Part shown: positions 1 through 64,000 of the stretch, in pieces
How positions within the stretch are numbered: position 1 is the first letter of the stretch
How the letters are laid out: each line of letters opens with the position of its first letter
Assembly (NCBI GenBank): GCA_034422115.1
Contig: DAOUJW010000017.1
Span: forward strand, 119,379-183,378
Length of the DNA: 64,000 nt
Direction: 5' to 3'
Source: Dehalococcoidia bacterium
GTDB lineage: Bacteria; Chloroflexota; Dehalococcoidia; Lucifugimonadales; UBA2985
The notes under the pieces: generated by a model
The model's input: the letters and a program-made list of their open reading frames with translations, nothing else
Database searches by the model: none
What the model was told of the DNA's origin: nothing
Position numbers and translations under genes: made by a program

Positions 1-683
1 TCTCTCGCAACACCACCATTCCCACGGCCAAGAGCGAGACGTTCACGACGGCGGCCGACGGGCAGACCAGCGTGGAGGTGCACGTCCTCCAGGGCGAGCG
101 GCCTATGGCGGCGGACAACAAGTCCATCGGGAGGTTCATCCTGGACGGCATCCTTCCCGCGCCTAGGGGCATTCCGCAAATCGACGTCACCTTTGACATA
201 GACGCCAACGGCATCCTGAACGTGTCTGCCAAGGACAAGGCCACGGGCCGGGAGCAGCGCATCACCATCACCGCAAGCTCCGGCCTGGCCAAGGACGAGA
301 TTGACCGACTGGTGGAGGAGGCGTCCCGCCACGCCGACGAAGACCTTCGGCAGCGGGAGGAGGTGGAGACCCGCAACATGGCGGACAGCGCGGCCTACAA
401 CGCGGAGAAACTGCTGACCGACCAGGGCGAGAACATCCCGGCAGACCTCAAGGAGGAGCTGCAGGGCAAGATAGCAGAGCTGAGGGAGGCGCTCCAGGGC
501 CAGGACATGGCCCTCATAAGCCAGCGGCTGCAGGAGCTGCAGACCTCTCTGCAGAAGGTGGGCACTGCGGTCTACAGCCAGCAGGGCGGGCCGTCGGGGC
601 CTCCGCCGGGGGCGGACGTGGACATGGACCCGGGAGACGCGCCTCCTGAGGGCACGGTTGAGGGCGAGTACCGGGAGGTGTAG
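1..683 (+). CDS. dnaK: Chaperone DnaK (Hsp70), C-terminal portion; 5' end lies outside the window
   Basis: Open from position 3 in the frame of the 72..683 ORF. Translation ...[78 protein letters not shown]... is the conserved Hsp70 substrate-binding domain, followed by a helical lid and a G/P/D-rich tail. TAG at 681-683. Confidence 0.95.
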
Positions 684-703
684 AGAAACTCGCAGTGAGC
701 TGA

Positions 704-745
704 AGGGCGCCGCATCAATGTATTGGATGCGGCGCCCTCTTTTTG
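704..745 (+). terminator. Rho-independent terminator after dnaK
   Basis: GGGCGCCGCATC / GATGCGGCGCCC stem with a 9-nt loop, followed by CTTTTTG. Confidence 0.8.
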
Positions 746-826
746 TCCTCGTGTAAGGGGCCGTCTAGGTTCGATATCCCATACTTGTGCTGGTGGGCTA
801 AATCGAGTTCTTTAGACTTCCCTTTA

Positions 827-918
827 CCGCTCATGGTGAGCCTGTCGAACCATATGAGCGGGTAAACCCCGGTCGTGTGCCCACCGCTCACACCCTTCGA
901 CAGGCTCAGGGTGAGCGG
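827..918. repeat. Composite palindromic intergenic repeat (two hairpin units with CCGCTCAY...RTGAGCGG termini)
   Basis: CCGCTCATGGTGAGCCTGTCGAACCATATGAGCGG (827-862) and CCGCTCACACCCTTCGACAGGCTCAGGGTGAGCGG (884-918). Near-identical units recur at 33708-33795, 49179-49269 and 61302-61393. Confidence 0.85.
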
Positions 919-954
919 TGTCGTTGGCCGTTGTCAGAGTACCCCAAGGGTGCC

Positions 955-2121
955 CTATGCCCCGTGCGGCCACTCTCCCAGAGTCACCTCCACCTCTATG
1001 GTCTCTCCATCCCTGTACAGGGTCAGTGTTACAGAGTCTCCGGGGTCAAGGCCGTTGAAATACTCCACCATCTGGTCGACGGAGGTCACCTCTGTGCCGT
1101 CCACTGCCCTTATGACGTCGCCTCTCGTCCCAAGAACGCCGAATCTGTCGCTGCCTCCGGCAATCAGCCCCGCCTCGTCAGCCGGGCTGCCTGCCCCGAC
1201 GCTGCTGACGTACACGCCTTCGGTAATGTCCAGTCCCAGGTAATCGGCCAGGCCAGGAGTCAGGGGAGTGCCGCTTATTCCCAGCCAGGGGCGCTTCACA
1301 ATCTCGTTGTCCAGGAACCTGGTCATCAGGTCCTTTGCGGTGTTTATGGGCACGGCAAACCCCACCCCCTCGGTGCTGACAAAGGAGATCTGCACGGAGG
1401 TGTTGATGCCTATGACCTCCCCGTCGGCGTTGAGCAGCGGGCCGCCGGAGTTGCCCGGGTTCAGGGTGGCGTCCGTCTGTATCATCCCGGTTATCAGCCG
1501 ACGAAACATTCCCGGCCGGCTGCGCTCGATGCCGCTGACCACGCCCACGCTGATGGAGTTGTCCAGACCGAAGGGGCTTCCCATGGCGATGGCCATCTCG
1601 CCGGTCTCGACCGCGCTGGAGTCGGCCAGGGGCAGAGGGTCGATGACGGCCACGTCCTCGGCGTCCACCTTCAGGAGCGCCACGTCGTCCGCCGGGCTTC
1701 TGCCCACCACCTTCGCGTCCAGCCTCTCCCCGCTTGGCAGAACAACCCGCACGCTCAGGGCGTCGTGAACTACGTGGTAGTTGGTGAGGATGTGCCCATC
1801 CGTGTCCACCAGAAACCCGGATCCCTGCCCTCCGTGGGGCAAGACGAACCCGAACCTGCTGACGCTCTCCAGGTCGGTCTCGACCGTGACGACAGCAGGG
1901 TTAGCCTCTTCGTATATCGCGACAACCGTCCGCTCGTCGTACAAGGGGGGCGTATCCGACGCCGCGCCCCGGTCAAAACCACCCACAACGACGACAACCA
2001 GCGCGGCCATGCTCAGCACGACAATCAGCGCGCCAAGGGTTACCACCCAAAGGGGCAGCGCAACGCCCGAATCTGCCTTGTTCATCCCTGCCTCCGGTAT
2101 CTCCTCTCTAGTATCTTCCAT
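955..2121 (-). CDS. htrA: HtrA/DegP-family trypsin-like serine protease with C-terminal PDZ domain and N-terminal membrane anchor
   Basis: 388-aa ORF. Catalytic-serine motif GNSGGPLLN, His region TNYHVV, hydrophobic N-terminal helix, PDZ-like C-terminus. The ATG overlaps the stop of the upstream kinase by 1 nt (TAATG). Confidence 0.9.
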   Translation of the reverse strand: MEDTREEIPEAGMNKADSGVALPLWVVTLGALIVVLSMAALVVVVVGGFDRGAASDTPPLYDERTVVAIYEEANPAVVTVETDLESVSRFGFVLPHGGQGSGFLVDTDGHILTNYHVVHDALSVRVVLPSGERLDAKVVGRSPADDVALLKVDAEDVAVIDPLPLADSSAVETGEMAIAMGSPFGLDNSISVGVVSGIERSRPGMFRRLITGMIQTDATLNPGNSGGPLLNADGEVIGINTSVQISFVSTEGVGFAVPINTAKDLMTRFLDNEIVKRPWLGISGTPLTPGLADYLGLDITEGVYVSSVGAGSPADEAGLIAGGSDRFGVLGTRGDVIRAVDGTEVTSVDQMVEYFNGLDPGDSVTLTLYRDGETIEVEVTLGEWPHGA

Positions 2122-3497
2122 TATCTGCTGTCTGAAGGTTGACTGCCAATGGGCAGCTCGAACGTGAAGCGACTGCCCCGGCCCGGCTCGCTCTCCGCGT
2201 AGATAACGCCTCCGTGGGCCTCGACAAGCTGCCTGGCGATGGTCAGTCCCAGGCCCGCGCCGCCCGTGGCCCTGGCTCTGGACGGGTCCACCCTGTAGAA
2301 CCGCTCGAAGACCAGCGGCAGGTCGTCTGCGGGGATGCCGTTGCCTGTGTCAGACACCGTTACCTGCGCCGTCCCAGCGTTCGTCACCTCAGCTGTTACG
2401 CTGACACGTCCGCTCTCCGGCGTGTGGCTGATGGCGTTCTCCAGCAGGTTGCCCACCACCTGGGCTATGCGAGTCCTGTCCATTGGCACAAGTGGAAGGT
2501 CCGCAGAGGTGTCCAGGGACAGGGAAACGCTCTTGGCCTCCGCCCGGGGCCGGACGGCCTCGATGGACTTGCTGAGCGCCTGCTCCAGGGAGTCAGGCTC
2601 AATGTTGAGGCGCAGGGCCCCGGCGTCCGCCAGCGCCAGCAGCCGCAGGTCTTCCACCAGGAGCGTCAGGTGGAGCACCTGCTGGTGAATGGTGTCGATG
2701 GTGGCGTTGTCGGGCTGCAAAAGCCCGTCCCGCACGGCCTCCAGGTAGCCCTGGATGTTGGAGAGGGGAGTCCTCAGCTCGTGGGCCACGTCCGCCATCA
2801 GGCTGCGGCGCTGCTGCTCCGCCTTCTCCAGGTCCTCCGCCATTGAGTTGAAGGTGCGGCCCAGGTCTGCGATCTCATCCCTGCCCTGAGTGGACACCCT
2901 CTGGGAGAGGTCTCCCTGTCCCAACAGCCTCGCCGTCGAGCCAAGGGCCCTAGTGGGCGCGAGGACCCGTCGGGAAAACAGCGACACCAGCAGAACGCCC
3001 GCGACGCCCGCGGCCAGGCCCGTCCACAGCAGTGAGCGGTTCAGGGCGGACGCCAGAATCGATACCGACGGCTCCGGGACTTCCAGGGGCGCAACGTTGG
3101 GGGCCAGCGCCACGGTGCCGACCTCCCGCCCGCTGCTCAGAAGCGGCAGGTTGTACTTCTCCTTCATGGCGGCCACGTCACCGGGGTCGGAGGCGTCCCG
3201 CGAGTCGGCTATAACGTCTCCGCTTGAGTCCTTGACCACAATGCGCACGCCGTAGAGGTCACTGGCCTGCTCAACGGCCGGCTGCAGCCCCCCCCACCCC
3301 CTGCTGGCGGCGTAGTACTTGGTTATCATCTGCTCTATGCGAGCGGCCTTGGCCTCCTCAACGTCCCTCTCAAACTGCTCCGTGGCCTGCTTTGCCGTGT
3401 AGCTCACGTACATGCTTACGCTGGCCAGGGCCAGGGTGAGCACCAGGGCGAAGGCCGCTATCAGGCGAAACTGTAGGCTGAATAACCAGCTAGACAT
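2121..3497 (-). CDS. Sensor histidine kinase (2 TM, HAMP, HisKA, HATPase_c)
   Basis: H-box ADVAHELRTPLSNI, N-box LLENAISHT, G-boxes DTGNGIP and GGAGLGLTIARQLVEAHGG. I place the start at MSSWLFSLQF (ATG 3497), which overlaps the response-regulator stop (ATGTCTAG), rather than at the 3641 start of the ORF track. Confidence 0.9.
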   Translation of the reverse strand: MSSWLFSLQFRLIAAFALVLTLALASVSMYVSYTAKQATEQFERDVEEAKAARIEQMITKYYAASRGWGGLQPAVEQASDLYGVRIVVKDSSGDVIADSRDASDPGDVAAMKEKYNLPLLSSGREVGTVALAPNVAPLEVPEPSVSILASALNRSLLWTGLAAGVAGVLLVSLFSRRVLAPTRALGSTARLLGQGDLSQRVSTQGRDEIADLGRTFNSMAEDLEKAEQQRRSLMADVAHELRTPLSNIQGYLEAVRDGLLQPDNATIDTIHQQVLHLTLLVEDLRLLALADAGALRLNIEPDSLEQALSKSIEAVRPRAEAKSVSLSLDTSADLPLVPMDRTRIAQVVGNLLENAISHTPESGRVSVTAEVTNAGTAQVTVSDTGNGIPADDLPLVFERFYRVDPSRARATGGAGLGLTIARQLVEAHGGVIYAESEPGRGSRFTFELPIGSQPSDSR

Positions 3498-4179
3498 TGC
3501 CGAACTTGTACCCCACTCCGTACACGGTGTGGATGTAGCCGGAGCCGTCGCTGCTTGCGCCGAGCTTGCGGCGGAGGTTGGATACGTGGGCGTCGACGGT
3601 ACGGTCAAAGCCGTCGAAGTCGTAGCCGAAGACCCGGTCAATGATCTGCTCGCGGGTGAAGATCCTGCCGGGCTCCCGAATCAGCATGACCAGCATTCGG
3701 AACTCCGTGGGTGTGAGGGTGACCTGCTTCTCGTTGGCGTAGACGGCGCGCAGCCTCATGTCGACCCTGACGTCGCCGTAGGCTAGCTCTGCGGGGCCCT
3801 GCTGAAGGTCGTCCCGGGCCGTGCGGCGAAGGACGGCCCGCACCCTGGCGGCAAGCTCCCTGGGGCTGAAGGGCTTGGTGATGTAGTCGTCCGCGCCCAG
3901 GTCAAGCCCCTCAAGGCGGTCCTCCTCCTCCACGCGGGCGGTGAGCATCACCACCGGGACCTCAGACTCATCCCTCAGGGCGCGGCACACCTCCGTGCCG
4001 TCCATGCCGGGGAGCATGAGGTCAAGCACCACAAGGTCGGGGCGGGCCTCACGGGCAAGGCGCAGGCCCTCCGCTCCGTCCTGGCTCTTCAGCACCTTGT
4101 GCCCGTCGCGGCGCAGGTAAAGCTCCACTATCTCCAGTGTGTTTGGGTCGTCTTCTACGATGAGTATGGTGCTGGGCAT
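3490..4179 (-). CDS. OmpR/PhoB-family DNA-binding response regulator
   Basis: Receiver motifs ILIVEDDP...DLVVLDLMLPGMDG...KPF, and winged-helix C-terminus LTPTEFRML...YIHTVYGVGYKF. Confidence 0.92.
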   Translation of the reverse strand: MPSTILIVEDDPNTLEIVELYLRRDGHKVLKSQDGAEGLRLAREARPDLVVLDLMLPGMDGTEVCRALRDESEVPVVMLTARVEEEDRLEGLDLGADDYITKPFSPRELAARVRAVLRRTARDDLQQGPAELAYGDVRVDMRLRAVYANEKQVTLTPTEFRMLVMLIREPGRIFTREQIIDRVFGYDFDGFDRTVDAHVSNLRRKLGASSDGSGYIHTVYGVGYKFGNV

Positions 4180-4272
4180 GTTCTTTGAGCTTGAAGGATT
4201 TGATGCTTGCCATCCAGGGGGAGCGGGGCGGGTGCCCCGTCCCCCTGCTGGCTTCCTTTAATGCGATAGCGT

Positions 4273-4824
4273 TCAGGCCTGGTCCATGTCTAGCGTGGTC
4301 TTTGACGAATCGTTGTCCTTCTGGCAGAAGCCCTTGTAGTGTCCACCCCCGTGATGGCCCCAGCGCTTGCCGCCATCAAAGATACCTGTTGGCCTGGACT
4401 CCAGCCACTCCCGGTACTCCGTGTACGAGTCGGCCTGCTCCTGGGTGATTTTCCCACTCTCCACCAGGCCGTCCAGGTCATCTGCGTCTATCTTCCACCG
4501 CATGAAGCCCTTGAAAGCGCCCTCCGGCCTCTCCTCCACCCACGCCTTGTACTCGTCGGCCTGCTCCTGGGTTATCTTGCCGCTCTCCACCATGGCGTCC
4601 AGCTTCTCCTGGAGCCACTCGTCTCTAAGCTCCGTCCGGGCCTGCTTCATGGCGTCCTGGACCTGGGACGACTCAAGACCCAGGATGGACGCAACTCTCT
4701 CTGCGAACTTCCCCTTGCGCGAGTCCGTATCGTCGCTCTGCGCCAGCGCTGCGCCCCCGGTTAGCGCGAGCGCCAGCGCTCCGACTATCAGGGCAACGGT
4801 AATCAATCCCTTTCTCATAGGCAA
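4273..4824 (-). CDS. Secreted protein of unknown function with an internal duplication and a His/Gly-rich tail
   Basis: Signal peptide MPMRKGLITVALIVGALALALTGGAALAQS. Two copies of ESGKITQEQAD-Y---E-RP-G. Tail WGHHGGGHYKG. It is the first gene, on the same strand, of the RR-HK-HtrA string. Confidence 0.6.
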   Translation of the reverse strand: MPMRKGLITVALIVGALALALTGGAALAQSDDTDSRKGKFAERVASILGLESSQVQDAMKQARTELRDEWLQEKLDAMVESGKITQEQADEYKAWVEERPEGAFKGFMRWKIDADDLDGLVESGKITQEQADSYTEYREWLESRPTGIFDGGKRWGHHGGGHYKGFCQKDNDSSKTTLDMDQA

Positions 4825-4893
4825 ATGCTCCTTTCTCCTTCCGATACGCTAGTTATAGCAACATATCTTGAAGAGAGTTTGAAGGAGCTCCGC

Positions 4894-6177
4894 CTAGACC
4901 CCTGCCAGGGCGGTCTCCGCCGCTTCCAGGGTCATGTCGATGTCCTCAGCCGTGTGAGCGGTGGATACAAAGGCGGCCTCAAAGGGCGAAGGGGCCAGGT
5001 ACACCCCGGCCTCCAGCATCCGGTGGAAGAAGGCGGCGTACCGCTCCCTGTCGCTGGCGGCGACGGAGTCCCAGCCCTCCACCGGCCCGCCGTTGAAGAA
5101 GGCCGTCAGTATCGACCCAACGCGGTTGACGGTAAGGGGGACATCCGCCTTTTGCGCGGCCGCTGCCAGGCCGCCGACAAGCCGCGCCGACGCCGCCTCA
5201 AGCCCTTCGTATGTGCCCGGCGCTTTCAAGGCCTTGAGTGTGGCTATGCCCGCCGCCACCGCAAGGGGGTTGCCGGAGAGGGTGCCTGCCTGGTACATAC
5301 CGCCTAGGGGCGCGACCACCTCCATGACCTCACGCCTTCCGCCGTAGGCCCCCACCGGCAGCCCGCCGCCGATGATCTTCCCAAGGCACGTGAGGTCGGG
5401 GGTTATACCATACAGAGTCTGCGCGCCGCCGTAGCCGACCCTGAAACCCGTAATCACCTCGTCGAAGATGAGCAGGGCGCCGTGGACGCCTGTGATTTGG
5501 CGCAGGGCGTCCAGGAAGCCGGTAGCCGGGGGCACGACGCCCATGTTGGCCGCCACCGGCTCCAGGATGACCGCCGCTATCTCTCCCGGATGGGAGTCAA
5601 AAAGAGTTTGCACTGAGGTAATGTCGTTGTAGTCGGCTACCAGGGTCTCACGGGCGTAACCCTCCGGCACACCGGCGCTGTTGGGGATGCTGTAGGTCGC
5701 GCCGCCGGAGCCCGCCTCTACCAGCAGGCCGTCGTTGTGGCCGTGGTAGCAGCCGGCGAACTTGACTATCTTGCTGCGCCCCGTGAAGGCCCTGGCCGCG
5801 CGGATGGCGCTCATGGTCGCCTCCGTCCCGGAGTTCACCAGTCGCACCATGTCGATGGACGGGAGGGCGTCGACGATCATCCCGGCAAGCTCCACCTCAC
5901 CTTCGGTCGGCGCGCCAAAGCTGAGGCCGTTTGCCAGAGCTTGCTGCACGGCCTCAACCACTGAGTCGTGGGCGTGGCCGAGAATCAGGGGGCCCCAGGA
6001 GCCAACGTAGTCCACGAACTCGTTGCCGTCGGCGTCCCAAATACGGGGACCCTTGCCACGCCGGATGAAGGGAGGAATGCCGCCAACGGACCTGAAGGAG
6101 CGGACGGGGCTGTTCACTCCGCCCGGTATGTGGCCCTGGGCCTGAGCGAACAGTTCTGATGATCGAGTTGTATCCAA
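4894..6177 (-). CDS. hemL: Glutamate-1-semialdehyde 2,1-aminomutase
   Basis: 427 aa. N-terminus [22 protein letters not shown] and the PLP region [15 protein letters not shown] are typical of HemL. Confidence 0.93.
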
Positions 6178-6229
6178 TATGCGTACCTCCTGGCCGGGGA
6201 GTGGTTATCCTGCCCAGTGGGCGGCCTTC

Positions 6230-7414
6230 CTATTCAATGCCGAGGGTGGCCCTGGCGTCCCTCTCAACCATTCTGAACACCTCCTGCAGGGGCAACCCCT
6301 CACGTTGGGCAATCTCCTTGCAGTCCTCGTACTCTGGCGAGACGCCAATGACTACGTCCGCCTCTCTCTTCAGCTTCACCCTAACCGAGCCGAAGGGGGT
6401 GTCCACCGAGACTATCTCCCGCTCCGCCTCGTAGCGGTTCAGGGTCTGCACCCGCACGCCCAGAGTGGAGGTCTCCTCCATTATAGTCTTCACAAGGGTC
6501 GACTCCATGTTAGGGCGGCACAGCACGCTGAGGGTAACGGCGGGCCTGTTCTTCTTCATCTGTATGGGGCTGAACCAGGCGTCCAGCGCTCCGCGGCGCA
6601 TAAGCTCCTCCTGGACGTGGCCCAGTATCTCCGGACTCATGTCGTCGATGTTGGTCTCCACAAGAGACACCTGGGCAAGAGCGCTGCTCGCGGCGGTCTC
6701 GCCAATCCACAGCGCCAGGACGTTGGGGATGTCCGGGTTGTCCCGGGTCCCAAGGCCGTAGCCCACGTGCTCCAGGCTGAGCGCGGGGGCATCGAAGGAA
6801 GCCAGGGTTGTGATGAGGGCCGCGCCCGTTGGGGTGACCATCTCACCCGCCTTGAGGTACGGGCCGTCCGGGGGGGACGCCTTTGCCTTGGACATAGCCA
6901 TAAGCTGCACCGTGGCCGGCGCGGGCACGGGAAGCGCGCCCTTTCTTGTGGATACCACGCCCCATCCGGCGGGCAGAGGAGAGGAGTACAGCTTTTCAAT
7001 GCCCAGCAGCTCCAGCCCGGCCACCACGCCCACAACGTCGATAATGGTGTCGATGTCTCCAAGCTCCTGAAGCTCATGGTTCTTGCCGTGCACCCTTGAC
7101 TCCGCCTCCTCCAGGCGCTCCAGAACCGTGCGAGATTTGTCTTTTACGGAATGGGAGATGGAACCGGCGTCCAGCATGTCCAGGAAGTCGTGAATGGAGT
7201 GCGGGGCCTTGTGACTCCTGCCGGTGTCAACTGAAACGTGAGTCCCTCTGATGACGCCTCTCTGCGAGATGGCCGCGTTGACGGAGTATCCATCGATGGG
7301 CAGCTTGGCGAGCTCGCCCTTCAGCTCTTCGATGGGCAGTCCTGCGTCGATGAGCGCGCCCAGGAGCATGTCTCCGCTGGCGCCGCCGATGCAGTGTAGG
7401 TATCCGGTCCTCAA
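6230..7414 (-). CDS. larC: LarC-family nickel insertion protein (DUF111)
   Basis: 394 aa. N-terminus YLHCIGGASGDMLLGALIDAG and the overall length match the DUF111/LarC family. Confidence 0.8.
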   Translation of the reverse strand: MRTGYLHCIGGASGDMLLGALIDAGLPIEELKGELAKLPIDGYSVNAAISQRGVIRGTHVSVDTGRSHKAPHSIHDFLDMLDAGSISHSVKDKSRTVLERLEEAESRVHGKNHELQELGDIDTIIDVVGVVAGLELLGIEKLYSSPLPAGWGVVSTRKGALPVPAPATVQLMAMSKAKASPPDGPYLKAGEMVTPTGAALITTLASFDAPALSLEHVGYGLGTRDNPDIPNVLALWIGETAASSALAQVSLVETNIDDMSPEILGHVQEELMRRGALDAWFSPIQMKKNRPAVTLSVLCRPNMESTLVKTIMEETSTLGVRVQTLNRYEAEREIVSVDTPFGSVRVKLKREADVVIGVSPEYEDCKEIAQREGLPLQEVFRMVERDARATLGIE

Positions 7415-7440
7415 GGTCGTCCCGTCTGTCCGTCTACCGG

Positions 7441-8052
7441 CTAGCCCAGACCGTCCCAGAAGCGCTCTTCCTTCCAGGGGTCTGCGTTGTTGTTGTAGCC
7501 AAGCTGCTCCCAGAAACCGGCCTTGTCCACGCTAAGAAGCTCCAGGCCGTTGACCCACTTGGCGCTCTTCCAGCCGTATCGCTTGGGCACAACCAGCCGC
7601 AGGGGGCCGCCGTGTTCGGGCGAAAGGGGCTTGCCGTCGTGGCTGTGGGCGAAGAGCACGTCGCCGTCCAGCAGCGCCTCCAGTGGCAGATTGGTGGTGT
7701 AGCCCCCGTAGCAGTGAAAGAGAACGAACCGGGCTTCCGGCTTCGCTGTGGCAAGGTTGATCACGTCGCTGAAGAGTACGCCCTCCCACAGGTTGCCCAT
7801 GCGGCTCCACTGGGTGACGCAGTGGAAGTCCGCCGTGACCGCGGCCTGGGGCAGGCCCTTGAACTGCTCCCAGTCCAGTTTCACCTCCCAGTCCACAAGG
7901 CCGTATATGCGGAACCGCCACTCGCTCAGGGCTATCTTGGGCGTATCGCCGTGGGTGAATACGGGGAACTTCCCGGTCACAAACTGTCCGGGCGGCGCGA
8001 CGACCGCCTGTGGCTTGATCTCCTTGGGTTTTCTCTTGGGCCAGGGTCTCAA
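7441..8052 (-). CDS. Small sulfite-oxidase-fold molybdopterin-dependent oxidoreductase (YuiH/MsrP-like catalytic domain)
   Basis: 203 aa with FHCVTQWSRMGNLWEGV and GGPLRLVVPKRYGWKSAKWV, typical of the Oxidored_molyb domain. Confidence 0.75.
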   Translation of the reverse strand: MRPWPKRKPKEIKPQAVVAPPGQFVTGKFPVFTHGDTPKIALSEWRFRIYGLVDWEVKLDWEQFKGLPQAAVTADFHCVTQWSRMGNLWEGVLFSDVINLATAKPEARFVLFHCYGGYTTNLPLEALLDGDVLFAHSHDGKPLSPEHGGPLRLVVPKRYGWKSAKWVNGLELLSVDKAGFWEQLGYNNNADPWKEERFWDGLG

Positions 8053-8163
8053 CCGCGACCTCCGTGGGGCGCATATCCGGCTATTGTGTACTCAATGATA
8101 AACTATACTCAGGTTGAAGTAAAACGAAAGCGTTCATAAGGCGCGTGTTGACGGCCAAGAAGA

Positions 8164-8445
8164 GTGCCACTAATATTCCAACATACCTGCACGTGGAATG
8201 GACGAGCTATGCTTGAAGGCATTATAGGGATGAAGGACATGGGCCTCATTTTCGAGGTCACGGACGCAATGGGCATCGACAGGGAGAGCATCTCAGTCCC
8301 CCTTGAGAAGGAGGACCCCGGAGCCGTGCGCCGGCTGCCCAACGGCGAAATCGAAATAGTGGTCCCCGTGTCTGTGCCTGAAGATGAGTGGGTTGCCATG
8401 CTGAGGGCTGAGCTGGAGAAGCTGGGCTTTGAGATGGAGGAGTGA
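8164..8445 (+). CDS. Hypothetical protein (start uncertain; possibly ATG 8209)
   Basis: ORF of 93 aa. Its stop overlaps the GTG of the next ORF (GTGA), which suggests translational coupling. No motif recognised. Confidence 0.45.
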   Translation: MPLIFQHTCTWNGRAMLEGIIGMKDMGLIFEVTDAMGIDRESISVPLEKEDPGAVRRLPNGEIEIVVPVSVPEDEWVAMLRAELEKLGFEMEE

Positions 8446-8825
8446 GGGTGGAAGAGCGGAACTCAATAGAGGTGGAGGTGGAGGACAACGACAACTGCTA
8501 CGGCCTGCCGATGCGGACGTACGAGGCTCTTGGCCTAGCCGTCGAAGTCTCCCAGGTGAGGATCGCCGGCCCCAGTGGGCCGGAGCAGTTCCACTGGGTC
8601 ACGGGCTGGCAGAGCGACGGCGATGGGACGCCGTGCCCGGCGTACTGCGTGGAAATCTCCGATTCAGGAGAGGGCGCCGCCTATCTGCTCTACGGCGGAG
8701 ACTGGGGCGTCCGCTTCAGGCCCTTGGACATCCAGGACGAGTGGAGTGTTGAAAGCCCTCACCAGTGGGGTGAGCCGTACCTTGTTCTTGGCGACCTGTC
8801 GGACATAGTGGCGGCTGAGCAATAG
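8442..8825 (+). CDS. Hypothetical acidic protein
   Basis: 127-aa ORF coupled to the upstream ORF. No motif recognised. Confidence 0.45.
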   Translation: MRVEERNSIEVEVEDNDNCYGLPMRTYEALGLAVEVSQVRIAGPSGPEQFHWVTGWQSDGDGTPCPAYCVEISDSGEGAAYLLYGGDWGVRFRPLDIQDEWSVESPHQWGEPYLVLGDLSDIVAAEQ

Positions 8826-8976
8826 TGCTCCGGCTGCCGGGTTTGATCAGTGTCGGTCAAAACGGCGGTCGTTGTACCCAAGTCTGCGTAAATCTTACAA
8901 TTGGGCGTGGAGGATGCTGACTTACCTATGATTATAGTGTAGAATAGCCATACTACGACTAGATTGGAGGGAACCC

Positions 8977-9120
8977 ATGGAAGCGTATTGTGTGAAGTGC
9001 CGATCCAAGAGGGAGATGAGCAACCCCCAGTCCATAACCATGAAAAATGGTCGCCCGGCCACACAAGGTGTTTGTCCAGTTTGCTCAACAAAGATGTTCC
9101 GGATCGGTAAGGCTGCCTAG
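8977..9120 (+). CDS. Small zinc-ribbon protein (DUF5679-like), 47 aa; absent from the ORF track because it is under 60 aa
   Basis: ATG at 8977 preceded by GGAGGGAACCC. Translation MEAYCVKCRSKREMSNPQSITMKNGRPATQGVCPVCSTKMFRIGKAA has the CxxC...CxxC layout I recognise from the DUF5679 family. TAG at 9118-9120. Confidence 0.7.
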   Translation: MEAYCVKCRSKREMSNPQSITMKNGRPATQGVCPVCSTKMFRIGKAA

Positions 9121-9394
9121 CTCGACTGACGTCGGATAGCACAGCCCAACGTCGCCGGAGACGCATCGCCAATCAAAGCGATGGCGCTCCGGGGCGGCTC
9201 AATCGCTTACATCATCGGTAGCCGGTCAGGGTATTCTGAACGGCATATAGCATCAACCGAGGCGAACGTATCCACAGGCCTTTCCCGGAAAGAGGCCGCG
9301 GGTCATTTTCCTTGCCAGCTATTAACGCCGCGGAAGGTGCTAATGGGTGAGCTTTTCAGAGCAAAAGGTTACATATTCTGTAGGAGGTGCCCTT

Positions 9395-10189
9395 ATGGTA
9401 GTCCGCAGCTATGAGATGTTGAGCCTTGAGCGAACAGGCCATGTCGCCATCATCACCCTGAACAGACCGGAGAAGCTGAACGCCCTCAATCCGCCTTTGG
9501 TTGCCGAGTTCCACGCGGCCCTGGACGAGATCGCGTCCGAAGAGGACACCATCCGGGCGGTGATTGTAACCGGAGCGGGCAGGGGGTTCTGCTCAGGAGC
9601 GGATGTCAACCGGCAGCTGGAGTCTTTGCAGGGCACAGCCGCTCCCACACCTGAGGGCCCGGGTATCACGGCATTGGCCCCCCACCTGCAGCGCATCCCG
9701 CAGCCTGTGATCGCCGCCATAAACGGCGTGTCCGCAGGGGCGGGCTTTGGCGTGGCCCTGGCCAGCGACATCCGCATCGCCTCTGAAGCCGCCAGGTTCT
9801 CCTGCATATTCGTCAAGCGCTCCCTGGTGCCGGATACGGGCTCCTCCTTCACGATGCTTCGGCTGCTTGGCAAGGGACTCGCCATGGAGATGGCCCTTAC
9901 CGGAAACCTCTACGATGCGCAGTGGGCCATGGAGAAGGGCCTTGTGAACAAGGTCGTTTCTGCCGACAGGCTCATGGATGAGGCGATGGAGCTGGCCCAG
10001 ACCATAGCGTCCAACCCGCCGATATGCGTTCGCTCCATCAAGCAGCTCATCCACGGCCACGACGGCGACCTGGAGCCCGTGCTGAACCTGGAGAGCGCGG
10101 CCAACGCTCCCGCCTACGGCAGCGAGGACAGGCTGGAGGCCGTCAAGTCCTTCCTGGAGAAGAGGGATCCGGTCTACAAGGGACGATAG
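9395..10189 (+). CDS. Enoyl-CoA hydratase/isomerase (crotonase) family protein
   Basis: VAIITLNRPEKLNAL, GAGRGFCSGADV and AAINGVSAGAGFGVALASDIRIA. Start moved to ATG 9395, which is preceded by GTAGGAGGTG. Confidence 0.9.
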   Translation: MVVRSYEMLSLERTGHVAIITLNRPEKLNALNPPLVAEFHAALDEIASEEDTIRAVIVTGAGRGFCSGADVNRQLESLQGTAAPTPEGPGITALAPHLQRIPQPVIAAINGVSAGAGFGVALASDIRIASEAARFSCIFVKRSLVPDTGSSFTMLRLLGKGLAMEMALTGNLYDAQWAMEKGLVNKVVSADRLMDEAMELAQTIASNPPICVRSIKQLIHGHDGDLEPVLNLESAANAPAYGSEDRLEAVKSFLEKRDPVYKGR

Positions 10190-10328
10190 ATAAGACCAGT
10201 ACAGGACCCTCCTCCGCCGGGCGCGCCTTGCTTAAGGCCTGTCCTGGACCGCGAGGAGGGTTGTCCATTTTTAAGCCCGGCGCTTTCCCGCACGCACAGG
10301 GCGCAATTCATAGTAGGAGGTATCTGTC

Positions 10329-11138
10329 ATGGCATCGGGTGATTACACTGTCCTGGACCTGGAGAAGACGGGCCACGTTGCCACCATAACCCTCAATCGC
10401 CCGGAGAGGCTGAACGCCCTGAACACCACCCTGTCTTCCGAGTTCCACAACGCCCTGGACGATGTCGCGGAAGACCTTGATATCCGCGCCCTGATCATCA
10501 CCGGGGCTGGCCGCGGCTTCTGCTCCGGCGCCGACGTGGGCCAGATGCAGAACACACTTGACGGCCAGGGAGGGGGCCCGCCGCCCCTTCAGCGCATTGG
10601 GATGCCCGCGGGCGTGTCCGAGCTGACGCCTCACCTTCGCCGGATTCCCCAGCCCGTCATTGCCGCGGTGAACGGCGTGGCCGCGGGCGGTGGGCTTGGC
10701 GTCGTACTTGCCAGCGACATCCGCATCGCCTCGGAGGCGGCCAGGTTCAGCTGCGTATTCATTCGTCGCTCCCTGACCCCGGACAGCTCCGTGTCCTACA
10801 CCCTCCCGCGGCTGGTGGGGTACGGCATTGCTATGGAGATGGCGCTCACGGGCAACGTGTACGACGCGCAGTGGGCCCTTGAGAAGGGGCTTGTGAACAG
10901 GGTGGTGCCCGCCGAGAGGCTTCTGGATGATGCGATGGAGCTTGCCCAGACCATAGCGTCCAACCCGCCGATTGTTGTCCGCTCCACCAAGAAGCTCCTC
11001 TACAGGCACGACGTGGACCTGGAGGAGATATACCCCGTGGAGCGCGCCGCCAACGGCCCCTCCGCCAACAGCGACGACCGGAAGGAGGCTGTCCGCTCCT
11101 TCATGGAGAAGCGCCAGCCCGTCTACAAGGGGTGGTAG
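10329..11138 (+). CDS. Enoyl-CoA hydratase/isomerase family protein (tandem paralogue)
   Basis: Same motif set (ITLNRPERLNAL, GAGRGFCSGADV, AAVNGVAAGGGLG). RBS GTAGGAGGT upstream. Collinear with the 9395 gene. Confidence 0.9.
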   Translation: MASGDYTVLDLEKTGHVATITLNRPERLNALNTTLSSEFHNALDDVAEDLDIRALIITGAGRGFCSGADVGQMQNTLDGQGGGPPPLQRIGMPAGVSELTPHLRRIPQPVIAAVNGVAAGGGLGVVLASDIRIASEAARFSCVFIRRSLTPDSSVSYTLPRLVGYGIAMEMALTGNVYDAQWALEKGLVNRVVPAERLLDDAMELAQTIASNPPIVVRSTKKLLYRHDVDLEEIYPVERAANGPSANSDDRKEAVRSFMEKRQPVYKGW

Positions 11139-11148
11139 CGACATGTAA

Positions 11149-11185
11149 CTCGGCTAATTCAAAATCTGAATTTGAATTAGCCGAG
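11149..11185. terminator. Perfect 15-bp inverted repeat between convergent genes (hairpin, no U-tract)
   Basis: CTCGGCTAATTCAAA-ATCTGAA-TTTGAATTAGCCGAG, 11 nt after the crotonase stop. Confidence 0.5.
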
Positions 11186-11310
11186 TGCGAGTAAGCTCAA
11201 TGTATGTGAGGCTGGGCATACCAAGTCAATAGAGTCAACCCTTACGCCTACTCATAAACCGTGACATGGTTTCCGCTAGCGCCGGTGAAAAGCTCGCGTT
11301 GGAATGAACC

Positions 11311-11523
11311 TCAGCGTTCCTGAAACTCATTCCAGTCTATTCCCAGTTGCCTGATTGCCGAGCGCAGAGTCCCGATTTTTAGATCGCGCCCTCCCTGGTC
11401 AGGCAGTATGGCATCCTGTTGCGCTTCCGGGTTAAACCATTTTCTGTGAGAACCGCCTCCGCGCCTGGGAATCTCGTAGCATCCGAGCTCTGTCAGCTTA
11501 CGAGCGACATCCTTGTATGTCAC
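11311..11523 (-). CDS. hicA: HicA-family mRNA-interferase toxin
   Basis: 70 aa. ...LGCYEIPRRGGGSHRKWFNP... matches the HicA (YcfA) fold motif. It overlaps hicB by 4 nt. Confidence 0.85.
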   Translation of the reverse strand: MTYKDVARKLTELGCYEIPRRGGGSHRKWFNPEAQQDAILPDQGGRDLKIGTLRSAIRQLGIDWNEFQER

Positions 11524-11765
11524 GGCACGGAGACTATGGCCTCGACAGACACCGGACCGCTGGCGTCGTCTACGTATATGCTCGAAGGCAATGGACGTCC
11601 CCGGTCCTCGTAAATCTCCGCCACCGCCGCAAAGGCGTCCCCCACATTTGCTAGGGCTTCGGCCACGGTATCGCCCTCGGTTATTAGCTCCGGCAGCAAT
11701 GGAGAAGTAACGGTGTACCCGCCTTCGGGCTGAGGCTCTAGGACCAAAGGGATCCTCGCTATCAT
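11520..11765 (-). CDS. hicB: HicB-family antitoxin (UPF0150 domain)
   Basis: 81 aa. ...EPQPEGGYTVTSPLLPELITEGDTVAEALANVGDA... is the typical HicB N-terminal domain. Confidence 0.8.
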   Translation of the reverse strand: MIARIPLVLEPQPEGGYTVTSPLLPELITEGDTVAEALANVGDAFAAVAEIYEDRGRPLPSSIYVDDASGPVSVEAIVSVP

Positions 11766-12015
11766 CTTGCTTTACTCAACCACCTTCAAACTGACTTTCC
11801 GACACGCGCCATTATACCACAGCGACGATTTCCAATAGGCTGTCGGCTATCCGCTCTCCGTAGGTTGTAAGGAGAGTAGTCGTTCAATATAGTTGCCTTT
11901 CAGGGTGTGTGCCACCTGCCACTTTACAACAGGCTGGATGTTGCAATACTAGGTCCTAGAGGAGCCGACGAAAAGTAACGCCCCCGATTTTATAGTAAAA
12001 TAGCACCACAACATC

Positions 12016-12046
12016 TTGTGCCCTGTAGTTTCGAGGGTGCTATAAT
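12016..12046 (+). promoter_or_regulatory. Putative promoter of dnaE
   Basis: TTGTGC (12016-12021), 19-nt spacer, TGcTATAAT (-10 at 12041-12046). Confidence 0.35.
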
Positions 12047-12057
12047 CACGGGAGTTT

Positions 12058-15000
12058 TTGTCAGAGGTAACCTTGTTCACCCACCTGCACAACCACACCG
12101 AGTACAGCCTCCTGGACGGCCTCAGCCGCATCAGCCCTATGGTGCAACGCGCCAAAGAGCTGGGCATGGACTCCCTGGCCATCACCGATCATGGCGGGCT
12201 GTACGGCGCCATCGAGTTCTATACGGAGTGCAAGGAAGCCGGTATAAAGCCCATTATCGGGCTGGAGGCGTACCTGGCCCAGGAGAGCCGCCACAGGAAG
12301 GGCTCGGCGGACAAGAGCCCCTACCATCTCCTTCTGCTGGCCAAGGACATGGAGGGATACCAGAACCTGCTCAAGCTGTCCTCCCTGTCGCACCTGGAGG
12401 GTTTCTACTACAAGCCCCGCGTCGACAAGGAGCTGCTGGAGGTTCATAGCGGAGGGCTGATCGCCTTTTCCGGCTGTCCAACCGCCGAGGTCCCGAGGCT
12501 GCTAATCGAAGGCAACACTCAGGAGGCCAGGGACGCCGCTCTCTGGTACAAGAACACCTTTGGGGATTTCTACCTGGAGCTTCAGCGACACGCAGACGTC
12601 CCGGAGCTTCCCAGGCTGAACGAAGAGCTCCTGAAGCTGGGCCAGGAAACGGGCCTGCCGCTGGTGGGCACCAACGACTGCCACTACATTCACCAGGAAG
12701 ACGCCTCCATACAGGACATCCTAATCTGCATCCACACCAACACCAACATCCACGACGACAAGCGCCTGAGAATGACCGACGACTCCTACTACCTCAAGAG
12801 CCCCCAAGAGATGGAAGAGCTATTCCCAGACGTGCCGGAAGCTGTCGCCAACACCCGTCGTATAGCCGACATGTGCCACCTGGAGTTGGACTTCAGCCAG
12901 CTTCGGCTGCCGGAGTACAAGACCCCGGACGGCGTCAGCTCGGACGAGTACCTGGCTCGTCTCTGCTACGAGGGAATGCAGAAGCGCTACGGCAACCCCT
13001 CGGACGTGGTGCGTCAGCGTCTGGAGTACGAACTGGATGTTATAAGGAACACCCAGTTCAGCAACTACATCCTGGTGGTGTGGGATATAGCCGCCTTTGC
13101 ACGGCAGAGCGGCATTATCTTCGGCGTACGGGGCAGCGCCGCCGCAAGCGTGGTGCTCTACTGCCTGGGCGTGACGGACATAGAGCCGCTCCAGTACAGG
13201 CTTGTTTTTGAGCGGTTCCTGAACCTGGAGCGTCGTGAGATGCCGGACATCGACATGGACTTCCAGGACGACCGCCGCGACGAGGTGATAGCCTACGTGC
13301 GGCGGAAGTACGGCGGCGACCACGTGGCGCAGATCATCACCTTCGGGACTCTGGGCCCCAAGGCAGCCATCCGCGACACGGGCCGCGCCCTTGGCATGGC
13401 CTACTCCGACGTCGACCGCGTTGCAAGGCTCATCCCCTTCCGCGTCCACTCCCTTGAGGAGGCGGTGGAAGGCACTGCGGAGCTGAAGGAGATATACGAG
13501 GCGGACGAGACCCTGAAGGACCTTGTGGACAAGGCCAAGCGTCTGGAGGGGGTTGCCCGCCACACAAGCACCCACGCCGCGGGAGTGGTCATCTCCAAGG
13601 AGCCGCTGACGGAGTACGTCCCATTGCAGCGCCCCGTCCGCAGCGACTCTGCCGAGGACATGGCCATGACCCAGTTCCCAATGGACCCCATCGCCAAGCT
13701 GGGCCTCCTGAAGATGGACCTGCTGGGGCTGACCAACCTGACCATACTGGAGCAGGCGCGGCAGATGGTGACAACCCGTCGTGGAGTCAACCTGGTATTC
13801 GAAGAGATACCCCTGGACGACGAGAAGACCTACGCCCTCCTGTCGTCCGGCGAGACAACGGGGGTGTTCCAGCTGGAGAGCGCCGGGATGAGGCGGTACG
13901 TGAAGAAGCTGATGCCCAACTCCCTGGGAGACGTGGCTGCGATGATAGCCCTCTATCGCCCGGGGCCGATGGAGCACATCGACACTTTCATTGACGCCAA
14001 GCATGGCCGTGGTTCCATAAGCTACCCTCACCCGATGCTCAAAGACATCCTTGAAGAGACCTACGGAGTCATCGTCTACCAGGACCAGGTGCTTCTGATT
14101 GCCCAGGCCTTTGCGGGCTATACCCTGGGAGAGGCGGACGTGGTGCGCAAGGCGATGGGCAAGAAGATTCCGGAGGTCATGCGGGACGAGCGTGAGAAGT
14201 TCGTGCAGGGCGCACTGGCTAAGGGGTTCTCCCAGGAGCTTTCCGAGGAGGTGTTCCAGCTTGTGGAGCCCTTTGCCGGCTACGCGTTCAACAAGGCCCA
14301 CAGCGTGAGCTACGCCCTGATTGCCTACTGGACGGCCTACTTCAAAGCGAACTACCCTGAGGAGTACATGACGGCGCTGCTGAACGCCCACGCCGGGCAG
14401 GCGGAGAAGGTGGCCGGCGCGGTCACAGAGTGCCTTCAGCTTGGCATCCCGGTGCTCCTGCCAGACGTGAGCCGCAGCGAGGTGGACTTCTCCATAGACA
14501 TCAACTCGGAGGGCAAGCCGTCCATCAGGTTCGGGCTGGCCACGGTCAAGAACGTGGGGGCCTCCGCGGTCGCGCCCCTTGTCGAAGAGCGAAAGAAGGC
14601 CGGTCCCTACACGTCTTTAGAGGATCTGTGCCACAGGGCCGACATGCGCGGCGTGAACCGCCGGGCGCTGGAAAGCCTGGCAAAGGTGGGCGCTCTGGAC
14701 TCGCTCGGTCCGAGAGGCCAGCTGCTGGCCAGCGCCGACCGCATTCTGGCCATGGCCCAGCGAGAGGCCAAGCTGAAGGACTCCGGCCAGTCTACCATGT
14801 TCGACCTGTTCGGAGAGTCAGTAGCCGCGCCCGTAGCCGCCCTGGAGCTTGAGGAGGGTGAGGTGCTCCAGCAGGAGAAGATGGCATGGGAGCGAGAGCT
14901 TCTGGGCACCTTCATCTCGGAGAACCCCTGGAGTGAGGTGGCGCTGAAGGCCAAGTCCTACGCCATTATTTCCAGAAACGACATCGATACCGAAATGGTC

Positions 15001-15768
15001 GGGGAGAGCGTGACCATTGTGGGCCAGATATCCACACAGAGGATCGGCCTCACCCGCGAGGGCAAGACGTTCGCAGCCGTCGGCCTGGATCTCATGGGAG
15101 GCAGCCTGGAGGTAATGGTGTGGCCCAACGCCTATGAGCGCACCCAGGACCTGTGGTACGAGGGCAGCCTGGTTGAGGTGGTGGGCAAGATACGACAGAG
15201 AGACAACGAGCTATCGCTTCACTGCGACGCTGCCAAGCTCTACCAGATAGAGGAGCAGGATGAATCTCCTCAACCGGGGGAGCAGGCGCCGGTCGTTGAC
15301 CAGCCCAGGGCAGAAGCCGCTCCGGAGCAGGAAACTGGCAGCCAAGACGCCGCGCCAGCGATCCAATCGGTCGCTGAAAACGGCGCGTCCCATGCCCCGG
15401 ATGCAGGAGAAAACGGGGCGTCATCCGGCGACCATGCGGCGCTGAACGGCGCGTCGGAGTACGCCAACGGCAAGAGCCAGGAGAACGGGGCGCACGCAGC
15501 CACCTCTCAAAAGCTGTGGATAAGCCTGGAGGAGTCCAGCAACCCCGGGCAGGACGAGCACCTGCTGAGAGAGGTGGTGAAGCTGCTGCTCAACTACCCC
15601 GGCGACTGCCCGGTGGCCCTGAAAATCAAGACCAACGGCAAGCTGGTAAAGGTAGACCTGCCCGTGGCCCCCGTTGCCTACTGCCAGGAGCTGCACAACG
15701 ACCTGACGGAAATGGTCGGAGAGAGTGGGATTGAGATGGAGGGTGACTTCGCCAGCTTGGTGGTGTAG
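12058..15768 (+). CDS. dnaE: DNA polymerase III alpha subunit with an atypical low-complexity C-terminal extension
   Basis: PHP-domain N-terminus FTHLHNHTEYSLLDG, polymerase core (GLLKMDLLGL, FQLES.GM), OB fold near residue 1000. The start could be TTG 12058 or TTG 12073 (AGAGG RBS). Confidence 0.95.
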   Translation: MSEVTLFTHLHNHTEYSLLDGLSRISPMVQRAKELGMDSLAITDHGGLYGAIEFYTECKEAGIKPIIGLEAYLAQESRHRKGSADKSPYHLLLLAKDMEGYQNLLKLSSLSHLEGFYYKPRVDKELLEVHSGGLIAFSGCPTAEVPRLLIEGNTQEARDAALWYKNTFGDFYLELQRHADVPELPRLNEELLKLGQETGLPLVGTNDCHYIHQEDASIQDILICIHTNTNIHDDKRLRMTDDSYYLKSPQEMEELFPDVPEAVANTRRIADMCHLELDFSQLRLPEYKTPDGVSSDEYLARLCYEGMQKRYGNPSDVVRQRLEYELDVIRNTQFSNYILVVWDIAAFARQSGIIFGVRGSAAASVVLYCLGVTDIEPLQYRLVFERFLNLERREMPDIDMDFQDDRRDEVIAYVRRKYGGDHVAQIITFGTLGPKAAIRDTGRALGMAYSDVDRVARLIPFRVHSLEEAVEGTAELKEIYEADETLKDLVDKAKRLEGVARHTSTHAAGVVISKEPLTEYVPLQRPVRSDSAEDMAMTQFPMDPIAKLGLLKMDLLGLTNLTILEQARQMVTTRRGVNLVFEEIPLDDEKTYALLSSGETTGVFQLESAGMRRYVKKLMPNSLGDVAAMIALYRPGPMEHIDTFIDAKHGRGSISYPHPMLKDILEETYGVIVYQDQVLLIAQAFAGYTLGEADVVRKAMGKKIPEVMRDEREKFVQGALAKGFSQELSEEVFQLVEPFAGYAFNKAHSVSYALIAYWTAYFKANYPEEYMTALLNAHAGQAEKVAGAVTECLQLGIPVLLPDVSRSEVDFSIDINSEGKPSIRFGLATVKNVGASAVAPLVEERKKAGPYTSLEDLCHRADMRGVNRRALESLAKVGALDSLGPRGQLLASADRILAMAQREAKLKDSGQSTMFDLFGESVAAPVAALELEEGEVLQQEKMAWERELLGTFISENPWSEVALKAKSYAIISRNDIDTEMVGESVTIVGQISTQRIGLTREGKTFAAVGLDLMGGSLEVMVWPNAYERTQDLWYEGSLVEVVGKIRQRDNELSLHCDAAKLYQIEEQDESPQPGEQAPVVDQPRAEAAPEQETGSQDAAPAIQSVAENGASHAPDAGENGASSGDHAALNGASEYANGKSQENGAHAATSQKLWISLEESSNPGQDEHLLREVVKLLLNYPGDCPVALKIKTNGKLVKVDLPVAPVAYCQELHNDLTEMVGESGIEMEGDFASLVV

Positions 15769-15804
15769 GGCGGCACTCTGCTGCAGCCCTGGTTTGCTGG
15801 CGTC

Positions 15805-16209
15805 TTACCAGATCGTTTCCACCTGAGACGAAGCGGCAAGAATCGCATCCCGCGTCACCACAGGCGCGCCAAGAGCTGCGGACTCGGCTGCCATGAGCCT
15901 GTCGTGCATCGCCGTAATATCCGGGAATTGGTCAAGTCTCTCAAGCTGCGCCCTCCCCAGATCCGAGACCTCTATCCCGCTCACGGACGCCAGCGCATCC
16001 AGCAGGGTGGAGGGGGCAATAGGCTGATTCAGCTTGGCAGAGAGGGAATAGAACTCCGCGATGGCTATCGCAGGTACGACGATGGTTGCATTGCCGGTCT
16101 CTGCCAGCCGGAAGACGGCGGACGCGGCGGGCGTGAGGCACTCCGGCGACCTCAGATACCACCACAGGGCATGGGTGTCAACCACAAACTTGGTTGGGCT
16201 ATTGACCAC
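15805..16209 (-). CDS. vapC: PIN-domain VapC-family toxin
   Basis: 134 aa. N-terminal FVVDTHALWWYL and C-terminal acidic residues are typical of PIN domains. It lies directly downstream of a Phd/YefM antitoxin gene. Confidence 0.8.
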   Translation of the reverse strand: MVNSPTKFVVDTHALWWYLRSPECLTPAASAVFRLAETGNATIVVPAIAIAEFYSLSAKLNQPIAPSTLLDALASVSGIEVSDLGRAQLERLDQFPDITAMHDRLMAAESAALGAPVVTRDAILAASSQVETIW

Positions 16210-16230
16210 AGCTAGCGGGGCCTCTTCAGG

Positions 16231-16476
16231 CTACGGGTCTTTAGGCTCCCAGAGCGTCTTTATGTCCGCGAAGTCCTCATAGGACGCGTCTGGCAGGGTG
16301 TTGAAGGCCCCTTTCAGCGTGCTGAGGGAGGGTTTTTCCTCACCGGGGTCCTGCACAAGGCTCAGCTTGCCGCGGGGCTTCCCGCGGCGCGTGATAATCA
16401 CCTCTTCACCGTACTTGAGGTTCATGATTATATCACTGACCTTGGATTTGAACTCTCTTATGTTGTATGAGGTCAT
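16231..16476 (-). CDS. Phd/YefM-family antitoxin
   Basis: 81 aa. MTSYNIREFKSKVSDIIMNLKYGEEVIITRRGKPRGKL is the Phd/YefM N-terminal signature. Confidence 0.8.
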   Translation of the reverse strand: MTSYNIREFKSKVSDIIMNLKYGEEVIITRRGKPRGKLSLVQDPGEEKPSLSTLKGAFNTLPDASYEDFADIKTLWEPKDP

Positions 16477-16581
16477 GCGTGCTCCTTAATGTGGTCACGT
16501 CCATTACAATTATGTGACCACATTCTACCACGCGCCCTCACTGTACGCAATACCCTGAGTTTTGCGCGCAACCCGGACGCC

Positions 16582-16890
16582 TCACACGGCGCTGGGGGCT
16601 GTCCCTCTCTCCAGCCACACCTCTGTCCTGGCCGGAGAGGTTAGCAGGGAGTTGACCTTATCAACCACTTCAAGGCGTTCCTGGTGGTGTTCCCAGTCTC
16701 GCCAGTCCTTGAGGGTGGACCAGTTGCTTATCACCAGGTGAATGCTTGGGTCCGACGCAAGGATAAGGGTCTCCCCGGAAATATATCCAGGCTGCTTGAG
16801 GGCCCTTGCCCTCAGCTCCACCAAAAGCTCCTCCAACTCCGCCTCCCGGCCGGTATTGACGTGACGCGACATGAGCACCTTGATAGCCAT
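16582..16890 (-). CDS. Antibiotic-biosynthesis-monooxygenase (ABM/Dabb) domain protein
   Basis: The only convincing part of the 193-aa ORF is MAIKVLMSRHVNTGREAELEELL...ISNWSTLKDWRDWEHHQERL. ATG 16890 lies 2 nt after the ogt stop. Confidence 0.65.
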   Translation of the reverse strand: MAIKVLMSRHVNTGREAELEELLVELRARALKQPGYISGETLILASDPSIHLVISNWSTLKDWRDWEHHQERLEVVDKVNSLLTSPARTEVWLERGTAPSAV

Positions 16891-16892
16891 GG

Positions 16893-17459
16893 CTAGTACC
16901 CTCCTTCGCCGGCGGCGACTTCTCTTCCAGTTCCGCTTTCGATATCCAGCAACTCTCGCTTTAGCCCGATTCCATCCGGGCCTCCGTAACCTCGGAGGTC
17001 TCCCTGTTCGCCGATAACCCTGTGGCACGGCACGATGATGGGCGCAGGGTTGGCCCTCATCGCCTGTCCGACGGCGCGGGCAGCCCTGGGCCTGCCGATC
17101 TCCCGGGCAATCCAGCTGTAGCTCCGGGTCTCTCCCCAGGGAATTGTGCGCGCCGCCTCCCAAACACTCTTCTGGAAGTCCGTGCCCTTAAGGTCCAGGA
17201 TGTCCGGAAATGAGGTCACCTCTCCCTCGAAGTAACGCTCCAGCCTGCGGCCAAGGTCCTCAAAGGCCTCCGGGTCCAGCTCTGTTCCGACGACGGGCTG
17301 TGGTAGGTCCAAGCTGCTCAGGGCCTCTGCGGGGTCGAGATGGGGCAGCGAAAGGCGTCTTATACCCCTTGACGATGCCTCCACGGCTACCCAGCCCCTG
17401 GTGGTGGACACAACTCCGTGGGCTGCTGGTTCCTCTCTCCGGTTATTCGCTTTGACCAT
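16893..17459 (-). CDS. ogt: Methylated-DNA--protein-cysteine methyltransferase
   Basis: Active-site motif IIVPCHRVIG and WGETRSYSWIAREIGRPRAARAVG. Confidence 0.9.
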   Translation of the reverse strand: MVKANNRREEPAAHGVVSTTRGWVAVEASSRGIRRLSLPHLDPAEALSSLDLPQPVVGTELDPEAFEDLGRRLERYFEGEVTSFPDILDLKGTDFQKSVWEAARTIPWGETRSYSWIAREIGRPRAARAVGQAMRANPAPIIVPCHRVIGEQGDLRGYGGPDGIGLKRELLDIESGTGREVAAGEGGY

Positions 17460-17683
17460 ATCCGTCCTGATGTGCGTGATTGCGCCACCGGCTTCCGCCC
17501 GTCGCGCTTGCCGATTGCTATTCCATTATACCAAGATATGCGCCCACAGACACCAGTTGGCGGCCCGCGTCTTTGGTGATAGCGAACTGGAATATAGCGG
17601 AGATGCGCCAACGCAAATGATGCGCAATCGCCACGTCAGCAACGTAAATCGTCGCCAATGCAGATGGTTAATGATACGACCAA

Positions 17684-17712
17684 TTGACACCACAGCGTTA
17701 TCTGAATATAAT
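17684..17712 (+). promoter_or_regulatory. Consensus sigma70-type promoter upstream of the acyl-CoA dehydrogenase gene
   Basis: TTGACA (17684-17689), exactly 17 nt spacer, TATAAT (17707-17712), followed by a ~100-nt leader to ATG 17817. Confidence 0.6.
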
Positions 17713-17816
17713 GCCGCGTATCGTGGGCAGTCCCGTGTTCGGCTCTGCGCTTGTGGTTTAGTCGGAGGCCGAAAGGCGGCTCACCCTGGTGGTTGAATCA
17801 GATAAGGAGGGCAGGC

Positions 17817-19046
17817 ATGGACTTTACACTGTCGTCAGCATATACGGAGGAGCAGGAGCGGTTCCGGCTGGAGGTGAGGGCGTGGCTGGAGGAGAACGTG
17901 CCGGACGACATGAAGGAGCCTATCGACGGGGACGACTTCACCTATGAGCAGTACCAGTTCTACCGGGAGCTGTGGAGGAAGATGGGCGAGAAGGGCTGGC
18001 TCTTCCCCACCTATCCCAAGGAGTACGGCGGCGGTGGAATGTCAGCCGACTACGAGGTGATCATATCCGAGGAGATGTCCGCGGCGCAGGTGAAGGCCTG
18101 CACCAGCCGCTCTCTGGTGTTCCAGACCCTCCTGGTTTGGGGCACGGAGGAGCAGAAGCAGAAGTTCCTTCCCCCACTGCTCAGGGGTGATGCGATAGTC
18201 TTCCAGAAGCTCACGGAGCCCCAGGGCGGGGCCGACCTGGCCAGCATCCAGAGCCGAGCCACCCAGGACGGCGACGACTGGATTCTCAACGGCCGGAACG
18301 TCTTCATCGGAGACCCGTATGACGTGGAGTACCTGGCCGGGCCTATGGTTACGGATCCGGACGCGCCCCGGCATCGAAACCTGGGCTACTTCATGATTCC
18401 GGTTCCCTCGGAAGGACTGGAGCTGCGGGAGATGAAGCTGCTGCCCAGCTCCCGGAAGCAGGCCATTTTCCTGGACAACGTGCGCATCCCCGGCGATCAC
18501 CTGATTGGCGGCGTCAACCAGGGTTGGCAGGTCATGGGCACTCATTTGGAGTTCGAGCACGGCGGTCGTGGCCGGGCCGTACCCAGAGACGAGAATACGG
18601 ACAGCCTGATAGAGTACCTGAAGGATACCAAGCACGACGGCGGTACCCTGGGCAACGACGAAGTGGTACAGCAGGTTGCTATGGACGCCGTCCTGGATTC
18701 CCACGTTCAGGCACTGCTGCTCCAGCGGACCTACTGGATGTACCAGAACCGCATGGAGATCCAGTACGAGGGCAACGTAGCCAACGTGCATGGCCGGGAG
18801 TCCAGCCTGCGCAACGCCCGCAGGATACGAGAGCTGTACGGCCCCTACGGGTTCCTGGGCACAAAGGAGCCCGGAGCCCCTCACGGCGGCGCGCAGGAGG
18901 TGAACCAGCGCTCCAGGGCGGGTCAGAACCACGCTGCCGGAAGCACGAACATCGCCAAGGTGATACTGGCGAGGAGGATCGGGATCAGCCGCACCCAGGA
19001 GAGGGCGGCGCCCACCGCGTCCACCGCCACCAGCCACAGCAGCTAG
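17817..19046 (+). CDS. Acyl-CoA dehydrogenase family protein
   Basis: Start at MDFTLSSAYTEEQERF, preceded by TAAGGAGGG. Motifs KGWLFPTYPKEYGGGG and LTEPQGGADLASIQSRA..DGDDWILNG. Confidence 0.88.
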   Translation: MDFTLSSAYTEEQERFRLEVRAWLEENVPDDMKEPIDGDDFTYEQYQFYRELWRKMGEKGWLFPTYPKEYGGGGMSADYEVIISEEMSAAQVKACTSRSLVFQTLLVWGTEEQKQKFLPPLLRGDAIVFQKLTEPQGGADLASIQSRATQDGDDWILNGRNVFIGDPYDVEYLAGPMVTDPDAPRHRNLGYFMIPVPSEGLELREMKLLPSSRKQAIFLDNVRIPGDHLIGGVNQGWQVMGTHLEFEHGGRGRAVPRDENTDSLIEYLKDTKHDGGTLGNDEVVQQVAMDAVLDSHVQALLLQRTYWMYQNRMEIQYEGNVANVHGRESSLRNARRIRELYGPYGFLGTKEPGAPHGGAQEVNQRSRAGQNHAAGSTNIAKVILARRIGISRTQERAAPTASTATSHSS

Positions 19047-19068
19047 TCATTAGCCGCTTGCCACAAAG

Positions 19069-19110
19069 AAGAGGGCCAGGGTCTTAACACCCTGGCCCTC
19101 TCTGTTTGTC
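19069..19110. terminator. Hairpin terminator between convergent genes
   Basis: GAGGGCCAGGGT / ACCCTGGCCCTC stem, followed by TCTGTTTGTC. Confidence 0.6.
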
Positions 19111-19134
19111 TCCGTACGAGGCAGTCTTACCCGG

Positions 19135-19404
19135 CTACTCGGATGGCGGGTCGTCGGGTTCCAGCTTGGCCTCCGTGGCCATGGAAGCCAGCTTCTCCAG
19201 GTGGTCCTCTATGTAGCAGTGGCCGAAGTAGTAGACGTTGTACTCCTTGTCGTCCCTGGTCTCGCTGTACTCGCGCTTTGGCTCCAGTTTGTTGGACTGA
19301 AGGTAGCTGTTAACCTCGCTGTCCTTCGCGTCCGGCCCGCTGGGATCAAAAAGAAGGAGGACTCGCTGCTCGGTTGGCGCAATGCTGATAACTTCCAGCT
19401 TCAT
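19135..19404 (-). CDS. Hypothetical protein, last gene of the DUF488 operon
   Basis: 89-aa ORF. RBS GGAGGTG sits 7 nt upstream of the ATG. Lower GC than the flanks. No motif recognised. Confidence 0.55.
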   Translation of the reverse strand: MKLEVISIAPTEQRVLLLFDPSGPDAKDSEVNSYLQSNKLEPKREYSETRDDKEYNVYYFGHCYIEDHLEKLASMATEAKLEPDDPPSE

Positions 19405-19476
19405 AGTGCTCCACCTCCATTATGCTGAATGCTGTATCAGATTATAGCCCATAGAGGGGCTGCTACCAAGGTCTTG

Positions 19477-19929
19477 CTATCCCAGGTGGACTATTTCTAT
19501 GTCACCCCAACTTCTCTGGAGATACTCAGCGACAAGGCGGCGGTGACACTGGTCTGGCTTCTCCTCACTGCACAGCAGGCAAGCGTTGGCTATGGTGCGC
19601 TTAAGCCCCATTTTCTCAATCCGACGCTGCTCCATAAGACCCAGGAACTCGCTTTCATAGGTCTCCCAGTCCTTGTGGCCTTTACGGTATGCGTCCAGCA
19701 ACTCGCGGGTTGGCGCAAGCTCCGGTAGATGTACGTACTTAATTCGGCAGATCTTGCTCAGGAAGTACTCCAGGTCTTCCTTCTTGGTGAAACCCGCCAG
19801 CTGGGACATGTTGCTCAGGCGGACGTCTACCACCCGCTTAGCGCCTGACCTGCGCAGCAGTTCAAAAAAATCTGAAGCGGATTTCTTCGTGAACCCGATA
19901 GTATAGACTCTCAATATCCGTCCCACCAC
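19477..19929 (-). CDS. DUF488-family protein (short paralogue)
   Basis: 150 aa. VYTIGFTKKSASDFFELLRRSGAKRVVDVR...LLCSEEKPDQCHRRLVAEYL is the DUF488 pattern (IG-[HF]-[ST]...VDVR...C.E..P..CHR). Confidence 0.8.
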   Translation of the reverse strand: MVGRILRVYTIGFTKKSASDFFELLRRSGAKRVVDVRLSNMSQLAGFTKKEDLEYFLSKICRIKYVHLPELAPTRELLDAYRKGHKDWETYESEFLGLMEQRRIEKMGLKRTIANACLLCSEEKPDQCHRRLVAEYLQRSWGDIEIVHLG

Positions 19930-20546
19930 TCGGTTTCGGTATTCTGTGGACTATTGGTGACGTACGCCACCTTCTTCTCCTGGATCATGAGGGCGTCTGA
20001 GATGACCTCGGACCTGGAACGGAACAGGTCGCCATATTGCGGCAATTTCAAAGCGTCTACCAGCCGACTCATAGTGGTGTCGTGATTTTCTAGGGTTCCG
20101 TCTGCAAGGATGTGTTCAACCATTAGGTCCCGTTCCACAAGCGCTCTAGCAATCAACAACGTGCGATGGCAGTCAAGGGGCTCTTTTTCCGTACACATAA
20201 GAGCAATGCGGCGCTCGTCTGCGTTGCGAACCAGGTACGCCAGTCCGTCTTCAAACATATCCGCGTTTGCCAGACGCTCGTAAAGCACACGCCCATTGGC
20301 GTCGTAGTACGAGCTGTCCGAGGGTCTGCCTCCAAGCTCCGCGCCCAGAAAAACGTAGCCAATCCCGGCCGACTCAAGGGCCGTCTCTAGGCGGCCAAGA
20401 TTGAATTGCGTTGTATAACGGCTGTACGGCGCAGACCGGACGTCCACCACCTCATCCACTTTGTGCTGCTTCAAAAGGGTAATGAATTCCTCAAGTGAAT
20501 TGTTAGAGTGTCCGATGGTGAATACAGGGTGCTGAGTTTTGTTCAT
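19911..20546 (-). CDS. DUF488-family protein (long paralogue)
   Basis: 211 aa. VFTIGHSNNSLEEFITLLKQHKVDEVVDVRS...ALMCTEKEPLDCHRTLLIARAL. It overlaps the next DUF488 gene by 19 nt. Confidence 0.8.
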   Translation of the reverse strand: MNKTQHPVFTIGHSNNSLEEFITLLKQHKVDEVVDVRSAPYSRYTTQFNLGRLETALESAGIGYVFLGAELGGRPSDSSYYDANGRVLYERLANADMFEDGLAYLVRNADERRIALMCTEKEPLDCHRTLLIARALVERDLMVEHILADGTLENHDTTMSRLVDALKLPQYGDLFRSRSEVISDALMIQEKKVAYVTNSPQNTETEWWDGY

Positions 20547-20560
20547 TATCTTTGTAACTC

Positions 20561-21232
20561 TTAGGGATCTATGATGGCTGCTATGAGCTTGTACACATAA
20601 TCATAGAACTGACCTCCCATACTTACGGTTAGGATTACCTCGCCTTTGGGATTGCCAGCAGCGACATCATTAAAGTATTTTGTGGAATAAGCAAGATCTG
20701 TAATACGAAGTGCATATTCCTGCCCAGCGTACTGAAAATGTCCCCGCAATCTCATTGCATTTCTGGCCCATGATGTTTCCTCTGATACCTCCAGCGAGCT
20801 AACTTTAATCAATCGCAGGGAGTCCTTTAGAGATTTGGCATATTCGAAAGGGATACGATCGTTCCTTCCATTGGAGCTCTCGTATCCGCTCAACCAGAGT
20901 GGCTCTGGCGTGTGGACGAACCTTTCAAGTTGATTAGGCGAGACCCGATTAATTTTCTCCCAGTAATAGTCTGGATAAATAAGCCAGTTCTCTGTTTGGT
21001 GGTATTCTGGTTGAGCCCTCAGAACCGGTACATCCATTACATCAAGAACCTCAGGCTCACTTCCGTCTTCATACAGACGCTCTCTCCCTACCCCGCCCTC
21101 CTCTCCTGTACCTATCGGCCTCACCCACTGACCTACCTGCGCTCCGGGCAACAACTCTCTCCCAGCTATGCAGCGCCCGCCGGGCTTGTAAGAATTTGCC
21201 AAACACACAATGCGTTTATATTCCCAGGCCAT
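20561..21232 (-). CDS. Uncharacterised 223-aa protein, first gene of the DUF488 operon (possibly two OB-like halves)
   Basis: ORF with N-terminal IVCLANSYKPGGRCIAGRE...WVRPIG and a second beta-rich half ...LRLIKVSSLEV...LRGHFQYAGQEYALRITD. AT-rich: 24 of 60 G+C in 20581-20640 by my count. I cannot assign a characterised family. Confidence 0.6.
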   Translation of the reverse strand: MAWEYKRIVCLANSYKPGGRCIAGRELLPGAQVGQWVRPIGTGEEGGVGRERLYEDGSEPEVLDVMDVPVLRAQPEYHQTENWLIYPDYYWEKINRVSPNQLERFVHTPEPLWLSGYESSNGRNDRIPFEYAKSLKDSLRLIKVSSLEVSEETSWARNAMRLRGHFQYAGQEYALRITDLAYSTKYFNDVAAGNPKGEVILTVSMGGQFYDYVYKLIAAIIDP

Positions 21233-21372
21233 TGACTGAGCCTCTTTGAGAGAATCCCTTGATATTGATCATGATATACTAGCCAAGCGAATTATACAAG
21301 CACACATGTTCAACGAAACACTCCTTGCGGAATCGCCGTTTTGGTGCTACACTTTACAGCACAACGGAATAG

Positions 21373-22104
<732 letters not shown>

Positions 22105-22117
22105 TGAGGTCGGTAGT

Positions 22118-23581
22118 ATGAGCCGGCTGAAGGGCAGAAACGTCGTATCCGTTGACGACCTCTCGGTCGGCGACGTTGAGTCGATATTCGAGACCGCGGA
22201 CGCCATGCGGGAGAACCGGCAGGCGTACTTTGGCAGCGCGACCGGCAGGATTGCCGCCACGCTGTTCTACGAGCCAAGCACCAGAACGCGGCTGTCCTTT
22301 GAGGCTGCAATGCAGCGACTGGGCGGCGGAATCATATCCACACCGGATATGGGAGCGTCCTCCGCGGTCAAGGGTGAGTCCCTTGCAGACACGTCCAGGG
22401 TGGTTGGCGCATACGCCGACGTGCTGGTGGTGCGTCATCCCTGGGAGGGCGCCGCCAGGCTAGTTGCTGAGTATTCTCCCGTGCCGGTCATAAATGCCGG
22501 AGACGGCAGCCACGAGCATCCCACCCAGACCCTGTGCGACTTGTACACGCTTCGGGGCCATCACGGAACTCTGAAGGGCCTCAAGGTTGCCCTCTGCGGT
22601 GACCTGCTTCACGGGCGGACTATACACTCTCTGGCCTTTGCGCTGGCGCGTTTCGGGGCAAACGTCATTTTCGTTCCGGGAGACGGCAACGAGATGCCGG
22701 ACTACGTTCTTCGCAGGCTGCAACGGGACTACCGCGCCCAGATCAGAAGGGAGCGGCTGGGGTTCTTGAGCGCCCTCTTCGACGATTCGCCGGCGGGTGA
22801 AGAGGCGGAGACCGTCGATGCCATTTACATCACGCCTACGGAGCCGCACCAGCTGGCTATGTCCTCCATTGAGGGCACCAAGGTGGAGTTCCAGGTCGGC
22901 AGCGACGAGGCGCTTTCGATATACGTGACAAGGCGCCAGAAGGAGCGAGGCAGCGCTGCAAGCGAGTCCGACCGCTACCCCACCCTGACGGCCAAGACCC
23001 TGAGGGCCAGGCAGTTCAAGGACATCTCCATACTCCACCCGCTACCCCGCGTTGATGAGCTCAGCCCGGAGGTGGACGAGGATCCCAGGAGCCTCTACTT
23101 CCATCAGGCAGCCCTGGGCATCCCAGTCAGAATGTCCCTTCTGTGGCACATACTCGGCGGCGACGAGGAGGCGGACGCGGGCCCAATGACGGAGCTTGGA
23201 GAGCCGAAAGCCCTGGTCTACTCCAGGCCGGGCTTCGACTGCCTTAACGCGACGTGCGTCGGCAACCAGGAGAGGCAGTTTGCGCGTCCTCGCTTTGAAA
23301 TCGTCAGGGACCCGGACTACAAGCTGCGGTGCCTCTACTGCGACCACGAGACTCCCGCCGCCTACGCTGGCAACACCGAGTCGCGGTTCTACTACCCGTC
23401 TCATCTGCTGGACAGGTTTGTTCCGCCGGTCAGCCTGGAGCACGTCAGATTCTTTGACTCGTCGGATGGCGCGGAGGCGGCGGGATTCAGGCGTGCGTCA
23501 GAGAAGTGGGGCAGCTACCAGCCCAGGGAAGACTCAGACAGGAGGCACTGGATAGATATGGTGTCCAGCATGACCAGATGA
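22118..23581 (+). CDS. pyrB: Aspartate carbamoyltransferase catalytic chain with an internal insertion and a fused C-terminal PyrI-like zinc domain
   Basis: STRTRLSFE, HPTQ and LHPLPRVDE are the ATCase catalytic signature. The protein is 487 aa against roughly 310 usual. The tail contains FDCLNATC...(21 aa)...LRCLYC, the 4-Cys layout of the PyrI zinc domain. Confidence 0.9.
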   Translation: MSRLKGRNVVSVDDLSVGDVESIFETADAMRENRQAYFGSATGRIAATLFYEPSTRTRLSFEAAMQRLGGGIISTPDMGASSAVKGESLADTSRVVGAYADVLVVRHPWEGAARLVAEYSPVPVINAGDGSHEHPTQTLCDLYTLRGHHGTLKGLKVALCGDLLHGRTIHSLAFALARFGANVIFVPGDGNEMPDYVLRRLQRDYRAQIRRERLGFLSALFDDSPAGEEAETVDAIYITPTEPHQLAMSSIEGTKVEFQVGSDEALSIYVTRRQKERGSAASESDRYPTLTAKTLRARQFKDISILHPLPRVDELSPEVDEDPRSLYFHQAALGIPVRMSLLWHILGGDEEADAGPMTELGEPKALVYSRPGFDCLNATCVGNQERQFARPRFEIVRDPDYKLRCLYCDHETPAAYAGNTESRFYYPSHLLDRFVPPVSLEHVRFFDSSDGAEAAGFRRASEKWGSYQPREDSDRRHWIDMVSSMTR

Positions 23582-24924
23582 AGCTACTAGTCAAAGGCGG
23601 CCGCATTATCGATCCCCTCATGGGATTGGATTACGTTGGTGACCTGTTAATCGAAAATGGGAGGATAATCGGGCTGGAACGCAGCATCGACAAGCCGGAC
23701 GGCGCGCAGGAGATAAGGGCCTCGGGCCTGGTGGTATGCCCGGGCTTCATAGACCTTCACGCCCATCTCCGTGAGCCGGACCCGGAGGACAAGGAGACCA
23801 TCGCCACGGGGACCCGGGCCGCCGCCAGAGGGGGGTTTACCACGGTTTGCGCTATGCCCAACACCAGGCCGGCCATGGACAGCCCGGAGGTGATTGCGCT
23901 GGTTCTGCGCAAGGCAAGGGAGGAGGGCAGCGTGAAGGTGCTGCCCATCGGCGCTGTGACTGTGGGACGGGACGGCGACGTTCTGACGGATATGGACGCT
24001 CTGGCCGTGGCCGGAGTCATCGGCTTCAGCGACGACGGCAGCCCGGTGTCCAAGGACCACATTATGAAAGAGGCCCTTATTCGAGCAACGGCCCTGGGCC
24101 TCCCGATTATGAACCACTGCGAAGACTTGAGCCTCTCCCGCGGCGGGGTAATGAACGACGGCGTGGTGGCGCAGAGCCTGGGGCTGCCGGGAGTCCCCGC
24201 TTTGGCAGAGGAGTCTATGGCGCTCCGGGACATCAACCTGGCCGAGGCCACGGGAGGCCGTCTGCATCTGACGCACATGAGTACCGCCGGCAGCGTAGAG
24301 ATAGTCCGCATCGCGAAGGGGCGTGGCCTGAGGGTAACCGCGGAGGCAACTCCGCACCACCTCACTATCACGGAGGAGTGGGCGATTCCCGGGAAGGCGC
24401 GAGGGGGACGGACGGACGCCGTAACTCCCGGCGAGTACAACACCGCGGCAAAGGTGAACCCCCCGCTGCGTACGGAAAAGGACGTGGAGGCCGTGGTGCA
24501 GGCGCTGAGGGACGGCGTTATCGACTGCATAGCCACGGACCACGCGCCGCACACCCAGGGGGACAAGGAGTGCAGCTTTGAGGAGGCGGCCTTCGGCATA
24601 AGTGTGCTGGAGGTGGCGCTGGGCTCCGTGATGTCCCTGGTACACAACGGAAGGCTGGACTTGCCAACAGTGATAGAAAGGCTGACGGTGGCGCCGGCCC
24701 GCGTTCTCGACCTGCCGGACCGATTCCCCGGCTCCCTCAGAACAGGGTCTCCGGCGGACGTGACCATCTTTGATCCGCAGGCGGAGTGGGTGGTGAACGC
24801 CGCCGACTTTGTGTCCAAGGGAAAGAACACGCCGTTGGATGGGGCAACCCTCAAGGGCAGGGTGCGCGCCACCATCGTGGACGGCTCAATAGCATATAGA
24901 GATGAGGTGTTAATCGTTGACTAA
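23578..24924 (+). CDS. pyrC: Dihydroorotase
   Basis: MKLLVKGGRIIDP...PGFIDLHAHLREPD...ATDHAPH. ATGA overlap with the pyrB stop. Confidence 0.92.
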   Translation: MKLLVKGGRIIDPLMGLDYVGDLLIENGRIIGLERSIDKPDGAQEIRASGLVVCPGFIDLHAHLREPDPEDKETIATGTRAAARGGFTTVCAMPNTRPAMDSPEVIALVLRKAREEGSVKVLPIGAVTVGRDGDVLTDMDALAVAGVIGFSDDGSPVSKDHIMKEALIRATALGLPIMNHCEDLSLSRGGVMNDGVVAQSLGLPGVPALAEESMALRDINLAEATGGRLHLTHMSTAGSVEIVRIAKGRGLRVTAEATPHHLTITEEWAIPGKARGGRTDAVTPGEYNTAAKVNPPLRTEKDVEAVVQALRDGVIDCIATDHAPHTQGDKECSFEEAAFGISVLEVALGSVMSLVHNGRLDLPTVIERLTVAPARVLDLPDRFPGSLRTGSPADVTIFDPQAEWVVNAADFVSKGKNTPLDGATLKGRVRATIVDGSIAYRDEVLIVD

Positions 24925-26008
24925 GCAGGCTTTTCTGGTGCTTGAGGACGGCTCCTGGTACGAAGGCGAAGCCTTTGGGGCGGAGGACTTCGCATACGGC
25001 GAGGTGGTTTTTAACACCAGTATGACCGGATACCAGGAGATGCTGACCGATCCATCCTACGCAGGCCAGATTGTTGTGCCGACCTACCCGATTATCGGGA
25101 ACTACGGCATCAACGTAAAGGACGTGGAGTCCCGGGAGATACGTGTGGCGGGATTCGCGGTCAGGGAGCACTGCCTGAACCCCAGCCACAGCCTGTCGAC
25201 ACGCACCCTCCACGAGTACCTGGCGTCCCAGGGCGTTGCCGGCATATCCGGCATCGACACACGGGCAGTCACACGCAAGCTGCGTATGGCCGGGGTGATG
25301 ATGGGGATGATAGCCGTGGGCGCGTCTCCTGAAGAGGCCCTGGAGCGTCTGAAGGGGATGCCCCGCTACGATAACGTGGACTTTGTCGAGAGGGTGAGCA
25401 CGGAGGAAGCCTATCGCTGGGACCTCCCCGGGTCGCAGGAAGCGCCCCTGATCCTGGTCAACGACTACGGCCTGAAGTACAACATCCTGCGCATCCTGCA
25501 CTCCAGGGGTTGCAGGGTGATGGCCATCCCGGAGCACACCTCCGCCAGTGACATTCTGGCCCTGAACCCCCAGGGAATCGTGCTGTCCCCGGGGCCGGGA
25601 GACCCGGCGCTGCTGGATTACGTGGTTGAGACGACAAAGGGCCTGGTGGGCCGAGTGCCGATGATGGGGATATGCCTGGGCCACCAGCTGCTGGCCAGAG
25701 CCTTTGGCGCGGATACATACAAGCTGAAGTTCGGGCACAGGGGGGCGAACCACCCCGTGCGGGACATCCAGACGGGCCGGGTGCACATAACGTCCCAGAA
25801 CCACGGCTTCGCCGTGGACGGTGACGGCCTGCCGCCCGAGGTGGAGGTCAGCCACGTCAACCTCAACGACGGCACAGTGGAGGGCCTGCGCCACCGGGAG
25901 CTGCCCATACTGAGCATCCAGTACCACTCGGAGGCGTCCCCGGGGCCGATGGACAACGTGTACCTGTTCGACAGGTTCCTGGAGATGGTGAGAGGCTACG
26001 GAGAGTGA
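24917..26008 (+). CDS. carA: Carbamoyl-phosphate synthase small (glutaminase) subunit
   Basis: LVLEDGSWYEGEAFGA..., the GATase triad region GICLGHQLL and HGFAV. Confidence 0.93.
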   Translation: MTKQAFLVLEDGSWYEGEAFGAEDFAYGEVVFNTSMTGYQEMLTDPSYAGQIVVPTYPIIGNYGINVKDVESREIRVAGFAVREHCLNPSHSLSTRTLHEYLASQGVAGISGIDTRAVTRKLRMAGVMMGMIAVGASPEEALERLKGMPRYDNVDFVERVSTEEAYRWDLPGSQEAPLILVNDYGLKYNILRILHSRGCRVMAIPEHTSASDILALNPQGIVLSPGPGDPALLDYVVETTKGLVGRVPMMGICLGHQLLARAFGADTYKLKFGHRGANHPVRDIQTGRVHITSQNHGFAVDGDGLPPEVEVSHVNLNDGTVEGLRHRELPILSIQYHSEASPGPMDNVYLFDRFLEMVRGYGE

Positions 26009-26070
26009 CGCGCTAAGATGATATGCCATTATGGTGTCGTAAAAACGCGTCAGGAAGGTACGGTAGCTGT

Positions 26071-26310
26071 ATGAGAACGACACTCAACATAGACAGCAAA
26101 CTCCTTGAAACTGTAATGGAAGCCACGGGAGAGAAGACGAAAAGCAGGGCGGTGAATGCCGCTCTGAAGGAGTACGTACGTCGCAAGCACGTCCAGGAGC
26201 TGATCGACTCCTGGGGCAAGATCATAGTGGACGACTACAGCGAGGAGTATGATCGCTTGGATAGAGAACGGCAGGCATATCTTGAGTCTCTGAGGGATGG
26301 CGCCGCGTGA
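26071..26310 (+). CDS. vapB: VapB-type (DUF2191-like, RHH-type) antitoxin, orphan
   Basis: MRTTLNIDSKLLETVMEATGEKTKSRAVNAALKEYVRRKHVQELI is the typical type II antitoxin N-terminus. It sits in the 355-nt carA-carB spacer. Confidence 0.75.
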   Translation: MRTTLNIDSKLLETVMEATGEKTKSRAVNAALKEYVRRKHVQELIDSWGKIIVDDYSEEYDRLDRERQAYLESLRDGAA

Positions 26311-26360
26311 CTGTCCTTGTGGACACTCAACTTGAACAAATCATAGATGCGGGAGATTAA
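26307..26360 (+). pseudogene. 17-codon stump of a PIN-domain (vapC) toxin gene
   Basis: A GTG overlaps the vapB stop (GTGA). VTVLVDTQLEQIIDAGD* begins like a PIN domain (hydrophobic-LVDT) but stops after 17 codons, 3 nt before carB. Confidence 0.5.
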
Positions 26361-26363
26361 ACA

Positions 26364-29300
26364 GTGACCCAAAAACCCTCCAAAGTCCTGGTTGTAGGAT
26401 CAGGCCCCATCATCATTGGGCAGGCGGCGGAGTTCGACTATGCGGGCACCCAGGCATGCAAGGCCCTCAAGGAGGAGGGCGTCACAACGGTGCTGGTCAA
26501 CTCCAACCCCGCCACCATTATGACCGACGAGGGCATAGCGGACATCGTCTACATAGAGCCGCTGACGGTGGACGTCATCTCGCGCATCATCGAGCGGGAG
26601 AGGCCCCAGGGCATACTGCCGACCTTGGGCGGCCAGACCGGCCTCAACCTTGCCGTAGCCCTGGCCGACGCCGGTGTCCTGGACAAGTACGACGTCCGGC
26701 TCCTGGGCACGCCTCTGGAGACCATTCGCAGCGCGGAGGACCGTGAGCTCTTCCGCGACCTCCTCGTGGAGATTGGAGAGCCGACCCTGCCCAGCGACAT
26801 CGCTGAGTCGATGGACGACGTGCATCGCATCATGGCTGAGATGGGTCTGCCCCTGGTCATTCGCCCCGCCTTCACCCTTGGAGGTTCCGGCGGAGGCATC
26901 GCCAACACGCTGGAGGAGCTTGAGGCGGTCGCCAAGAGCGGGCTGGCCGCCAGCCCCATAAACCAGATTCTGCTGGAGCGTTCCCTGGTGGGCTGGAAGG
27001 AGATTGAGTACGAGGTGATGCGGGACGCCGCGGACAACTGCATAACCGTGTGCAACATGGAGAACCTGGACCCGATGGGCGTGCACACGGGAGACAGCAT
27101 CGTCGTGGCGCCAAGCCAGACGCTCACGGACAAGGAGTACCAGATGCTCCGCTCCGCGAGCCTGAAGATCATCCGCGCCCTGGGCATCGAGGGCGGCTGC
27201 AACGTGCAGTACGCCCTCAAGCCGCACGACATGGTGCAGGAGACGCTCCCCGGGGCTTGGGAGGCGGACAGCCCCTACTACGTCATAGAGGTGAACCCCC
27301 GCGTCAGCCGCAGCTCCGCCCTGGCCAGCAAGGCGACCGGATATCCCATAGCAAGGGTGGCAGCGAAGATAGCCGTGGGCAAGCGGCTGGACGAGATCCC
27401 CAACGCCGTTACCCAGCGTACCCTGGCGGCCTTTGAGCCGGCCCTGGACTACTGCGTGGTCAAGATACCGCGCTGGCCCTTCGACAAGTTCGCGGCGGGA
27501 GACCGCAACATCGGCACTCAGATGAAGGCCACCGGCGAGGTGATGGCAATCGACCGCTCCTTTGAGGCGGCGTTCCAGAAGGCGGTGCGCTCCCTGGAGG
27601 TTGGAGGCCACACGCTCCTGTGGGAGGACAGGGAGTGGCAGGACGGCGGCGGCCCGCCTCTGGACAGCCTTCCGCTGTATCCAACGGACATCCGGCTGTG
27701 GGCGCTCATGGCGGCCCTGCGCCGTAACGTCGCCCCCAATGACGTGGCCAGGAACACGGGCATCGACCCCTGGTTCCTGTACCGGCTCTCAAACATCGTG
27801 GATATGGAGAGGCGACTCTTGGAGGAGGGCCTCACGCCTCGCCTTCTGAGGGACGCCAAGCGCCTGGGCTTCTCGGATGTGCAGATAGCAACGCTGGGAG
27901 ACCGCCTGCCGGACCAGGTGCGCCAGCTGCGTCGTGACTGGGGGGTAAGCCCCGTGTACAAGATGGTGGACACGTGCGCAGCGGAGTTCGAGGCGGCCAC
28001 ACCCTACTTCTACAGCACCTATGAGCAGGAGAACGAGGCGGCTTTCCTGGAGGGGGCCAAGGCCGTGGTCATGGGCAGCGGGCCCATTCGGATAGGGCAG
28101 GGGATTGAGTTCGACTACTGCTCCGTCCACGCTGCCTGGGCACTCCAGGAGGAGGGGGTCAAGAGCATCATGGCCAACTCCAACCCGGAGACGGTATCCA
28201 CGGACTTTGACACCAGCGACCGCCTCTACTTTGAGCCGCTGGACGAGGAGAGCGTGCTGGACATCCTGGAGAACGAGGCGGAGGCCGGGGCAGATCCGTC
28301 CCTGTGCCCGCCGTCCATGGTGCAGTTTGGGGGCCAGACGGCCATCAACCTGTCCCAGACCCTGGACAGGGCCGGTATGCCAATCCTCGGCTCCACAGCG
28401 GACGCCATCGACATCGCCTCGGACAGGGGGCGATTCGAGGACTTCCTGGCCCGCCTGGGCATACCCCAGCCTCCGGGAGCCGGCATCACGTCGCTGGAGG
28501 AGGCCCTGAAGGTCGCCGACGGCATCGGCTACCCGGTCCTGGTCCGCCCCAGCTACGTCCTGGGCGGCAGGGCAATGGAGATCGTGCAGAACGCCACTGA
28601 GCTTATTCGCTACGTCACCGCCGCCGCGGAGATCGCCGCGGGTCGTCCCATTCTCATCGACAAGTACCTGAGCGGCCGCGAGGTGGAGGTGGACGCCATT
28701 TGCGACGGCGAAACGGTGTTCATTCCCGGCATTATGGAGCACGTGGAGCGGGCGGGGGTGCACAGCGGCGACTCCATGGCGATTTACCCGGGCGTGACCC
28801 TCACGGAGGAGGAGGTCAACACCCTGGTTGAGCACACGACACGCATAGGGCTGGCGCTGAAGGTGAAGGGGCTGATGAACATCCAGTACGTGATTGTGGG
28901 CGGCAGCCCGTATCGCAGCCCCCAGGCCATGCCGGAGGCCAACGGCGCATCCACGGTGTACGTGCTGGAGGTGAACCCGCGGTCCAGTCGCACGGTGCCC
29001 TTCCTGTCCAAGGTCACCGGAGTCCCGATGGTGAAGCTGGCGACCAAGATCATGCTGGGCAGGACCCTGGCCGAAATGGGGTACGTCGGCGGGCTGTGGA
29101 AACGGCAGAACCTGGTGGCGGTGAAGGCGCCGGTGTTCTCCATGTCCAAGCTGGCCGGGGTGGACACCTACCTTGGGCCTGAGATGAAGTCCACGGGCGA
29201 GGTCATGGGTATCGACACCGACTTCCGGGGCGCGGTCGCCAAGGCGCTGCTGGCGGGAGGTATGCTGTTCCGACCCAACGGCTCCGTGCTCCTGAGCATC

Positions 29301-29681
29301 GCCGACCGGGACAAGGCGGAGGCTGCGCCCCTCATCCGCGCCTTGGCGGAGAGCGGCAGCCGGCTGTACGCCACCGAGGGCACGGCGGCGATGGTGGAGG
29401 GCCTGGGCGTGCCCGTGACGCTGATCACCAAGAAGCTGAGCGAGGGCCACCCCAACGTGGTGGACATCATAATGGACGGGACGGTTGACGCGGTGGTGAA
29501 CACCGTGACGGGGGAGCGCTCCCACCTGCAGGACGGGTTCCAGATTCGCAGGGCCGCGGTGGAGAGGCGCATACCGTGCTTCACGTCCCTGGATACGGCC
29601 AGGGCCGCCTCGGAGAGCCTGCTGCACGGCACAGGCGGCTACAGCGTCCGGCGTCGCGGCGAGTACCTGGACGCGGAGTAG
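26364..29681 (+). CDS. carB: Carbamoyl-phosphate synthase large subunit
   Basis: 1105 aa. [24 protein letters not shown] and the duplicated ATP-grasp half [20 protein letters not shown]-like C-terminal domain. Confidence 0.97.
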
Positions 29682-29685
29682 GGCT

Positions 29686-30951
29686 GTGAGTGGCCTCCCG
29701 CTGGCCTGGGTGAACCGGGACGGCAAGATAATCATCCTGGCAAGGTCCGTGCGCACCTTTGCCCAGGGGTCTATAGCCGTCCTCTTTGCCGTATACCTGG
29801 ACCTGCTGGGGTTCAGCCTCACCCAGATAGGGGTGTTCTTCAGCTTTGGCGTGGCCGGGGCCGCCTTCTTTGCTTTTCTCGTCTCCCTGATTGCCGAGAA
29901 GATAGGCAGGCGGCGCGTTCTGATTGCGCTCACGCTTTTGACGGCCGCCGCGGGCGTGGTGCTGGTGCTGACCAGCGACGTGGTTGTTCTGACGGCCTTC
30001 GCGTTTCTCGGTTACCTGAGCGGCGTTGGCGGCGGTGGGGGAGCGCAGCCGACCCAGCCGCTGGAGCAGGCCAGCCTTGCCGACGCGTCGTCCGACGACA
30101 GGCGGACGGACCTGTTTGCCGTGTACGGCATCGTATCCACGAGCGCGGCCGCCGTTGGCGCGCTGGCCGCAGGGCTCCCCGACGTGTTCCAAAGCTACTT
30201 TGGCGTCAGCGAGATCGACTCATTCAAGGCGATGTTCGTCGGCTTTGTAGTGATGCTCCTGGTCGTGGCGCTGCTCTACGGCCTCCTTTCGCCGGGGGTG
30301 GAGGTGAAGGACGAAGCCAGGCAGTGGGTGAACCCTTTGACGCTGCCGTCGCGTCGCATCATATTCACCCTTACGGCGCTGTTCAGCGTGGACCACTTTG
30401 CCGGGTCTCTTCTGCTGCAGAGCCTGGTTGCCTACTGGTTCAGCACAAGGTTCGGCCTGGATCTTGGGGCGCTGGCCCTGGTCTTCTTCTTCTCCCACGT
30501 GCTTGCGGCCACTTCGCTGTGGCTGGCCGCCAGGATAGCCGCGAGAATCGGGCTGATAAACACGATGGTGTTCACCCACATCCCCGCCAACCTGTTCCTG
30601 ATAGCCGCCGCCTTCGCTCCCACAGGTACCCTGGCGGTGGTTTTCTGGCAGCTGCGCTCCTTCCTGAGCCAGATGGACGTGCCTACGCGCACCTCGTACA
30701 CAATGGCCGTGGTTGGGCCGGAGGAGCGGGTGGCGATGGCGGGCATACACATAGTTGGGAGGAGCGTATCGGGCATTGGCGGGCCGTATTTAGCGACGGC
30801 CCTGTGGCAGGCGGTATCGGCAAGCGCGCCGCTGATCGGGTGCGCGGTGCTGAAGATAGCCTACGACATCGCGCTCTACTTCATGTTCCGCAACGTGAAG
30901 CCGCCGGAGGAGGCGGCAAGAACGGCGAGTCGGGGGAGCGCTTCGCCGTGA
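29686..30951 (+). CDS. MFS-type transporter (about 12 TM)
   Basis: 421 aa, highly hydrophobic, with a loop motif GRRRVL after TM2 typical of the MFS. Confidence 0.75.
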   Translation: MSGLPLAWVNRDGKIIILARSVRTFAQGSIAVLFAVYLDLLGFSLTQIGVFFSFGVAGAAFFAFLVSLIAEKIGRRRVLIALTLLTAAAGVVLVLTSDVVVLTAFAFLGYLSGVGGGGGAQPTQPLEQASLADASSDDRRTDLFAVYGIVSTSAAAVGALAAGLPDVFQSYFGVSEIDSFKAMFVGFVVMLLVVALLYGLLSPGVEVKDEARQWVNPLTLPSRRIIFTLTALFSVDHFAGSLLLQSLVAYWFSTRFGLDLGALALVFFFSHVLAATSLWLAARIAARIGLINTMVFTHIPANLFLIAAAFAPTGTLAVVFWQLRSFLSQMDVPTRTSYTMAVVGPEERVAMAGIHIVGRSVSGIGGPYLATALWQAVSASAPLIGCAVLKIAYDIALYFMFRNVKPPEEAARTASRGSASP

Positions 30952-31038
30952 GCAGAGTCCAGATGATGGCTTGTAGTTATGCGTAAATCGGGATTACTAT
31001 GGTGGCGATGTTAAGACCTTCAGCAGAGACCTCCACCC

Positions 31039-32625
31039 ATGGTTGACGAAATCCTGTCCGACCTCCGAAGCCGAAACATTGTGGGGCACATCTGGCGCGG
31101 CGACCACACCGTCTGGAAGCCGGACCCGACTGAGATCACCGACCGGCTTGGGTGGCTCACCATCACCGACCGGATACGCGACCGGGTCGACGGGCTGAGG
31201 GCTTTCGCCGAGGAGATCAAGTCCGAGGGGTACCGCCACGTTGTGCTGCTGGGCATGGGCGGGAGCAGCCTGGGGCCGGAGGTCATCGGGCAGACCTTCG
31301 GCAGCGCGCCGGGCTACCCCAAGCTCATTGTGCTGGACTCCACCATCCCCGACTCTGTGCAGGCCGTCAGTGACGAGATAGACCCGGTCAAGACACTTTT
31401 TCTCGTGTCCTCCAAGTCCGGGACAACCATCGAGCCACTGGCCTTCTACAACCACTTCCGCAGCCTTGTTGACGCTAAATGCGCGGAGAGGGTGGCGGGC
31501 CAGCGTTTTGCGGCCATCACGGACCCGGGGACGCCCCTGGAGAGGCTGGCCGAGCTTGACCGCTTCCGGTGCGTCTACCTGAACGCCCAGGATATTGGCG
31601 GTCGCTACTCCGTGCTCTCCTACTTCGGGATGGTCCCGGCGGCTCTTGTCGGCGTCGACGTCTCAACACTGCTGGAGAGGGCCGACGACATGAGAACGTC
31701 CTGCGCGCCCCACGGGCCCTTGAGATACAACCCGGGCGCGCACCTGGGGGCGGTGATGGCCGGCCACGCCCTGCAGGGACGGGACAAGCTGACCCTCGTT
31801 GCATCACCATCCATCGCGAGCTTTGGGCTGTGGGTTGAGCAGCTCATCGCCGAGAGCACAGGCAAGGAGGGACGCGGCATTATCCCGGTCAACGGCGAGC
31901 CTCTCGCAGCCCCGTCCTGCTACGGCGATGACCGGCTTTTCGTGTACCTGCGGCTGGAGGGAGACGACAACGACGCCCTGGACGTGGCTATGGAGGCGCT
32001 TGAGGCGTCGGGGCAGCCCGTGGTGAGACTGGAGTTGAAGGACAGGTATGATCTGGGCGCGGAGTTCTTCCGGTGGCAGTTTGCGACCGCGGTGGCCGGG
32101 AGCGTTCTGGGCATTCACCCCTTTGACCAGCCGGACGTGCAGCAGGCCAAGGACGAGACGGCAATGGGACTTCAAGAACACAGGGAGACTGGCAGGCTGC
32201 CGCAGCCGGAGGAGGGCGGCTCGCTGGAAGAGTTGCTCTCGCAAGCCAGGCCGGGAGACTACCTGGCTATCCTGGCCTACATCCGAGAGACCCCGGAGAC
32301 CAACGAGGCGTTTGCGGAGCTAAGGAGTTGGGTCATGGAGCGGTACCGTGTCGCCACCACGGTGGGATACGGCCCGCGCTTTCTCCACTCCACGGGCCAG
32401 GTGCACAAGGGCGGCCCCAACACCGGCCTTTTTCTCCAGATTACCGCCGAGCGCGAGGACGACATCCCGGTGCCCCTGGAGCCTTACACCTTCGGCGTAC
32501 TGGCGGACGCCCAGGCCCTGGGCGATATGCGGGCGTTGAAGGCGCAGGGCCGCCGGGTCGCCGGCATGAGGCTGAAGGCGCAGCACCACGCTGAGCAAAT
32601 CAGGCGCATTGCGGAGCGGTTCTAG
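31039..32625 (+). CDS. pgi: Glucose-6-phosphate isomerase (long PGI type, as seen in transaldolase/PGI fusions)
   Basis: VVLLGMGGSSLGPEV, FLVSSKSGTTIEPL, GGRYSVLS. Confidence 0.8.
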   Translation: MVDEILSDLRSRNIVGHIWRGDHTVWKPDPTEITDRLGWLTITDRIRDRVDGLRAFAEEIKSEGYRHVVLLGMGGSSLGPEVIGQTFGSAPGYPKLIVLDSTIPDSVQAVSDEIDPVKTLFLVSSKSGTTIEPLAFYNHFRSLVDAKCAERVAGQRFAAITDPGTPLERLAELDRFRCVYLNAQDIGGRYSVLSYFGMVPAALVGVDVSTLLERADDMRTSCAPHGPLRYNPGAHLGAVMAGHALQGRDKLTLVASPSIASFGLWVEQLIAESTGKEGRGIIPVNGEPLAAPSCYGDDRLFVYLRLEGDDNDALDVAMEALEASGQPVVRLELKDRYDLGAEFFRWQFATAVAGSVLGIHPFDQPDVQQAKDETAMGLQEHRETGRLPQPEEGGSLEELLSQARPGDYLAILAYIRETPETNEAFAELRSWVMERYRVATTVGYGPRFLHSTGQVHKGGPNTGLFLQITAEREDDIPVPLEPYTFGVLADAQALGDMRALKAQGRRVAGMRLKAQHHAEQIRRIAERF

Positions 32626-32696
32626 GCCCATTTGATGGCGTGTGCTGCAATGCGCTTATGAGCGCTTGCAAGAGCTAAGTCGTAGCAGCCTGAAAT

Positions 32697-32733
32697 CCCT
32701 TCCCTCGCTTGCGGGGGAGGGTTAGGATGGGGG
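32697..32733. repeat. Hairpin repeat CCCTTCCC-N-GGGGAGGGTTAGGATGGGGG
   Basis: An inverted copy of the same motif lies at 62725-62763. Confidence 0.7.
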
Positions 32734-32740
32734 CAAGAAT

Positions 32741-33649
32741 ATGGACATAGGAATGATTGGCCTGGGGCGCATGGGCGGGGACATGGCCCGGCGTCTCCTG
32801 AGAGGCGGCCACAGGGTTGTAGTCTACGATGCCCAGCCGGATACGGTGCATACGCTGGTAGGCGAGGGCGCCATAGGCGCTTCATCGATACGGGACCTGG
32901 CGGAGCAGCTTGAGCCGCCGCGGGCGGCCTGGGTCATGGTGCCGTCCGGCGAGGCAACCGAGGCCACCATTGACGCTCTCGCGGAGACGCTGTCTCCTGG
33001 AGACGTGATAATCGACGGGGGCAACTCCAACTACAGGGACAGCGTCCGCCGCGCTGCGTCCCTGACGGAGGGCGGTCTGCACTTCCTGGACGCGGGCACC
33101 AGCGGCGGAGTCTGGGGCCTTGAGGGGGGCTACAGCCTAATGGTGGGCGGAGACCCGGAGGTGTTCAAGAGGCTGGAGCCGGTCTTCCAGACCCTGGCCC
33201 CCGGGCCGGACAGGGGCTACGGACGGGTTGGCCCTGCCGGCGCGGGGCACTTTGTCAAGATGGTGCACAACGGCATTGAGTACGGGCTGATGCAGGCGTA
33301 CGCGGAGGGCTTTGAGCTGATGGCGGCCAAAGAGGAGTTTGGCCTGGACCTGGCCCAGGTAGCGGAGATATGGCGGAACGGGAGCGTTGTGCGCTCCTGG
33401 CTGCTTGACCTCACGGCCGCGGCCCTGGGCGAAGACCCGGGGCTGGAGGGCATCCAGGCTTACGTTGAGGACTCAGGCGAGGGCCGGTGGACTGTCCAGG
33501 AGTCGGTTGACCTCAGCGTACCGGCGCCCGTAATCTCGGCGGCTCTGCAGGCCAGATTCCGCTCGCGCCAGGAGCAGCCCTTTGGCGCAAGGCTGCTGGC
33601 GGCCATGCGCAACCAGTTCGGCGGCCACGCCGTGCGGAGGGCGGATTAG
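32741..33649 (+). CDS. gnd: 6-phosphogluconate dehydrogenase, decarboxylating (short form)
   Basis: MIGLGRMGGDMARRL, DGGNSNYRDS, GHFVKMVHNGIEYGLMQA. Confidence 0.88.
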   Translation: MDIGMIGLGRMGGDMARRLLRGGHRVVVYDAQPDTVHTLVGEGAIGASSIRDLAEQLEPPRAAWVMVPSGEATEATIDALAETLSPGDVIIDGGNSNYRDSVRRAASLTEGGLHFLDAGTSGGVWGLEGGYSLMVGGDPEVFKRLEPVFQTLAPGPDRGYGRVGPAGAGHFVKMVHNGIEYGLMQAYAEGFELMAAKEEFGLDLAQVAEIWRNGSVVRSWLLDLTAAALGEDPGLEGIQAYVEDSGEGRWTVQESVDLSVPAPVISAALQARFRSRQEQPFGARLLAAMRNQFGGHAVRRAD

Positions 33650-33707
33650 CGAGTATTCCGTTAAGTGCCGGGAATCCCCCCAACACAATTGGAAGACCAT
33701 TATATTC

Positions 33708-33795
33708 CCGCTCATGGTGAGCCTGGTCGAACCAGAGCGGGGAGACAGCGGCCATACGGCCCCCGCTCACCCTTCGACATGCTCAGGATGAGCGG
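33708..33795. repeat. Composite palindromic repeat (same family as 827-918)
   Basis: CCGCTCATGGTGAGCCTGGTCGAACCAGAGCGG ... CCGCTCACCCTTCGACATGCTCAGGATGAGCGG. Confidence 0.85.
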
Positions 33796-33876
33796 GAAAG
33801 AGATGGCGACTCTACTGGCGATAGCATTAGCTATACGGCCCTAAAGCATCTACCAGCAGCGATTTCCCCAGGAAAG

Positions 33877-33914
33877 AAAGAGGCGCGGCGGCTACAGCCG
33901 CCGCGCCTCTTTTG
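33877..33914. terminator. Bidirectional hairpin terminator between gnd and the convergent crotonase gene
   Basis: AAAGAGGCGCGGCGGC-TACA-GCCGCCGCGCCTCTTT, with A/T runs on both sides. Confidence 0.75.
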
Positions 33915-33937
33915 CCTTTAAGCTAGGGGACCTATTA

Positions 33938-33974
33938 CCCATTCCTGAATTCCTGCGAAAGCAGGAATGACGGG
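33938..33974. repeat. Hairpin repeat ATTCCTGC-GAAA-GCAGGAAT-GACGG
   Basis: Related copies at 49138-49168 and 61258-61291. Confidence 0.7.
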
Positions 33975-33982
33975 TTGGTGGG

Positions 33983-34801
33983 CTATCTGCCCTTCCAGTC
34001 CGGCGCTCGCTTCTCGGCGAAGGCCTTGGGGCCCTCCATTCGGTCCTCGCTGTTGGCAACCCTCTCCTGGAGCGGCCGGTTCAGTTCTCGCAGGTGGTCC
34101 AGGAGCAGCGTCCCGGTCGGCGGGGTGGGCGGGTTGTGGTGGAGCCGCACGCCGTTCTTGAGGGCCCTGAGGGCCAGGGGAGCGCACAGCTTCAGGAGCT
34201 CGGCCACCCTGTTCGCCTCTTCGATAAGGGCGTCCCTGTCGGGTACAAGGGCCTGGATCAGGCCGATGTCGTAGGCCCGCTCTGCGGTCATGTGCGCGCC
34301 CGTGAGGATGATCCACATGGCCTCGCCCATGGGCACAAAGCCCATCTCCATGGTGTCCACGGAGTTGATGGGCGTAAGGCTGCGCAGTGGCTCCGGCATC
34401 CCGAAGCGGGACTTCTCCGTGGCGATGCGGATGTCGCAGCGATTGGCCAGCTGCATTCCGCCGGCAAGGGCGTAGCCGTCGATGGCTGCGATGGTGGGCT
34501 TCAGGCACTCGTAGACGGCCTGGCTGCCCGAAGGCGTGTTTCGAGACCAAGCGCCGCCTGCGGCGGAGTCGCCCTGGGCCTGCTCCTTCAGGTCGTTGCC
34601 GGCGCAGAAGGCGCGGCCGCCCTCGCCAATGACCACGGCCACCAGCACGTCGTCGTCGGCCTCCACTTCCTGAAAGGCCTCCGTGATGGCAATCCGGATC
34701 TCGGTGTTCAGGGCGTTCATCGCCTCCGGACGGTTCAGAGTGACCCAGGCTATCCTGTCATGTTTCTCGTACTTGACCGTGTTTGACGTAGGTCCAGGCA
34801 T
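33983..34801 (-). CDS. Enoyl-CoA hydratase/isomerase family protein
   Basis: Start MPGPTSNTVKYEKHDRIAWVTLNRPEAMNAL, preceded by AAGGAGGAAGAC. GEGGRAFCAGNDL, AAIDGYALAGGMQLA. Confidence 0.88.
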   Translation of the reverse strand: MPGPTSNTVKYEKHDRIAWVTLNRPEAMNALNTEIRIAITEAFQEVEADDDVLVAVVIGEGGRAFCAGNDLKEQAQGDSAAGGAWSRNTPSGSQAVYECLKPTIAAIDGYALAGGMQLANRCDIRIATEKSRFGMPEPLRSLTPINSVDTMEMGFVPMGEAMWIILTGAHMTAERAYDIGLIQALVPDRDALIEEANRVAELLKLCAPLALRALKNGVRLHHNPPTPPTGTLLLDHLRELNRPLQERVANSEDRMEGPKAFAEKRAPDWKGR

Positions 34802-34995
34802 GTCTTCCTCCTTGCTAAATCTTTGCCTGGGGCGACTTGCGTGAAGTCCCCAGAGCGGCTCTATAATACACGACTCGCCCATAGCCCTGCAATGCAGAAG
34901 GCCAACGGCGCGCGAGGTTGACTGGCTTGACTCCCCGATATGCCAGGGTTACTATCAGTTTAGCGGCGACCCGATTGCACACCAAGGGGGTTGAG

Positions 34996-35694
34996 GTGCC
35001 GGACCAAAAGGTACTGGTTGTAGAAGACGAGGAGAACCTGATAGAGGCGCTCAGATACAACCTTGAGAAAGAGGGCTACGACGTTCTCACCGCAATGGAC
35101 GGCGAGAAAGGCCTTGAGCTTGCCAGGGGCGGCAACCCGGACCTGATAATACTGGACGTTATGCTTCCGAGGCTGGACGGCCTGGAGGTGTGCCGCATCC
35201 TCCGGCGGGACGTGAACACCCCCATCCTGATGCTCACGGCCAAGGGTGAGGAGGTGGACCGGATTGTGGGCCTGGAGCTTGGCGCAGACGACTACGTGAC
35301 CAAGCCCTTCAGTATGCGGGAGCTGCTGGCCCGGGTGCGCGCTATGCTCAGGCGTTCGCGGATGGCATCGGAGGCGATGTCGTCGGGCGGCGGCGAGTCG
35401 TACACTGCGGGCGACCTTGAGGTGGATCTGTCCAGCCACACGGCCAGGCTGGGGGCCGCGACCCTTGACTTGAAGCCAAGGGAGTTCGACCTGCTGGCGC
35501 TCCTCGTCGCCAACAAGGGGCGGGCAATCTCCCGGGACCAGATACTGGAACGCCTCTGGGGGTACGACTACATAGGCGATACCCGCACGGTGGACGTGCA
35601 CGTCCGCTGGCTGCGGGAGAAAATCGAGACCGACCCGGGCAGTCCCAAGAGGATCATCACCATCAGGGGAGTAGGGTACAGGTTTGAAGGGTGA
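34996..35694 (+). CDS. PhoB/PhoP-type (OmpR-family) response regulator
   Basis: GTG 34996 gives VPDQKVLVVEDEENL...DLIILDVMLPRLDG...KPF, with winged helix LKPREFDLL...IITIRGVGYRF. It is adjacent to the PhoR-like kinase and pstSCAB-phoU. Confidence 0.88.
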   Translation: MPDQKVLVVEDEENLIEALRYNLEKEGYDVLTAMDGEKGLELARGGNPDLIILDVMLPRLDGLEVCRILRRDVNTPILMLTAKGEEVDRIVGLELGADDYVTKPFSMRELLARVRAMLRRSRMASEAMSSGGGESYTAGDLEVDLSSHTARLGAATLDLKPREFDLLALLVANKGRAISRDQILERLWGYDYIGDTRTVDVHVRWLREKIETDPGSPKRIITIRGVGYRFEG

Positions 35695-37454
35695 GTTTTC
35701 TTCATAGTCTCCAATGGCGCATTGTTCTAGCCTATACCGCTCTCATCATCGTCTCTATGGGTGTAGTCAGCCTCTATCTGGTCAACTTTGTTAGAGGCAC
35801 TTACACATCCAACCTGGAAGAGAGACTGGAGCATGAGGCCGGCCTGATTGGGGAGAACAGCGCTATGTTCTTCAGCGGATCAGTGGACCCCGGTGGTCTG
35901 CAGGAAGCCAACGAACGCATTGCCGGTCTGATTGACGCCCGAATCACCGTAATCGACCTGGAAGGCGCGGTCCTGTCGGACACCTGGGAGAACCCGGAGT
36001 CTATGGAGAACCATGCACTGCGCCCGGAGGTGCTGGGCGCTCTCAACACCGGCCTCGGCAAGAGTACGCGGTTCAGTTCTACGGTCGGCGTGGAGATGCT
36101 CTACATTGCCACACCAATCCGGGTAGGCGATACTGTTCTGGGCGTAGCCAGAGTCGCAATGCCGACCTCTGTAATCCAGTCAAACGTCAACCGTATCATC
36201 GCAACCATCTCCTTCTCCGCCGTCATAGTCACGGCGCTGTCCCTGGCCCTGGGCTACTACCTGGCCCGTCGCACCTCCAGGTCCGTCCGCTCAGTGGCAG
36301 AGGCGGCGGGCCGGCTTGCGTCCGGCGATATGGAGCAGAGGGTTGAGGCGCTGTCTCAGGACGAGACGCGTGAGCTTGCGGAGGCCTTCAACAGCATGGC
36401 CACGACCATCAGGACCAACATTCAGCAGCTTTCGGCTGAGCGCGACAAGCTCTCGGCTGTCCTTGAGACAATGGGCGACGGCGTGGTGGTCATCGGCTCG
36501 GAGGACCAGGTTGAGCTGCTCAACACCGCAGGCGAGGCGCTGCTGGGCGTGGGCGGGCCAACCTCCGAGGGCGGGCGGTTCATGGAGGTGGTGAGGGACC
36601 ACGAGCTGCAACGGCTGGTGTCGCTTTGCCAGGAGACGGGAGAGAGGCAGTACGGCGAAGTCGAGCTTCTCCAGAGGGGGCGCTTTCTGAGCTGCATCGC
36701 CACTCCCCTGAGCGGGGACGGCTCCCCCGGCGTACTGCTGACCCTGCACGACCTCACCAGGATTCGGCAGGTGGAGACGACCCGCAGGGAGTTCGTCAGC
36801 AACGTCTCCCACGAGCTGCGTACCCCCCTGGCCGCCGTCCGGGTGATGGCGGAGACCCTTGAGAGCGGCGCGCTGGAGGAGCAGGAGGTGGCCAGGGACT
36901 TTGTGCGCCGTATCCAGGGGGAGATAGACCGCATGAACAGCATGGTTGAAGACCTGCTGGAGCTGGCGCGGCTGGAGGGCGGCCAGGCCATGCTTGATAC
37001 AGCCCCGGTTGACCTGGGATCACTTATGGAGGACGTCAGGGCCCAGTATCGAGCGCAGGCGGAGGCCAAGAGCATCAAGGTCTCCATTGCCGTTGCGGAG
37101 GGCCTGCCCACGGTTCTTGGCGATGAGGAGAAGCTCCGCCAGGTGTTCTCCAACCTGTTGACCAACGCGCTCAAGTTCACCTCTGTTGAAGGGGAGATAA
37201 CCCTGTCGGCTAGAGCGGAGGTGCGAGCCGTGGCCGTGAGCGTCAGCGACAACGGCGTGGGCATTCCGGAAGAGCACCTTCCCCACATATTTGAGCGCTT
37301 CTACAAGGTGGACCGCTCCCGAAGGGACGGCGGCACGGGGCTGGGGCTGGCCATCGTCAAGCACATCGTCCAGGCCCACGGCGGCGAGGTGTGGGTGGAG
37401 AGCCGCGAGGGCGGCGGCAGCTCATTCTCCTTCAGACTTCCCGCGGCAACCTAG
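35691..37454 (+). CDS. PhoR-like sensor histidine kinase (TM, HAMP, PAS, HisKA, HATPase_c)
   Basis: FVSNVSHELRTPLAAV H-box, NLLTNALKFT, DNGVGIP, GGTGLGLAIVKHIVQAHGG. Overlaps the RR stop by 4 nt. Confidence 0.88.
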   Translation: MSFLHSLQWRIVLAYTALIIVSMGVVSLYLVNFVRGTYTSNLEERLEHEAGLIGENSAMFFSGSVDPGGLQEANERIAGLIDARITVIDLEGAVLSDTWENPESMENHALRPEVLGALNTGLGKSTRFSSTVGVEMLYIATPIRVGDTVLGVARVAMPTSVIQSNVNRIIATISFSAVIVTALSLALGYYLARRTSRSVRSVAEAAGRLASGDMEQRVEALSQDETRELAEAFNSMATTIRTNIQQLSAERDKLSAVLETMGDGVVVIGSEDQVELLNTAGEALLGVGGPTSEGGRFMEVVRDHELQRLVSLCQETGERQYGEVELLQRGRFLSCIATPLSGDGSPGVLLTLHDLTRIRQVETTRREFVSNVSHELRTPLAAVRVMAETLESGALEEQEVARDFVRRIQGEIDRMNSMVEDLLELARLEGGQAMLDTAPVDLGSLMEDVRAQYRAQAEAKSIKVSIAVAEGLPTVLGDEEKLRQVFSNLLTNALKFTSVEGEITLSARAEVRAVAVSVSDNGVGIPEEHLPHIFERFYKVDRSRRDGGTGLGLAIVKHIVQAHGGEVWVESREGGGSSFSFRLPAAT

Positions 37455-37475
37455 AACGCAACACAATCGTTTCCG

Positions 37476-37510
37476 GAAGAGGCTTCTGTGCACAGAAGCC
37501 TCTTTTTTCT
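37476..37510 (+). terminator. Rho-independent terminator after the kinase gene
   Basis: GAAGAGGCTTCTGTG/CACAGAAGCCTCTTC perfect palindrome, followed by TTTTTTCTTT. Confidence 0.85.
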
Positions 37511-37519
37511 TTCCAGGAA

Positions 37520-37563
37520 CCTTAAACGGATGTTAAAGCCGTGATAAAACCGCGTTAAACGGG
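37520..37563 (+). promoter_or_regulatory. Pho-box-like array: four 11-bp-phased direct repeats
   Basis: ccTTAAACGGA tgTTAAAGCCG tgATAAAACCG cgTTAAACGGG, with cores at 37522, 37533, 37544 and 37555. Followed by TATGCT and the RBS/ATG of the MBL hydrolase gene. Confidence 0.6.
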
Positions 37564-37596
37564 CGGGGGTATGCTGAAGGTGAAAGGAGGCTCCAG

Positions 37597-38436
37597 ATGA
37601 TGAGATTGGAAGTCCTGGGTAGCTGGGCGGGAAGTCCGGGAGCCGGAGGCGCGTGCTCAGGCTATCTGCTGGCGGATGGCGACACAAAGATACTCTTCGA
37701 CTGCGGCCCGGGTGTTGTGCCGGTGCTCCAGGAGCACGTTGAACCCGACGACGTGTCCGCGGTCTTCATCAGCCACATGCACGCCGACCACAGCCTGGAC
37801 CTCCTGACCTACGCCTACAGACTCATTCGATTCACCTGGAGGGGCCTGGACCTGGGCGAGGTTGAGAGAATACCTCTCTACCTGCCGCCCGGAGGCCTCA
37901 ACGTACTTGACCACCTCCTGGCAGCCTACGGACGGCCGGGCAGTGGCAAGCTGGACAACCCCTTCACCAGGGCCTTTGACCCCAGGGAGCTTGAGCCTGA
38001 GGAGGAGGTCTGGATTGGGGATACCAGGGTAGTGGCCCATCCCGTTCAGCACCCGGTCCCCTCATACGGCTACAGGGCGGAGTCGCCGGTTGCAACATTC
38101 GGCTACTCCGGGGATACGGCCCTGTGTATGGGGCTGGGGAGAATTGCGATGGGAGTGGACATGCTCCTTTGCGATGCATCGGCGACTCAGAGCAGCGATC
38201 CGGTTCTGGTCGAGAAGGGCGGCCATCTGAGCGGCCGGCAGGCCGGCGCCCTGGCCGAGGAGATGGGCGTCAAGCAGCTTGTGCTGACACACCTGAGCCG
38301 CCAGGACCCTGAGTGGCTGGTCGCCCTGCTGGACGAGGCCAAGAGCGAGTTCAGGGGGCACGTGGAGATTGCCACCACCGGAATGGTAATACCGGTAGCC
38401 GAGCAGTTTGCGCGGATGGCGTATGTAAAAGGTTAG
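37597..38436 (+). CDS. MBL-fold metallo-hydrolase (RNase Z / phosphodiesterase-like)
   Basis: RBS AAAGGAGG. HxHxDH motif ISHMHADHSLD. C-terminal LVLTHLS. Confidence 0.8.
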   Translation: MMRLEVLGSWAGSPGAGGACSGYLLADGDTKILFDCGPGVVPVLQEHVEPDDVSAVFISHMHADHSLDLLTYAYRLIRFTWRGLDLGEVERIPLYLPPGGLNVLDHLLAAYGRPGSGKLDNPFTRAFDPRELEPEEEVWIGDTRVVAHPVQHPVPSYGYRAESPVATFGYSGDTALCMGLGRIAMGVDMLLCDASATQSSDPVLVEKGGHLSGRQAGALAEEMGVKQLVLTHLSRQDPEWLVALLDEAKSEFRGHVEIATTGMVIPVAEQFARMAYVKG

Positions 38437-38519
38437 ACAACCCAAAAGGCAGGGGGAACCGTTCGAGGGAGAGTACCCTGAGCCTTAACTCCTTTAGCGT
38501 GGGGTGAGAGTCTTGGACC

Positions 38520-38710
38520 ATCGGGCTCTCGCCCCTCAGCTGTTTTGGGGGGCCGACCGTCATTTCGAACGGAGTGAGGAATCTAAAGCCACAGCCTGCA
38601 AAGGTGCGTCGTATTGAGCGAAGAACCTGGATTCCTCGCGAAGTTCATCCTGAGCGTAGCCGAATGGCTCGGAATGACATCTAAGGGGCTCCGCTTAATT
38701 CTGCGCAAAG
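38520..38710. repeat. Cluster of short hairpin repeats (GTCATTTCGAACGGAGTGAGGAATC / TCATCCTGAGCGTAGCCGAATGGCTCGGAATGAC types)
   Basis: Sequence types I recognise as common intergenic palindromes. The region's only ORF (38614..38814) is made of them. Confidence 0.45.
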
Positions 38711-38786
38711 CTCTTCGCAAGCGTTGGAGGAGAAATCAAGCGCCCAAACCAGGTTGCTCAGGCTACTCCGCGGAAGCCTACCAAAG

Positions 38787-38852
38787 CCTTAATCCGGCGT
38801 TCAGTCTTCCTTAACCCATCTTTAATCGGGCGATAACAGCCCGTTAACGCGC
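38787..38852 (+). promoter_or_regulatory. Pho-box-like array: six 11-bp-phased direct repeats
   Basis: Cores TTAA 38789, TTCA 38800, TTAA 38811, TTAA 38822, ATAA 38833, TTAA 38844, upstream of the 38911 ORF. Confidence 0.55.
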
Positions 38853-38910
38853 GGGTGCTACCTTGTAGCCATAACCTGATAAACAACGGAGCAACAAGAG
38901 GAAAGGAGGG

Positions 38911-39210
38911 ATGCTAATGCAGGATATGGCCACGATGGTCGTGGAAAAGGAGATTCAGCGCGGGGCAGTGAGCATACCGCTGAGGAGGCGGATTCTCGGG
39001 GTTGTGGCTCACACGCTCGCAATGCTTTCTCCCGGCCTGCCCAGGCCGAAGAGCTGCTCTTGCGGGTACCCCATGGATCTCAGAGGTGACCTTCTGACGG
39101 ACGAGGACACCGAAATGATAGTGGAGGGGGTGCGCTTCTGGAACTGCTCCCGCTGCGGCGACAGCGTGAAGGAGCGCTACTGCTTCCCAACGTACCAGGA
39201 GACGCTGTAG
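38911..39210 (+). CDS. Hypothetical Cys-rich (possible zinc-ribbon) protein; start more likely ATG 38917
   Basis: RBS GAAAGGAGGG. CSCG...(about 40 aa)...CSRCG cysteine pairs. No family recognised. Confidence 0.55.
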   Translation: MLMQDMATMVVEKEIQRGAVSIPLRRRILGVVAHTLAMLSPGLPRPKSCSCGYPMDLRGDLLTDEDTEMIVEGVRFWNCSRCGDSVKERYCFPTYQETL

Positions 39211-39214
39211 GGCG

Positions 39215-39270
39215 TCTTAATGGTACGTTAAAGAAGATTTAACAGTCCGTTAAAGTAAGACCCTTAAACT
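39215..39270 (+). promoter_or_regulatory. Pho-box-like array upstream of pstS
   Basis: tcTTAATGGTA cgTTAAAGAAG atTTAACAGTC cgTTAAAGTAA, with cores at 39217, 39228, 39239 and 39250. A fifth TTAAAC lies at 39264. Confidence 0.65.
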
Positions 39271-39302
39271 TAGACAATGCTGGAGGTTGTGAAAAAAGAC
39301 AC

Positions 39303-40433
39303 ATGCGCCTTCTGAAAAAGGAAACAAGAAAGAAGTCTGGAGGCTTCCGGGTTGTGCCGGCGGCCTTAATTTTTATTGTGCTCACCCTGGGCCTGCTGGC
39401 CGTCGCCTGCGGTGAGGAAGACCCAACCGTTGCGCCCACGGCTACTTCCGACACCATGGCGCCGGCGGCCACGGACGCCATGCCTCAGGCCACGGACGCC
39501 ATGATGATGTACGAGGGGGAGATAGCGGTATCGGGGTCCAGCACGGTATTCCCGATCAGCGAAGCGATGGCTGTTGAGTTCAAGACCGTGCAGCCTGACG
39601 TTCGCGTTAACGTGGCGTCGACGGGCACAGGAGCCGGTGGCCGCGCGATGTGCGCCGGAGAGGCAGAGGTCTGGAACGCCTCTAGGCCGTCGAAGCAGTC
39701 TGAGCTGGACACGTGCGCGGAGGCCGGAATTGAGGTGATAGAGATACCGGTGGCCTTTGATGCGCTGTCCGTGGTGTTGAACCCCGGCAACGACTGGGTC
39801 GAGTGCCTGTCAGTGAAGGACCTTGAGACGATATTTGGCCCTGAGGCCCAAGGCGACGTGACCAACTGGAACCAGGTTGACCCGTCATACCCGGACTTGA
39901 ACCTGCGGCTGTACGGCCCCACGACGGCGTCCGGCACCTTTGACTACTTCACCGAGGCCATTATGGACGAGGGCGGAGCGCACCGCGGGGACATGGACCT
40001 GGCAACGGAGGAAGACCCGCTGATAGCGCAGGGGGTGAACGGGGCGCGCGGCGGTGTGGGGTACTTTGGGCTGGCCTACTACGCCCAGTACCAGGAGTTG
40101 GTGAAGGGCGCTGCGATAGAGAATCCTGCCACGGGCGAGTGCGTGGAGCCTTCGGCTGAGTCGGTTGAGGCGGGTTCGTACCTGCCCCTGGCAAGGCCGA
40201 TATTCATCTACGTGCGTGCGGACACTTTGGACGAGAGGCCGGAGGTGGAGGCGTTTGTGAAATTCTACCTGGATCAAGCGCCGAACCTGGTGACGGCAGT
40301 TGGATACGTGCCGCTGCCCGCCGATGTGTATGCGTGGGCCCTGGACAGGCTGGAGAGCCGGACAACCGGGTCGGTGTTCAAGGACGTGGCTGCGGGTACG
40401 CCCATTAACGAGGTGTTGGAGAGAACCCAATAG
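39303..40433 (+). CDS. pstS: Phosphate ABC transporter substrate-binding lipoprotein PstS
   Basis: Lipobox LLAVAC, GSSTVFPI, SRPSKQSE and GTFDYFTE are typical of PstS-family binders. Confidence 0.9.
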   Translation: MRLLKKETRKKSGGFRVVPAALIFIVLTLGLLAVACGEEDPTVAPTATSDTMAPAATDAMPQATDAMMMYEGEIAVSGSSTVFPISEAMAVEFKTVQPDVRVNVASTGTGAGGRAMCAGEAEVWNASRPSKQSELDTCAEAGIEVIEIPVAFDALSVVLNPGNDWVECLSVKDLETIFGPEAQGDVTNWNQVDPSYPDLNLRLYGPTTASGTFDYFTEAIMDEGGAHRGDMDLATEEDPLIAQGVNGARGGVGYFGLAYYAQYQELVKGAAIENPATGECVEPSAESVEAGSYLPLARPIFIYVRADTLDERPEVEAFVKFYLDQAPNLVTAVGYVPLPADVYAWALDRLESRTTGSVFKDVAAGTPINEVLERTQ

Positions 40434-41356
40434 TGGCGAATATTGTCGCCGGATCTTTGCGGGACAGGCGCCTTCGCAGGAAACTGCGGGAGGCGCCTAT
40501 CCTCGCGTTTCTTTTCCTGTGCGCCTTCGTATCGGTGGTGACAACCCTTGGCATAGTGATCGTGCTGCTGGCGGAGGCGTTGCAGTTCTTCCGAGAGGTC
40601 TCCATAGTGGAGTTCCTCACAGGGACCGAGTGGACGCCGCTGTTCTCTATCAAGCAATTTGGAGTGCTGCCACTCCTTTCGGCGACGGCCCTCATTTCCT
40701 TCTTGGCGCTGGGCATAGCCTTCCCCGTCGGCCTGCTGACCGCCATATACCTGAGCGAATACGCCCCGGACAGCGTGCGGTCGACGGTGAAGCCGGTGCT
40801 TGAGGTGCTGGCCGGGATACCGACGGTGGTCTACGGGTTCTTCGCCATATCCTTCATCAACCCGTCCATCATACGGCCCATCTTTGAGACGGAGACCATA
40901 TTCACGGCCCTGGGTGCCGCAATGGCCATGGGCGTGATGCTCATTCCCATGGTGGCGTCTCTGAGCGAGGACGCCATGCGCGCCGTGCCCTCCGCCCTGA
41001 GGGAGGGGGCGTACGCCGTGGGATCCGACCGGCTTCAGGTGTCGGTCAGAGTGGTGGTCCCGGCGGCCCTGTCCGGGATCGTGGCGGCTGGCCTCTTGGC
41101 CCTGGCCAGAGCGGTAGGGGAGACGATGATCGTCACCATCGCCGCCGGGGGCATATCGAACCTGTCGTGGAACCCCCTTGAGGCCATGCAGACCATGACG
41201 GCGTACATAATGGAAGTGGCCATGGGCGACACGCCGAGGGGCACCGTTGAGTACGAGAGCATCTTTGCCGTGGGTCTGATGCTGTTCGTGTTCACGCTGT
41301 CGTTGAACATGCTGGCCCAGGTTGTGATAGCGAAGTTCAGGGAGATATACGATTGA
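40433..41356 (+). CDS. pstC: Phosphate ABC transporter permease PstC
   Basis: The GTG overlaps the pstS stop by 1 nt. 6-TM permease with EAA-type loop SLSEDAMRAVPSALREGAYAVG. Confidence 0.9.
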   Translation: MANIVAGSLRDRRLRRKLREAPILAFLFLCAFVSVVTTLGIVIVLLAEALQFFREVSIVEFLTGTEWTPLFSIKQFGVLPLLSATALISFLALGIAFPVGLLTAIYLSEYAPDSVRSTVKPVLEVLAGIPTVVYGFFAISFINPSIIRPIFETETIFTALGAAMAMGVMLIPMVASLSEDAMRAVPSALREGAYAVGSDRLQVSVRVVVPAALSGIVAAGLLALARAVGETMIVTIAAGGISNLSWNPLEAMQTMTAYIMEVAMGDTPRGTVEYESIFAVGLMLFVFTLSLNMLAQVVIAKFREIYD

Positions 41357-42243
41357 TTCCCACAGCCACTTATGACAGGCCCGTTCAGAGAAACCAGGCA
41401 ATTCGCAAGGCGCGGGGGATTGGCTTTATTTTCCTGGCTATGCTGGCTACGTCGCTGGGCGTGGTTGTCCTGGCGGTGCTGCTGATAACCGTGGTCAGGG
41501 ACGGCATTGGGGCGCTCAGCTTCGACTTCGTCAACAGCTTCCCGCACTACAAGGCGGCGGAGGCCGGGGCAAAGTCCGCCCTTGCGGGGACCCTCTGGGT
41601 GATGGCGATTACGGCGTTCTTTTCCATAATTGTGGGTGTAGGGGCGTCCATCTACCTGGAAGAATTTGCTTCGCGTAACTGGTTTACCAAGATAGTGGAG
41701 ACGAACATCAACAACCTGGCCGGAGTTCCTTCGGTGGTGTATGGCCTGCTGGGGCTGGCGGTGTTCGTTTACGGCATGGGATTCGGCCCCACCATCATGG
41801 CTGGCGGTCTCACCCTGGCGCTACTCATCCTCCCCATCATAGTGGTGGCGTCGAGGGAGGGCCTGCGGTCAGTGCCCCCTTCCATAAGAGAGGCGGCTAT
41901 GGCCCTGGGCGCGACCAGGTGGCAGGCGGTGCGATTCCAGGTGCTGCCGGCGGCGCTGCCCACGATCTTGACCGGCTTTATCCTTGCGCTGGCCAGGGCC
42001 ATCGGCGAGACGGCTCCCCTTATCGCCATAGGAGCCTTTACGTCAGTCCTGTTCGTGCCAACCGATCCCTTTGACGCATTCACGGTGCTGCCGGTGCAGA
42101 TTTACAGCTGGATCAGCAGGCCCCTGCCGGCCTTCCAGGAGAACGCGGCGGCCGGGATAATAGTGCTTCTTGCCGTCCTGCTGCTGATGAACGCAGTTGC
42201 CATAACGCTGAGAAACATTTACTCTAGGAGGAGCAGATGGTAA
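41353..42243 (+). CDS. pstA: Phosphate ABC transporter permease PstA
   Basis: Overlaps pstC by 4 nt. [24 protein letters not shown] loop. Confidence 0.9.
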
Positions 42244-43079
42244 CCAATAAATTAGTGAGTCCGCCGCATGTAAGCGCGGCGGAAGCAATTGTGGAGTTGC
42301 CAGTGGATGCGTCTTCAGAGCCGGTAATCGACGTCAAGGGTCTCAGGGCTTTCTACGGGAGCCACCTGGCGGTGAAGGATATTGACCTCTCACTGCGGCG
42401 CGGGCGCGTCACGGCCGTCATTGGTCCATCCGGGTGCGGCAAGAGCACTCTCGTCCGCTGCCTCAACCGGATGCACGAGATGATACCCGGGGGACACGTG
42501 CAGGGCCACGTCTTCTACCAGGGAGATGACATATACGACCCCAAGGTTGACCCGGTTGAGCTTCGCAGCCGAATCGGGATGGTCTTTCAGAAGCCAAACC
42601 CGTTCCCCAAGTCCATTTTCGACAACGTGGCCTTTGGCCTGAAGGTGAACGGAATCAGCGACCACATTGCGGACAGGGTGGAGCGCTCCCTCAGGCGGGC
42701 GGCTCTCTGGGAAGAGGTGAAGGACAGGCTGAAGGAGAGTGCCCTTCAGCTCTCCGGCGGACAGCAGCAGCGACTTTGCATCGCCAGGGCCCTGGCCGTG
42801 GAGCCGGAGGTTATCCTGATGGACGAGCCGTGCTCGGCGCTGGACCCCATGGCAACTCTGGCCGTGGAGGAGCTGATCCGGGAGCTGTCCCAAGAGGTCA
42901 CCATCATCATAGTAACCCACAACATGCAGCAGGCCGCCCGTGTCTCCCACGAGACTGCCTTCCTCATGACGGATGAAGACAGGTCGGGATATCTGGTAGA
43001 ATATGGGCCAACCAACGAGATTTTCACGAACCCCAAGAACGAGCGCACAGAGGCGTACATAACGGGCCGATTCAGCTAG
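42237..43079 (+). CDS. pstB: Phosphate ABC transporter ATP-binding protein PstB
   Basis: Walker [10 protein letters not shown], signature [14 protein letters not shown], Walker [12 protein letters not shown], PstB-typical NRMHE. Confidence 0.95.
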
Positions 43080-43100
43080 CCGGCGGAAAAGGGGGGCGTC

Positions 43101-43778
43101 ATGCTCAGGGCGGACTTTGACAGGCATCTGCGGATGCTGCAGAGCGATCTCCTAATCCTGGGAAGCATGGTGGAGAAGGCCATTATGAAGTCGCTGGATG
43201 CCCTGAAGCGACGGGACCTTGAGGCGTCCCGCCAGGTCATCCTGGAGGACGACTTCATAGACGAGAAGCGCTTCCAGCTGGAGGAGCAGTGCGTGGAGCT
43301 CATTGCCACCCAGCAGCCAATGGCCAGCGACCTCAGGGCCATCATCACAATGCTCCACATCGCCGTTGAGCTGGAGCGCATGGGGGACTACGCCGAGGGC
43401 ATAGCCAAGATCAGCCTGATGATGGGCGACGATCCTCCCCTTAAGCCCCTGATTGACATACCCCGGATGTCTGAGATGGCAACAGACATGCTCCGCCGGA
43501 GTCTGGACGCCCTTGTGCACAAGGACACGGTTTCAGCAATGGCCGTCTGCCACGACGACGATGACGTGGACGCCCTGTACGACCAGGTGTACCGGGAGCT
43601 CATCTTCTTCATGATCCAGGACCCCAAGACCATCCAGCGCGCCACCCACCTGCTGTGGGTTGCCCACGACATCGAGCGCGTTGCAGACCGGGCCACCAAC
43701 ATCGCCGAGAGGGTGATCTTCATGGTCACCGGGAAGATGTTTGAGATCAACTCGCCAACCCGCGGTACTTCCACCTGA
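43101..43778 (+). CDS. phoU: Phosphate signalling complex protein PhoU
   Basis: 225 aa with two PhoU repeats (ELERMGDYAEGIA, DIERVADRATNIAE). Confidence 0.92.
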   Translation: MLRADFDRHLRMLQSDLLILGSMVEKAIMKSLDALKRRDLEASRQVILEDDFIDEKRFQLEEQCVELIATQQPMASDLRAIITMLHIAVELERMGDYAEGIAKISLMMGDDPPLKPLIDIPRMSEMATDMLRRSLDALVHKDTVSAMAVCHDDDDVDALYDQVYRELIFFMIQDPKTIQRATHLLWVAHDIERVADRATNIAERVIFMVTGKMFEINSPTRGTST

Positions 43779-43891
43779 CGCGCCCCACACTTAAGGCTTA
43801 GAGTTGGGGATAGTCCTGCCCATCGCTGCATTCCGGGCAGATCGCACGTCACGAGTATCCCGCGCGGTTTAGACAGGTCTGTCCTGGTGGT

Positions 43892-43966
43892 TGGAGCGGG
43901 TGATGGGGATCGAACCCACGACAACTTGCTTGGGAAGCAAGAGCTCTACCACTGAGCTACACCCGC
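43892..43966 (-). tRNA. tRNA-Gly (anticodon CCC), CCA encoded
   Basis: The reverse complement GCGGGTGTAGCTCAGTGGTAGAGCTCTTGCTTCCCAAGCAAGTTGTCGTGGGTTCGATCCCCATCACCCGCTCCA folds into a cloverleaf: 7-bp acceptor stem, GCTC/GAGC D stem, CTTGC/GCAAG anticodon stem with loop TTCCCAA, and a GGTTCGATCC T arm. Confidence 0.93.
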
Positions 43967-44106
43967 CTGCCTGAATTTTAAGGCTGCGGACTTTGGGTGT
44001 CAAACGACTTTTTTCCTTAAGATTTCAACTTTGACTCGTAATCTTCTCAGGTGTAGAGTATAAGTGTGCCTCCGTACAGAAACTCGATAACGCAGGCGGC
44101 TGAGGT

Positions 44107-44544
44107 ATGTCAATCAGAGACCACTTGAGGCAGGGCGAAGCAATAATCTCGGACCACAACCCGTTCTATGCCACCTCCTATCGGGTTATTCACTACGAGG
44201 AGAGGGACGGAAACGAAGAGCTCCAGGAGCTGCCCTACTCGCGGCTGACCTCCGTGGAGGTGGTCAAGCTGGCCCGCCACAGGGTGATGATTGCAGGGAC
44301 GATGATGGTGATAGGCGGGGTCATTATGGCGGTGACCCTGGTGTTTATCACGTCCTGGCTTACCATCATAGCCGGCATAGGCGTGGTAATCTACGGCGGC
44401 ATAGGCCGCGAAGCCTACTACCAGTTCCACGCCGAGGGAATGGACAAGGAGGAGGAGGCGCGCTGGCGGCTGGCCTACTGGGGTAGCGGCAGCTTTGTCC
44501 GCACCGTGCAGACCGTGATAGGTGACGGCTCCAGGATCAACTAG
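44107..44544 (+). CDS. Hypothetical membrane protein (two TM helices after a soluble N-terminal domain)
   Basis: 145-aa ORF. Hydrophobic stretch VMIAGTMMVIGGVIMAVTLVFITSWLTIIAGIGVVIYGG. Confidence 0.55.
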   Translation: MSIRDHLRQGEAIISDHNPFYATSYRVIHYEERDGNEELQELPYSRLTSVEVVKLARHRVMIAGTMMVIGGVIMAVTLVFITSWLTIIAGIGVVIYGGIGREAYYQFHAEGMDKEEEARWRLAYWGSGSFVRTVQTVIGDGSRIN

Positions 44545-44564
44545 GCGCGGCCGCGGCCCGAGAG

Positions 44565-45611
44565 CTAAGGCAGGACCTGAATCTCCGACTCGCCTCTTTC
44601 AGTGATCTCACCCACCACGCTAGCCTCCACAATCCCTCTCCGGGTCAGCTCCTGCATCAGCAGAGTCACCTTTTCCGGCGCGACGGCAATCAGCAGCCCG
44701 CCGGAGGTCTGGGCATCCGCCAGCAGCAGCTTGTCCTCCTGGGTGATTGAGGCGTCCCACGAAGTTACCAAGTCAACCGACTCAAGGTTGCGTTGCGTTC
44801 CGCCAGAAATGGCCCCCGCCTGGAGCAGCTCACGGGTCCCCTGGATGAGGGGCACTTGGGACAGGTGTATCCTGGCCGTCACTCCTGAGGCTTCGACCAT
44901 GCCCTGCAGGTGGCCCAGCAGCCCGAAGCCGGTGACGTCGGTGCAGGCGTTCGCTCCAACCTCCATCATGGCCTCCGATGCGTTCTTGTTCAACTGTGCC
45001 ATCAGGTGAACGGCCCGGGAGAGGGTGTCCGGGTCGGCTATGCCGTTCTTGCCTGCGGTCGTTATGACGCCCGAACCCAGGGGCTTGGTGAGCACCAGCG
45101 CGTCGCCGGGCCGCGCGCCCGCGTTGGTAACCTGACGCCCCGGCTCGACCATACCGGTCACCGCCATGCCGTACTTGGGTTCCTGGTCGTTCACAGTGTG
45201 GCCGCCCACAATCAGCACTCCGGCCTCCTTCGCTTTGTCGGCTCCTCCCCGCAGCACCTCTCCCAGGATGTCCACAGGCAGGTCCGTGGGGAAGCAGACC
45301 AGGTTGAGGGCAAGGACGGGCCTGCCGCCCATGGCGTATACGTCGCTGAAGGAGTTGGCCGCGGCAATGGCGCCGAAGTGCCAGGGGTCGTCCACAATGG
45401 GCGGGAAGAAGTCAACGGTGAGGACCAGGGCCGAATCCTCACCCAGCCGGTAGACGGCGGCGTCGTCTCCGGTGGCGGTCCCAACCAGAAGGTTGGGGTC
45501 CTCAAACGTGGGCAGCCGGCGCAGGACCTGCGCCAGGTCGGTTGGACTGAACTTGGAAGCTCAACCGGCGCAGTTGGCCAGGCTGGTCAGGCGTATCTGC
45601 TCACCCTGCAT
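44565..45611 (-). CDS. selD: Selenide, water dikinase (selenophosphate synthetase) containing selenocysteine (in-frame TGA at 45563-45561)
   Basis: The ORF track starts at an internal Met (45395). Reading upstream in frame gives [56 protein letters not shown]..., collinear with E. coli SelD IRLTQYSHGAGCGCKISP...DPNLLVG..DDAAVY. The TGA aligns with Cys17. ATG 45611 is preceded by GAAAGGAAGAGGGA. Confidence 0.85.
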
Positions 45612-45718
45612 TCCCTCTTCCTTTCTCGTGGACGAATCTACTCCGCTCTGCTCCAATGGTAGCACATTCTAACGACCCTTTGGGCAGATGGGCCTTCGGA
45701 AACGACGGGGCTTGTCGC

Positions 45719-46813
45719 TCACTCCGACGTTCCCACCGATACGGACGTAACAGGCGGAAGGTTGTCCGCCAGAACGTCCCAGGTATCGCCCTCGTCGATG
45801 CTGTAGAAGACCTTGCCCGTGTTTGTGCCAAAGTACACCCCGGCTGGAGACTGGGAGTCCGTCGCCAGGCACTCCCTGTATATGCCCATGAATGCGTTCT
45901 CCTGGGGCAGCCCGTCGCCCAGGGCCTGCCAGGAGCGGCCCGCGTCGCGGGAGCGGTAGACCCGGAGCTTTCCGTCCGCGGGGCATCGGAAGTCGTCCGA
46001 CTGAAGGGGTATCACGTAGACGGTCTCGCTTTCCCCGGGGTGAAGGGCCATTGTAAAGCCGAAGTCCGAGGGCAGGCCCGCCGTTATCTCCTCCCACGAC
46101 TCGCCGCCGTCCGCGCTGTGGTAAGTCCCCCAGTGACCCTGCATGAAGAGGGAGTTTGGATTGTCTGGGGCCATGACCATTTTGTGGACGCACTGACCGG
46201 ACTCAGGATATCGATCGGGCAGCTCCTCTGTACGGATTCCTTGATTAAGTGGCCGCCAGGCGCTTCCGCCGTCCTCGGTGCCGTAGACCCCACCCGCCGA
46301 TATGCCGACGACAATGCGTTCAGGGTTCAAGGAGTCTGGCAGGATGGTGTGCGCCATGAGCCCGCCGCCGCCCTCGTGCCATGTGGAGCTGGTCGGGTGC
46401 TCCGCGAGTCCTCTCACTTCACGCCACGTCTCGCCTGAGTCCTCGCTGCGGAAGAGGGCCGCCGGCGCAACTCCGGCGTACAGGACGCCCGGCAGGGCAG
46501 CAGGGCCGGGTTCAACGTGCCAGAGACGCTGCACCGTAAGCCCGCGGTCCGGGTCAAAGGCCGGGTTTCTAGTGGAAGACTCCCATGAACGGCCCAGGTC
46601 GCGGCTGCGGACTATCTCACCTCCAAACCAGGGGTCGTTGAGAGTTGCGTACACCGTGCCGGTGCGAGGGTCCTGCATAGCGTGGTTGATCTCCTTGCCC
46701 TGCAGAGAGATGCCTCCGTCCAGCTCCCAGCGCCTGCGGTCGCTGCTGGTGAATATGAGCAGCCCCTTCCTGGTGCCCACCATGAGGGCGACTTTGCCTT
46801 TGGTAGTTGTCAT
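45719..46813 (-). CDS. BNR/Asp-box repeat beta-propeller protein (sialidase/Ycf48-like fold, function unknown)
   Basis: Six S-x-D-x-G-x-x-W boxes (SRDLGRSW, SEDSGETW, TEDGGSAW, SADGGESW, SRDAGRSW, SIDEGDTW). Start at MTTTKGKVALMVG with a GGAGGA RBS. Confidence 0.8.
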   Translation of the reverse strand: MTTTKGKVALMVGTRKGLLIFTSSDRRRWELDGGISLQGKEINHAMQDPRTGTVYATLNDPWFGGEIVRSRDLGRSWESSTRNPAFDPDRGLTVQRLWHVEPGPAALPGVLYAGVAPAALFRSEDSGETWREVRGLAEHPTSSTWHEGGGGLMAHTILPDSLNPERIVVGISAGGVYGTEDGGSAWRPLNQGIRTEELPDRYPESGQCVHKMVMAPDNPNSLFMQGHWGTYHSADGGESWEEITAGLPSDFGFTMALHPGESETVYVIPLQSDDFRCPADGKLRVYRSRDAGRSWQALGDGLPQENAFMGIYRECLATDSQSPAGVYFGTNTGKVFYSIDEGDTWDVLADNLPPVTSVSVGTSE

Positions 46814-46829
46814 GTCCGATCCTCCGAGA

Positions 46830-47768
46830 CTAAAGCGAAGTGTACACATACCGCTCTCCGTTGTCCGGCAAAATCGTGACAACTCTCTTGCCGGGGCCGA
46901 GACGCTCGGCGATGCGCAGGGCGGCGAAGACGTTGGCCCCGGAGGAGATTCCCACCATAAGACCCTCCTCCCGCGCAAGGCGGAAGGTCATGTAGTAGGC
47001 GTCCTCATCCGCCACGCCGATTATCTCGTCTATGACGTCCAGGTTGAGGATGGGCGGCACGAAGTCCGGCCCCAGGCCCGGGATGCCGTGATTTCCCGGG
47101 GCGCCCTCTTGCAGCAGTGGCGATGCGGCAGGCTCCACGGCCACCACAAGCGTATCGGGGTTGGCCGCCTTCAGCGCCTCTCCAACTCCAGTGATTGTGC
47201 CGCCGGTACCGACCCCCGCCACAAAGGCGTCCACTCGCCCGCCGGTGTCCCGGAGTATCTCGCGGCCGGTGGTCTCCCGATGTACCCTGGCGTTGACCGG
47301 GTTCTCAAACTGGTTGAGCATCAGGAAGGTGGGGTTCTCCCGGACAAGCGCCTCCGCGGCGCGGATGGCCCCGGGCATGGCCTCAATGGAGGGCGTAGTG
47401 TGGATTCTGGCGCCGAAGCGCGTCAGCAGCCGTTTGCGCTCGGAAGGGGCGTTCTCCGGCATGACGATTGTGACGTAGTAGCCCTTGGCCGCGGCCACCA
47501 TCGCCAGGGCCACGCCGGAGTTGCCGCTGGTCGGCTCCACAATGGTGTACCCCGGCAGCAGCTTTCCAGACTGCTCCGCGTCCTCAATCATGCCCAGGGC
47601 AATGCGGTCCTTGATACTGCCCGTGGGGTTGTAGCTCTCCAGCTTTCCCAAGACAGAGGCCACCCCCTCTCCCGCGATTCGGTTCAGGGAGACCATCGGG
47701 GTGTTGCCTATCAGGTTCAGGACGCTATCGGACACGGGAAAACCCTCAACTTCAGAGCGATGCTTCAT
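46830..47768 (-). CDS. cysK: Cysteine synthase A / O-acetylserine sulfhydrylase (PLP-dependent)
   Basis: LIGNTPMVSLNRI, PLP-lysine motif NPTGSIKDRIA, GVGTGGTITGVG. Confidence 0.9.
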   Translation of the reverse strand: MKHRSEVEGFPVSDSVLNLIGNTPMVSLNRIAGEGVASVLGKLESYNPTGSIKDRIALGMIEDAEQSGKLLPGYTIVEPTSGNSGVALAMVAAAKGYYVTIVMPENAPSERKRLLTRFGARIHTTPSIEAMPGAIRAAEALVRENPTFLMLNQFENPVNARVHRETTGREILRDTGGRVDAFVAGVGTGGTITGVGEALKAANPDTLVVAVEPAASPLLQEGAPGNHGIPGLGPDFVPPILNLDVIDEIIGVADEDAYYMTFRLAREEGLMVGISSGANVFAALRIAERLGPGKRVVTILPDNGERYVYTSL

Positions 47769-47895
47769 TTTGCCCCGACCTCAAATCGGCGTCAAGGAGC
47801 GGCGGGCTTGGTTGCCTAGCCAAGTGAAGGCGTGTTATATTCACACCTGCACGTCGCAGCGCAGTGATATACGGCAGGTACGGAGGCGCCGTTAA

Positions 47896-48705
47896 GTGGA
47901 CCGGCTCAAGGAGAGCTTCCAGAATATCCGCGAGAGGGGGACGCCCGGTGTGATCCCCTTTCTCACCGCAGGCTTTCCGACCATCGATGAAACCCTTCCT
48001 CTGCTGACTGCTCTGGTGGACGGCGGCGCGGACGCAATTGAGTTGGGGGTGCCTTTCAGCGACCCTCTTGCGGACGGCCCGACCATTCAGCGAGCCAGCT
48101 TCCAGGCTCTCAGCCAGGGCGTCAACCTCGGCATCTGCATCCAGATGTGCCGCCAGCTCAGGGCGCAGGGCGCGGTCGTGCCGATGGTGTTTATGGGGTA
48201 CTACAACCCGATGCTCAGCTACGGCCTGGAGCGCTTTGCCGATGACGCCTGCGACGCCGGTGTCGACGGGGTGATAGTGCCGGACCTGCCTTACGAAGAG
48301 GCGGAGACCCTGCAGACCATATGCGGCCGGAAGGGGATTCACGTGATACCTCTGCTTGCGCCCACAAGCACGGACGAACGCATTGCCAAGATGTGCGAGA
48401 AGGCCGACGCTTTCGTGTACTGCGTGAGCCTCACAGGTGTCACCGGGGCGCGGCAGGAGCTTCCCAGCGGCATACCCGCATTGACCCAGAAGGTCAGGAA
48501 GCACACAGACCTGCCAATAGCCATTGGCTTCGGCATATCCCAGAGCCGCCACGTGCAGGCGTTGGCCCCCTACGCCGAGGCGGCTGTTGTGGGGAGCGCC
48601 CTCATAGACGTGGTGGAGAGCGCGCCGTCGGAGAAGCGAGAGGAGGCCGTGAGGGACTTCGTGGCCGGGCTCAAGGGCGCGGAATACAGGGGCGAGGGGC
48701 GCTGA
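47896..48705 (+). CDS. trpA: Tryptophan synthase alpha chain
   Basis: IPFLTAGFPT...GADAIELGVPFSDPLADGPTIQ...GFGIS (GTG start). Confidence 0.9.
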   Translation: MDRLKESFQNIRERGTPGVIPFLTAGFPTIDETLPLLTALVDGGADAIELGVPFSDPLADGPTIQRASFQALSQGVNLGICIQMCRQLRAQGAVVPMVFMGYYNPMLSYGLERFADDACDAGVDGVIVPDLPYEEAETLQTICGRKGIHVIPLLAPTSTDERIAKMCEKADAFVYCVSLTGVTGARQELPSGIPALTQKVRKHTDLPIAIGFGISQSRHVQALAPYAEAAVVGSALIDVVESAPSEKREEAVRDFVAGLKGAEYRGEGR

Positions 48706-48707
48706 CT

Positions 48708-49079
48708 ATGGCTATGGTCTGTCGAGGAATACGCGGCGCGACCACCGCGGACGAGAACACCAAAGAGGCCATCCTGGAGGCCACCAGGGAGTTGCTGGCG
48801 GCAATCGTGGAGGCCAATGGCATTGACACGAAGGACATCGCCGCCACCTTCTTCACCACAACCCAGGACCTGAACGCCGAGTTCCCGGCGGTTGGCGCGC
48901 GCCAGATGGGCTGGGTGGATGTCCCCCTGATGTGCGGCCATGAGATGAACGTGCCCGACGCCCAGCCTCTGTGCATAAGGGTGCTGGTCCTGGTGAACAC
49001 GGAGAAGTCCCAGCGGGAGATGTCCCACCTGTACCTGAAGGGCGCCATTGGCCTCAGGAACCGGGGCGTAGCTCAGTAG
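48708..49079 (+). CDS. aroH: Chorismate mutase, AroH class
   Basis: MAMVCRGIRGATTADENTKEAILEATRELL...IRVLVLVNT is typical of AroH-type CM. ATG lies 2 nt after the trpA stop. Confidence 0.85.
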   Translation: MAMVCRGIRGATTADENTKEAILEATRELLAAIVEANGIDTKDIAATFFTTTQDLNAEFPAVGARQMGWVDVPLMCGHEMNVPDAQPLCIRVLVLVNTEKSQREMSHLYLKGAIGLRNRGVAQ

Positions 49080-49137
49080 GTACGACCTGTAAAGGCCGCT
49101 AAGAGACCTCTGAACAAGAGAGCGCCATTTCACCATT

Positions 49138-49269
49138 CCGTCATTCCTGCGGAAGCAGGAATCCAGGGTGGGGCGCGTCCGCTCATTCCCTTCGACAGGC
49201 TCAGGGTGAGCGGAAGCTGCCGAGTTACCCCATCCCGCTCATGGTGAGCCTGTCGAACCATATGAGCGG
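49138..49269. repeat. Repeat cluster: ATTCCTGCGGAAGCAGGAAT hairpin plus both CCGCTCAY units (order inverted relative to 827-918)
   Basis: CCGTCATTCCTGCGGAAGCAGGAATCCAGGG (49138-49168); CCGCTCATTCCCTTCGACAGGCTCAGGGTGAGCGG (49179-49213); CCGCTCATGGTGAGCCTGTCGAACCATATGAGCGG (49235-49269). Confidence 0.85.
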
Positions 49270-49292
49270 GATGTAGGCTACCAGCCGTGTGA

Positions 49293-49592
49293 TTACCTCA
49301 GGTAGATGATCACCCCCGCCGGCTGAAAGCTCACCTCAAGAGTTGCGCGCATGTCTCTCTGTGCAGCGGTTGAGTAGTCCTCGTAGCGCGGATCGTCCGG
49401 CGGCAGCTTGTGGAGGCACTCCTGTCCTAGTTGCTCCTGACGACAGAGGTGCGCGCCGTCGGCCTGTGCGTCCCAGAACGCCACGAACCTCATGGGGAAG
49501 AAGAGGGTCTCAGCGACGTTTCGGAGGTCGGCCATGGCCTCCGTGGCCCGGAACGGCCCCTCCGTATCAATGCTGACGACAATGCGCTCCAT
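49293..49592 (-). CDS. Hypothetical protein (only the C-terminal 99 aa of the 256-aa ORF looks coding)
   Basis: MERIVVSIDTEGPFRATEAMADLRNVAETLFFPMRF... has protein-like composition. The upstream part of the ORF is antisense to two better ORFs. Confidence 0.4.
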   Translation of the reverse strand: MERIVVSIDTEGPFRATEAMADLRNVAETLFFPMRFVAFWDAQADGAHLCRQEQLGQECLHKLPPDDPRYEDYSTAAQRDMRATLEVSFQPAGVIIYLR

Positions 49593-49640
49593 GGCGCGGG
49601 TAGTATAGCATGGGGCATTGGGCTGCGAAGGCGTGCTCTG

Positions 49641-49649
49641 TGATATAAT
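49641..49649 (+). promoter_or_regulatory. Extended -10 promoter element for the 49671 gene
   Basis: TGaTATAAT at 49641-49649, then AGGAGG (49660-49665) and ATG 49671. Confidence 0.45.
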
Positions 49650-49670
49650 GACTGACATCCAGGAGGCCTT

Positions 49671-50006
49671 ATGACGAACATAGTACCGGGCAAGCTGGAG
49701 ACTCCGTTGCACCCGGCAGTGCAAGCCTTCGCCGAGGGAGTTGGGGACGCGCGGCCTGAGCCGGCCGTGGTTGTGATTGCCCAAAGAATTGTAGCGGCGG
49801 CCATTAGCAAGACCACTGAACCTGAGATCTCTGTTGACGTCGATGGCGCGTTGTCCTTTGATCTGCGGCTTGCCAACGGCCTGCTGCTGATGGCAGAACT
49901 GGGAGTCGACGGTACCTTGGATGCAGGCATAATCGACGATAAGCAAGGCTCCATAGTAGAGCGTCTTCGGAATACCACGGCAGAGGAGCTTATCCGCTGT
50001 TTCTGA
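49671..50006 (+). CDS. Hypothetical protein (111 aa)
   Basis: Strong AGGAGG RBS 5 nt upstream. No motif recognised. Confidence 0.6.
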   Translation: MTNIVPGKLETPLHPAVQAFAEGVGDARPEPAVVVIAQRIVAAAISKTTEPEISVDVDGALSFDLRLANGLLLMAELGVDGTLDAGIIDDKQGSIVERLRNTTAEELIRCF

Positions 50007-50015
50007 AGTGACGCT

Positions 50016-50441
50016 GTGCCTGTTCCTGCAGAAGACATCGTTTGCCGTTTTGTCCGCGCTCAAGACTGGAGCAGCCGGGACAACAGGCCTAGGCCAGGGG
50101 CGTTCAAGCAGGACAGCCTCTCAGTTTGGCACAGGGACAGGCTGCTGTCCCAGCAGGTACAACTTGAAGACCTCCGCATAGAGAACTTGGCTGCATCCGG
50201 CCAGGCTCATCACAGGGTTTCAGACTATCTCGAACTTACACAGGCTGCTTCAGAAAAGGCTGGAACTCCCTTTGCCGTGCAGGTTGAGTGGCGCCCGGAG
50301 GACGAATACGTGGCAGACCCATGGCGACGATGGCGGTACGCCCATGTCCAAGTTGAAGCAACTGTGGGGCCATCGCAGTTCCTGATGGAGTATCGGTGGC
50401 TGCTTGCAGTGAATTCGCGATACTTGGTCCCTCCCGGTTAA
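50016..50441 (+). CDS. Hypothetical protein (141 aa)
   Basis: ORF begins 9 nt after the previous gene (GTG start). Trp/Arg-rich. No motif recognised. Confidence 0.5.
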   Translation: MPVPAEDIVCRFVRAQDWSSRDNRPRPGAFKQDSLSVWHRDRLLSQQVQLEDLRIENLAASGQAHHRVSDYLELTQAASEKAGTPFAVQVEWRPEDEYVADPWRRWRYAHVQVEATVGPSQFLMEYRWLLAVNSRYLVPPG

Positions 50442-50476
50442 ACACTGAAAGGTACTGTGTGCATTCCAGCCACCCC

Positions 50477-50525
50477 TTGACGCACGCCTGCTCCCCGCAT
50501 ATCATTAGACCGACCAGTCGGTCTA
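50477..50525 (+). promoter_or_regulatory. Putative mqn operon promoter with an adjacent perfect palindrome (operator or 5' hairpin)
   Basis: TTGACG (50477-50482), 17-nt spacer, TATCAT (50500-50505), immediately followed by TAGACCGA-CCAG-TCGGTCTA (50506-50525). Confidence 0.45.
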
Positions 50526-50572
50526 CAACCTGTTAACGCAAACGAGAGCCTCAAGAAAGGGATCAAGAGAGT

Positions 50573-51679
50573 ATGGCCACAGCAGCGGTTTCGCCTGAGA
50601 TTCGCTTCAGCGACCAGTCGCTGGCTCCCGTCTGGGAGAAGGTTCGGGAGGGGGAGCGCATCTCCTTTGAGGACGGCATGACCTGCCTCCAGACCAGGGA
50701 CATCATCTCCCTGGGCCGTATGGCTAACTACGCCAAGGAGCAGATGTGGGGCGACAAGGCGTTCTTCGTGTTCAACCGCCAGATAAACCCCACCAACATC
50801 TGCGTCCTCTCCTGTACCTTCTGCGACTTCGCGAAGAAGAAGGGCGACGCCGATGCCTACGAGATGGGCATGGAGGAGATCCTGTCCAAGCTCCACGATG
50901 ACCTGCACGAAGTACACATTGTGGGCGGCCACCACCCGGACTGGCCCTTCGAGCGGTACGAGGGCATTGTGAAGGGCATCCACGAGGCGTTCCCGCACAT
51001 ACGCATCAAGGCGTGGACGGCGTCGGAGATTGACTACTTCTGCAAGCGGTTCAAGATGTCTGAGGAGGAGGTGTTTACACGGATGAAGGAGGCCGGCCTG
51101 GAGTCGATGCCCGGCGGCGGCGCGGAGGTATTCTCCAATCGCGTCCGCAAGGAGCTGTTCCCGGGCAAGAACTCCGCCGAGCGCTGGCTGGACATACATC
51201 GCATGGCCCACAACATGGGCATACCCTCCAACGCCACCCTTCTGTACGGCCACATCGAGACCTACGAGGAGCGCATCCAGCACATGATGATGCTGCGGGA
51301 GCTCCAGGACGAATCGCCCGGCTTCCTGGCCTTCATTCCCCTGGAGTACCAGGTAGGCACCACCAACCTTGTCCCGCGCCAGGCGTCGTCCGTCGAGGAC
51401 CTGCGCACCATCGCCACCTCACGCCTGATGCTGGACAACTTCCCCCACATCAAGGCCTACTGGGTGATGATCGGCGAGGAGACGGCCTCCATCGCCCTGA
51501 ACTTCGGCGCAAGCGACCTTGACGGCACAATTGGCGAAGAGCGAATTGCCCACGCCGCCCTGGCAGCAAGCCCCATCGGCCTGGCCCGTGAGCGGATGCT
51601 GCGCCTCATCCGGGACGCCGGCAAGACTCCGGTGGAGCGGGACGCCTTGTACAACGAGATCCATGTCTACGATAGCTAG
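50573..51679 (+). CDS. mqnE: Radical SAM menaquinone (futalosine pathway) enzyme, probably aminofutalosine synthase MqnE
   Basis: FVFNRQINPTNICVLSCTFCDFAKKKGDADAY CxxxCxxC cluster, CofH/MqnE-like length. The MqnE versus MqnC assignment rests on my recollection of the NPTNIC...CDF versus NYTNVC...CAFYR variants. Confidence 0.65.
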   Translation: MATAAVSPEIRFSDQSLAPVWEKVREGERISFEDGMTCLQTRDIISLGRMANYAKEQMWGDKAFFVFNRQINPTNICVLSCTFCDFAKKKGDADAYEMGMEEILSKLHDDLHEVHIVGGHHPDWPFERYEGIVKGIHEAFPHIRIKAWTASEIDYFCKRFKMSEEEVFTRMKEAGLESMPGGGAEVFSNRVRKELFPGKNSAERWLDIHRMAHNMGIPSNATLLYGHIETYEERIQHMMMLRELQDESPGFLAFIPLEYQVGTTNLVPRQASSVEDLRTIATSRLMLDNFPHIKAYWVMIGEETASIALNFGASDLDGTIGEERIAHAALAASPIGLARERMLRLIRDAGKTPVERDALYNEIHVYDS

Positions 51680-52442
51680 AGTAGGTCAGATTCCGTACCT
51701 GAACTGCGAGCCCTACTACCACGGGCTTGCCCTGGAGGGCGTGGAGCTTTGCCCCATGCCGCCAAGCTACATGGGCCCCCTGGCGCAGGCGGAGAAGCTG
51801 GACGCCGGGCCGTTCTCCCTGGTCCAGAGCTTTGACCTGGAGGACAGGTACGAGTACCTGGGCGGCATGGGAATCAGCGCCAAAGGCCCGGTGCTGAGCA
51901 TCCTCTTCTACTCCCGCGTGCCAATGGAGGAGCTGTCGGGGGCGCTGGTGGGCACGACCCGCGAGTCGGCCACGTCGGTGCAGCTTATGAAGATCATCCT
52001 GGAGCACAGGTGCGGTGTGCGGCCAAAGGAGTACACCGCTCTGGACGTGCCTGGACTGGACGCCTTCCTGCTCATCGGCGACGACGCTCTCGCCACACAC
52101 GGGCGCGTTGAGGAATACCCCTATCGCTATGACCTGGCGGAGGAGTGGTACGACTGGAAGGGCCTGCCATTCGTGTTCGCCGTGTGGATGGCGCGCAAGT
52201 CCCTGGACGACGGCGTGAAGGCGATGCTGGCCGATGGCCTGAGTAAGAACCTAGCCTGGAACATGGCGAACAACCTTGAGGCAATATCCGACAAGAGGGC
52301 GTACATGGGTATGACGCGTGAAGAGGTGGCAGGCTATCTGCGGGGGTTGCGATTCACCCTGGATGCAGAAGACATGGAGGCCATCGACGTGTTCAGACGG
52401 GAGTGGCGATCTCTCGCTGTGTTAAAGGAGGCGACGGCATGA
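51663..52442 (+). CDS. mqnA: Chorismate dehydratase MqnA
   Basis: MSTIARVGQIPYLNCEPYYHGL... (VitK2_biosynth fold). Overlaps the mqnE end. Confidence 0.75.
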   Translation: MSTIARVGQIPYLNCEPYYHGLALEGVELCPMPPSYMGPLAQAEKLDAGPFSLVQSFDLEDRYEYLGGMGISAKGPVLSILFYSRVPMEELSGALVGTTRESATSVQLMKIILEHRCGVRPKEYTALDVPGLDAFLLIGDDALATHGRVEEYPYRYDLAEEWYDWKGLPFVFAVWMARKSLDDGVKAMLADGLSKNLAWNMANNLEAISDKRAYMGMTREEVAGYLRGLRFTLDAEDMEAIDVFRREWRSLAVLKEATA

Positions 52443-53554
52443 GTGCGACAATCCAGATGAAGGACGTAGCGGAAAAGGTGCGTTCCGGGGAGAGAATCGA
52501 TCAGGAGGAAGGTCTTTACCTGCTGGAAGAGGCTCCGCTTCTGGAGCTTGGCGCGCTGGCCCAGGAGGTGCGCTTCAGGCACAACCCCAAGCCGGTGGTC
52601 ACCTTTGTCGTTGACACCAATCTGAACTACACAAACGTCTGCGATGCTTACTGCACCTTCTGCGCCTTCTATCGCACGGAGAAGGACGAGGACGCCTACA
52701 CCTACTCCGTGGAGCAGATGATGGAGATGGTGGGCAACGCGGCCAGCAAGGGCGTGACGACGGTGCTCCTCCAGGGCGGACTCAACCCCAAGCTGCCGAT
52801 GGAGTACTACGAAGACTTGGTGCGAGAGACCCGGGCGCGCTACCCCCAGGTGCTGCCCCACTTCTTCTCCGCGCCGGAGATACAGAAGATGTCTCAGGTC
52901 TCGGAGATCCCGCTATCTGAGGTATTGCGCAGGCTAAAGGACGCGGGCCAGGAGACGCTGCCCGGCGGCGGCTCCGAGGTGCTTTCGGACACGGTCAAGC
53001 ACCGGCTCAGCCGCCTGTGGCCCAAGGGCCGCGTGCAGGACTGGGTAGACGTGCACCGGGAGGCCCACAAGCTGGGCTACAGGACGACCGCCACGATGAT
53101 GTACGGCCACCTTGAGAAGCCGTCCGACCTCATCGAGCACCTGGAGCACACCCGCTCCGTCCAGGACGAGGCGCTGGCCGGCGGCCAGCCGGGGTTCACG
53201 GCCTTCATCCCCTGGAGCTACAAGCGGGAGAACACCGCCCTGGGCGCAAGGGTCAAGACTGAACAGGGCCCCAACCCCTACCTGCGCATGATTGCCCTTT
53301 CCAGGATTTACCTGGACAACGTGCAGCACATTCAGGCGTCCTGGTTCTCCGAGAGGAAGAAGACGGGCGAGGTGGCCCTCAGCTTTGGCGCGGACGACTT
53401 CGGCGGGACGCTTTTCGACGAGAACGTGATGCAGGAGGCGGGTTTCTACAACCGCACCACCGCCGACGAGGTGAAGGACATAATCCGCGATGCCGGTTTC
53501 ATGCCCGCGCAGCGCACCACCAAGTACGAGATTCTGAAGGTGTTCGACGAGTAG
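52439..53554 (+). CDS. mqnC: Radical SAM menaquinone enzyme, probably cyclic dehypoxanthinyl futalosine synthase MqnC
   Basis: FVVDTNLNYTNVCDAYCTFCAFYRTEKDEDAY. ATGA overlap with the mqnA stop. Confidence 0.65.
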   Translation: MSATIQMKDVAEKVRSGERIDQEEGLYLLEEAPLLELGALAQEVRFRHNPKPVVTFVVDTNLNYTNVCDAYCTFCAFYRTEKDEDAYTYSVEQMMEMVGNAASKGVTTVLLQGGLNPKLPMEYYEDLVRETRARYPQVLPHFFSAPEIQKMSQVSEIPLSEVLRRLKDAGQETLPGGGSEVLSDTVKHRLSRLWPKGRVQDWVDVHREAHKLGYRTTATMMYGHLEKPSDLIEHLEHTRSVQDEALAGGQPGFTAFIPWSYKRENTALGARVKTEQGPNPYLRMIALSRIYLDNVQHIQASWFSERKKTGEVALSFGADDFGGTLFDENVMQEAGFYNRTTADEVKDIIRDAGFMPAQRTTKYEILKVFDE

Positions 53555-53574
53555 GGTCGCTCGATGGAGGCAGC

Positions 53575-54402
53575 ATGTCCGTAATCCGCATAGGCCACAG
53601 CCCGGACGCCGACGACGCGTTCATGTACTACGCCATCGCCCACGGCAAGGTGCCGGTGGGTGACTACGAGGTTCAGCACGTCCTGGAGGACATCGAGAGC
53701 CTCAACAAGAGGGCGCTGAGCGGTGAGCTGGAGGGCACGGCCATCTCCGCGGGCGCATACCCCCAGGTGGCGGACAAGTACCGCATAATGAGCGTGGGCT
53801 CCTCCATTGGGCGGAATTATGGCCCCATGATCGTGGCCCGCGCCGACCGGGGCGAGACTTCCATCCAGGGCGCGCGGGTCGCCATACCGGGAACCTACAC
53901 TACGGCCTACCTTCTGTTGCGGCTGTACGCGGACGGCTTTGACCCCGTCCCAATCGACTTCGACAAGATCATGCCAGCCGTCCTCGACAAGGAGGTGGAC
54001 GCCGGTCTGCTCATACACGAGGGCCAGGTCACCTACGGCGACGCTGGTCTGGTGAAGCTGCTGGACCTGGGCGAGGCCTGGGGCCAGGACACGGGCCTGC
54101 CCATACCACTTGGCCTGGACATGGTGCGCCGCGACCTGGGTGAAGAGGTGGCGCAGCTCATGGCAGACTCCCTGCGGGACAGCATCCAGTACGCCTTTGA
54201 CCACGAGGACGAGGCGCTGGACTACGCCATTCAGTTCAGCCGAGGGATTGAGCGGGAGACCTGCCGACGCTTTGTGCGGATGTACGTCAACGACGACACG
54301 CTGGACATGGGCGAGGAGGGGAAGAGGGCCTTGGAGACGCTCTTCTCCAGGGCGGTTGAGCGCGGCATAATTGGCTCAATCCCGCCAATAGACCTGATTT
54401 AG
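53575..54402 (+). CDS. mqnD: 1,4-dihydroxy-6-naphthoate synthase MqnD
   Basis: IRIGHSPDADDAFMYYAIAHGKV...LEDIESLNKRAL...GLLIHEGQVTY is collinear with the Thermus MqnD sequence as I recall it. Confidence 0.8.
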   Translation: MSVIRIGHSPDADDAFMYYAIAHGKVPVGDYEVQHVLEDIESLNKRALSGELEGTAISAGAYPQVADKYRIMSVGSSIGRNYGPMIVARADRGETSIQGARVAIPGTYTTAYLLLRLYADGFDPVPIDFDKIMPAVLDKEVDAGLLIHEGQVTYGDAGLVKLLDLGEAWGQDTGLPIPLGLDMVRRDLGEEVAQLMADSLRDSIQYAFDHEDEALDYAIQFSRGIERETCRRFVRMYVNDDTLDMGEEGKRALETLFSRAVERGIIGSIPPIDLI

Positions 54403-55199
54403 TCTCCGGCCGGAGGCTCTCCAGGCTTCAGAGACGCCCTGATTTCGCGGGTCACCTTGCGCACCTCTTTAGTGCGGGCGGATGCTGTCAGGTCGGTGTG
54501 TATGGGCGTAATGGAGACTCGCCGACGTCGTATAGTCCATACGTCCAGCCCCTTCTCCAGCACCCATCCCGGGCTTTCCCGCGTAATCCAATAGAACTTT
54601 CGACGGCCGTTGTCCTCCTCCTTGACCACGTCCATGTAGGTGCGCTGTCCCAGGTGTGTCAGTGACACGCCCTTGAGCTTCTCCTGTGGCACGTTGGGCA
54701 CATTTATGTTCAGGAGCAGAGGGGCCTTGAGGGCCTCCTGGCTTACCGCCTCAGCCAGCTGCCGGATGACGTTTGCGGCCGGCGTGAAGTGCACGTCTCT
54801 CAGGGCGGTCACGGAGACGGCAATGGCCGGTATGCCCCGGAAAAATCCCTGGAGCGCCGCTCCCACAGTGCCGGAGATGAAGACGTCGTTGCCCATGTTG
54901 GCGCCCGGGTTTATGCCGGAGACCACCAGGTCGAACTTCTCCTCTCCAACCAGGGACTCCACCCCGAGGATGGTGCTATCCGCGGGCGTCCCCTCGACCG
55001 CGTAGGTCTTGACGCCCTCTATGAGGGGCATGACCTCCCTGACGTGGACGGGATTGTTCAGGGTGATGGCGGTGCCCACCCCGCTCTGCTCCCGGTCCGG
55101 GGCCACGACCACCACGTCTCCAACTTCCTTGAGAGCCGCGACAGAGGCCCACAGGCCCGGGGCGTATACGCCGTCGTCATTGGTAGCCAGGATTAGCAA
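54399..55199 (-). CDS. surE: 5'/3'-nucleotidase SurE
   Basis: MLILATNDDGVYAPGLW...SGINPGANMGNDVFISGTVGAA. Confidence 0.92.
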   Translation of the reverse strand: MLILATNDDGVYAPGLWASVAALKEVGDVVVVAPDREQSGVGTAITLNNPVHVREVMPLIEGVKTYAVEGTPADSTILGVESLVGEEKFDLVVSGINPGANMGNDVFISGTVGAALQGFFRGIPAIAVSVTALRDVHFTPAANVIRQLAEAVSQEALKAPLLLNINVPNVPQEKLKGVSLTHLGQRTYMDVVKEEDNGRRKFYWITRESPGWVLEKGLDVWTIRRRRVSITPIHTDLTASARTKEVRKVTREIRASLKPGEPPAGD

Positions 55200-55298
55200 G
55201 AGCGCCTGCCTTGGGAGACCGGCTGGTCTATTTAAGTGTCGTGAACATCGGTAAGCACGGGCCTCAGTAGCCCGTGGTTCTGCTGGTTGAGTTCTGTA

Positions 55299-55463
55299 CT
55301 ATTTGTGGTTCTCCAGTGTAGGCGGCGGCTCATCAAAGGGCTGGCCATTGGCCTCCGCCTCCAGCCTACGCTCGTTCCACTCCTCCCACCTTTTATCTAC
55401 CTCGGCCCGTCCTTCCGCATAGCCCGCCTCGTACCGCTTTTTGAGAAACCGATCCGCCAGCAA
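55299..55463 (-). CDS. Micro-ORF (54 aa, TTG start), paralogue of 55470-55622; not in the ORF track
   Basis: (M)LADRFLKKRYEAGYAEGRAEVDKRWEEWNERRLEAEANGQPFDEPPPTLENHK. It shares MLAD-FLKKRY and WEEWNERR-EAEA-G--F-EPPPTLE with its neighbour. Confidence 0.5.
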   Translation of the reverse strand: MLADRFLKKRYEAGYAEGRAEVDKRWEEWNERRLEAEANGQPFDEPPPTLENHK

Positions 55464-55469
55464 GCTAGC

Positions 55470-55622
55470 CTACTCCCGCTTCTCTAAGGTAGGCGGCGGC
55501 TCGTTAAAAGCCTCTCCCCTGGCCTCTGCTTCCTGCCGGCGCTCGTTCCACTCCTCCCATATCTTTTGCCGCTTGGCCTCTCCCTCAGCATACCGCTTCT
55601 TGAGAAAACTGTCCGCCAACAT
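55470..55622 (-). CDS. Micro-ORF (50 aa), paralogue of 55299-55463; not in the ORF track
   Basis: ATG preceded by GGAAGGAG. MLADSFLKKRYAEGEAKRQKIWEEWNERRQEAEARGEAFNEPPPTLEKRE. Confidence 0.55.
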   Translation of the reverse strand: MLADSFLKKRYAEGEAKRQKIWEEWNERRQEAEARGEAFNEPPPTLEKRE

Positions 55623-55692
55623 GGCTGCTCCTTCCACTCGCCAACCCATGATACCACAACGGGCTGTGACGCAACGGACATTGGCGGGAGGC

Positions 55693-56538
55693 CTAAAGCC
55701 CCTCGTTGCCCAGGACCATGTTGTCTATGAGGCGCGCCCTGCCAATCCTCACGGCCAGGGACGCGAGCGCGGGAGCCTGCATCGTGTCCAGTTCCTCCAG
55801 CGTCTCCGTGTCGGCGATGCTGACGTAGTCAATCCGGGCCAGGGGCTCGGCCTGGATGAGCTCGCGCATGGCTGCCCTTATCTGAGACGCCGAGGCCACG
55901 CCGTTGGCGAACATCTCCTGGGCCAGGCACAGCGATCGGTAGAGGACCAGCGCCGCCTCCCGCTCTTGGGGGTTGAGGTAGGCGTTGCGGCTGCTCATGG
56001 CAAGGCCGTCGGGTTCCCGGATGGTGGGCATCACAACCGGCTCCACGCCCAGGTTCAGGTCGGCGTTTATCCTCCGTATCACCTGGGCCTGCTGCGCGTC
56101 CTTCTGCCCGAAGTAGGCCCTGTCCGGCCTGACGATGGTGAACAGCTTTGTAACCACTGTGGCCACGCCCCGGAAGTGGCCGGGCCTGGACTCCCCCTCA
56201 AGGCGGCTGGCGAGACGCTCCACATCCACCCAGGTGTCGAAGCCGTTGGGGTACATGTCATCCGGCTGGGGAAGAAACACCAGATCGACGCCGCGCTCCT
56301 CCAGCAGCGCCAGGTCGCGGTCCAGGTCACGGGGATAGGAGCGATAGTCCTCGTTCGGCCCGAACTGGGTGGGATTGACGAAGATGCTCGTCGCTACGGT
56401 CGAGTTCTCCTCCCGGGCCCTGTGCACCAGGGACAGGTGACCCTCGTGCAGAGCGCCCATAGTGGGCACAAGGCCCAGGGGTCTGGCGACCTCACGCTGG
56501 GCCGCCGACATCTCCGCCACCGTGTGGATGAGCCTCAT
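55693..56538 (-). CDS. panC: Pantoate--beta-alanine ligase
   Basis: LVPTMGALHEGHLSLV and FVNPTQFGPNEDY. Confidence 0.93.
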   Translation of the reverse strand: MRLIHTVAEMSAAQREVARPLGLVPTMGALHEGHLSLVHRAREENSTVATSIFVNPTQFGPNEDYRSYPRDLDRDLALLEERGVDLVFLPQPDDMYPNGFDTWVDVERLASRLEGESRPGHFRGVATVVTKLFTIVRPDRAYFGQKDAQQAQVIRRINADLNLGVEPVVMPTIREPDGLAMSSRNAYLNPQEREAALVLYRSLCLAQEMFANGVASASQIRAAMRELIQAEPLARIDYVSIADTETLEELDTMQAPALASLAVRIGRARLIDNMVLGNEGL

Positions 56539-56542
56539 GGGG

Positions 56543-57382
56543 CTAGCGGACTTGGGCCATCAGCTCCGCCAGGACTTCCTCCTTGAGGTGGTAGCTGTGG
56601 CTTGGGTCGGGGAAGCTCCGGTCCTTCACCTCCGCGGCGTACTGCCTCACCGCGCTGGCCACCGTATCGCCCAGGCTGGCGTACCGCTTGGCGTGCTTGG
56701 GCACAAAGTCGTTGATGAGGCCGAGCATGTCGTGGAACACCTGCACCTGGCCGTCACACTCCTTGCCCGCGCCTATGCCAATGGTCGGTATCGAGAGGCG
56801 GTCCGTGATGAGCTTGGACAGGGACTCGGGCACGCACTCCAGGACGATGGCGAAGGCTCCCGCCTGCTCCAGGGCCCGGGCGTCCTCCATCACCCTGACG
56901 GCGGTCTTGAGGGTCCTGCCTTGTACCTTGTAGCCGCCCAGCTGGTTCACCGACTGGGGCGTGAGGCCGATGTGACCCATCACGGGGATGCCTGCGGAAA
57001 CCAGGCGTTGCACCGTAGAGGCCATTGCCACTCCGCCCTCCAGCTTCACCGTCTGCGCGCCGGCTTCCTGGAGGAAGCGGGCGGCGTTTCGCAGCGCGTC
57101 GGTGGAGCCGGTCTGGTAGGACATGAAGGGCATGTCGCCCACAATCAGGGCTCTGCTGGAGCCGCGCACCACCGTCTTGGTGTGGTGGATCATCTCGTCC
57201 ATAGTGACCGGGACTGTCGAGTCGTATCCCAGCATCGTCTGGCCCAGGCTGTCGCCCACCAGGATCATCGGGATGTCGGCGGCGTCCACAATCCGGGCCG
57301 AGGTGTAGTCGTAGGCGGTAATCATGGGGATTTTCTCTCCCCTCGCCTTCATTGCCTTGATGTCGCTTATGGTTACCCGCAT
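56543..57382 (-). CDS. panB: 3-methyl-2-oxobutanoate hydroxymethyltransferase
   Basis: ITAYDYTSARI...ILVGDSLGQTMLGY...VKLEGG...GHIGLTPQS. Confidence 0.93.
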   Translation of the reverse strand: MRVTISDIKAMKARGEKIPMITAYDYTSARIVDAADIPMILVGDSLGQTMLGYDSTVPVTMDEMIHHTKTVVRGSSRALIVGDMPFMSYQTGSTDALRNAARFLQEAGAQTVKLEGGVAMASTVQRLVSAGIPVMGHIGLTPQSVNQLGGYKVQGRTLKTAVRVMEDARALEQAGAFAIVLECVPESLSKLITDRLSIPTIGIGAGKECDGQVQVFHDMLGLINDFVPKHAKRYASLGDTVASAVRQYAAEVKDRSFPDPSHSYHLKEEVLAELMAQVR

Positions 57383-57418
57383 GTCAACCTCCTACGCGCC
57401 CTTCCGGGTCGCGTGAAT

Positions 57419-58339
57419 TCAACCCACGAATAGTCCACTGGCTCCCGCGAGCCGCTCTTCCAAAAGCTGGGTGAGCTCCTGCTCTATTGTACCATCGATT
57501 CCTCCCTTTTCCCTAGACAGGGTTACCGCTCCAAGAGCCGTCCGGCAGTAGATGGGAAGCACGGCTGGCGCCCGGCTTTCCAGGGCGTCCAGGTGCTTTA
57601 TCACGGTGCTTACGTCGCCCCTCGACACGGGGCCGGTCAGGGCCGACGGGATGCCGCGAGTCTCGATGCTGTCCACGGTGCTCCTGAGAAGGGGCAGCAA
57701 CACCTCCTGGCCCTGCTCTCTCGTGTAGCCCATAGCCCGCCACAGCTCCGACGCCTGGGCCACCAGGGCGACGACTGCGCCGCACGCCAGAAAACCGGAC
57801 AGGTGGTAAAGCGCCCGGTCCTGCGGGTCGATCTCCACGGGCCAGCCGCCCAGCGCCCGGGCCATCTCCTTGAGCGCGTCAGCCAGTGGCGGCGGCCCCT
57901 CGACGGCGTAGGCGATGCCCGACAGGCTGGTTACATCAGCGGCCCCGGCTCCGGGGAAGGTCTGCATTGGGTGGAAGGAGCCGACCAGCGCGCCCTGCTC
58001 ACGGGCGGCCTCCAGGACTTCCGTGGTCTCCGCGCCGGAGCAGTGGGCCACCCACGTTCCCGCGCGCCACCGGAGGCTGCGCGCCACCGGCTCTATGGCG
58101 GCGTCCGGGGTTGTGATAAAGACCAGGTCACAGGCGTCTGCTACAAGCTGGGGGTCGGTACAGGAAGCGCATCCGTCAAGCCGCGAGGCCAGCGTATCGG
58201 CGGAGGACGGCGTGCGGCTGGAGACGGCCGCGATGTCGTAGCCCTGGGCGCGCAGCCCCAAGGCAAGGGCGGTGGCCGCACGGCCCGCGCCGATGAAGCC
58301 CAGCTTCAAGTCGCTACTGCTCACTGCTTTTCCTCCCAA
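57419..58339 (-). CDS. Rossmann-fold NAD(P)-binding protein with DUF2520-like C-terminal domain (candidate ketopantoate reductase)
   Basis: LGFIGAGRAATALALGL dinucleotide-binding motif. Directly upstream of panB-panC on the same strand. Start uncertain because it overlaps the 58314 ORF. Confidence 0.65.
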   Translation of the reverse strand: MGGKAVSSSDLKLGFIGAGRAATALALGLRAQGYDIAAVSSRTPSSADTLASRLDGCASCTDPQLVADACDLVFITTPDAAIEPVARSLRWRAGTWVAHCSGAETTEVLEAAREQGALVGSFHPMQTFPGAGAADVTSLSGIAYAVEGPPPLADALKEMARALGGWPVEIDPQDRALYHLSGFLACGAVVALVAQASELWRAMGYTREQGQEVLLPLLRSTVDSIETRGIPSALTGPVSRGDVSTVIKHLDALESRAPAVLPIYCRTALGAVTLSREKGGIDGTIEQELTQLLEERLAGASGLFVG

Positions 58340-58517
58340 GAAGGTAGCGAGCCGCCAGCATCGTCACGCCTCCGCCCAGCATTCCCAGGCCCGCCAGAGC
58401 CAGGGTAGGGGTGTCCTCGCCAACAAAGGAGGCCACGATAAGCCCAATGCCAAGCCCGGAGAAGGTCATTCCCCATGACAGCAGCCTTGGCGCAATGCTA
58501 TTGAACATCAGTGTCAA
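58314..58517 (-). CDS. Small hypothetical membrane protein (2 TM)
   Basis: 67 aa, two hydrophobic helices. Sits between the peptidase and the DUF2520 gene on the same strand. Confidence 0.45.
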   Translation of the reverse strand: MTLMFNSIAPRLLSWGMTFSGLGIGLIVASFVGEDTPTLALAGLGMLGGGVTMLAARYLLGRKSSEQ

Positions 58518-58523
58518 GTCCCT

Positions 58524-59516
58524 TCATTCCAGCTCCGCCAGCTCCCTGGCCGAGGGCACTCCGCCAAGGCCCTCCGCCATGAGCGCGCCTCTCACCAACG
58601 CCTGGGCTACGGCCTGTGTGGCTGCGGAGCAGAGCTGCCTCATGTCCACCTCCGCCTCGCTGCGGCCCGTAGCTACGCAGAACACCACGTCGCCGTCGGA
58701 CATCGTGTGGCAGGGGCGCACGGCCAGCGCCATGCCGTCGTGGCCCATCTGCGCCAGCTTGTTGGCCTGCTCCTTGTTCAGAGTGGCGTTTGTGGCAACC
58801 ACCGCAAGGGTGGTGTTGGTGGGCGCGGCCTGCGCCTCCAGCTTGCTCTTTGGATTGGCGAGTACGTCCGTTGTGCGGAGAAAGCCCCGGTTGTCCTCGT
58901 CCCTTGGGCCTGCGACAACGCGCCCCGTGTCCGGGTCTACAACGTCGCCGATGGCGTTGACCACCGCCAGCGCTCCCACGGTTATGTCTCCAAGGTCGAT
59001 GCTGGCGGTGCCGAGGCCACCCTTGGTGCAATGCTCCCTGCCCAGCACCTTGCCCACCGTCGCGCCTGTGCCAGCGCCTACGCTGCCCTCAGCCGGCGGG
59101 CCGTCGGTGGCGTTGAGGCAGGCCGCGTAGCCGTCGTCCGCGCCGGGGCGCACCTGGTGGGTGACCAGGCCCAGGTCAAAGATGACGGCGGCGGGCACTA
59201 TGGGCACTACGCCCGCGCCTATCTTGAAGCCGAAGTTTCTCTCCTCCAGGTAGCGCATGACGCCGGATGCGGCGTCCAGCCCGTAGGCGCTGCCCCCGGT
59301 TAGGAGCACGCCCTGCACCTGCTGAACCAGGTTGCCGGGGCGCATGAGGTCGGTCTCCCGTGTGCCGGGGGCGGAGCCGCGCACGTCAACGCCGGCAACG
59401 GCTCCCTCTGGGCAGAGGACGACGGTGCAGCCCGTAGCGGCCGCCCGGTTGGTGAAGTGGCCCACGGTAATGCCGTCCACGTCCGTGATGGCGTTATGCA
59501 CGACACCGCTCCACAA
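58524..59516 (-). CDS. P1/S58-family aminopeptidase (DmpA/BapA-like)
   Basis: NAITDVDGITVGHFT...GCTVVL...VRGSAPGTRETDLL-like N-terminus and GTNTTLAVVATNA self-processing-site region. Confidence 0.8.
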   Translation of the reverse strand: MWSGVVHNAITDVDGITVGHFTNRAAATGCTVVLCPEGAVAGVDVRGSAPGTRETDLMRPGNLVQQVQGVLLTGGSAYGLDAASGVMRYLEERNFGFKIGAGVVPIVPAAVIFDLGLVTHQVRPGADDGYAACLNATDGPPAEGSVGAGTGATVGKVLGREHCTKGGLGTASIDLGDITVGALAVVNAIGDVVDPDTGRVVAGPRDEDNRGFLRTTDVLANPKSKLEAQAAPTNTTLAVVATNATLNKEQANKLAQMGHDGMALAVRPCHTMSDGDVVFCVATGRSEAEVDMRQLCSAATQAVAQALVRGALMAEGLGGVPSARELAELE

Positions 59517-59550
59517 TAAAAAAGGCCTTCTCCCTCCTTGGAGAAGGCTT
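59517..59550 (-). terminator. Intrinsic terminator-like hairpin on the minus strand, immediately 5' of the peptidase start
   Basis: Minus strand reads AAGCCTTCTCC-AAGGAG-GGAGAAGGCTT followed by TTTTTTAT. Confidence 0.55.
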
Positions 59551-59756
59551 GTCGCGCGTCTCTGTCGTGCTGTCCTGCCGTCGTGGTCTCACGATCCCCG
59601 CGGCTCCCTGCTGAATATTCCGTTTACTCACCGCTCCACACGAAGTCGATGGTTGTTGAATTTTATCTACGGGAAAAGGGGTTTGTCAATGTCAGGTTGA
59701 TTCCTCATGAGCAATTATCTGCTTGACGCGCTTCCTTGGCTAGGCTATGGTAGGAA

Positions 59757-59866
59757 TTGTCACAGTCCGAGTCTGATTATACAACAACCTGTACGTGAGT
59801 TTATTGCAGGCGTGGCCCCGTGCCCCCTTGCTTCGGCTCACGTATAGGACTCGGCGACTGTGACAA
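59757..59866. other. Nested inverted repeats (structured RNA or MITE-like element)
   Basis: TTGTCACAGTCCGAGTC (59757-59773) pairs with GACTCGGCGACTGTGACAA (59848-59866). The inner pair is TACGTGAG (59792-59799) / CTCACGTA (59837-59844). CCCCCTTGC (59823-59831) is complementary to GCAAGGGGG (59884-59892). Confidence 0.4.
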
Positions 59867-59963
59867 GAAGCCAACGCCTAGCCGCAAGGGGGTTTCCTTA
59901 TGAGTACTCCCCGAATTCACAGCGGCCAGTACATTGGCCAGTAAATTCAGGAGGCTTAAGTAA

Positions 59964-60467
59964 ATGGCGACAACGAATCAAGGAGACTATGTTCCAGAAG
60001 AAGGGACACCGGAATCAGAGATAGTGATGGTGGAATATGTCAGAACCTATATCAACATCCACGGCGCTCTGCCCTCTTATCAACAGATGGTAAAGGAGGC
60101 GAAGGCAAGAGACGTGGCAATGGACTTATATGAGGCCATGAGAATCTGGAAGATAGCCGCAGATTCTCTTGGCTATGTCCCTCCTTCCCCCAATGACGAA
60201 TATCCTAGGTCAGGTACAGGCTATGAGCTCCGAAAGATCGGAGGCTGGGGAGTATTCGTTGCGATAGGAATAAGAATAATCCTCATACTTATGTCTCCGG
60301 GTATTTCCAGTATGATACTTGGCGATGTCCTCGTGGGAGTGGCTCTTTGTACCTGGACCCTCGGAGTCTATATGACCCCCACGACTAAACTCCATAGAGT
60401 AGTAGCTACGGGAATTACTCTATCGTCCATTCTGGGCTTGATATACATTCTAGTGTTCCTGGCATGA
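59964..60467 (+). CDS. Hypothetical membrane protein (AT-richer patch)
   Basis: 167-aa ORF with RBS CAGGAGGC 9 nt upstream. The C-terminal half has 3 predicted TM helices. Confidence 0.6.
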   Translation: MATTNQGDYVPEEGTPESEIVMVEYVRTYINIHGALPSYQQMVKEAKARDVAMDLYEAMRIWKIAADSLGYVPPSPNDEYPRSGTGYELRKIGGWGVFVAIGIRIILILMSPGISSMILGDVLVGVALCTWTLGVYMTPTTKLHRVVATGITLSSILGLIYILVFLA

Positions 60468-60562
60468 ATAGGAATTTAGAAGAAATTTGGATAATTCAAA
60501 CTGAGGCACTACCTAACTCTCAGTGCCCGGGCTATCGCAAGATAAGTCGTCAGGTTGCCACT

Positions 60563-60622
60563 CCCGTTCATCCCCGTATCAAGTACGGGGCAGGATCTGA
60601 GCCTGTCTAAGGGAGTGAACGG
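60563..60622. repeat. Hairpin repeat CCGTTCATCCCCGTATCAAGTACGGGGCA...TGAACGG
   Basis: Shares the core TCATCCCCGTATCAAGTACGGGGCA with 63363-63403. Confidence 0.75.
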
Positions 60623-60696
60623 ATGTTGCTACCAATTCTGAGGTGTTTATTTTGGGAGGAAAGACATCCGGGGAGAATCTAAAGATGCGGGTAGCT

Positions 60697-61110
60697 TTAC
60701 GGGCCAACGTCCTGTGGCGGAACGGGCGGGCCGTTGGCCAGCTGCTCAGCCTGGGCGTTGAAGTCGGCGGTCTCGCGGATGAGGCGTTCCGTGCCGGGCA
60801 TGGGGCAGATTTCGTGGTAGAAGCAATCGCCGTGGAGTCTGCCCTGCCTGAGATAGTAAATCTGCTCAAGCTCTCTGACCGAAGGGTCGGAGTCGGCTAT
60901 GACCCCCAGCCGGCGGCTGGCCTGGGTGGACGTCCCGGGCCTCTGCCCCGTGCGGGCAAGTACAAGGGCTTCCGTGGCGCGAAGGGTGGCGCACCAGGCT
61001 TTCTCGGCGGCGTCCCGGAGGTCTCCTGCGGCAAGTCGCTCAAGGGCGGCGTCGCTCATGGCCCTCGCGTCCGCGAATATGCGGGCGGCTTCTGCTTCAA
61101 CTGTGGTCAT
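60697..61110 (-). CDS. HEPN-like, PaREP1-type helical protein
   Basis: 137 aa. GDLRDAAEKAWCATLRATEALV and LHGDCFYH resemble the PaREP1/HEPN signature (GD...AAEK.W.A......A ... LH...FY). Confidence 0.55.
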   Translation of the reverse strand: MTTVEAEAARIFADARAMSDAALERLAAGDLRDAAEKAWCATLRATEALVLARTGQRPGTSTQASRRLGVIADSDPSVRELEQIYYLRQGRLHGDCFYHEICPMPGTERLIRETADFNAQAEQLANGPPVPPQDVGP

Positions 61111-61257
61111 TCACTTCTCTCTGTCGGGCACTACGGCGTACCAAGCTCAACTGAGTATAACATACTTGGTAGCCTGCGCACCTGTAGCAACCACGAGGTT
61201 TGTACCTAAGGTATGTCCTTTTGTCGTGCCCGTGAAGACGGGTATCAACATCCCCCG

Positions 61258-61393
61258 CCCCTGGATTCCGGCTCGGAGGCGGGAATGACGGTTGGCTGTT
61301 CCCGCTCATGGTGAGCCTCGTCGAACCAGAGCGGGGAGACAGAAGGTGCAGGATGAATCCGCTCACGCACTTCAACAGGCTCAGTGTGAGCGG
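61258..61393. repeat. Repeat cluster (GGATTCCGG...GGGAATGACGG hairpin plus both CCGCTCAY units)
   Basis: CCCTGGATTCCGGCTCGGAGGCGGGAATGACGG (61258-61291); CCGCTCATGGTGAGCCTCGTCGAACCAGAGCGG; CCGCTCACGCACTTCAACAGGCTCAGTGTGAGCGG (to 61393). Confidence 0.85.
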
Positions 61394-61419
61394 GTCTAAT
61401 GGCTGTTAGGCCCACGCGC

Positions 61420-62058
61420 CTACCGCAGCTCTGCGGTAAAGAACTCCGCCATCTGGCGGGCCAGCTCGCTCTCCAGGCTGGCCCATGTGTGGTCCGCGCC
61501 GGTGATCATACGGCACTCCACCCCCTGAGACGACACCGCAAGGCTGATCAGCTCGTCCGCCGGCGCCATGCGGTCAAGCTCACCCGCGACCAGCAGCTTT
61601 CCGCCCTTGAGCTTGCCCAGCCGCGCCCGTTTCATGGCCGCCACCGTCGGCGACACCACGGCAAGCGCTGCCTGGCCCCTGTGCTTGTTGAAGAAGTCCA
61701 GGGCCACCACCGCGCCAAAGGAAACGCCGGCCACGCCCACGCTGTTCTTCCTGACGCCAGGCCAATTCCTGAACGCGTCGAAGGCCGACTTGAGGTCGTT
61801 CTGCTCGCCTTTGCCTTGGTCGAATGTGCCCTCGCTGCCCCCGACGCCGCGGAAGTTGAAGCGGAAGGTGGCGATTCCGGCGTCGTCCAGCGACTGGCAG
61901 ACGGCGTGCATAACGTCGGAAGTCATGCTGCCGCCAAGCACGGGATGCGCGTGGCATACGACCACGCCCGGGCAGTCGCCACCGGCGCCTTGCGGGATGG
62001 TGACTATGCCCTCCAGGGTGAGCTTGCCGCTCCTGAAGCTGATGCTCTGCTGGCGCAT
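61420..62058 (-). CDS. Alpha/beta-fold hydrolase (small, single-domain)
   Basis: 212 aa. HPVLGGSM, FNFRGVGGSEG, nucleophile elbow GVSFGA. Confidence 0.75.
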   Translation of the reverse strand: MRQQSISFRSGKLTLEGIVTIPQGAGGDCPGVVVCHAHPVLGGSMTSDVMHAVCQSLDDAGIATFRFNFRGVGGSEGTFDQGKGEQNDLKSAFDAFRNWPGVRKNSVGVAGVSFGAVVALDFFNKHRGQAALAVVSPTVAAMKRARLGKLKGGKLLVAGELDRMAPADELISLAVSSQGVECRMITGADHTWASLESELARQMAEFFTAELR

Positions 62059-62060
62059 GG

Positions 62061-62720
62061 CTAGGCGGAAGCGGTGAGCCAGCGCTGGAAGAAGGCCGTC
62101 ACGTGCTCGCTAGCTTCCCGCTCCTGCCCTCCGAAGAAGTGGTCGGCTCCGGGGACTACGTGCATCTCCGGCGGCGTGGTGAGCCGCGCCTGCAGGTCGG
62201 CGAACTGCTCCGGGGGCATGAGCCTGTCCCGGTCGCCGATTACGAACTGGATGGGCAGCGACGGTATCCGGCTGAAGTCGTCCTCGTCATCGACCCTGGC
62301 GCGGCCAATCAGGGAGAGGGCCCTGGTCACGTCGCCCCTCTGGGCCGTCTTCATGGCCACGCCCGCGCCGAAGGAGTAGCCCACAAGGCCGACGGCGTCA
62401 GTCGCTATCGACTCCTGAGAGCCCGCGAACGCAAGGGCAGCTACAAGGTCATCCATCTCACCACGGCCTTCGTCATAAGCGCCCTGGCTCCTGCCCACGC
62501 CGCGAAAGTTGAAGCGCAGGGAGGCGATACCGGCGATGAAGAGGGAGTAGCAGACGCCCATGACCACGTTGTTGTTCATGTCCCCGCCCATCTGCGGGTG
62601 CGGATGGCACACCACCACCGCCGGGAAAGGCCCGTTGCCCTCCGGCAGGTGCAGAAAGCCGTCCAGGGTTCCGACAGGGCCCGGGATTTCCAGTTGCATT
62701 GAGGTCCTCCTTGCTCCCAT
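62061..62720 (-). CDS. Alpha/beta-fold hydrolase, tandem paralogue
   Basis: 219 aa. HPHPQMGGDM, FNFRGVGRSQG, GYSFGAG. Confidence 0.75.
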   Translation of the reverse strand: MGARRTSMQLEIPGPVGTLDGFLHLPEGNGPFPAVVVCHPHPQMGGDMNNNVVMGVCYSLFIAGIASLRFNFRGVGRSQGAYDEGRGEMDDLVAALAFAGSQESIATDAVGLVGYSFGAGVAMKTAQRGDVTRALSLIGRARVDDEDDFSRIPSLPIQFVIGDRDRLMPPEQFADLQARLTTPPEMHVVPGADHFFGGQEREASEHVTAFFQRWLTASA

Positions 62721-62724
62721 CTTT

Positions 62725-62806
62725 CCCCCATCCTAACCTTCCCCCGCGCACCGGGGGAAGGGATATTCTCTCCCACATCAAGGGGGAGAGTTAGAGAGGG
62801 GGTGAG
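62725..62806. repeat. Hairpin repeats (CCCCCATCCTAACCTTCCCCC...GGGGGAAGGG and CTCTCCC...GGGGGAGAG)
   Basis: The first unit is the inverted counterpart of 32697-32733. Confidence 0.7.
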
Positions 62807-62848
62807 ACAAAAGGTGCTGTTAGTGTCTTTACACTAAAGTGGGCAGGT

Positions 62849-63268
62849 CTACAGCCCCATTGCGGCGATGCCCACGCGGCACAGGTCCTCGTCCTCCTGG
62901 GCGGCCAGTCCGCTCACGCCGATTCCACCAAGGAATGCGCCGTCGCTGGGCCGCTGGATGACCACGCCGCCCTGGACCGCGGCCATGTTGGTGTCTCCGA
63001 AGTCGCTGACGCTGCGCCCGGTGCTTCTGAACCGCTCTGCCACGTCCACGGTGTCGCTGCGCATAACGGCGGCGGTGTAGGCCTTCTTGAAGGCGAGGGA
63101 CTGGGGCAGCAGGCGGCAGCGGTCCATCCGCGCAAAGGCCACCAGCCTGCCGTTAACGTCCACCACGGCCATTGCAATGGGCCTGTCCGGCTCCTTCATT
63201 GCCTCGTCCAGCATGGCCTGTATGGCCTTGCGCGCGTCCACCAGCCCGATGATTACCTCGTCGTACAT
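62849..63268 (-). CDS. GlcG/HbpS-family (DUF336) heme-binding-like protein
   Basis: 139 aa. VAVVDVNGRLVAFARMD and GGVVI...GGIGVSG. Confidence 0.8.
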   Translation of the reverse strand: MYDEVIIGLVDARKAIQAMLDEAMKEPDRPIAMAVVDVNGRLVAFARMDRCRLLPQSLAFKKAYTAAVMRSDTVDVAERFRSTGRSVSDFGDTNMAAVQGGVVIQRPSDGAFLGGIGVSGLAAQEDEDLCRVGIAAMGL

Positions 63269-63362
63269 GGATACCTCCTTGATATGCGGTCTGTGCTGCG
63301 TTGAGCGTCTTGATTATACCGCGTTGAGGGCAGTGTGTGTTGGCGTTAGCCGGACAGCACCG

Positions 63363-63403
63363 CCGCTCATCCCCGTATCAAGTACGGGGCAAGCTATGAG
63401 CGG
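63363..63403. repeat. Hairpin repeat CCGCTCATCCCCGTATCAAGTACGGGGCAAGCTATGAGCGG
   Basis: Same termini as the 827-918 family and the same core as 60563-60622. Confidence 0.8.
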
Positions 63404-63723
63404 GCATGATATGGCGCCCCCTGGGAGCATTGGCATTACCAACACGTATGGAGAATACCCCGGGTCCCACTTCGGGTTTCTCCGCTCAGTTCAAGGCCGC
63501 GCCCCGCCGGGGATTGGTGAATATGCGGTTAACATTCTGCGCTCTGCCCAGGCTCAGAAGGCGGTGTTCACCGAAAATACACAAAAATTGTCACCGAAAA
63601 TTTACTGCCATCGTGCGATGTTTCCTCTATAGTACCGGCTAGAGGTGCATGCAACATCTGGGCGGACTGACCCCTGCTCCCAAATCTTGTAAATCGAAGC
63701 GGACGGAGGATAGCTGATACGAA

Positions 63724-63849
63724 ATGAGAGTTAGAGTTCACAAGAGGACCGTTGGAATAGGGATGGTGGCTATCGCGGCGGCAATGCCGGCCCTGATAGC
63801 CACTATCTATTTGACTACGCCGACCAGGGCGCAGGCGCAGTCAAAATGA
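63724..63849 (+). CDS. Possible 41-aa small membrane or signal-peptide-like ORF
   Basis: RBS GGACGGAGGA. MRVRVHKRTVGIGMVAIAAAMPALIATIYLTTPTRAQAQSK. The stop overlaps the next ATG (ATGA). Confidence 0.3.
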   Translation: MRVRVHKRTVGIGMVAIAAAMPALIATIYLTTPTRAQAQSK

Positions 63850-64000
63850 CTCCAAGGCTACAAAAAGTCGCTGCAGGTTTGAAGAAGACCGTCGCAGGGT
63901 TATCTCCTACCAGCAAAGTGCTGCTAATCTCGCTATGGGCACCTTGCGCGTGGCTGCCATTCTTACTGCTGGACGGAGGGGCGGACGGGGGTATGGAAAG
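63846..64000 (+). CDS. Hypothetical ORF, 5' part only (runs off the window)
   Basis: Open frame MTPRLQKVAAGLKKTVAGLSPTSKVLLISLWAPCAWLPFLLLDGG... coupled to the preceding micro-ORF. Confidence 0.3.
   Translation, partial: MTPRLQKVAAGLKKTVAGLSPTSKVLLISLWAPCAWLPFLLLDGGADGGME

Follow-up and report, generated by a model that had tools for sequence, protein, structure and literature searches.

Aspartate carbamoyltransferase (ATCase) is a textbook model of allostery. Three prokaryotic forms of the enzyme are known, namely the trimer alone, the trimer with dihydroorotase (DHOase), and trimers bridged by complete regulatory chains, which may be separate or fused (PMC4581275). In the regulatory chain PyrI of E. 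coli, the zinc domain binds the catalytic subunit and dimerisation takes place via the nucleotide-binding domain (PMC11601545), while the regulatory residue N111 bonds the catalytic residue E109 (10.1101/350173). The fusion found in T. maritima (NF009916) joins a catalytic chain and then regulatory-chain sequence in one polypeptide (PMC4581275); to go by the title of Chen et al. 1998, as cited in PMC4581275, its regulatory chain is complete and the enzyme allosteric. Bridged enzymes of the E. coli/archaeal type (PyrB + PyrI, 2c3:3r2) constitute Class B, the ATCase-DHOase dodecamers Class A, and the trimeric enzymes of the B. subtilis type, which have no appended domains, Class C. Around 1991 the Schachman laboratory reportedly complexed the E. 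coli catalytic trimer with an isolated zinc-domain polypeptide of about 70 aa, and these complexes are said to have shown tight binding, altered kinetics and stabilisation.

The locus described here lies in a window of 64 kb (the whole stretch of DNA that was analysed) and has the operon order pyrR-pyrB*-pyrC-carA-carB, with a PyrR RNA site (Table 1). The asterisk marks a fused pyrB that translates free of stops into 487 aa and is a genuine, conserved ATCase of uncultivated Dehalococcoidia, carrying the zinc half of PyrI and a metal-free small domain in one chain. Its start at 22118 is 13 nt past the pyrR stop, with a GAGG about 9 nt upstream, and the resulting N-terminus agrees with those of the homologs; for pyrR, the mechanically called ORF begins at GTG 21478, the likely true start being ATG 21514. 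At the other end, the ATG of pyrC at 23578 overlaps the pyrB* stop (TGA 23579-23581) as ATGA. The product is longer than the ATCase core by about 49 aa inserted into the Asp domain and by a C-terminal extension of about 139 aa. The canonical ATCase end falls at G348 (nt 23161) and is followed by 139 more residues, in line with the sequence-only reading, which had the frame continuing for some 140 aa beyond the normal C-terminus.

Table 1. Features of the pyr locus, with positions in the window, strand and supporting evidence.
Feature	Position (nt)	Strand	Evidence and remarks
PyrR-binding RNA element (attenuator leader)	21399..21514	+	Rfam RF00515 54.2 bits vs gathering 54 (borderline pass), E 5e-6, full model 1-115
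pyrR (PyrR/uracil phosphoribosyltransferase-type regulator)	21514..22104	+	Pfam Pribosyltran E 1e-20 and UPRTase match
Fused pyrB*	22118..23581	+	ATCase, linker, PyrI zinc domain, sunset-like domain, C-terminal helix; 487 aa plus stop
Carbamoyl-phosphate-binding domain (residues 7-146)	22136..22555	+	PF02729 E 1.6e-46; STRTR 54-58, S82, K85, R106-H107; catalytic residues invariant
Aspartate-binding domain (residues 153-344)	22574..23149	+	PF00185 E 3e-16; HPTQ 134-137 at domain border, R167, R272, Q274, HPLPR 307-311
Asp-domain insertion, ~49 aa (residues ~204-252)	22727..22873	+	Gap vs solved ATCases; alignment to E. coli PyrB
Flexible linker (residues 348-372)	23159..23233	+	24% mean identity; pLDDT <50 at 351-362; dN/dS 0.22-1.65
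PyrI-type zinc domain (residues 373-412)	23234..23353	+	C375-x-N377-x2-C380 ... C405-x-Y407-C408
Degenerate sunset/ADA_N-like domain (residues 413-465)	23354..23512	+	hhalign, profile, Foldseek; ligand positions now Y426, D432, A460, K463
Clade-specific C-terminal extension (residues 466-487)	23513..23578	+	~487-aa clade only; conserved Trp W479
pyrC (dihydroorotase)	23578..24924	+	Pfam Amidohydro_1 and DHOase

Over 230 protein clusters share the fused architecture, and so do 36 genomic loci; they come from different studies and include complete chromosomes. In Dehalococcoidia MAGs it is the standard form. A Poribacteria clade has the zinc domain and the insertion without the sunset-like domain, which suggests that the PyrB-Zn fusion came first. 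Short matches to the tail, considered as possible stand-alone intermediates, were discarded as contig-end fragments of the fusion. A phylogenetic survey had been proposed from the sequence alone, with the caveat that the architecture might prove a common and already described form; common in this lineage it is, but literature searches found no description of the PyrB-Zn-sunset architecture. Database labels for the fused homologs read “aspartate carbamoyltransferase”, “catalytic subunit” or “hypothetical”; the last two are what annotation pipelines assign, so that the peculiarity goes unnoticed in metabolic reconstructions of Dehalococcoidia. As regards the neighbourhood, the fused pyrB has pyrR on its upstream side in 31 of the 36 related loci, and the gene directly downstream is pyrC in 25 and carA in six; three loci are outside any pyr operon. 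The presence of pyrR in the operon together with the RF00515 site bears out the earlier suggestion that PyrR attenuation is retained.

Profile and alignment evidence establishes that the ATCase core is intact and that the catalytic chain belongs to the PyrI-associated lineage (E. coli/archaeal, LHPLPR). The product exceeds the cut-offs of TIGR00670 (284 bits vs 236.95) and NF002032 (266.8 bits vs 263), as well as the Pfam gathering thresholds of PF02729 (158.5 bits) and PF00185 (60.2 bits), the latter match covering 192 residues for a model of 157 positions. The motifs STRTRLSFE, HPTQ and LHPLPRVDE, rightly seen as intact in a PyrB of 487 aa by the sequence-only reading, are invariant among 87 homologs. 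When aligned with E. coli PyrB, residues S52, T53, R54, T55, S80, K84 and R105 correspond to S54, T55, R56, T57, S82, K85 and R106 of pyrB*, and H134, Q137, R167, R229, Q231 and the HPLPR loop to H134, Q137, R167, R272, Q274 and H307-R311; all of these catalytic or substrate-binding equivalents are likewise invariant in the 87 homologs. The best solved ATCase matches to the core are 1ml4, 2rgw and 1d09, and the closest solved relatives are PyrI-partnered enzymes, those of P. abyssi (E 9e-75), M. jannaschii and E. coli. The B. subtilis-type enzyme (3r7d/2at2) is a far weaker match (E 1e-36): the locus resembles Class C in having no PyrI gene and in the control of the pyr operon by PyrR and an RNA site, but differs from it in its distantly related catalytic chain and its appended domains. 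The Aquifex ATCase 3d6n, which represents Class A in this comparison, is a distant match (E 1e-25), and the adjacency of pyrC with its ATGA overlap does not extend to all loci.

Beyond the core, a linker that is variable in sequence and predicted to be disordered leads into the four-cysteine module. PF02748 (PyrI_C), with a gathering threshold of 23.4 bits, reaches 27.6 for the full-length protein and, in the profile comparison that had been proposed for the tail, 29.9 for the tail by itself. A profile of the tail matched solved PyrI chains in the PDB at E 6e-8 to 1e-4, and Foldseek retrieved PyrI chains for the zinc domain with probabilities of 0.8-0.95 and an rmsd of ~2.4 Å over 41 columns, so that the likeness to the PyrI zinc domain first seen in the letters holds at the level of profile and fold. 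The codons at nt 23240-23341, as originally noted, encode C375, C380, C405 and C408, which are invariant across homologs, and the domain has a dN/dS of 0.02-0.22. The equivalents of the E. coli interface pair N111r/E109c are N377 and E110, each conserved in at least 90% of homologs. These comparisons identify the module as a bona fide PyrI_C domain, directly followed by a metal-free sunset/ADA_N-like domain. In an AF2 model of the single chain, the tail has a pLDDT of 86-93, and the whole-chain pTM of 0.83 despite the disordered linker suggests a defined placement of the tail on the core.

The other half of PyrI is missing. PF01948 (PyrI_N, allosteric) gave no match in the product at E values up to 10, and TIGR00240 (full PyrI) reached 16.2 bits against 148.55, with only model positions 105-141 aligned. 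Searches by tblastn with E. coli PyrI returned the zinc motif only, both in the 64-kb window and in the 36 loci, and a stand-alone pyrI was found neither in the window nor within ±10 kb of the gene in those loci. The early claims of a missing PyrI allosteric domain and of an operon free of a separate pyrI are upheld by these results, and that of a catalytic chain carrying only the PyrI zinc domain in cis finds support in sequence, profile and fold alike. Compared with the Class B holoenzyme, pyrB* thus shares the catalytic lineage, the four-Cys signature of PyrI (C-x-N-x2-C ... L-x-C-x-Y-C) and the conserved interface pair, but differs in having the zinc domain covalently attached at the C-terminus of the catalytic chain, in the absence of the nucleotide-binding, dimerising allosteric domain, and in the presence of the Asp-domain insertion and the sunset-like domain. 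The T. maritima-type fusion has the same order of catalytic and regulatory sequence in one polypeptide, but reportedly keeps the complete regulatory chain; assignment of pyrB* to this type was rejected, given an NF009916 score of 96.2 bits against 800 and an alignment of residues 4-204 with model positions 5-225 only.

New here is the identity of the tail behind the zinc domain: profile and fold comparison make it a sunset/ADA_N-like domain that has degenerated, none of its four metal ligands being preserved. In hhalign, the family profile matched 23 canonical sunset repeats with 98.9% probability (E 1.3e-17, 51 columns). A search of 1.84 billion proteins with the module profile returned 1402 representative proteins, and the sampled top matches outside the pyrB* family were tandem sunset/Ada_Zn_binding repeat proteins (per-repeat E 1e-10 to 1e-14). 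The predicted module superimposed on N-Ada (1u8b) in Foldseek with a probability of 0.96 and an rmsd of 1.5 Å over 46 columns, and Ada N-domain sequences matched the tail profile at E 0.03-0.08. Single-sequence scores are below cut-off, at 15.2 bits for the module alone and 10 bits for the whole protein with NF051437 (sunset; cut-off 27), and at 16.6 bits against 23 with PF02805. Ligands H17, C21, C49 and C52 of the repeat consensus align to the four replaced positions listed in Table 1, and in other clades at most the His ligand is retained; the domain has a dN/dS of 0.08-0.20. There is precedent for degenerate C-terminal ADA_N-like domains, and accepted members of the family, RplD and ArfC for instance, also have deteriorated metal sites (PMC12353581). 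The module resembles these add-ons (NF051437; the “sunset domain variant” models of L17, L4, L20, S2 and ArfC; ECOD X-group “ADA_N-like”, PMC12353581) in being a C-terminal domain of ~45-50 aa on a housekeeping protein and in its decayed zinc site, but differs from them in its host, ATCase not being among those described, and in its position after a second, intact zinc domain of other origin. Of the further ~70-aa tail of unknown function announced by the sequence-only reading, the tail therefore stands and the “unknown” does not: it consists of the domain above and a short clade-specific helix (residues 478-486 in AF2, pLDDT ~65). The idea that this segment is a PyrI allosteric domain that had shrunk or been circularly permuted was also considered and dropped, since the segment matches sunset/ADA_N-like repeats and nothing PyrI_N-like.

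The remaining addition is internal. A phmmer comparison with solved ATCases splits the match into residues 5-202 and 245-347, and MAFFT places an insertion block of ~50-60 columns after E. coli K205, which confirms the ~45 extra residues originally put at about 22700-22940 and places them at the ~49 aa of Table 1. The insertion is predicted to form an additional strand, helix and strand immediately ahead of the segment equivalent to R229/Q231 and of the 240s loop, with low AF2 confidence at 224-228 and 240-256. Residues Y237, T239 and Q245 are invariant in it, its dN/dS is 0.03-0.28, and all fused clades have it at the same site, that of the Poribacteria clade differing in sequence. As a candidate origin, an internal duplication of the neighbouring strand was considered (VDAIYITP vs LSIYVTRR; DVLYIAP vs DVIYVTR in P0199), for which hhalign gave only 47% (P 2e-4) over 16 columns. 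That both the insertion and the sunset-like domain are strongly conserved may point to a role beyond passive stabilisation.

With a probability of roughly 0.55, we read pyrB* as encoding a catalytically competent ATCase whose one-time regulatory subunit survives only as a permanently captured zinc domain, the nucleotide-binding allosteric domain having been lost. The likeliest product is a trimer with ATCase activity whose zinc domains, docked in cis, help to stabilise or assemble it, and which is not under nucleotide control of the PyrI type. The earlier suggestion of a distinct quaternary or regulatory solution stands as an inference. The tethered domain, with one Zn per chain, would dock in PyrI-like fashion on the carbamoyl-phosphate domain of a catalytic chain in the trimer, and may act as a built-in clamp by which the trimer is stabilised and its kinetics tuned. 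Control by CTP, UTP or ATP of the PyrI kind would not be expected, so that control of the pathway would be left to PyrR-mediated attenuation. The sunset-like domain may pack on the zinc domain as one compact unit and, together with the insertion beside the 240s loop, would be the best candidate for trimer-trimer or partner contacts. The nearest experimental analogue is provided by the Schachman complexes, in which catalytic chains and zinc domains are likewise combined without an allosteric domain, but which are non-covalent, engineered from the E. coli enzyme, and devoid of insertion and sunset-like domain. A probable history would start with a pyrB-pyrI fusion, followed by loss of the allosteric domain to give the Poribacteria form, and then by gain of a sunset domain, with decay of its metal site, to give the Dehalococcoidia forms.

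Alternatively, the zinc and sunset-like tail could replace the whole PyrI dimer, giving a homohexamer of holoenzyme-like geometry with homotropic cooperativity and no nucleotide effectors, in effect a fourth quaternary class. The pairing between two trimers would then be made by the sunset-like domains, by the C-terminal helix and the Asp-domain insertion, or by all of these. This we consider unlikely, even though the E. coli zinc domains serve as “brake pads” that set the trimer-trimer spacing around the 240s loops (PMC11601545), the insertion, which lies beside the segment of the 240s loop, accompanies the tail in all clades, the sunset-like domain is constrained as strongly as the core, and the 2015 classification of ATCases contains no such class (PMC4581275): the Poribacteria clade keeps zinc domain and insertion without any sunset-like domain, and dimerisation of ADA_N-like domains finds no support in PMC12353581. 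A broader proposal, also tentative and unlikely, is that the Dehalococcoidia and Poribacteria enzymes form a fourth prokaryotic class in which the tethered zinc domain, with or without the metal-free sunset domain, and the insertion beside the 240s loop organise two trimers into a homo-oligomer, so that cooperativity or a new effector input would arise without a nucleotide-binding regulatory chain.

The chances are lower that the sunset-like domain is a new sensor of a nucleotide, a phosphate-rich metabolite or nucleic acid that signals through the zinc domain, an allosteric input unlike that of PyrI. Its homology to the DNA-binding N-Ada fold, which contacts DNA phosphates, the company that canonical sunset repeats keep with nucleases and ribosomal proteins, and the strong purifying selection on the domain would all suit a sensor. 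Yet the four metal ligands are lost, the position of the methyl-acceptor Cys of Ada among them, the function of ADA_N-like domains is not established even for intact members (PMC12353581), and the Zn-only clade manages without the domain. It is very improbable that the tail serves to dock dihydroorotase in a complex of the Aquifex/Pseudomonas type: ATCase-DHOase dodecamers are a known class (PMC4581275) and the fused gene both overlaps pyrC here and directly precedes it in most loci, but carA takes that place or a pyr operon is lacking altogether in the loci counted above, the core is of the PyrI-partnered type with only the distant match to 3d6n, and no contact with DHOase is known for the zinc domain of PyrI. 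Finally, an artefact (a chimera, or a missed frameshift or stop between pyrB and a pyrI remnant) or a functionless, decaying relic, for which the poorly conserved linker and otherwise prior plausibility alone could be invoked, is effectively refuted by the recurrence of the unbroken ORF in hundreds of independent assemblies, complete chromosomes among them, by the four invariant Cys, by purifying selection on both the zinc and sunset-like modules (dN/dS 0.02-0.22), and by the ATGA junction that fixes the 3′-end reading frame.

The fused pyrB represents a natural form of the enzyme, widespread and maintained by selection, in which the zinc “brake-pad” half is all that is left of PyrI. With it, the effect of the zinc domain itself on the stability, kinetics and assembly of the catalytic trimer can be tested directly, as can the way in which regulation is re-partitioned to PyrR attenuation. 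In addition, a metabolic enzyme now joins the few housekeeping proteins that host a degenerate sunset/ADA_N-like domain. Should the fourth-class reading be true, the “docking” and “sensing” halves of PyrI would be evolutionarily separable.

The fused aspartate carbamoyltransferase (ATCase) gene, hereafter fused pyrB, is translated in one unbroken frame of 487 residues, whose start, 13 nt past the pyrR stop and preceded by GAGG, is consistent with the N-termini of homologs. Its product passes the NCBIfam ATCase equivalog TIGR00670 (284 against a cut-off of 237), and the ATCase catalytic residues are invariant across 87 sequences. Against solved structures the match is broken into residues 5-202 and 245-347, the best matches being PyrI-partnered ATCases (P. 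abyssi, M. jannaschii, E. coli); trimers of the B. subtilis type matched far more weakly. The C-terminal zinc domain of the regulatory chain PyrI was recognised by Pfam, which gave no PyrI_N match in this product, and the regulatory-chain equivalog TIGR00240 reached only 16 against 149, with the match confined to zinc-domain positions. The sequence-only reading had described an ATCase with an internal insertion and a PyrI-type zinc domain but no allosteric domain; translation, Pfam, NCBIfam and solved-structure matches bear out all its sequence statements on this gene, Cys codon positions included.

Features of the fused pyrB product and its surroundings (window coordinates unless residues are stated)
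Feature	Position	Strand	Basis
1236-aa ORF, very long	12058-15768	+	
DuOB (dual OB) domain gene and two DUF488 genes	19477-21232	-	DuOB: PF22557, E 7e-60
PyrR-binding RNA element	21399-21514	+	RF00515, 54.2 against gathering 54 bits (barely passes)
Fused pyrB	22118-23581	+	Translation
OTCace_N	residues 7-146		Pfam
OTCace	residues 153-344		Pfam; stretched, 192 residues for a 157-position model
PyrI_C (PF02748)	residues 373-411		Pfam; 27.6 bits whole protein, 29.9 tail alone, gathering 23.4
VapB-like antitoxin ORF	26023-26310	+	PF09957, E 4e-13

An assembly or frameshift artefact, a possibility raised at the first reading, was excluded, as the fused frame recurs among database relatives and genomic loci with invariant cysteines and low dN/dS. 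The 120 best database relatives (462-494 aa, 48-92% identity) essentially all carry PF02748, on contigs of up to 2.9 Mb, and those with names are Chloroflexota/Dehalococcoidia MAGs. A genome scan located the fused gene at 36 loci, among them one on a complete Dehalococcoidia chromosome, 98% identical to the window, and others in Dehalococcoidales bins, Dehalococcoidaceae bins and one Poribacteria bin. All 87 sequences have C375, C380, C405 and C408, and conservation of N377 among them is 90% or more. Pairwise dN/dS among close relatives, calculated per module, was 0.06-0.18 for the ATCase core, 0.02-0.22 for the zinc domain, 0.08-0.20 for the module behind it and 0.03-0.28 for the Asp-domain insertion; constraint is weak in the 25-residue linker (0.22-1.65). 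Shorter matches to the tail profile, considered as stand-alone tail proteins, turned out to be contig-end fragments.

The fused proteins occur in several lengths: those of the Poribacteria clade (402-437 aa) end directly behind the zinc domain, a short sunset-like module follows it in a sister group (445-455 aa), this module is complete in Dehalococcoidales (~467 aa), and the window's clade (~487 aa) has a terminal helix in addition. The insertion is common to all forms and occupies one site relative to E. coli PyrB, after ~K205 and directly ahead of the segment with R229/Q231 and of the 240s loop, and its sequence is not alike between the Poribacteria and Dehalococcoidia clades. In the latter, a strand within the insertion, VDAIYITP, resembles the next native strand, LSIYVTRR, which is suggestive of internal duplication (hhalign 47%, not significant).

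A profile of residues 352-487 aligned with the zinc domain in PyrI chains of known structure (E 6e-8 to 1e-4), and its positions 86-124 separately matched the Ada N-terminal domain (E 0.03-0.08). The full-length AF2 model (pTM 0.83) is confident over residues 370-465 (pLDDT 86-93) and of low confidence in linker residues 351-362 and parts of the insertion. In Foldseek the modelled tail matched PyrI chains (probability 0.8-0.95, rmsd ~2.4 Å over 41 columns) as well as 1u8b, the N-Ada/DNA complex (0.96, 1.5 Å over 46 columns); the small size of each subdomain keeps the E-values above 0.1. Among 1.84 billion representatives, 1402 proteins matched a profile of residues 412-470 at E <= 1e-3. In sampled top matches outside the fused pyrB family a ~45-aa repeat occurs two to seven times in tandem; it is annotated as Ada_Zn_binding by Pfam, often behind an SNase domain, and as sunset domain by NCBIfam, whose curated “sunset domain variant” models cover ArfC and the ribosomal proteins L17, L4, L20 and S2. 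When the ATCase module was aligned profile to profile with 23 canonical repeats, hhalign returned 98.9% (E 1.3e-17, 51 columns), and the repeat ligand positions H17, C21, C49 and C52 align with Y426, D432, A460 and K463. From these profile, structural and ligand alignments, the further ~70-aa tail, noted at first as being of unknown function, is present as described and is now identified as a metal-free sunset/ADA_N-like domain (413-465) followed by a clade-specific helix (466-487). According to the ECOD curators, ADA_N-like domains are mostly C-terminal add-ons of undetermined function, some with deteriorated zinc sites, and ATCase is absent from the hosts they name (PMC12353581); by the 1402 representatives, the family is far larger and more repetitive than those few hosts. 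In sampled repeat proteins (P0121-P0140) up to seven tandem copies are found, often on the C-terminal side of an SNase (thermonuclease) domain and often in proteins whose N-termini, judged by eye, appear hydrophobic and signal-peptide- or transmembrane-like.

The operon order is PyrR RNA site, pyrR, fused pyrB, pyrC, carA, VapB-like ORF and carB. The RNA element overlaps the mechanically called pyrR start (GTG 21478), and the true start is therefore probably ATG 21514. The fused pyrB stop (TGA 23579-23581) overlaps ATG 23578 of the dihydroorotase gene pyrC (MKLLVKGG...), an ATGA junction implying putative translational coupling; in the mechanical ORF list the pyrC start, GTG 23506, is placed 72 nt too far upstream. 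Among the 36 loci, pyrR precedes the fused gene at 31, and the next gene is pyrC at 25 and carA at six, with gaps of at most ~190 nt. No pyrI was found within the 64-kb window and nothing similar to the PyrI N-domain within ±10 kb of the fused gene at the 36 loci, in agreement with the proposed absence of a separate pyrI from the operon; the proposed PyrR attenuation is likewise matched by pyrR and its upstream RNA site. Three MAG loci (L020, L022, L025; matches 10001-11431) have no pyrR, pyrC, carA or carB within ±10 kb, and at all others the fused gene is flanked by pyr/car genes. The VapB-like ORF is an orphan, with no space for a VapC partner before the carB start at 26364; among relatives the spacer between carA and carB ranges from ~30 to ~1500 nt, so this point in the operon seems to be a variable site of insertion. 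Just upstream of the operon lie three divergently oriented genes, one DUF488 protein belonging to the “active DUF488-N3” subclade, and the very long ORF is also upstream of the pyr region.

In E. coli, the zinc domain of each regulatory chain binds a catalytic subunit, and both dimerisation and NTP sensing fall to the nucleotide-binding domains; ATCase without its regulatory subunit gains activity and loses cooperativity (PMC11601545). Regulatory N111 bonds catalytic E109 in that enzyme (10.1101/350173), and the equivalents of this pair, N377 and E110, are both conserved in the fused family. Because of these domain roles and this conserved pair, we infer that the product would be an active trimer, in which tethered zinc domains may occupy the PyrI docking site and serve as built-in clamps; PyrI-type nucleotide control would be absent and the pathway would be controlled through PyrR. 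As the insertion and the sunset-like domain are strongly conserved, an additional role is suggested for them, with trimer pairing, partner binding and ligand binding as candidates.

The 2015 family review distinguished DHOase-associated, PyrI-associated (separate, or fused as in T. maritima) and trimer-only ATCases (PMC4581275), and in none of these classes is the catalytic chain fused to a zinc domain only. The known bifunctional PyrB/PyrI model NF009916 scores 96 against 800, the catalytic N-terminus alone matching. Databases give the fused proteins generic labels, and our literature search found no published description of a PyrB-zinc-domain-only fusion. The nearest experimental analogue is a catalytic-trimer/zinc-domain complex that was reportedly engineered in the Schachman laboratory. 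On the computational evidence so far, the PyrB-zinc-domain fusion is real, spread widely across a major uncultivated lineage, and informative for a classic system.

Follow-up and report, generated by a model that had tools for sequence, protein, structure and literature searches.

A full-length selD gene with a UGA codon at the catalytic position and a candidate SECIS hairpin in a Dehalococcoidia bacterium

The window, which is the whole stretch of 64,000 nucleotides that was analysed, contains on its minus strand a frame of 348 codons from the ATG at 45611-45609 to the TAG at 44567-44565. When the frame was translated, a single internal stop was counted, the TGA at 45563-45561, which is codon 17. 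The original prediction had described this TGA as the only interruption of the frame, and its full translation across the TGA was reproduced letter for letter. The features of the gene are as follows.

44565 to 45611, minus strand: full-length selD coding sequence including the predicted Sec17 (translation, HMMs, Pfam and PDB match)
45609 to 45611, minus strand: ATG, the probable true start codon (ATG, GTG or TTG at the same site in the Dehalococcoidia orthologues; the identity collapses just upstream)
45612 to 45627, minus strand: purine-rich, Shine-Dalgarno-like run gagaaaggaagaggga, abutting the ATG (read from the sequence; putative function)
45561 to 45563, minus strand: UGA codon 17, catalytic residue, predicted to be read as selenocysteine (alignment to E. 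coli Cys17; TGA/Cys split)
45552 to 45554, minus strand: AAG codon 20, conserved catalytic Lys of the G-U/C-x-x-K loop (aligned to E. coli Lys20)
45393 to 45395, minus strand: GTG (Val73), spurious start of the ORF finders and of the public gene call (ORF list)

In the mechanical ORF list, the gene begins only at 45395, which is 72 codons past the ATG. This start had been noted before as an internal Met; the position is correct, but the codon is a GTG and encodes the Val of ...PPIVDDPW.... A purine-rich ribosome binding site had been proposed in front of the ATG, and the run at 45627-45612 would serve this function. A gaaagga motif resembling the run is found upstream of the start in many orthologues.

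The identity of the protein was tested with the extended translation, in which the TGA was replaced by Cys for the HMM scoring. The extended protein reached 389.5 bits with NCBIfam TIGR00476 (selD; cutoff 125) and 358.4 bits with NF002098 (cutoff 299), with an HMM coverage of residues 2-345. The first positions of the SelD family HMMs align to residues 2-7. Pfam detected AIRS (PF00586) at residues 48-155 (1.3e-29) and AIRS_C (PF02769) at residues 167-346 (1.2e-22). The best match to a solved structure was E. coli SelD (PDB 3u0o, E = 8e-79), where the alignment starts at residue 4, with the TGA opposite Cys17 and the two Lys20 residues opposite each other. The loop G-A-G-C17-G-C-K20 of 3u0o is thereby aligned to C-A-G-U17-A-S-K20 of the window. 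The A. aeolicus SelD chains (2yye and 2zod) align likewise, with the corresponding Cys opposite the TGA; the native A. aeolicus enzyme carries a Sec, which was exchanged for Cys for the crystal structures. The frame upstream of the TGA had been called SelD-like and an alignment of the extended translation against the SelD families had been proposed; with both family models above their cutoffs, the HMM and PDB alignments extend through the N-terminus. By homology, the minus-strand frame 45611..44565 is confirmed as a member of the SelD family, selenide, water dikinase.

For the comparison of the TGA codon, 64 orthologous loci were used with one genome per species, and 63 of them had a scorable codon. 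The loci are mostly from Dehalococcoidia or Chloroflexota MAGs, cover several phyla, and the closest one is OZ242025.1 with 96% identity. At the Sec column, TGA was found in 54 of the 63 loci and TGT or TGC in 9, and the preceding peptide is conserved, with variants. Lys20 is kept in all orthologues listed in the codon comparison, and the Cys-type orthologues are colinear through the N-terminal region. The split into TGA and TGT/TGC reads as the classical Sec/Cys signature and, together with the 3u0o alignment, agrees with the earlier placement of the TGA opposite the catalytic Cys17/Sec.

At the site of the ATG 45611, the orthologues of the Dehalococcoidia clade have an ATG, GTG or TTG, and the similarity stops just upstream. 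The 48 nt from the ATG to the TGA are 90-100% identical to close relatives and the 40 nt upstream of the ATG 25-47%. The conservation begins exactly at the ATG across the orthologues, which fits the start codon that had been predicted. In codons 6-16, synonymous codon differences (1209) are more frequent than nonsynonymous ones (538), and the codons upstream of the TGA are under purifying selection. Orthologues that start at the internal codon had been considered as a point against the extension; the orthologues do not start there, and the upstream codons are conserved. At the level of these alignments it is confirmed that the N-terminal extension is not due to chance.

Many of the high-GC3 genes in the window end with TGA. 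TGA is therefore a normal stop codon here and the TGA of selD would be a case of site-specific recoding. The window was also scanned for further TGA-interrupted selenoprotein genes, as had been suggested, and none of the three candidates was upheld. Two were antisense shadows of known genes, and the third, which follows the S58 peptidase at 58524, is an ORF of its own for a small membrane protein.

The 66 nt following the UGA were folded in all Sec-type orthologues, and hairpins that recur among them were seen. The positions are numbered from the U of the UGA as +1, such that position n corresponds to window position 45563 - (n - 1).

45516 to 45536 (+28 to +48), minus strand: hairpin B, CUGGCGCAG-GUC-CUGCGCCGG, 9 bp, -15.5 kcal/mol, best-supported candidate SECIS
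45525 to 45539 (+25 to +39), minus strand: hairpin C, GACCUG-GCG-CAGGUC, 6 bp, -7.8 kcal/mol, excludes B
+15 to +29, minus strand: hairpin A, GGUCC-NNN-GGACC in other lineages, not intact in the window, -1.0 kcal/mol

The hairpins were examined with the bSECIS rules (PMC13188914, Fig. 2 legend), which were applied mechanically to the Sec-type and Cys-type orthologues and to shuffles. The rules ask for a loop of 3-9 nt, an upper stem of 4-16 bp, a G in the first two loop positions that is usually followed by G or U, a distance of 16-37 nt from the UGA to the apical loop and an MFE <= -7.5 kcal/mol (PMC13188914). Hairpin B has a 3-nt loop on a 9-bp stem, and its energy of -15.5 kcal/mol lies below the limit. 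The apical loop GUC at 45527-45525 (+37 to +39) is closed by a G-C pair and matches the common loop pattern N1-G-[G/U]-N-N2 as G-GUC-C; the conservation in the alignment exceeds 90% for both G37 and U38. Counted between the A of the UGA (+3) and the start of the loop (+37), the spacing is 33 nt, and the loop is thus near the far end of the accepted range. A compliant hairpin was observed in 49 of the 54 Sec-type sequences; among these, its loop starts at +37 (31 sequences), +21 (7 sequences) or +30/31 (7 sequences). None of the 9 Cys-type orthologues had a rule-compliant hairpin. When the window sequence was shuffled 1000 times, 61 of the shuffles had any compliant hairpin and 3 had one as stable as B.

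Pairing was then counted in alignment A1, which has 50 ungapped sequences. For hairpin B, 78% of the cells were paired and changes on both sides were found in 7 of the 9 pairs. The covariation score of B was 0.235 compared with 0.159 in shuffles, was reached by 0 of 500 shuffles and was <=0.121 in slid controls, where the coding sequences are related and not independent samples, so that the shuffle statistics are not probabilities. In L054, three compensatory pairs preserve helix B although the peptide is LTQVLS.

The synonymous sites were examined in 34 distinct sequences encoding LAQVL. Ala was encoded by GCG in all 34, compared with 32% elsewhere in these genes, and Gln by CAG, likewise in all 34. 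Arg was CGC or CGU in 32 of 32 cases, both of which pair with G31, and CGG, CGA or AGR never occurred. The third base of the Val codon, which lies in the loop of B, was free (16 C, 14 U, 3 G and 1 A). On this codon evidence, the synonymous sites are fixed where they would be paired and free in the loop, as hairpin B predicts. Hairpin B at 45536-45516 is therefore the best-supported candidate for the SECIS.

The original prediction had pointed to the stretch GACCTGGCGCAGGTCCTGCGCC at 45539-45518 as able to form alternative hairpins that might serve as the SECIS, and had proposed an analysis of the RNA downstream of the TGA. The stretch was found at exactly this position and forms two mutually exclusive hairpins, as it comprises hairpin C and the 7-bp core of B. 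With B agreeing with the bSECIS consensus, covarying and constraining the synonymous sites, the proposed location could be refined to 45536-45516. Besides hairpin C, a copy of CUGCGCCGG that lies further upstream can compete for the bases of B. This copy pairs with GGCGCAG in the MFE fold of the whole region, in which the UGA is in a small stem. This fold was rejected as a conserved structure: its MFE is unremarkable (z = -1.43) and the codons for Ala and Gly upstream differ by synonymous changes. No SECIS family was found in the Rfam scan of the whole window (gathering threshold) and of 45440-45640 (E <= 10), which gave noise-level matches only; the hairpin is thus in no curated Rfam family, which does not mean that it is no SECIS.

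The components of the Sec machinery were searched for in the window and in extensions past its ends. ARAGORN detected a tRNA-SeC with the anticodon UCA at L069 4260-4355, which scored 72 bits with Rfam RF01852 (gathering score 47, E = 2.4e-14). The gene is on the scaffold of the window, about 3.7 kb past its right end and about 22 kb from selD. Within the window, tRNA-Gly(CCC) is the only tRNA. A tRNA-Sec adjoining selD was found in 0 of 60 orthologous loci. The thioredoxin beside the tRNA-Sec was considered as a selenoprotein and rejected, since it is a normal WCGPC protein. The original prediction had expected selC elsewhere in the genome, had assumed that the organism decodes UGA as Sec and had counted a missing tRNA-Sec as evidence against this; the tRNA-Sec is present on the same scaffold and supports the assumption.

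For selA and selB, the ten largest ORFs were searched with NCBIfam, 20 further ORFs and the genes within 10 kb of the ends with Pfam, and all loci with six-frame motif scans. In this genome the search covered 104 kb of the 494-kb scaffold. Neither gene was found in the window or in the 10 kb beyond each end by the NCBIfam, Pfam and motif scans. In the Sec-type distant relatives L033, L050 and L052, selA and selB directly follow selD, and in L060 selA does. We infer that selA and selB are present elsewhere in the genome.

Taken together, the frame 45611..44565 on the minus strand very probably encodes a full-length SelD of 348 residues, in which the catalytic residue 17 is a Sec decoded from UGA by means of hairpin B, SelB and the tRNA-Sec. 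Translation would start at the ATG 45611. Past the UGA, the hairpin with its 9-bp stem and G-U-N apical loop would presumably be bound by SelB, which would bring the Sec-tRNA(Sec), whose gene lies on the scaffold of selD at a distance of about 22 kb. Once Sec is delivered and, as we suppose, inserted at codon 17, translation would go on past the UGA instead of being terminated. Since the hairpin lies inside the coding sequence, it would dictate the peptide L-A-Q-V-L-R and the choice of its codons.

It is unlikely that selD is a Sec gene in which SelB binds to hairpin C (45539-45525), or to a composite of the degenerate +21 hairpin (A) and B. Hairpin C does pass the bSECIS rules with -7.8 kcal/mol, a GCG loop and a spacing of 27 nt, and with respect to the position of its loop it comes nearer to the E. 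coli paradigm. In L012 and L059, C ranks first among the hairpins (loop at +31); L019, L021 and L022, which have no B, use a stem next to C, the loop of which has 5 nt and is at +30. In A1, 78% of its cells are paired, as for B. Its covariation, however, is within the range of the shuffles, and C was rejected for this reason. In addition, the pair 25-39 of C is broken by the GUG and GUA codons for Val, whose third base is free in the loop of B, and in the window its stability is lower than that of B by 7.7 kcal/mol. The loop at +21 is used in 7 sequences of other lineages, where hairpin A is real. In the subclade of the window, however, hairpin A is degraded to 3 bp without a G in the loop (-1.0 kcal/mol), because Pro-Glu-Asp became Pro-Thr-Asp, and with its weak pair counts it was rejected as the SECIS of the window.

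Two further explanations do without selenocysteine. That translation really stops at the TGA, and that the product is an N-terminally truncated SelD-like protein of 276 residues or the gene a pseudogene, is extremely improbable. The database gene calls would agree with it. On the ENA scaffold of the window, NGUY21-1_SAMN17524325_METAG-scaffold_35 (ERZ23495174; 494,320 bp) selD is called as a 276-aa product, and the best 120 homologues in a collection of 5.8 billion proteins, among them the window's own product (P0005), are all truncated to 276-328 aa with 79-94% coverage. However, these calls begin after the TGA at differing, non-homologous codons across the genomes (MLRRLP, MGEDSAL, MDDPW and MAQVLR), which shows that the clade is systematically mis-annotated. 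Cys17 and Lys20 are needed for the activity of E. coli SelD, so that a product starting past the TGA would be without the catalytic loop. The TGA and the 16 codons in front of it are also conserved under purifying selection in 54 orthologues, the Cys-type orthologues are colinear across the region that would be truncated away, and a tRNA-Sec is present. Very unlikely, too, is a reading of the UGA without the Sec machinery, by a near-cognate tRNA for Trp or Cys or by a reassignment throughout the lineage, that would place a non-selenium residue at position 17. The only observation in favour of it, which a genuine stop would share, is that neither selA nor selB turned up in the 104 kb. A reassignment is at odds with the many well-supported genes of the window that are terminated by TGA, and a readthrough free of machinery with the dedicated tRNA-Sec encoded nearby. 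Also against this reading is the SECIS-compliant hairpin, on which selection acts at the RNA level and which was seen after this codon in TGA-type orthologues alone.

The probable recoding of the UGA as Sec with hairpin B as the SECIS has consequences for the annotation of these genomes. Because of the in-frame TGA, the gene callers cut off the essential N-terminus of SelD. Truncated SelD calls without the catalytic loop would mislead functional or structural inference, and in trait surveys the truncation would conceal that this Dehalococcoidia clade decodes Sec. The comparative data provide a clean and well-controlled case of a probable SECIS inside the ORF, which constrains both codons and peptide and could be used to train or validate bacterial SECIS predictors.

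A more tentative idea, which we consider somewhat less probable than its opposite, is that the +37 hairpin in the L-A-Q-V-L-R codons represents a distinct class of SelD SECIS across phyla, which in some lineages is accompanied by the +21 hairpin, the more canonical one, and became the sole SECIS in the subclade of the window after the +21 hairpin had decayed. If true, the position of the SECIS would have switched naturally within one gene family and an RNA element would dictate six amino acids of an enzyme. Dehalococcoidia, Anaerolineae, Actinomycetota and Gemmatimonadota are the groups named for the +37 class.

SelD enzymes with Sec are known from Aquifex aeolicus and Haemophilus influenzae, and SEPHS2 is the eukaryotic counterpart. 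The gene of the window shares with this family the AIRS/AIRS_C fold and the same equivalog HMMs, the predicted Sec at the catalytic site of the flexible N-terminal loop with the Lys three residues on, and an in-frame hairpin after the UGA. It differs in its host, which is an uncultured Dehalococcoidia (Chloroflexota) MAG, and in its motif C-A-G-U-A-S-K with a Cys at -3 (CxxU), where the family has G-A-G-U-A-C-K with a Cys at +2 (UxC). The loop of the candidate SECIS is at +37 instead of about +21, and selD is unlinked to selA and selB within 10 kb past the window ends. With E. coli SelD (3u0o) the protein is colinear over residues 4-337, and the motifs DPNLLVG and DDAAVY are conserved. The E. 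coli enzyme, in contrast, has a Cys codon (TGC) at this position, no SECIS and a Cys19, and the peptide following the loop is VLETIL instead of LAQVLR, which appears to be constrained by the RNA in the window.

As in the bSECIS consensus (the bSECISearch model of Zhang and Gladyshev, per PMC13188914), a stem-loop is found directly 3' of the UGA inside the ORF. Like this consensus and the SECIS of fdhF, it has a small G-U apical loop closed by G-C and a stable upper stem, but no bulged U is evident in the window hairpin. With 33 nt between the UGA and its loop, the window hairpin comes close to the largest spacing that the model allows. This is much further from the UGA than in E. coli fdhF, whose minimal SECIS element begins 11 nt after it.

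Among the selenoproteins of prokaryotes, SelD is described as ranking second in how widespread it is (PMC13188914; PMC1794560). FdhA and SelD are the two most widespread ones in bacteria, and Sec-decoding organisms without FdhA all have a Sec-SelD (PMC1794560). The Chloroflexi were listed with selenoproteins already in 2006. In these Dehalococcoidia of the marine or sponge type, it may be through the selenoprotein SelD that the Sec trait is kept. Since Sec-SelD is long established and widespread, there is little novelty in the biology, for which the importance of the gene is low; it is modest for annotation and for the modelling of SECIS elements. In conclusion, judged by its sequence, the gene agrees with the Sec-SelD family in every testable feature of membership, and the points in which it differs, namely the host lineage, the CxxU motif, the SECIS at +37 and the missing linkage to selA and selB, are minor.

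The residues at positions −3 and +2 relative to Sec were compared across the Sec-type SelDs (TGA at codon 17) of the orthologue set L001-L063. A cysteine three residues ahead of Sec (C-x-x-U) was present in 34 of these proteins, the SelD of the window among them, and a cysteine two residues past Sec (U-x-C) in 15. Five had neither cysteine and none had both. This distribution suggests one resolving-cysteine partner whose position is exchangeable.

The best 120 protein homologues of SelD in the public protein collection (P0001-P0120) were all N-terminally truncated gene calls, with various start codons that all lay after the TGA. The Sec-containing SelD of the window's Dehalococcoidia clade is systematically mis-annotated.

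The sequence CUGCGCCGG was found in two copies, one just 5' of the selD UGA (45573-45565, minus strand) and one that makes up hairpin B's 3' arm (45534-45528, minus strand); hairpin B is the best-supported candidate SECIS. In the minimum free energy fold, GGCGCAG pairs with the upstream copy, which puts the UGA inside a structure, and it is possible that this fold competes. The upstream copy is seemingly not under selection, because its synonymous sites differ between orthologues.

Further features were observed elsewhere in the window:
21399-21514, plus strand: PyrR binding-site RNA (Rfam RF00515, 54.2 bits, just over the gathering score of 54)
50537-54402, plus strand: two pairs in tandem, each with one radical-SAM CofH/MqnC-like gene and one VitK2_biosynth (futalosine-pathway) gene
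58524-58526, minus strand: TGA stop of an S58 peptidase gene

The PyrR binding-site RNA heads an apparent pyrimidine biosynthesis operon and is followed by a pyrR-sized ORF and then a carB-sized ORF of 1107 aa. Three ORFs in a row at 19477-21268 (minus strand) have a third-position GC of 0.47-0.66, against about 0.8 typical of the window, and may be horizontally acquired DNA. The paired CofH/MqnC-like and VitK2_biosynth genes suggest that menaquinone is made by the futalosine route. In frame after the TGA of the S58 peptidase gene, a 64-aa ORF extends down to about 58330 (minus strand) and encodes a small hydrophobic protein (MFNSIAPRLLSWGMTFSGLGIGLIV...). This ORF showed no selenoprotein features; it probably encodes a small membrane protein of its own and shares the peptidase frame by chance.

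Two tRNA genes were located in the surroundings of selD and on the same scaffold:
43892-43966 of the window, minus strand: tRNA-Gly(CCC), about 0.6 kb downstream of selD
4260-4355 of L069 (DNA of the same scaffold): tRNA-Sec, anticodon UCA, about 3.7 kb past window position 64000

The tRNA-Sec gene is flanked by a canonical thioredoxin (WCGPC) on one side and a 93-aa membrane-protein ORF on the other, with cysN/cysD-like genes downstream, and is unlinked to selA or selB. The same tRNA-Gly(CCC) lies near selD in most of the orthologous Dehalococcoidia loci, indicating conserved synteny. When selA and selB were recognised by the motifs FSGDKLLGGPQAG and GTAGH[VI]DHGK, linkage to selD was seen in none of the Dehalococcoidia loci. 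One or both genes adjoin selD in the distant Sec-type relatives L033, L050, L052 and L060, and also in the more distant L058 and L061, which are Cys-type (TGT or TGC at codon 17).
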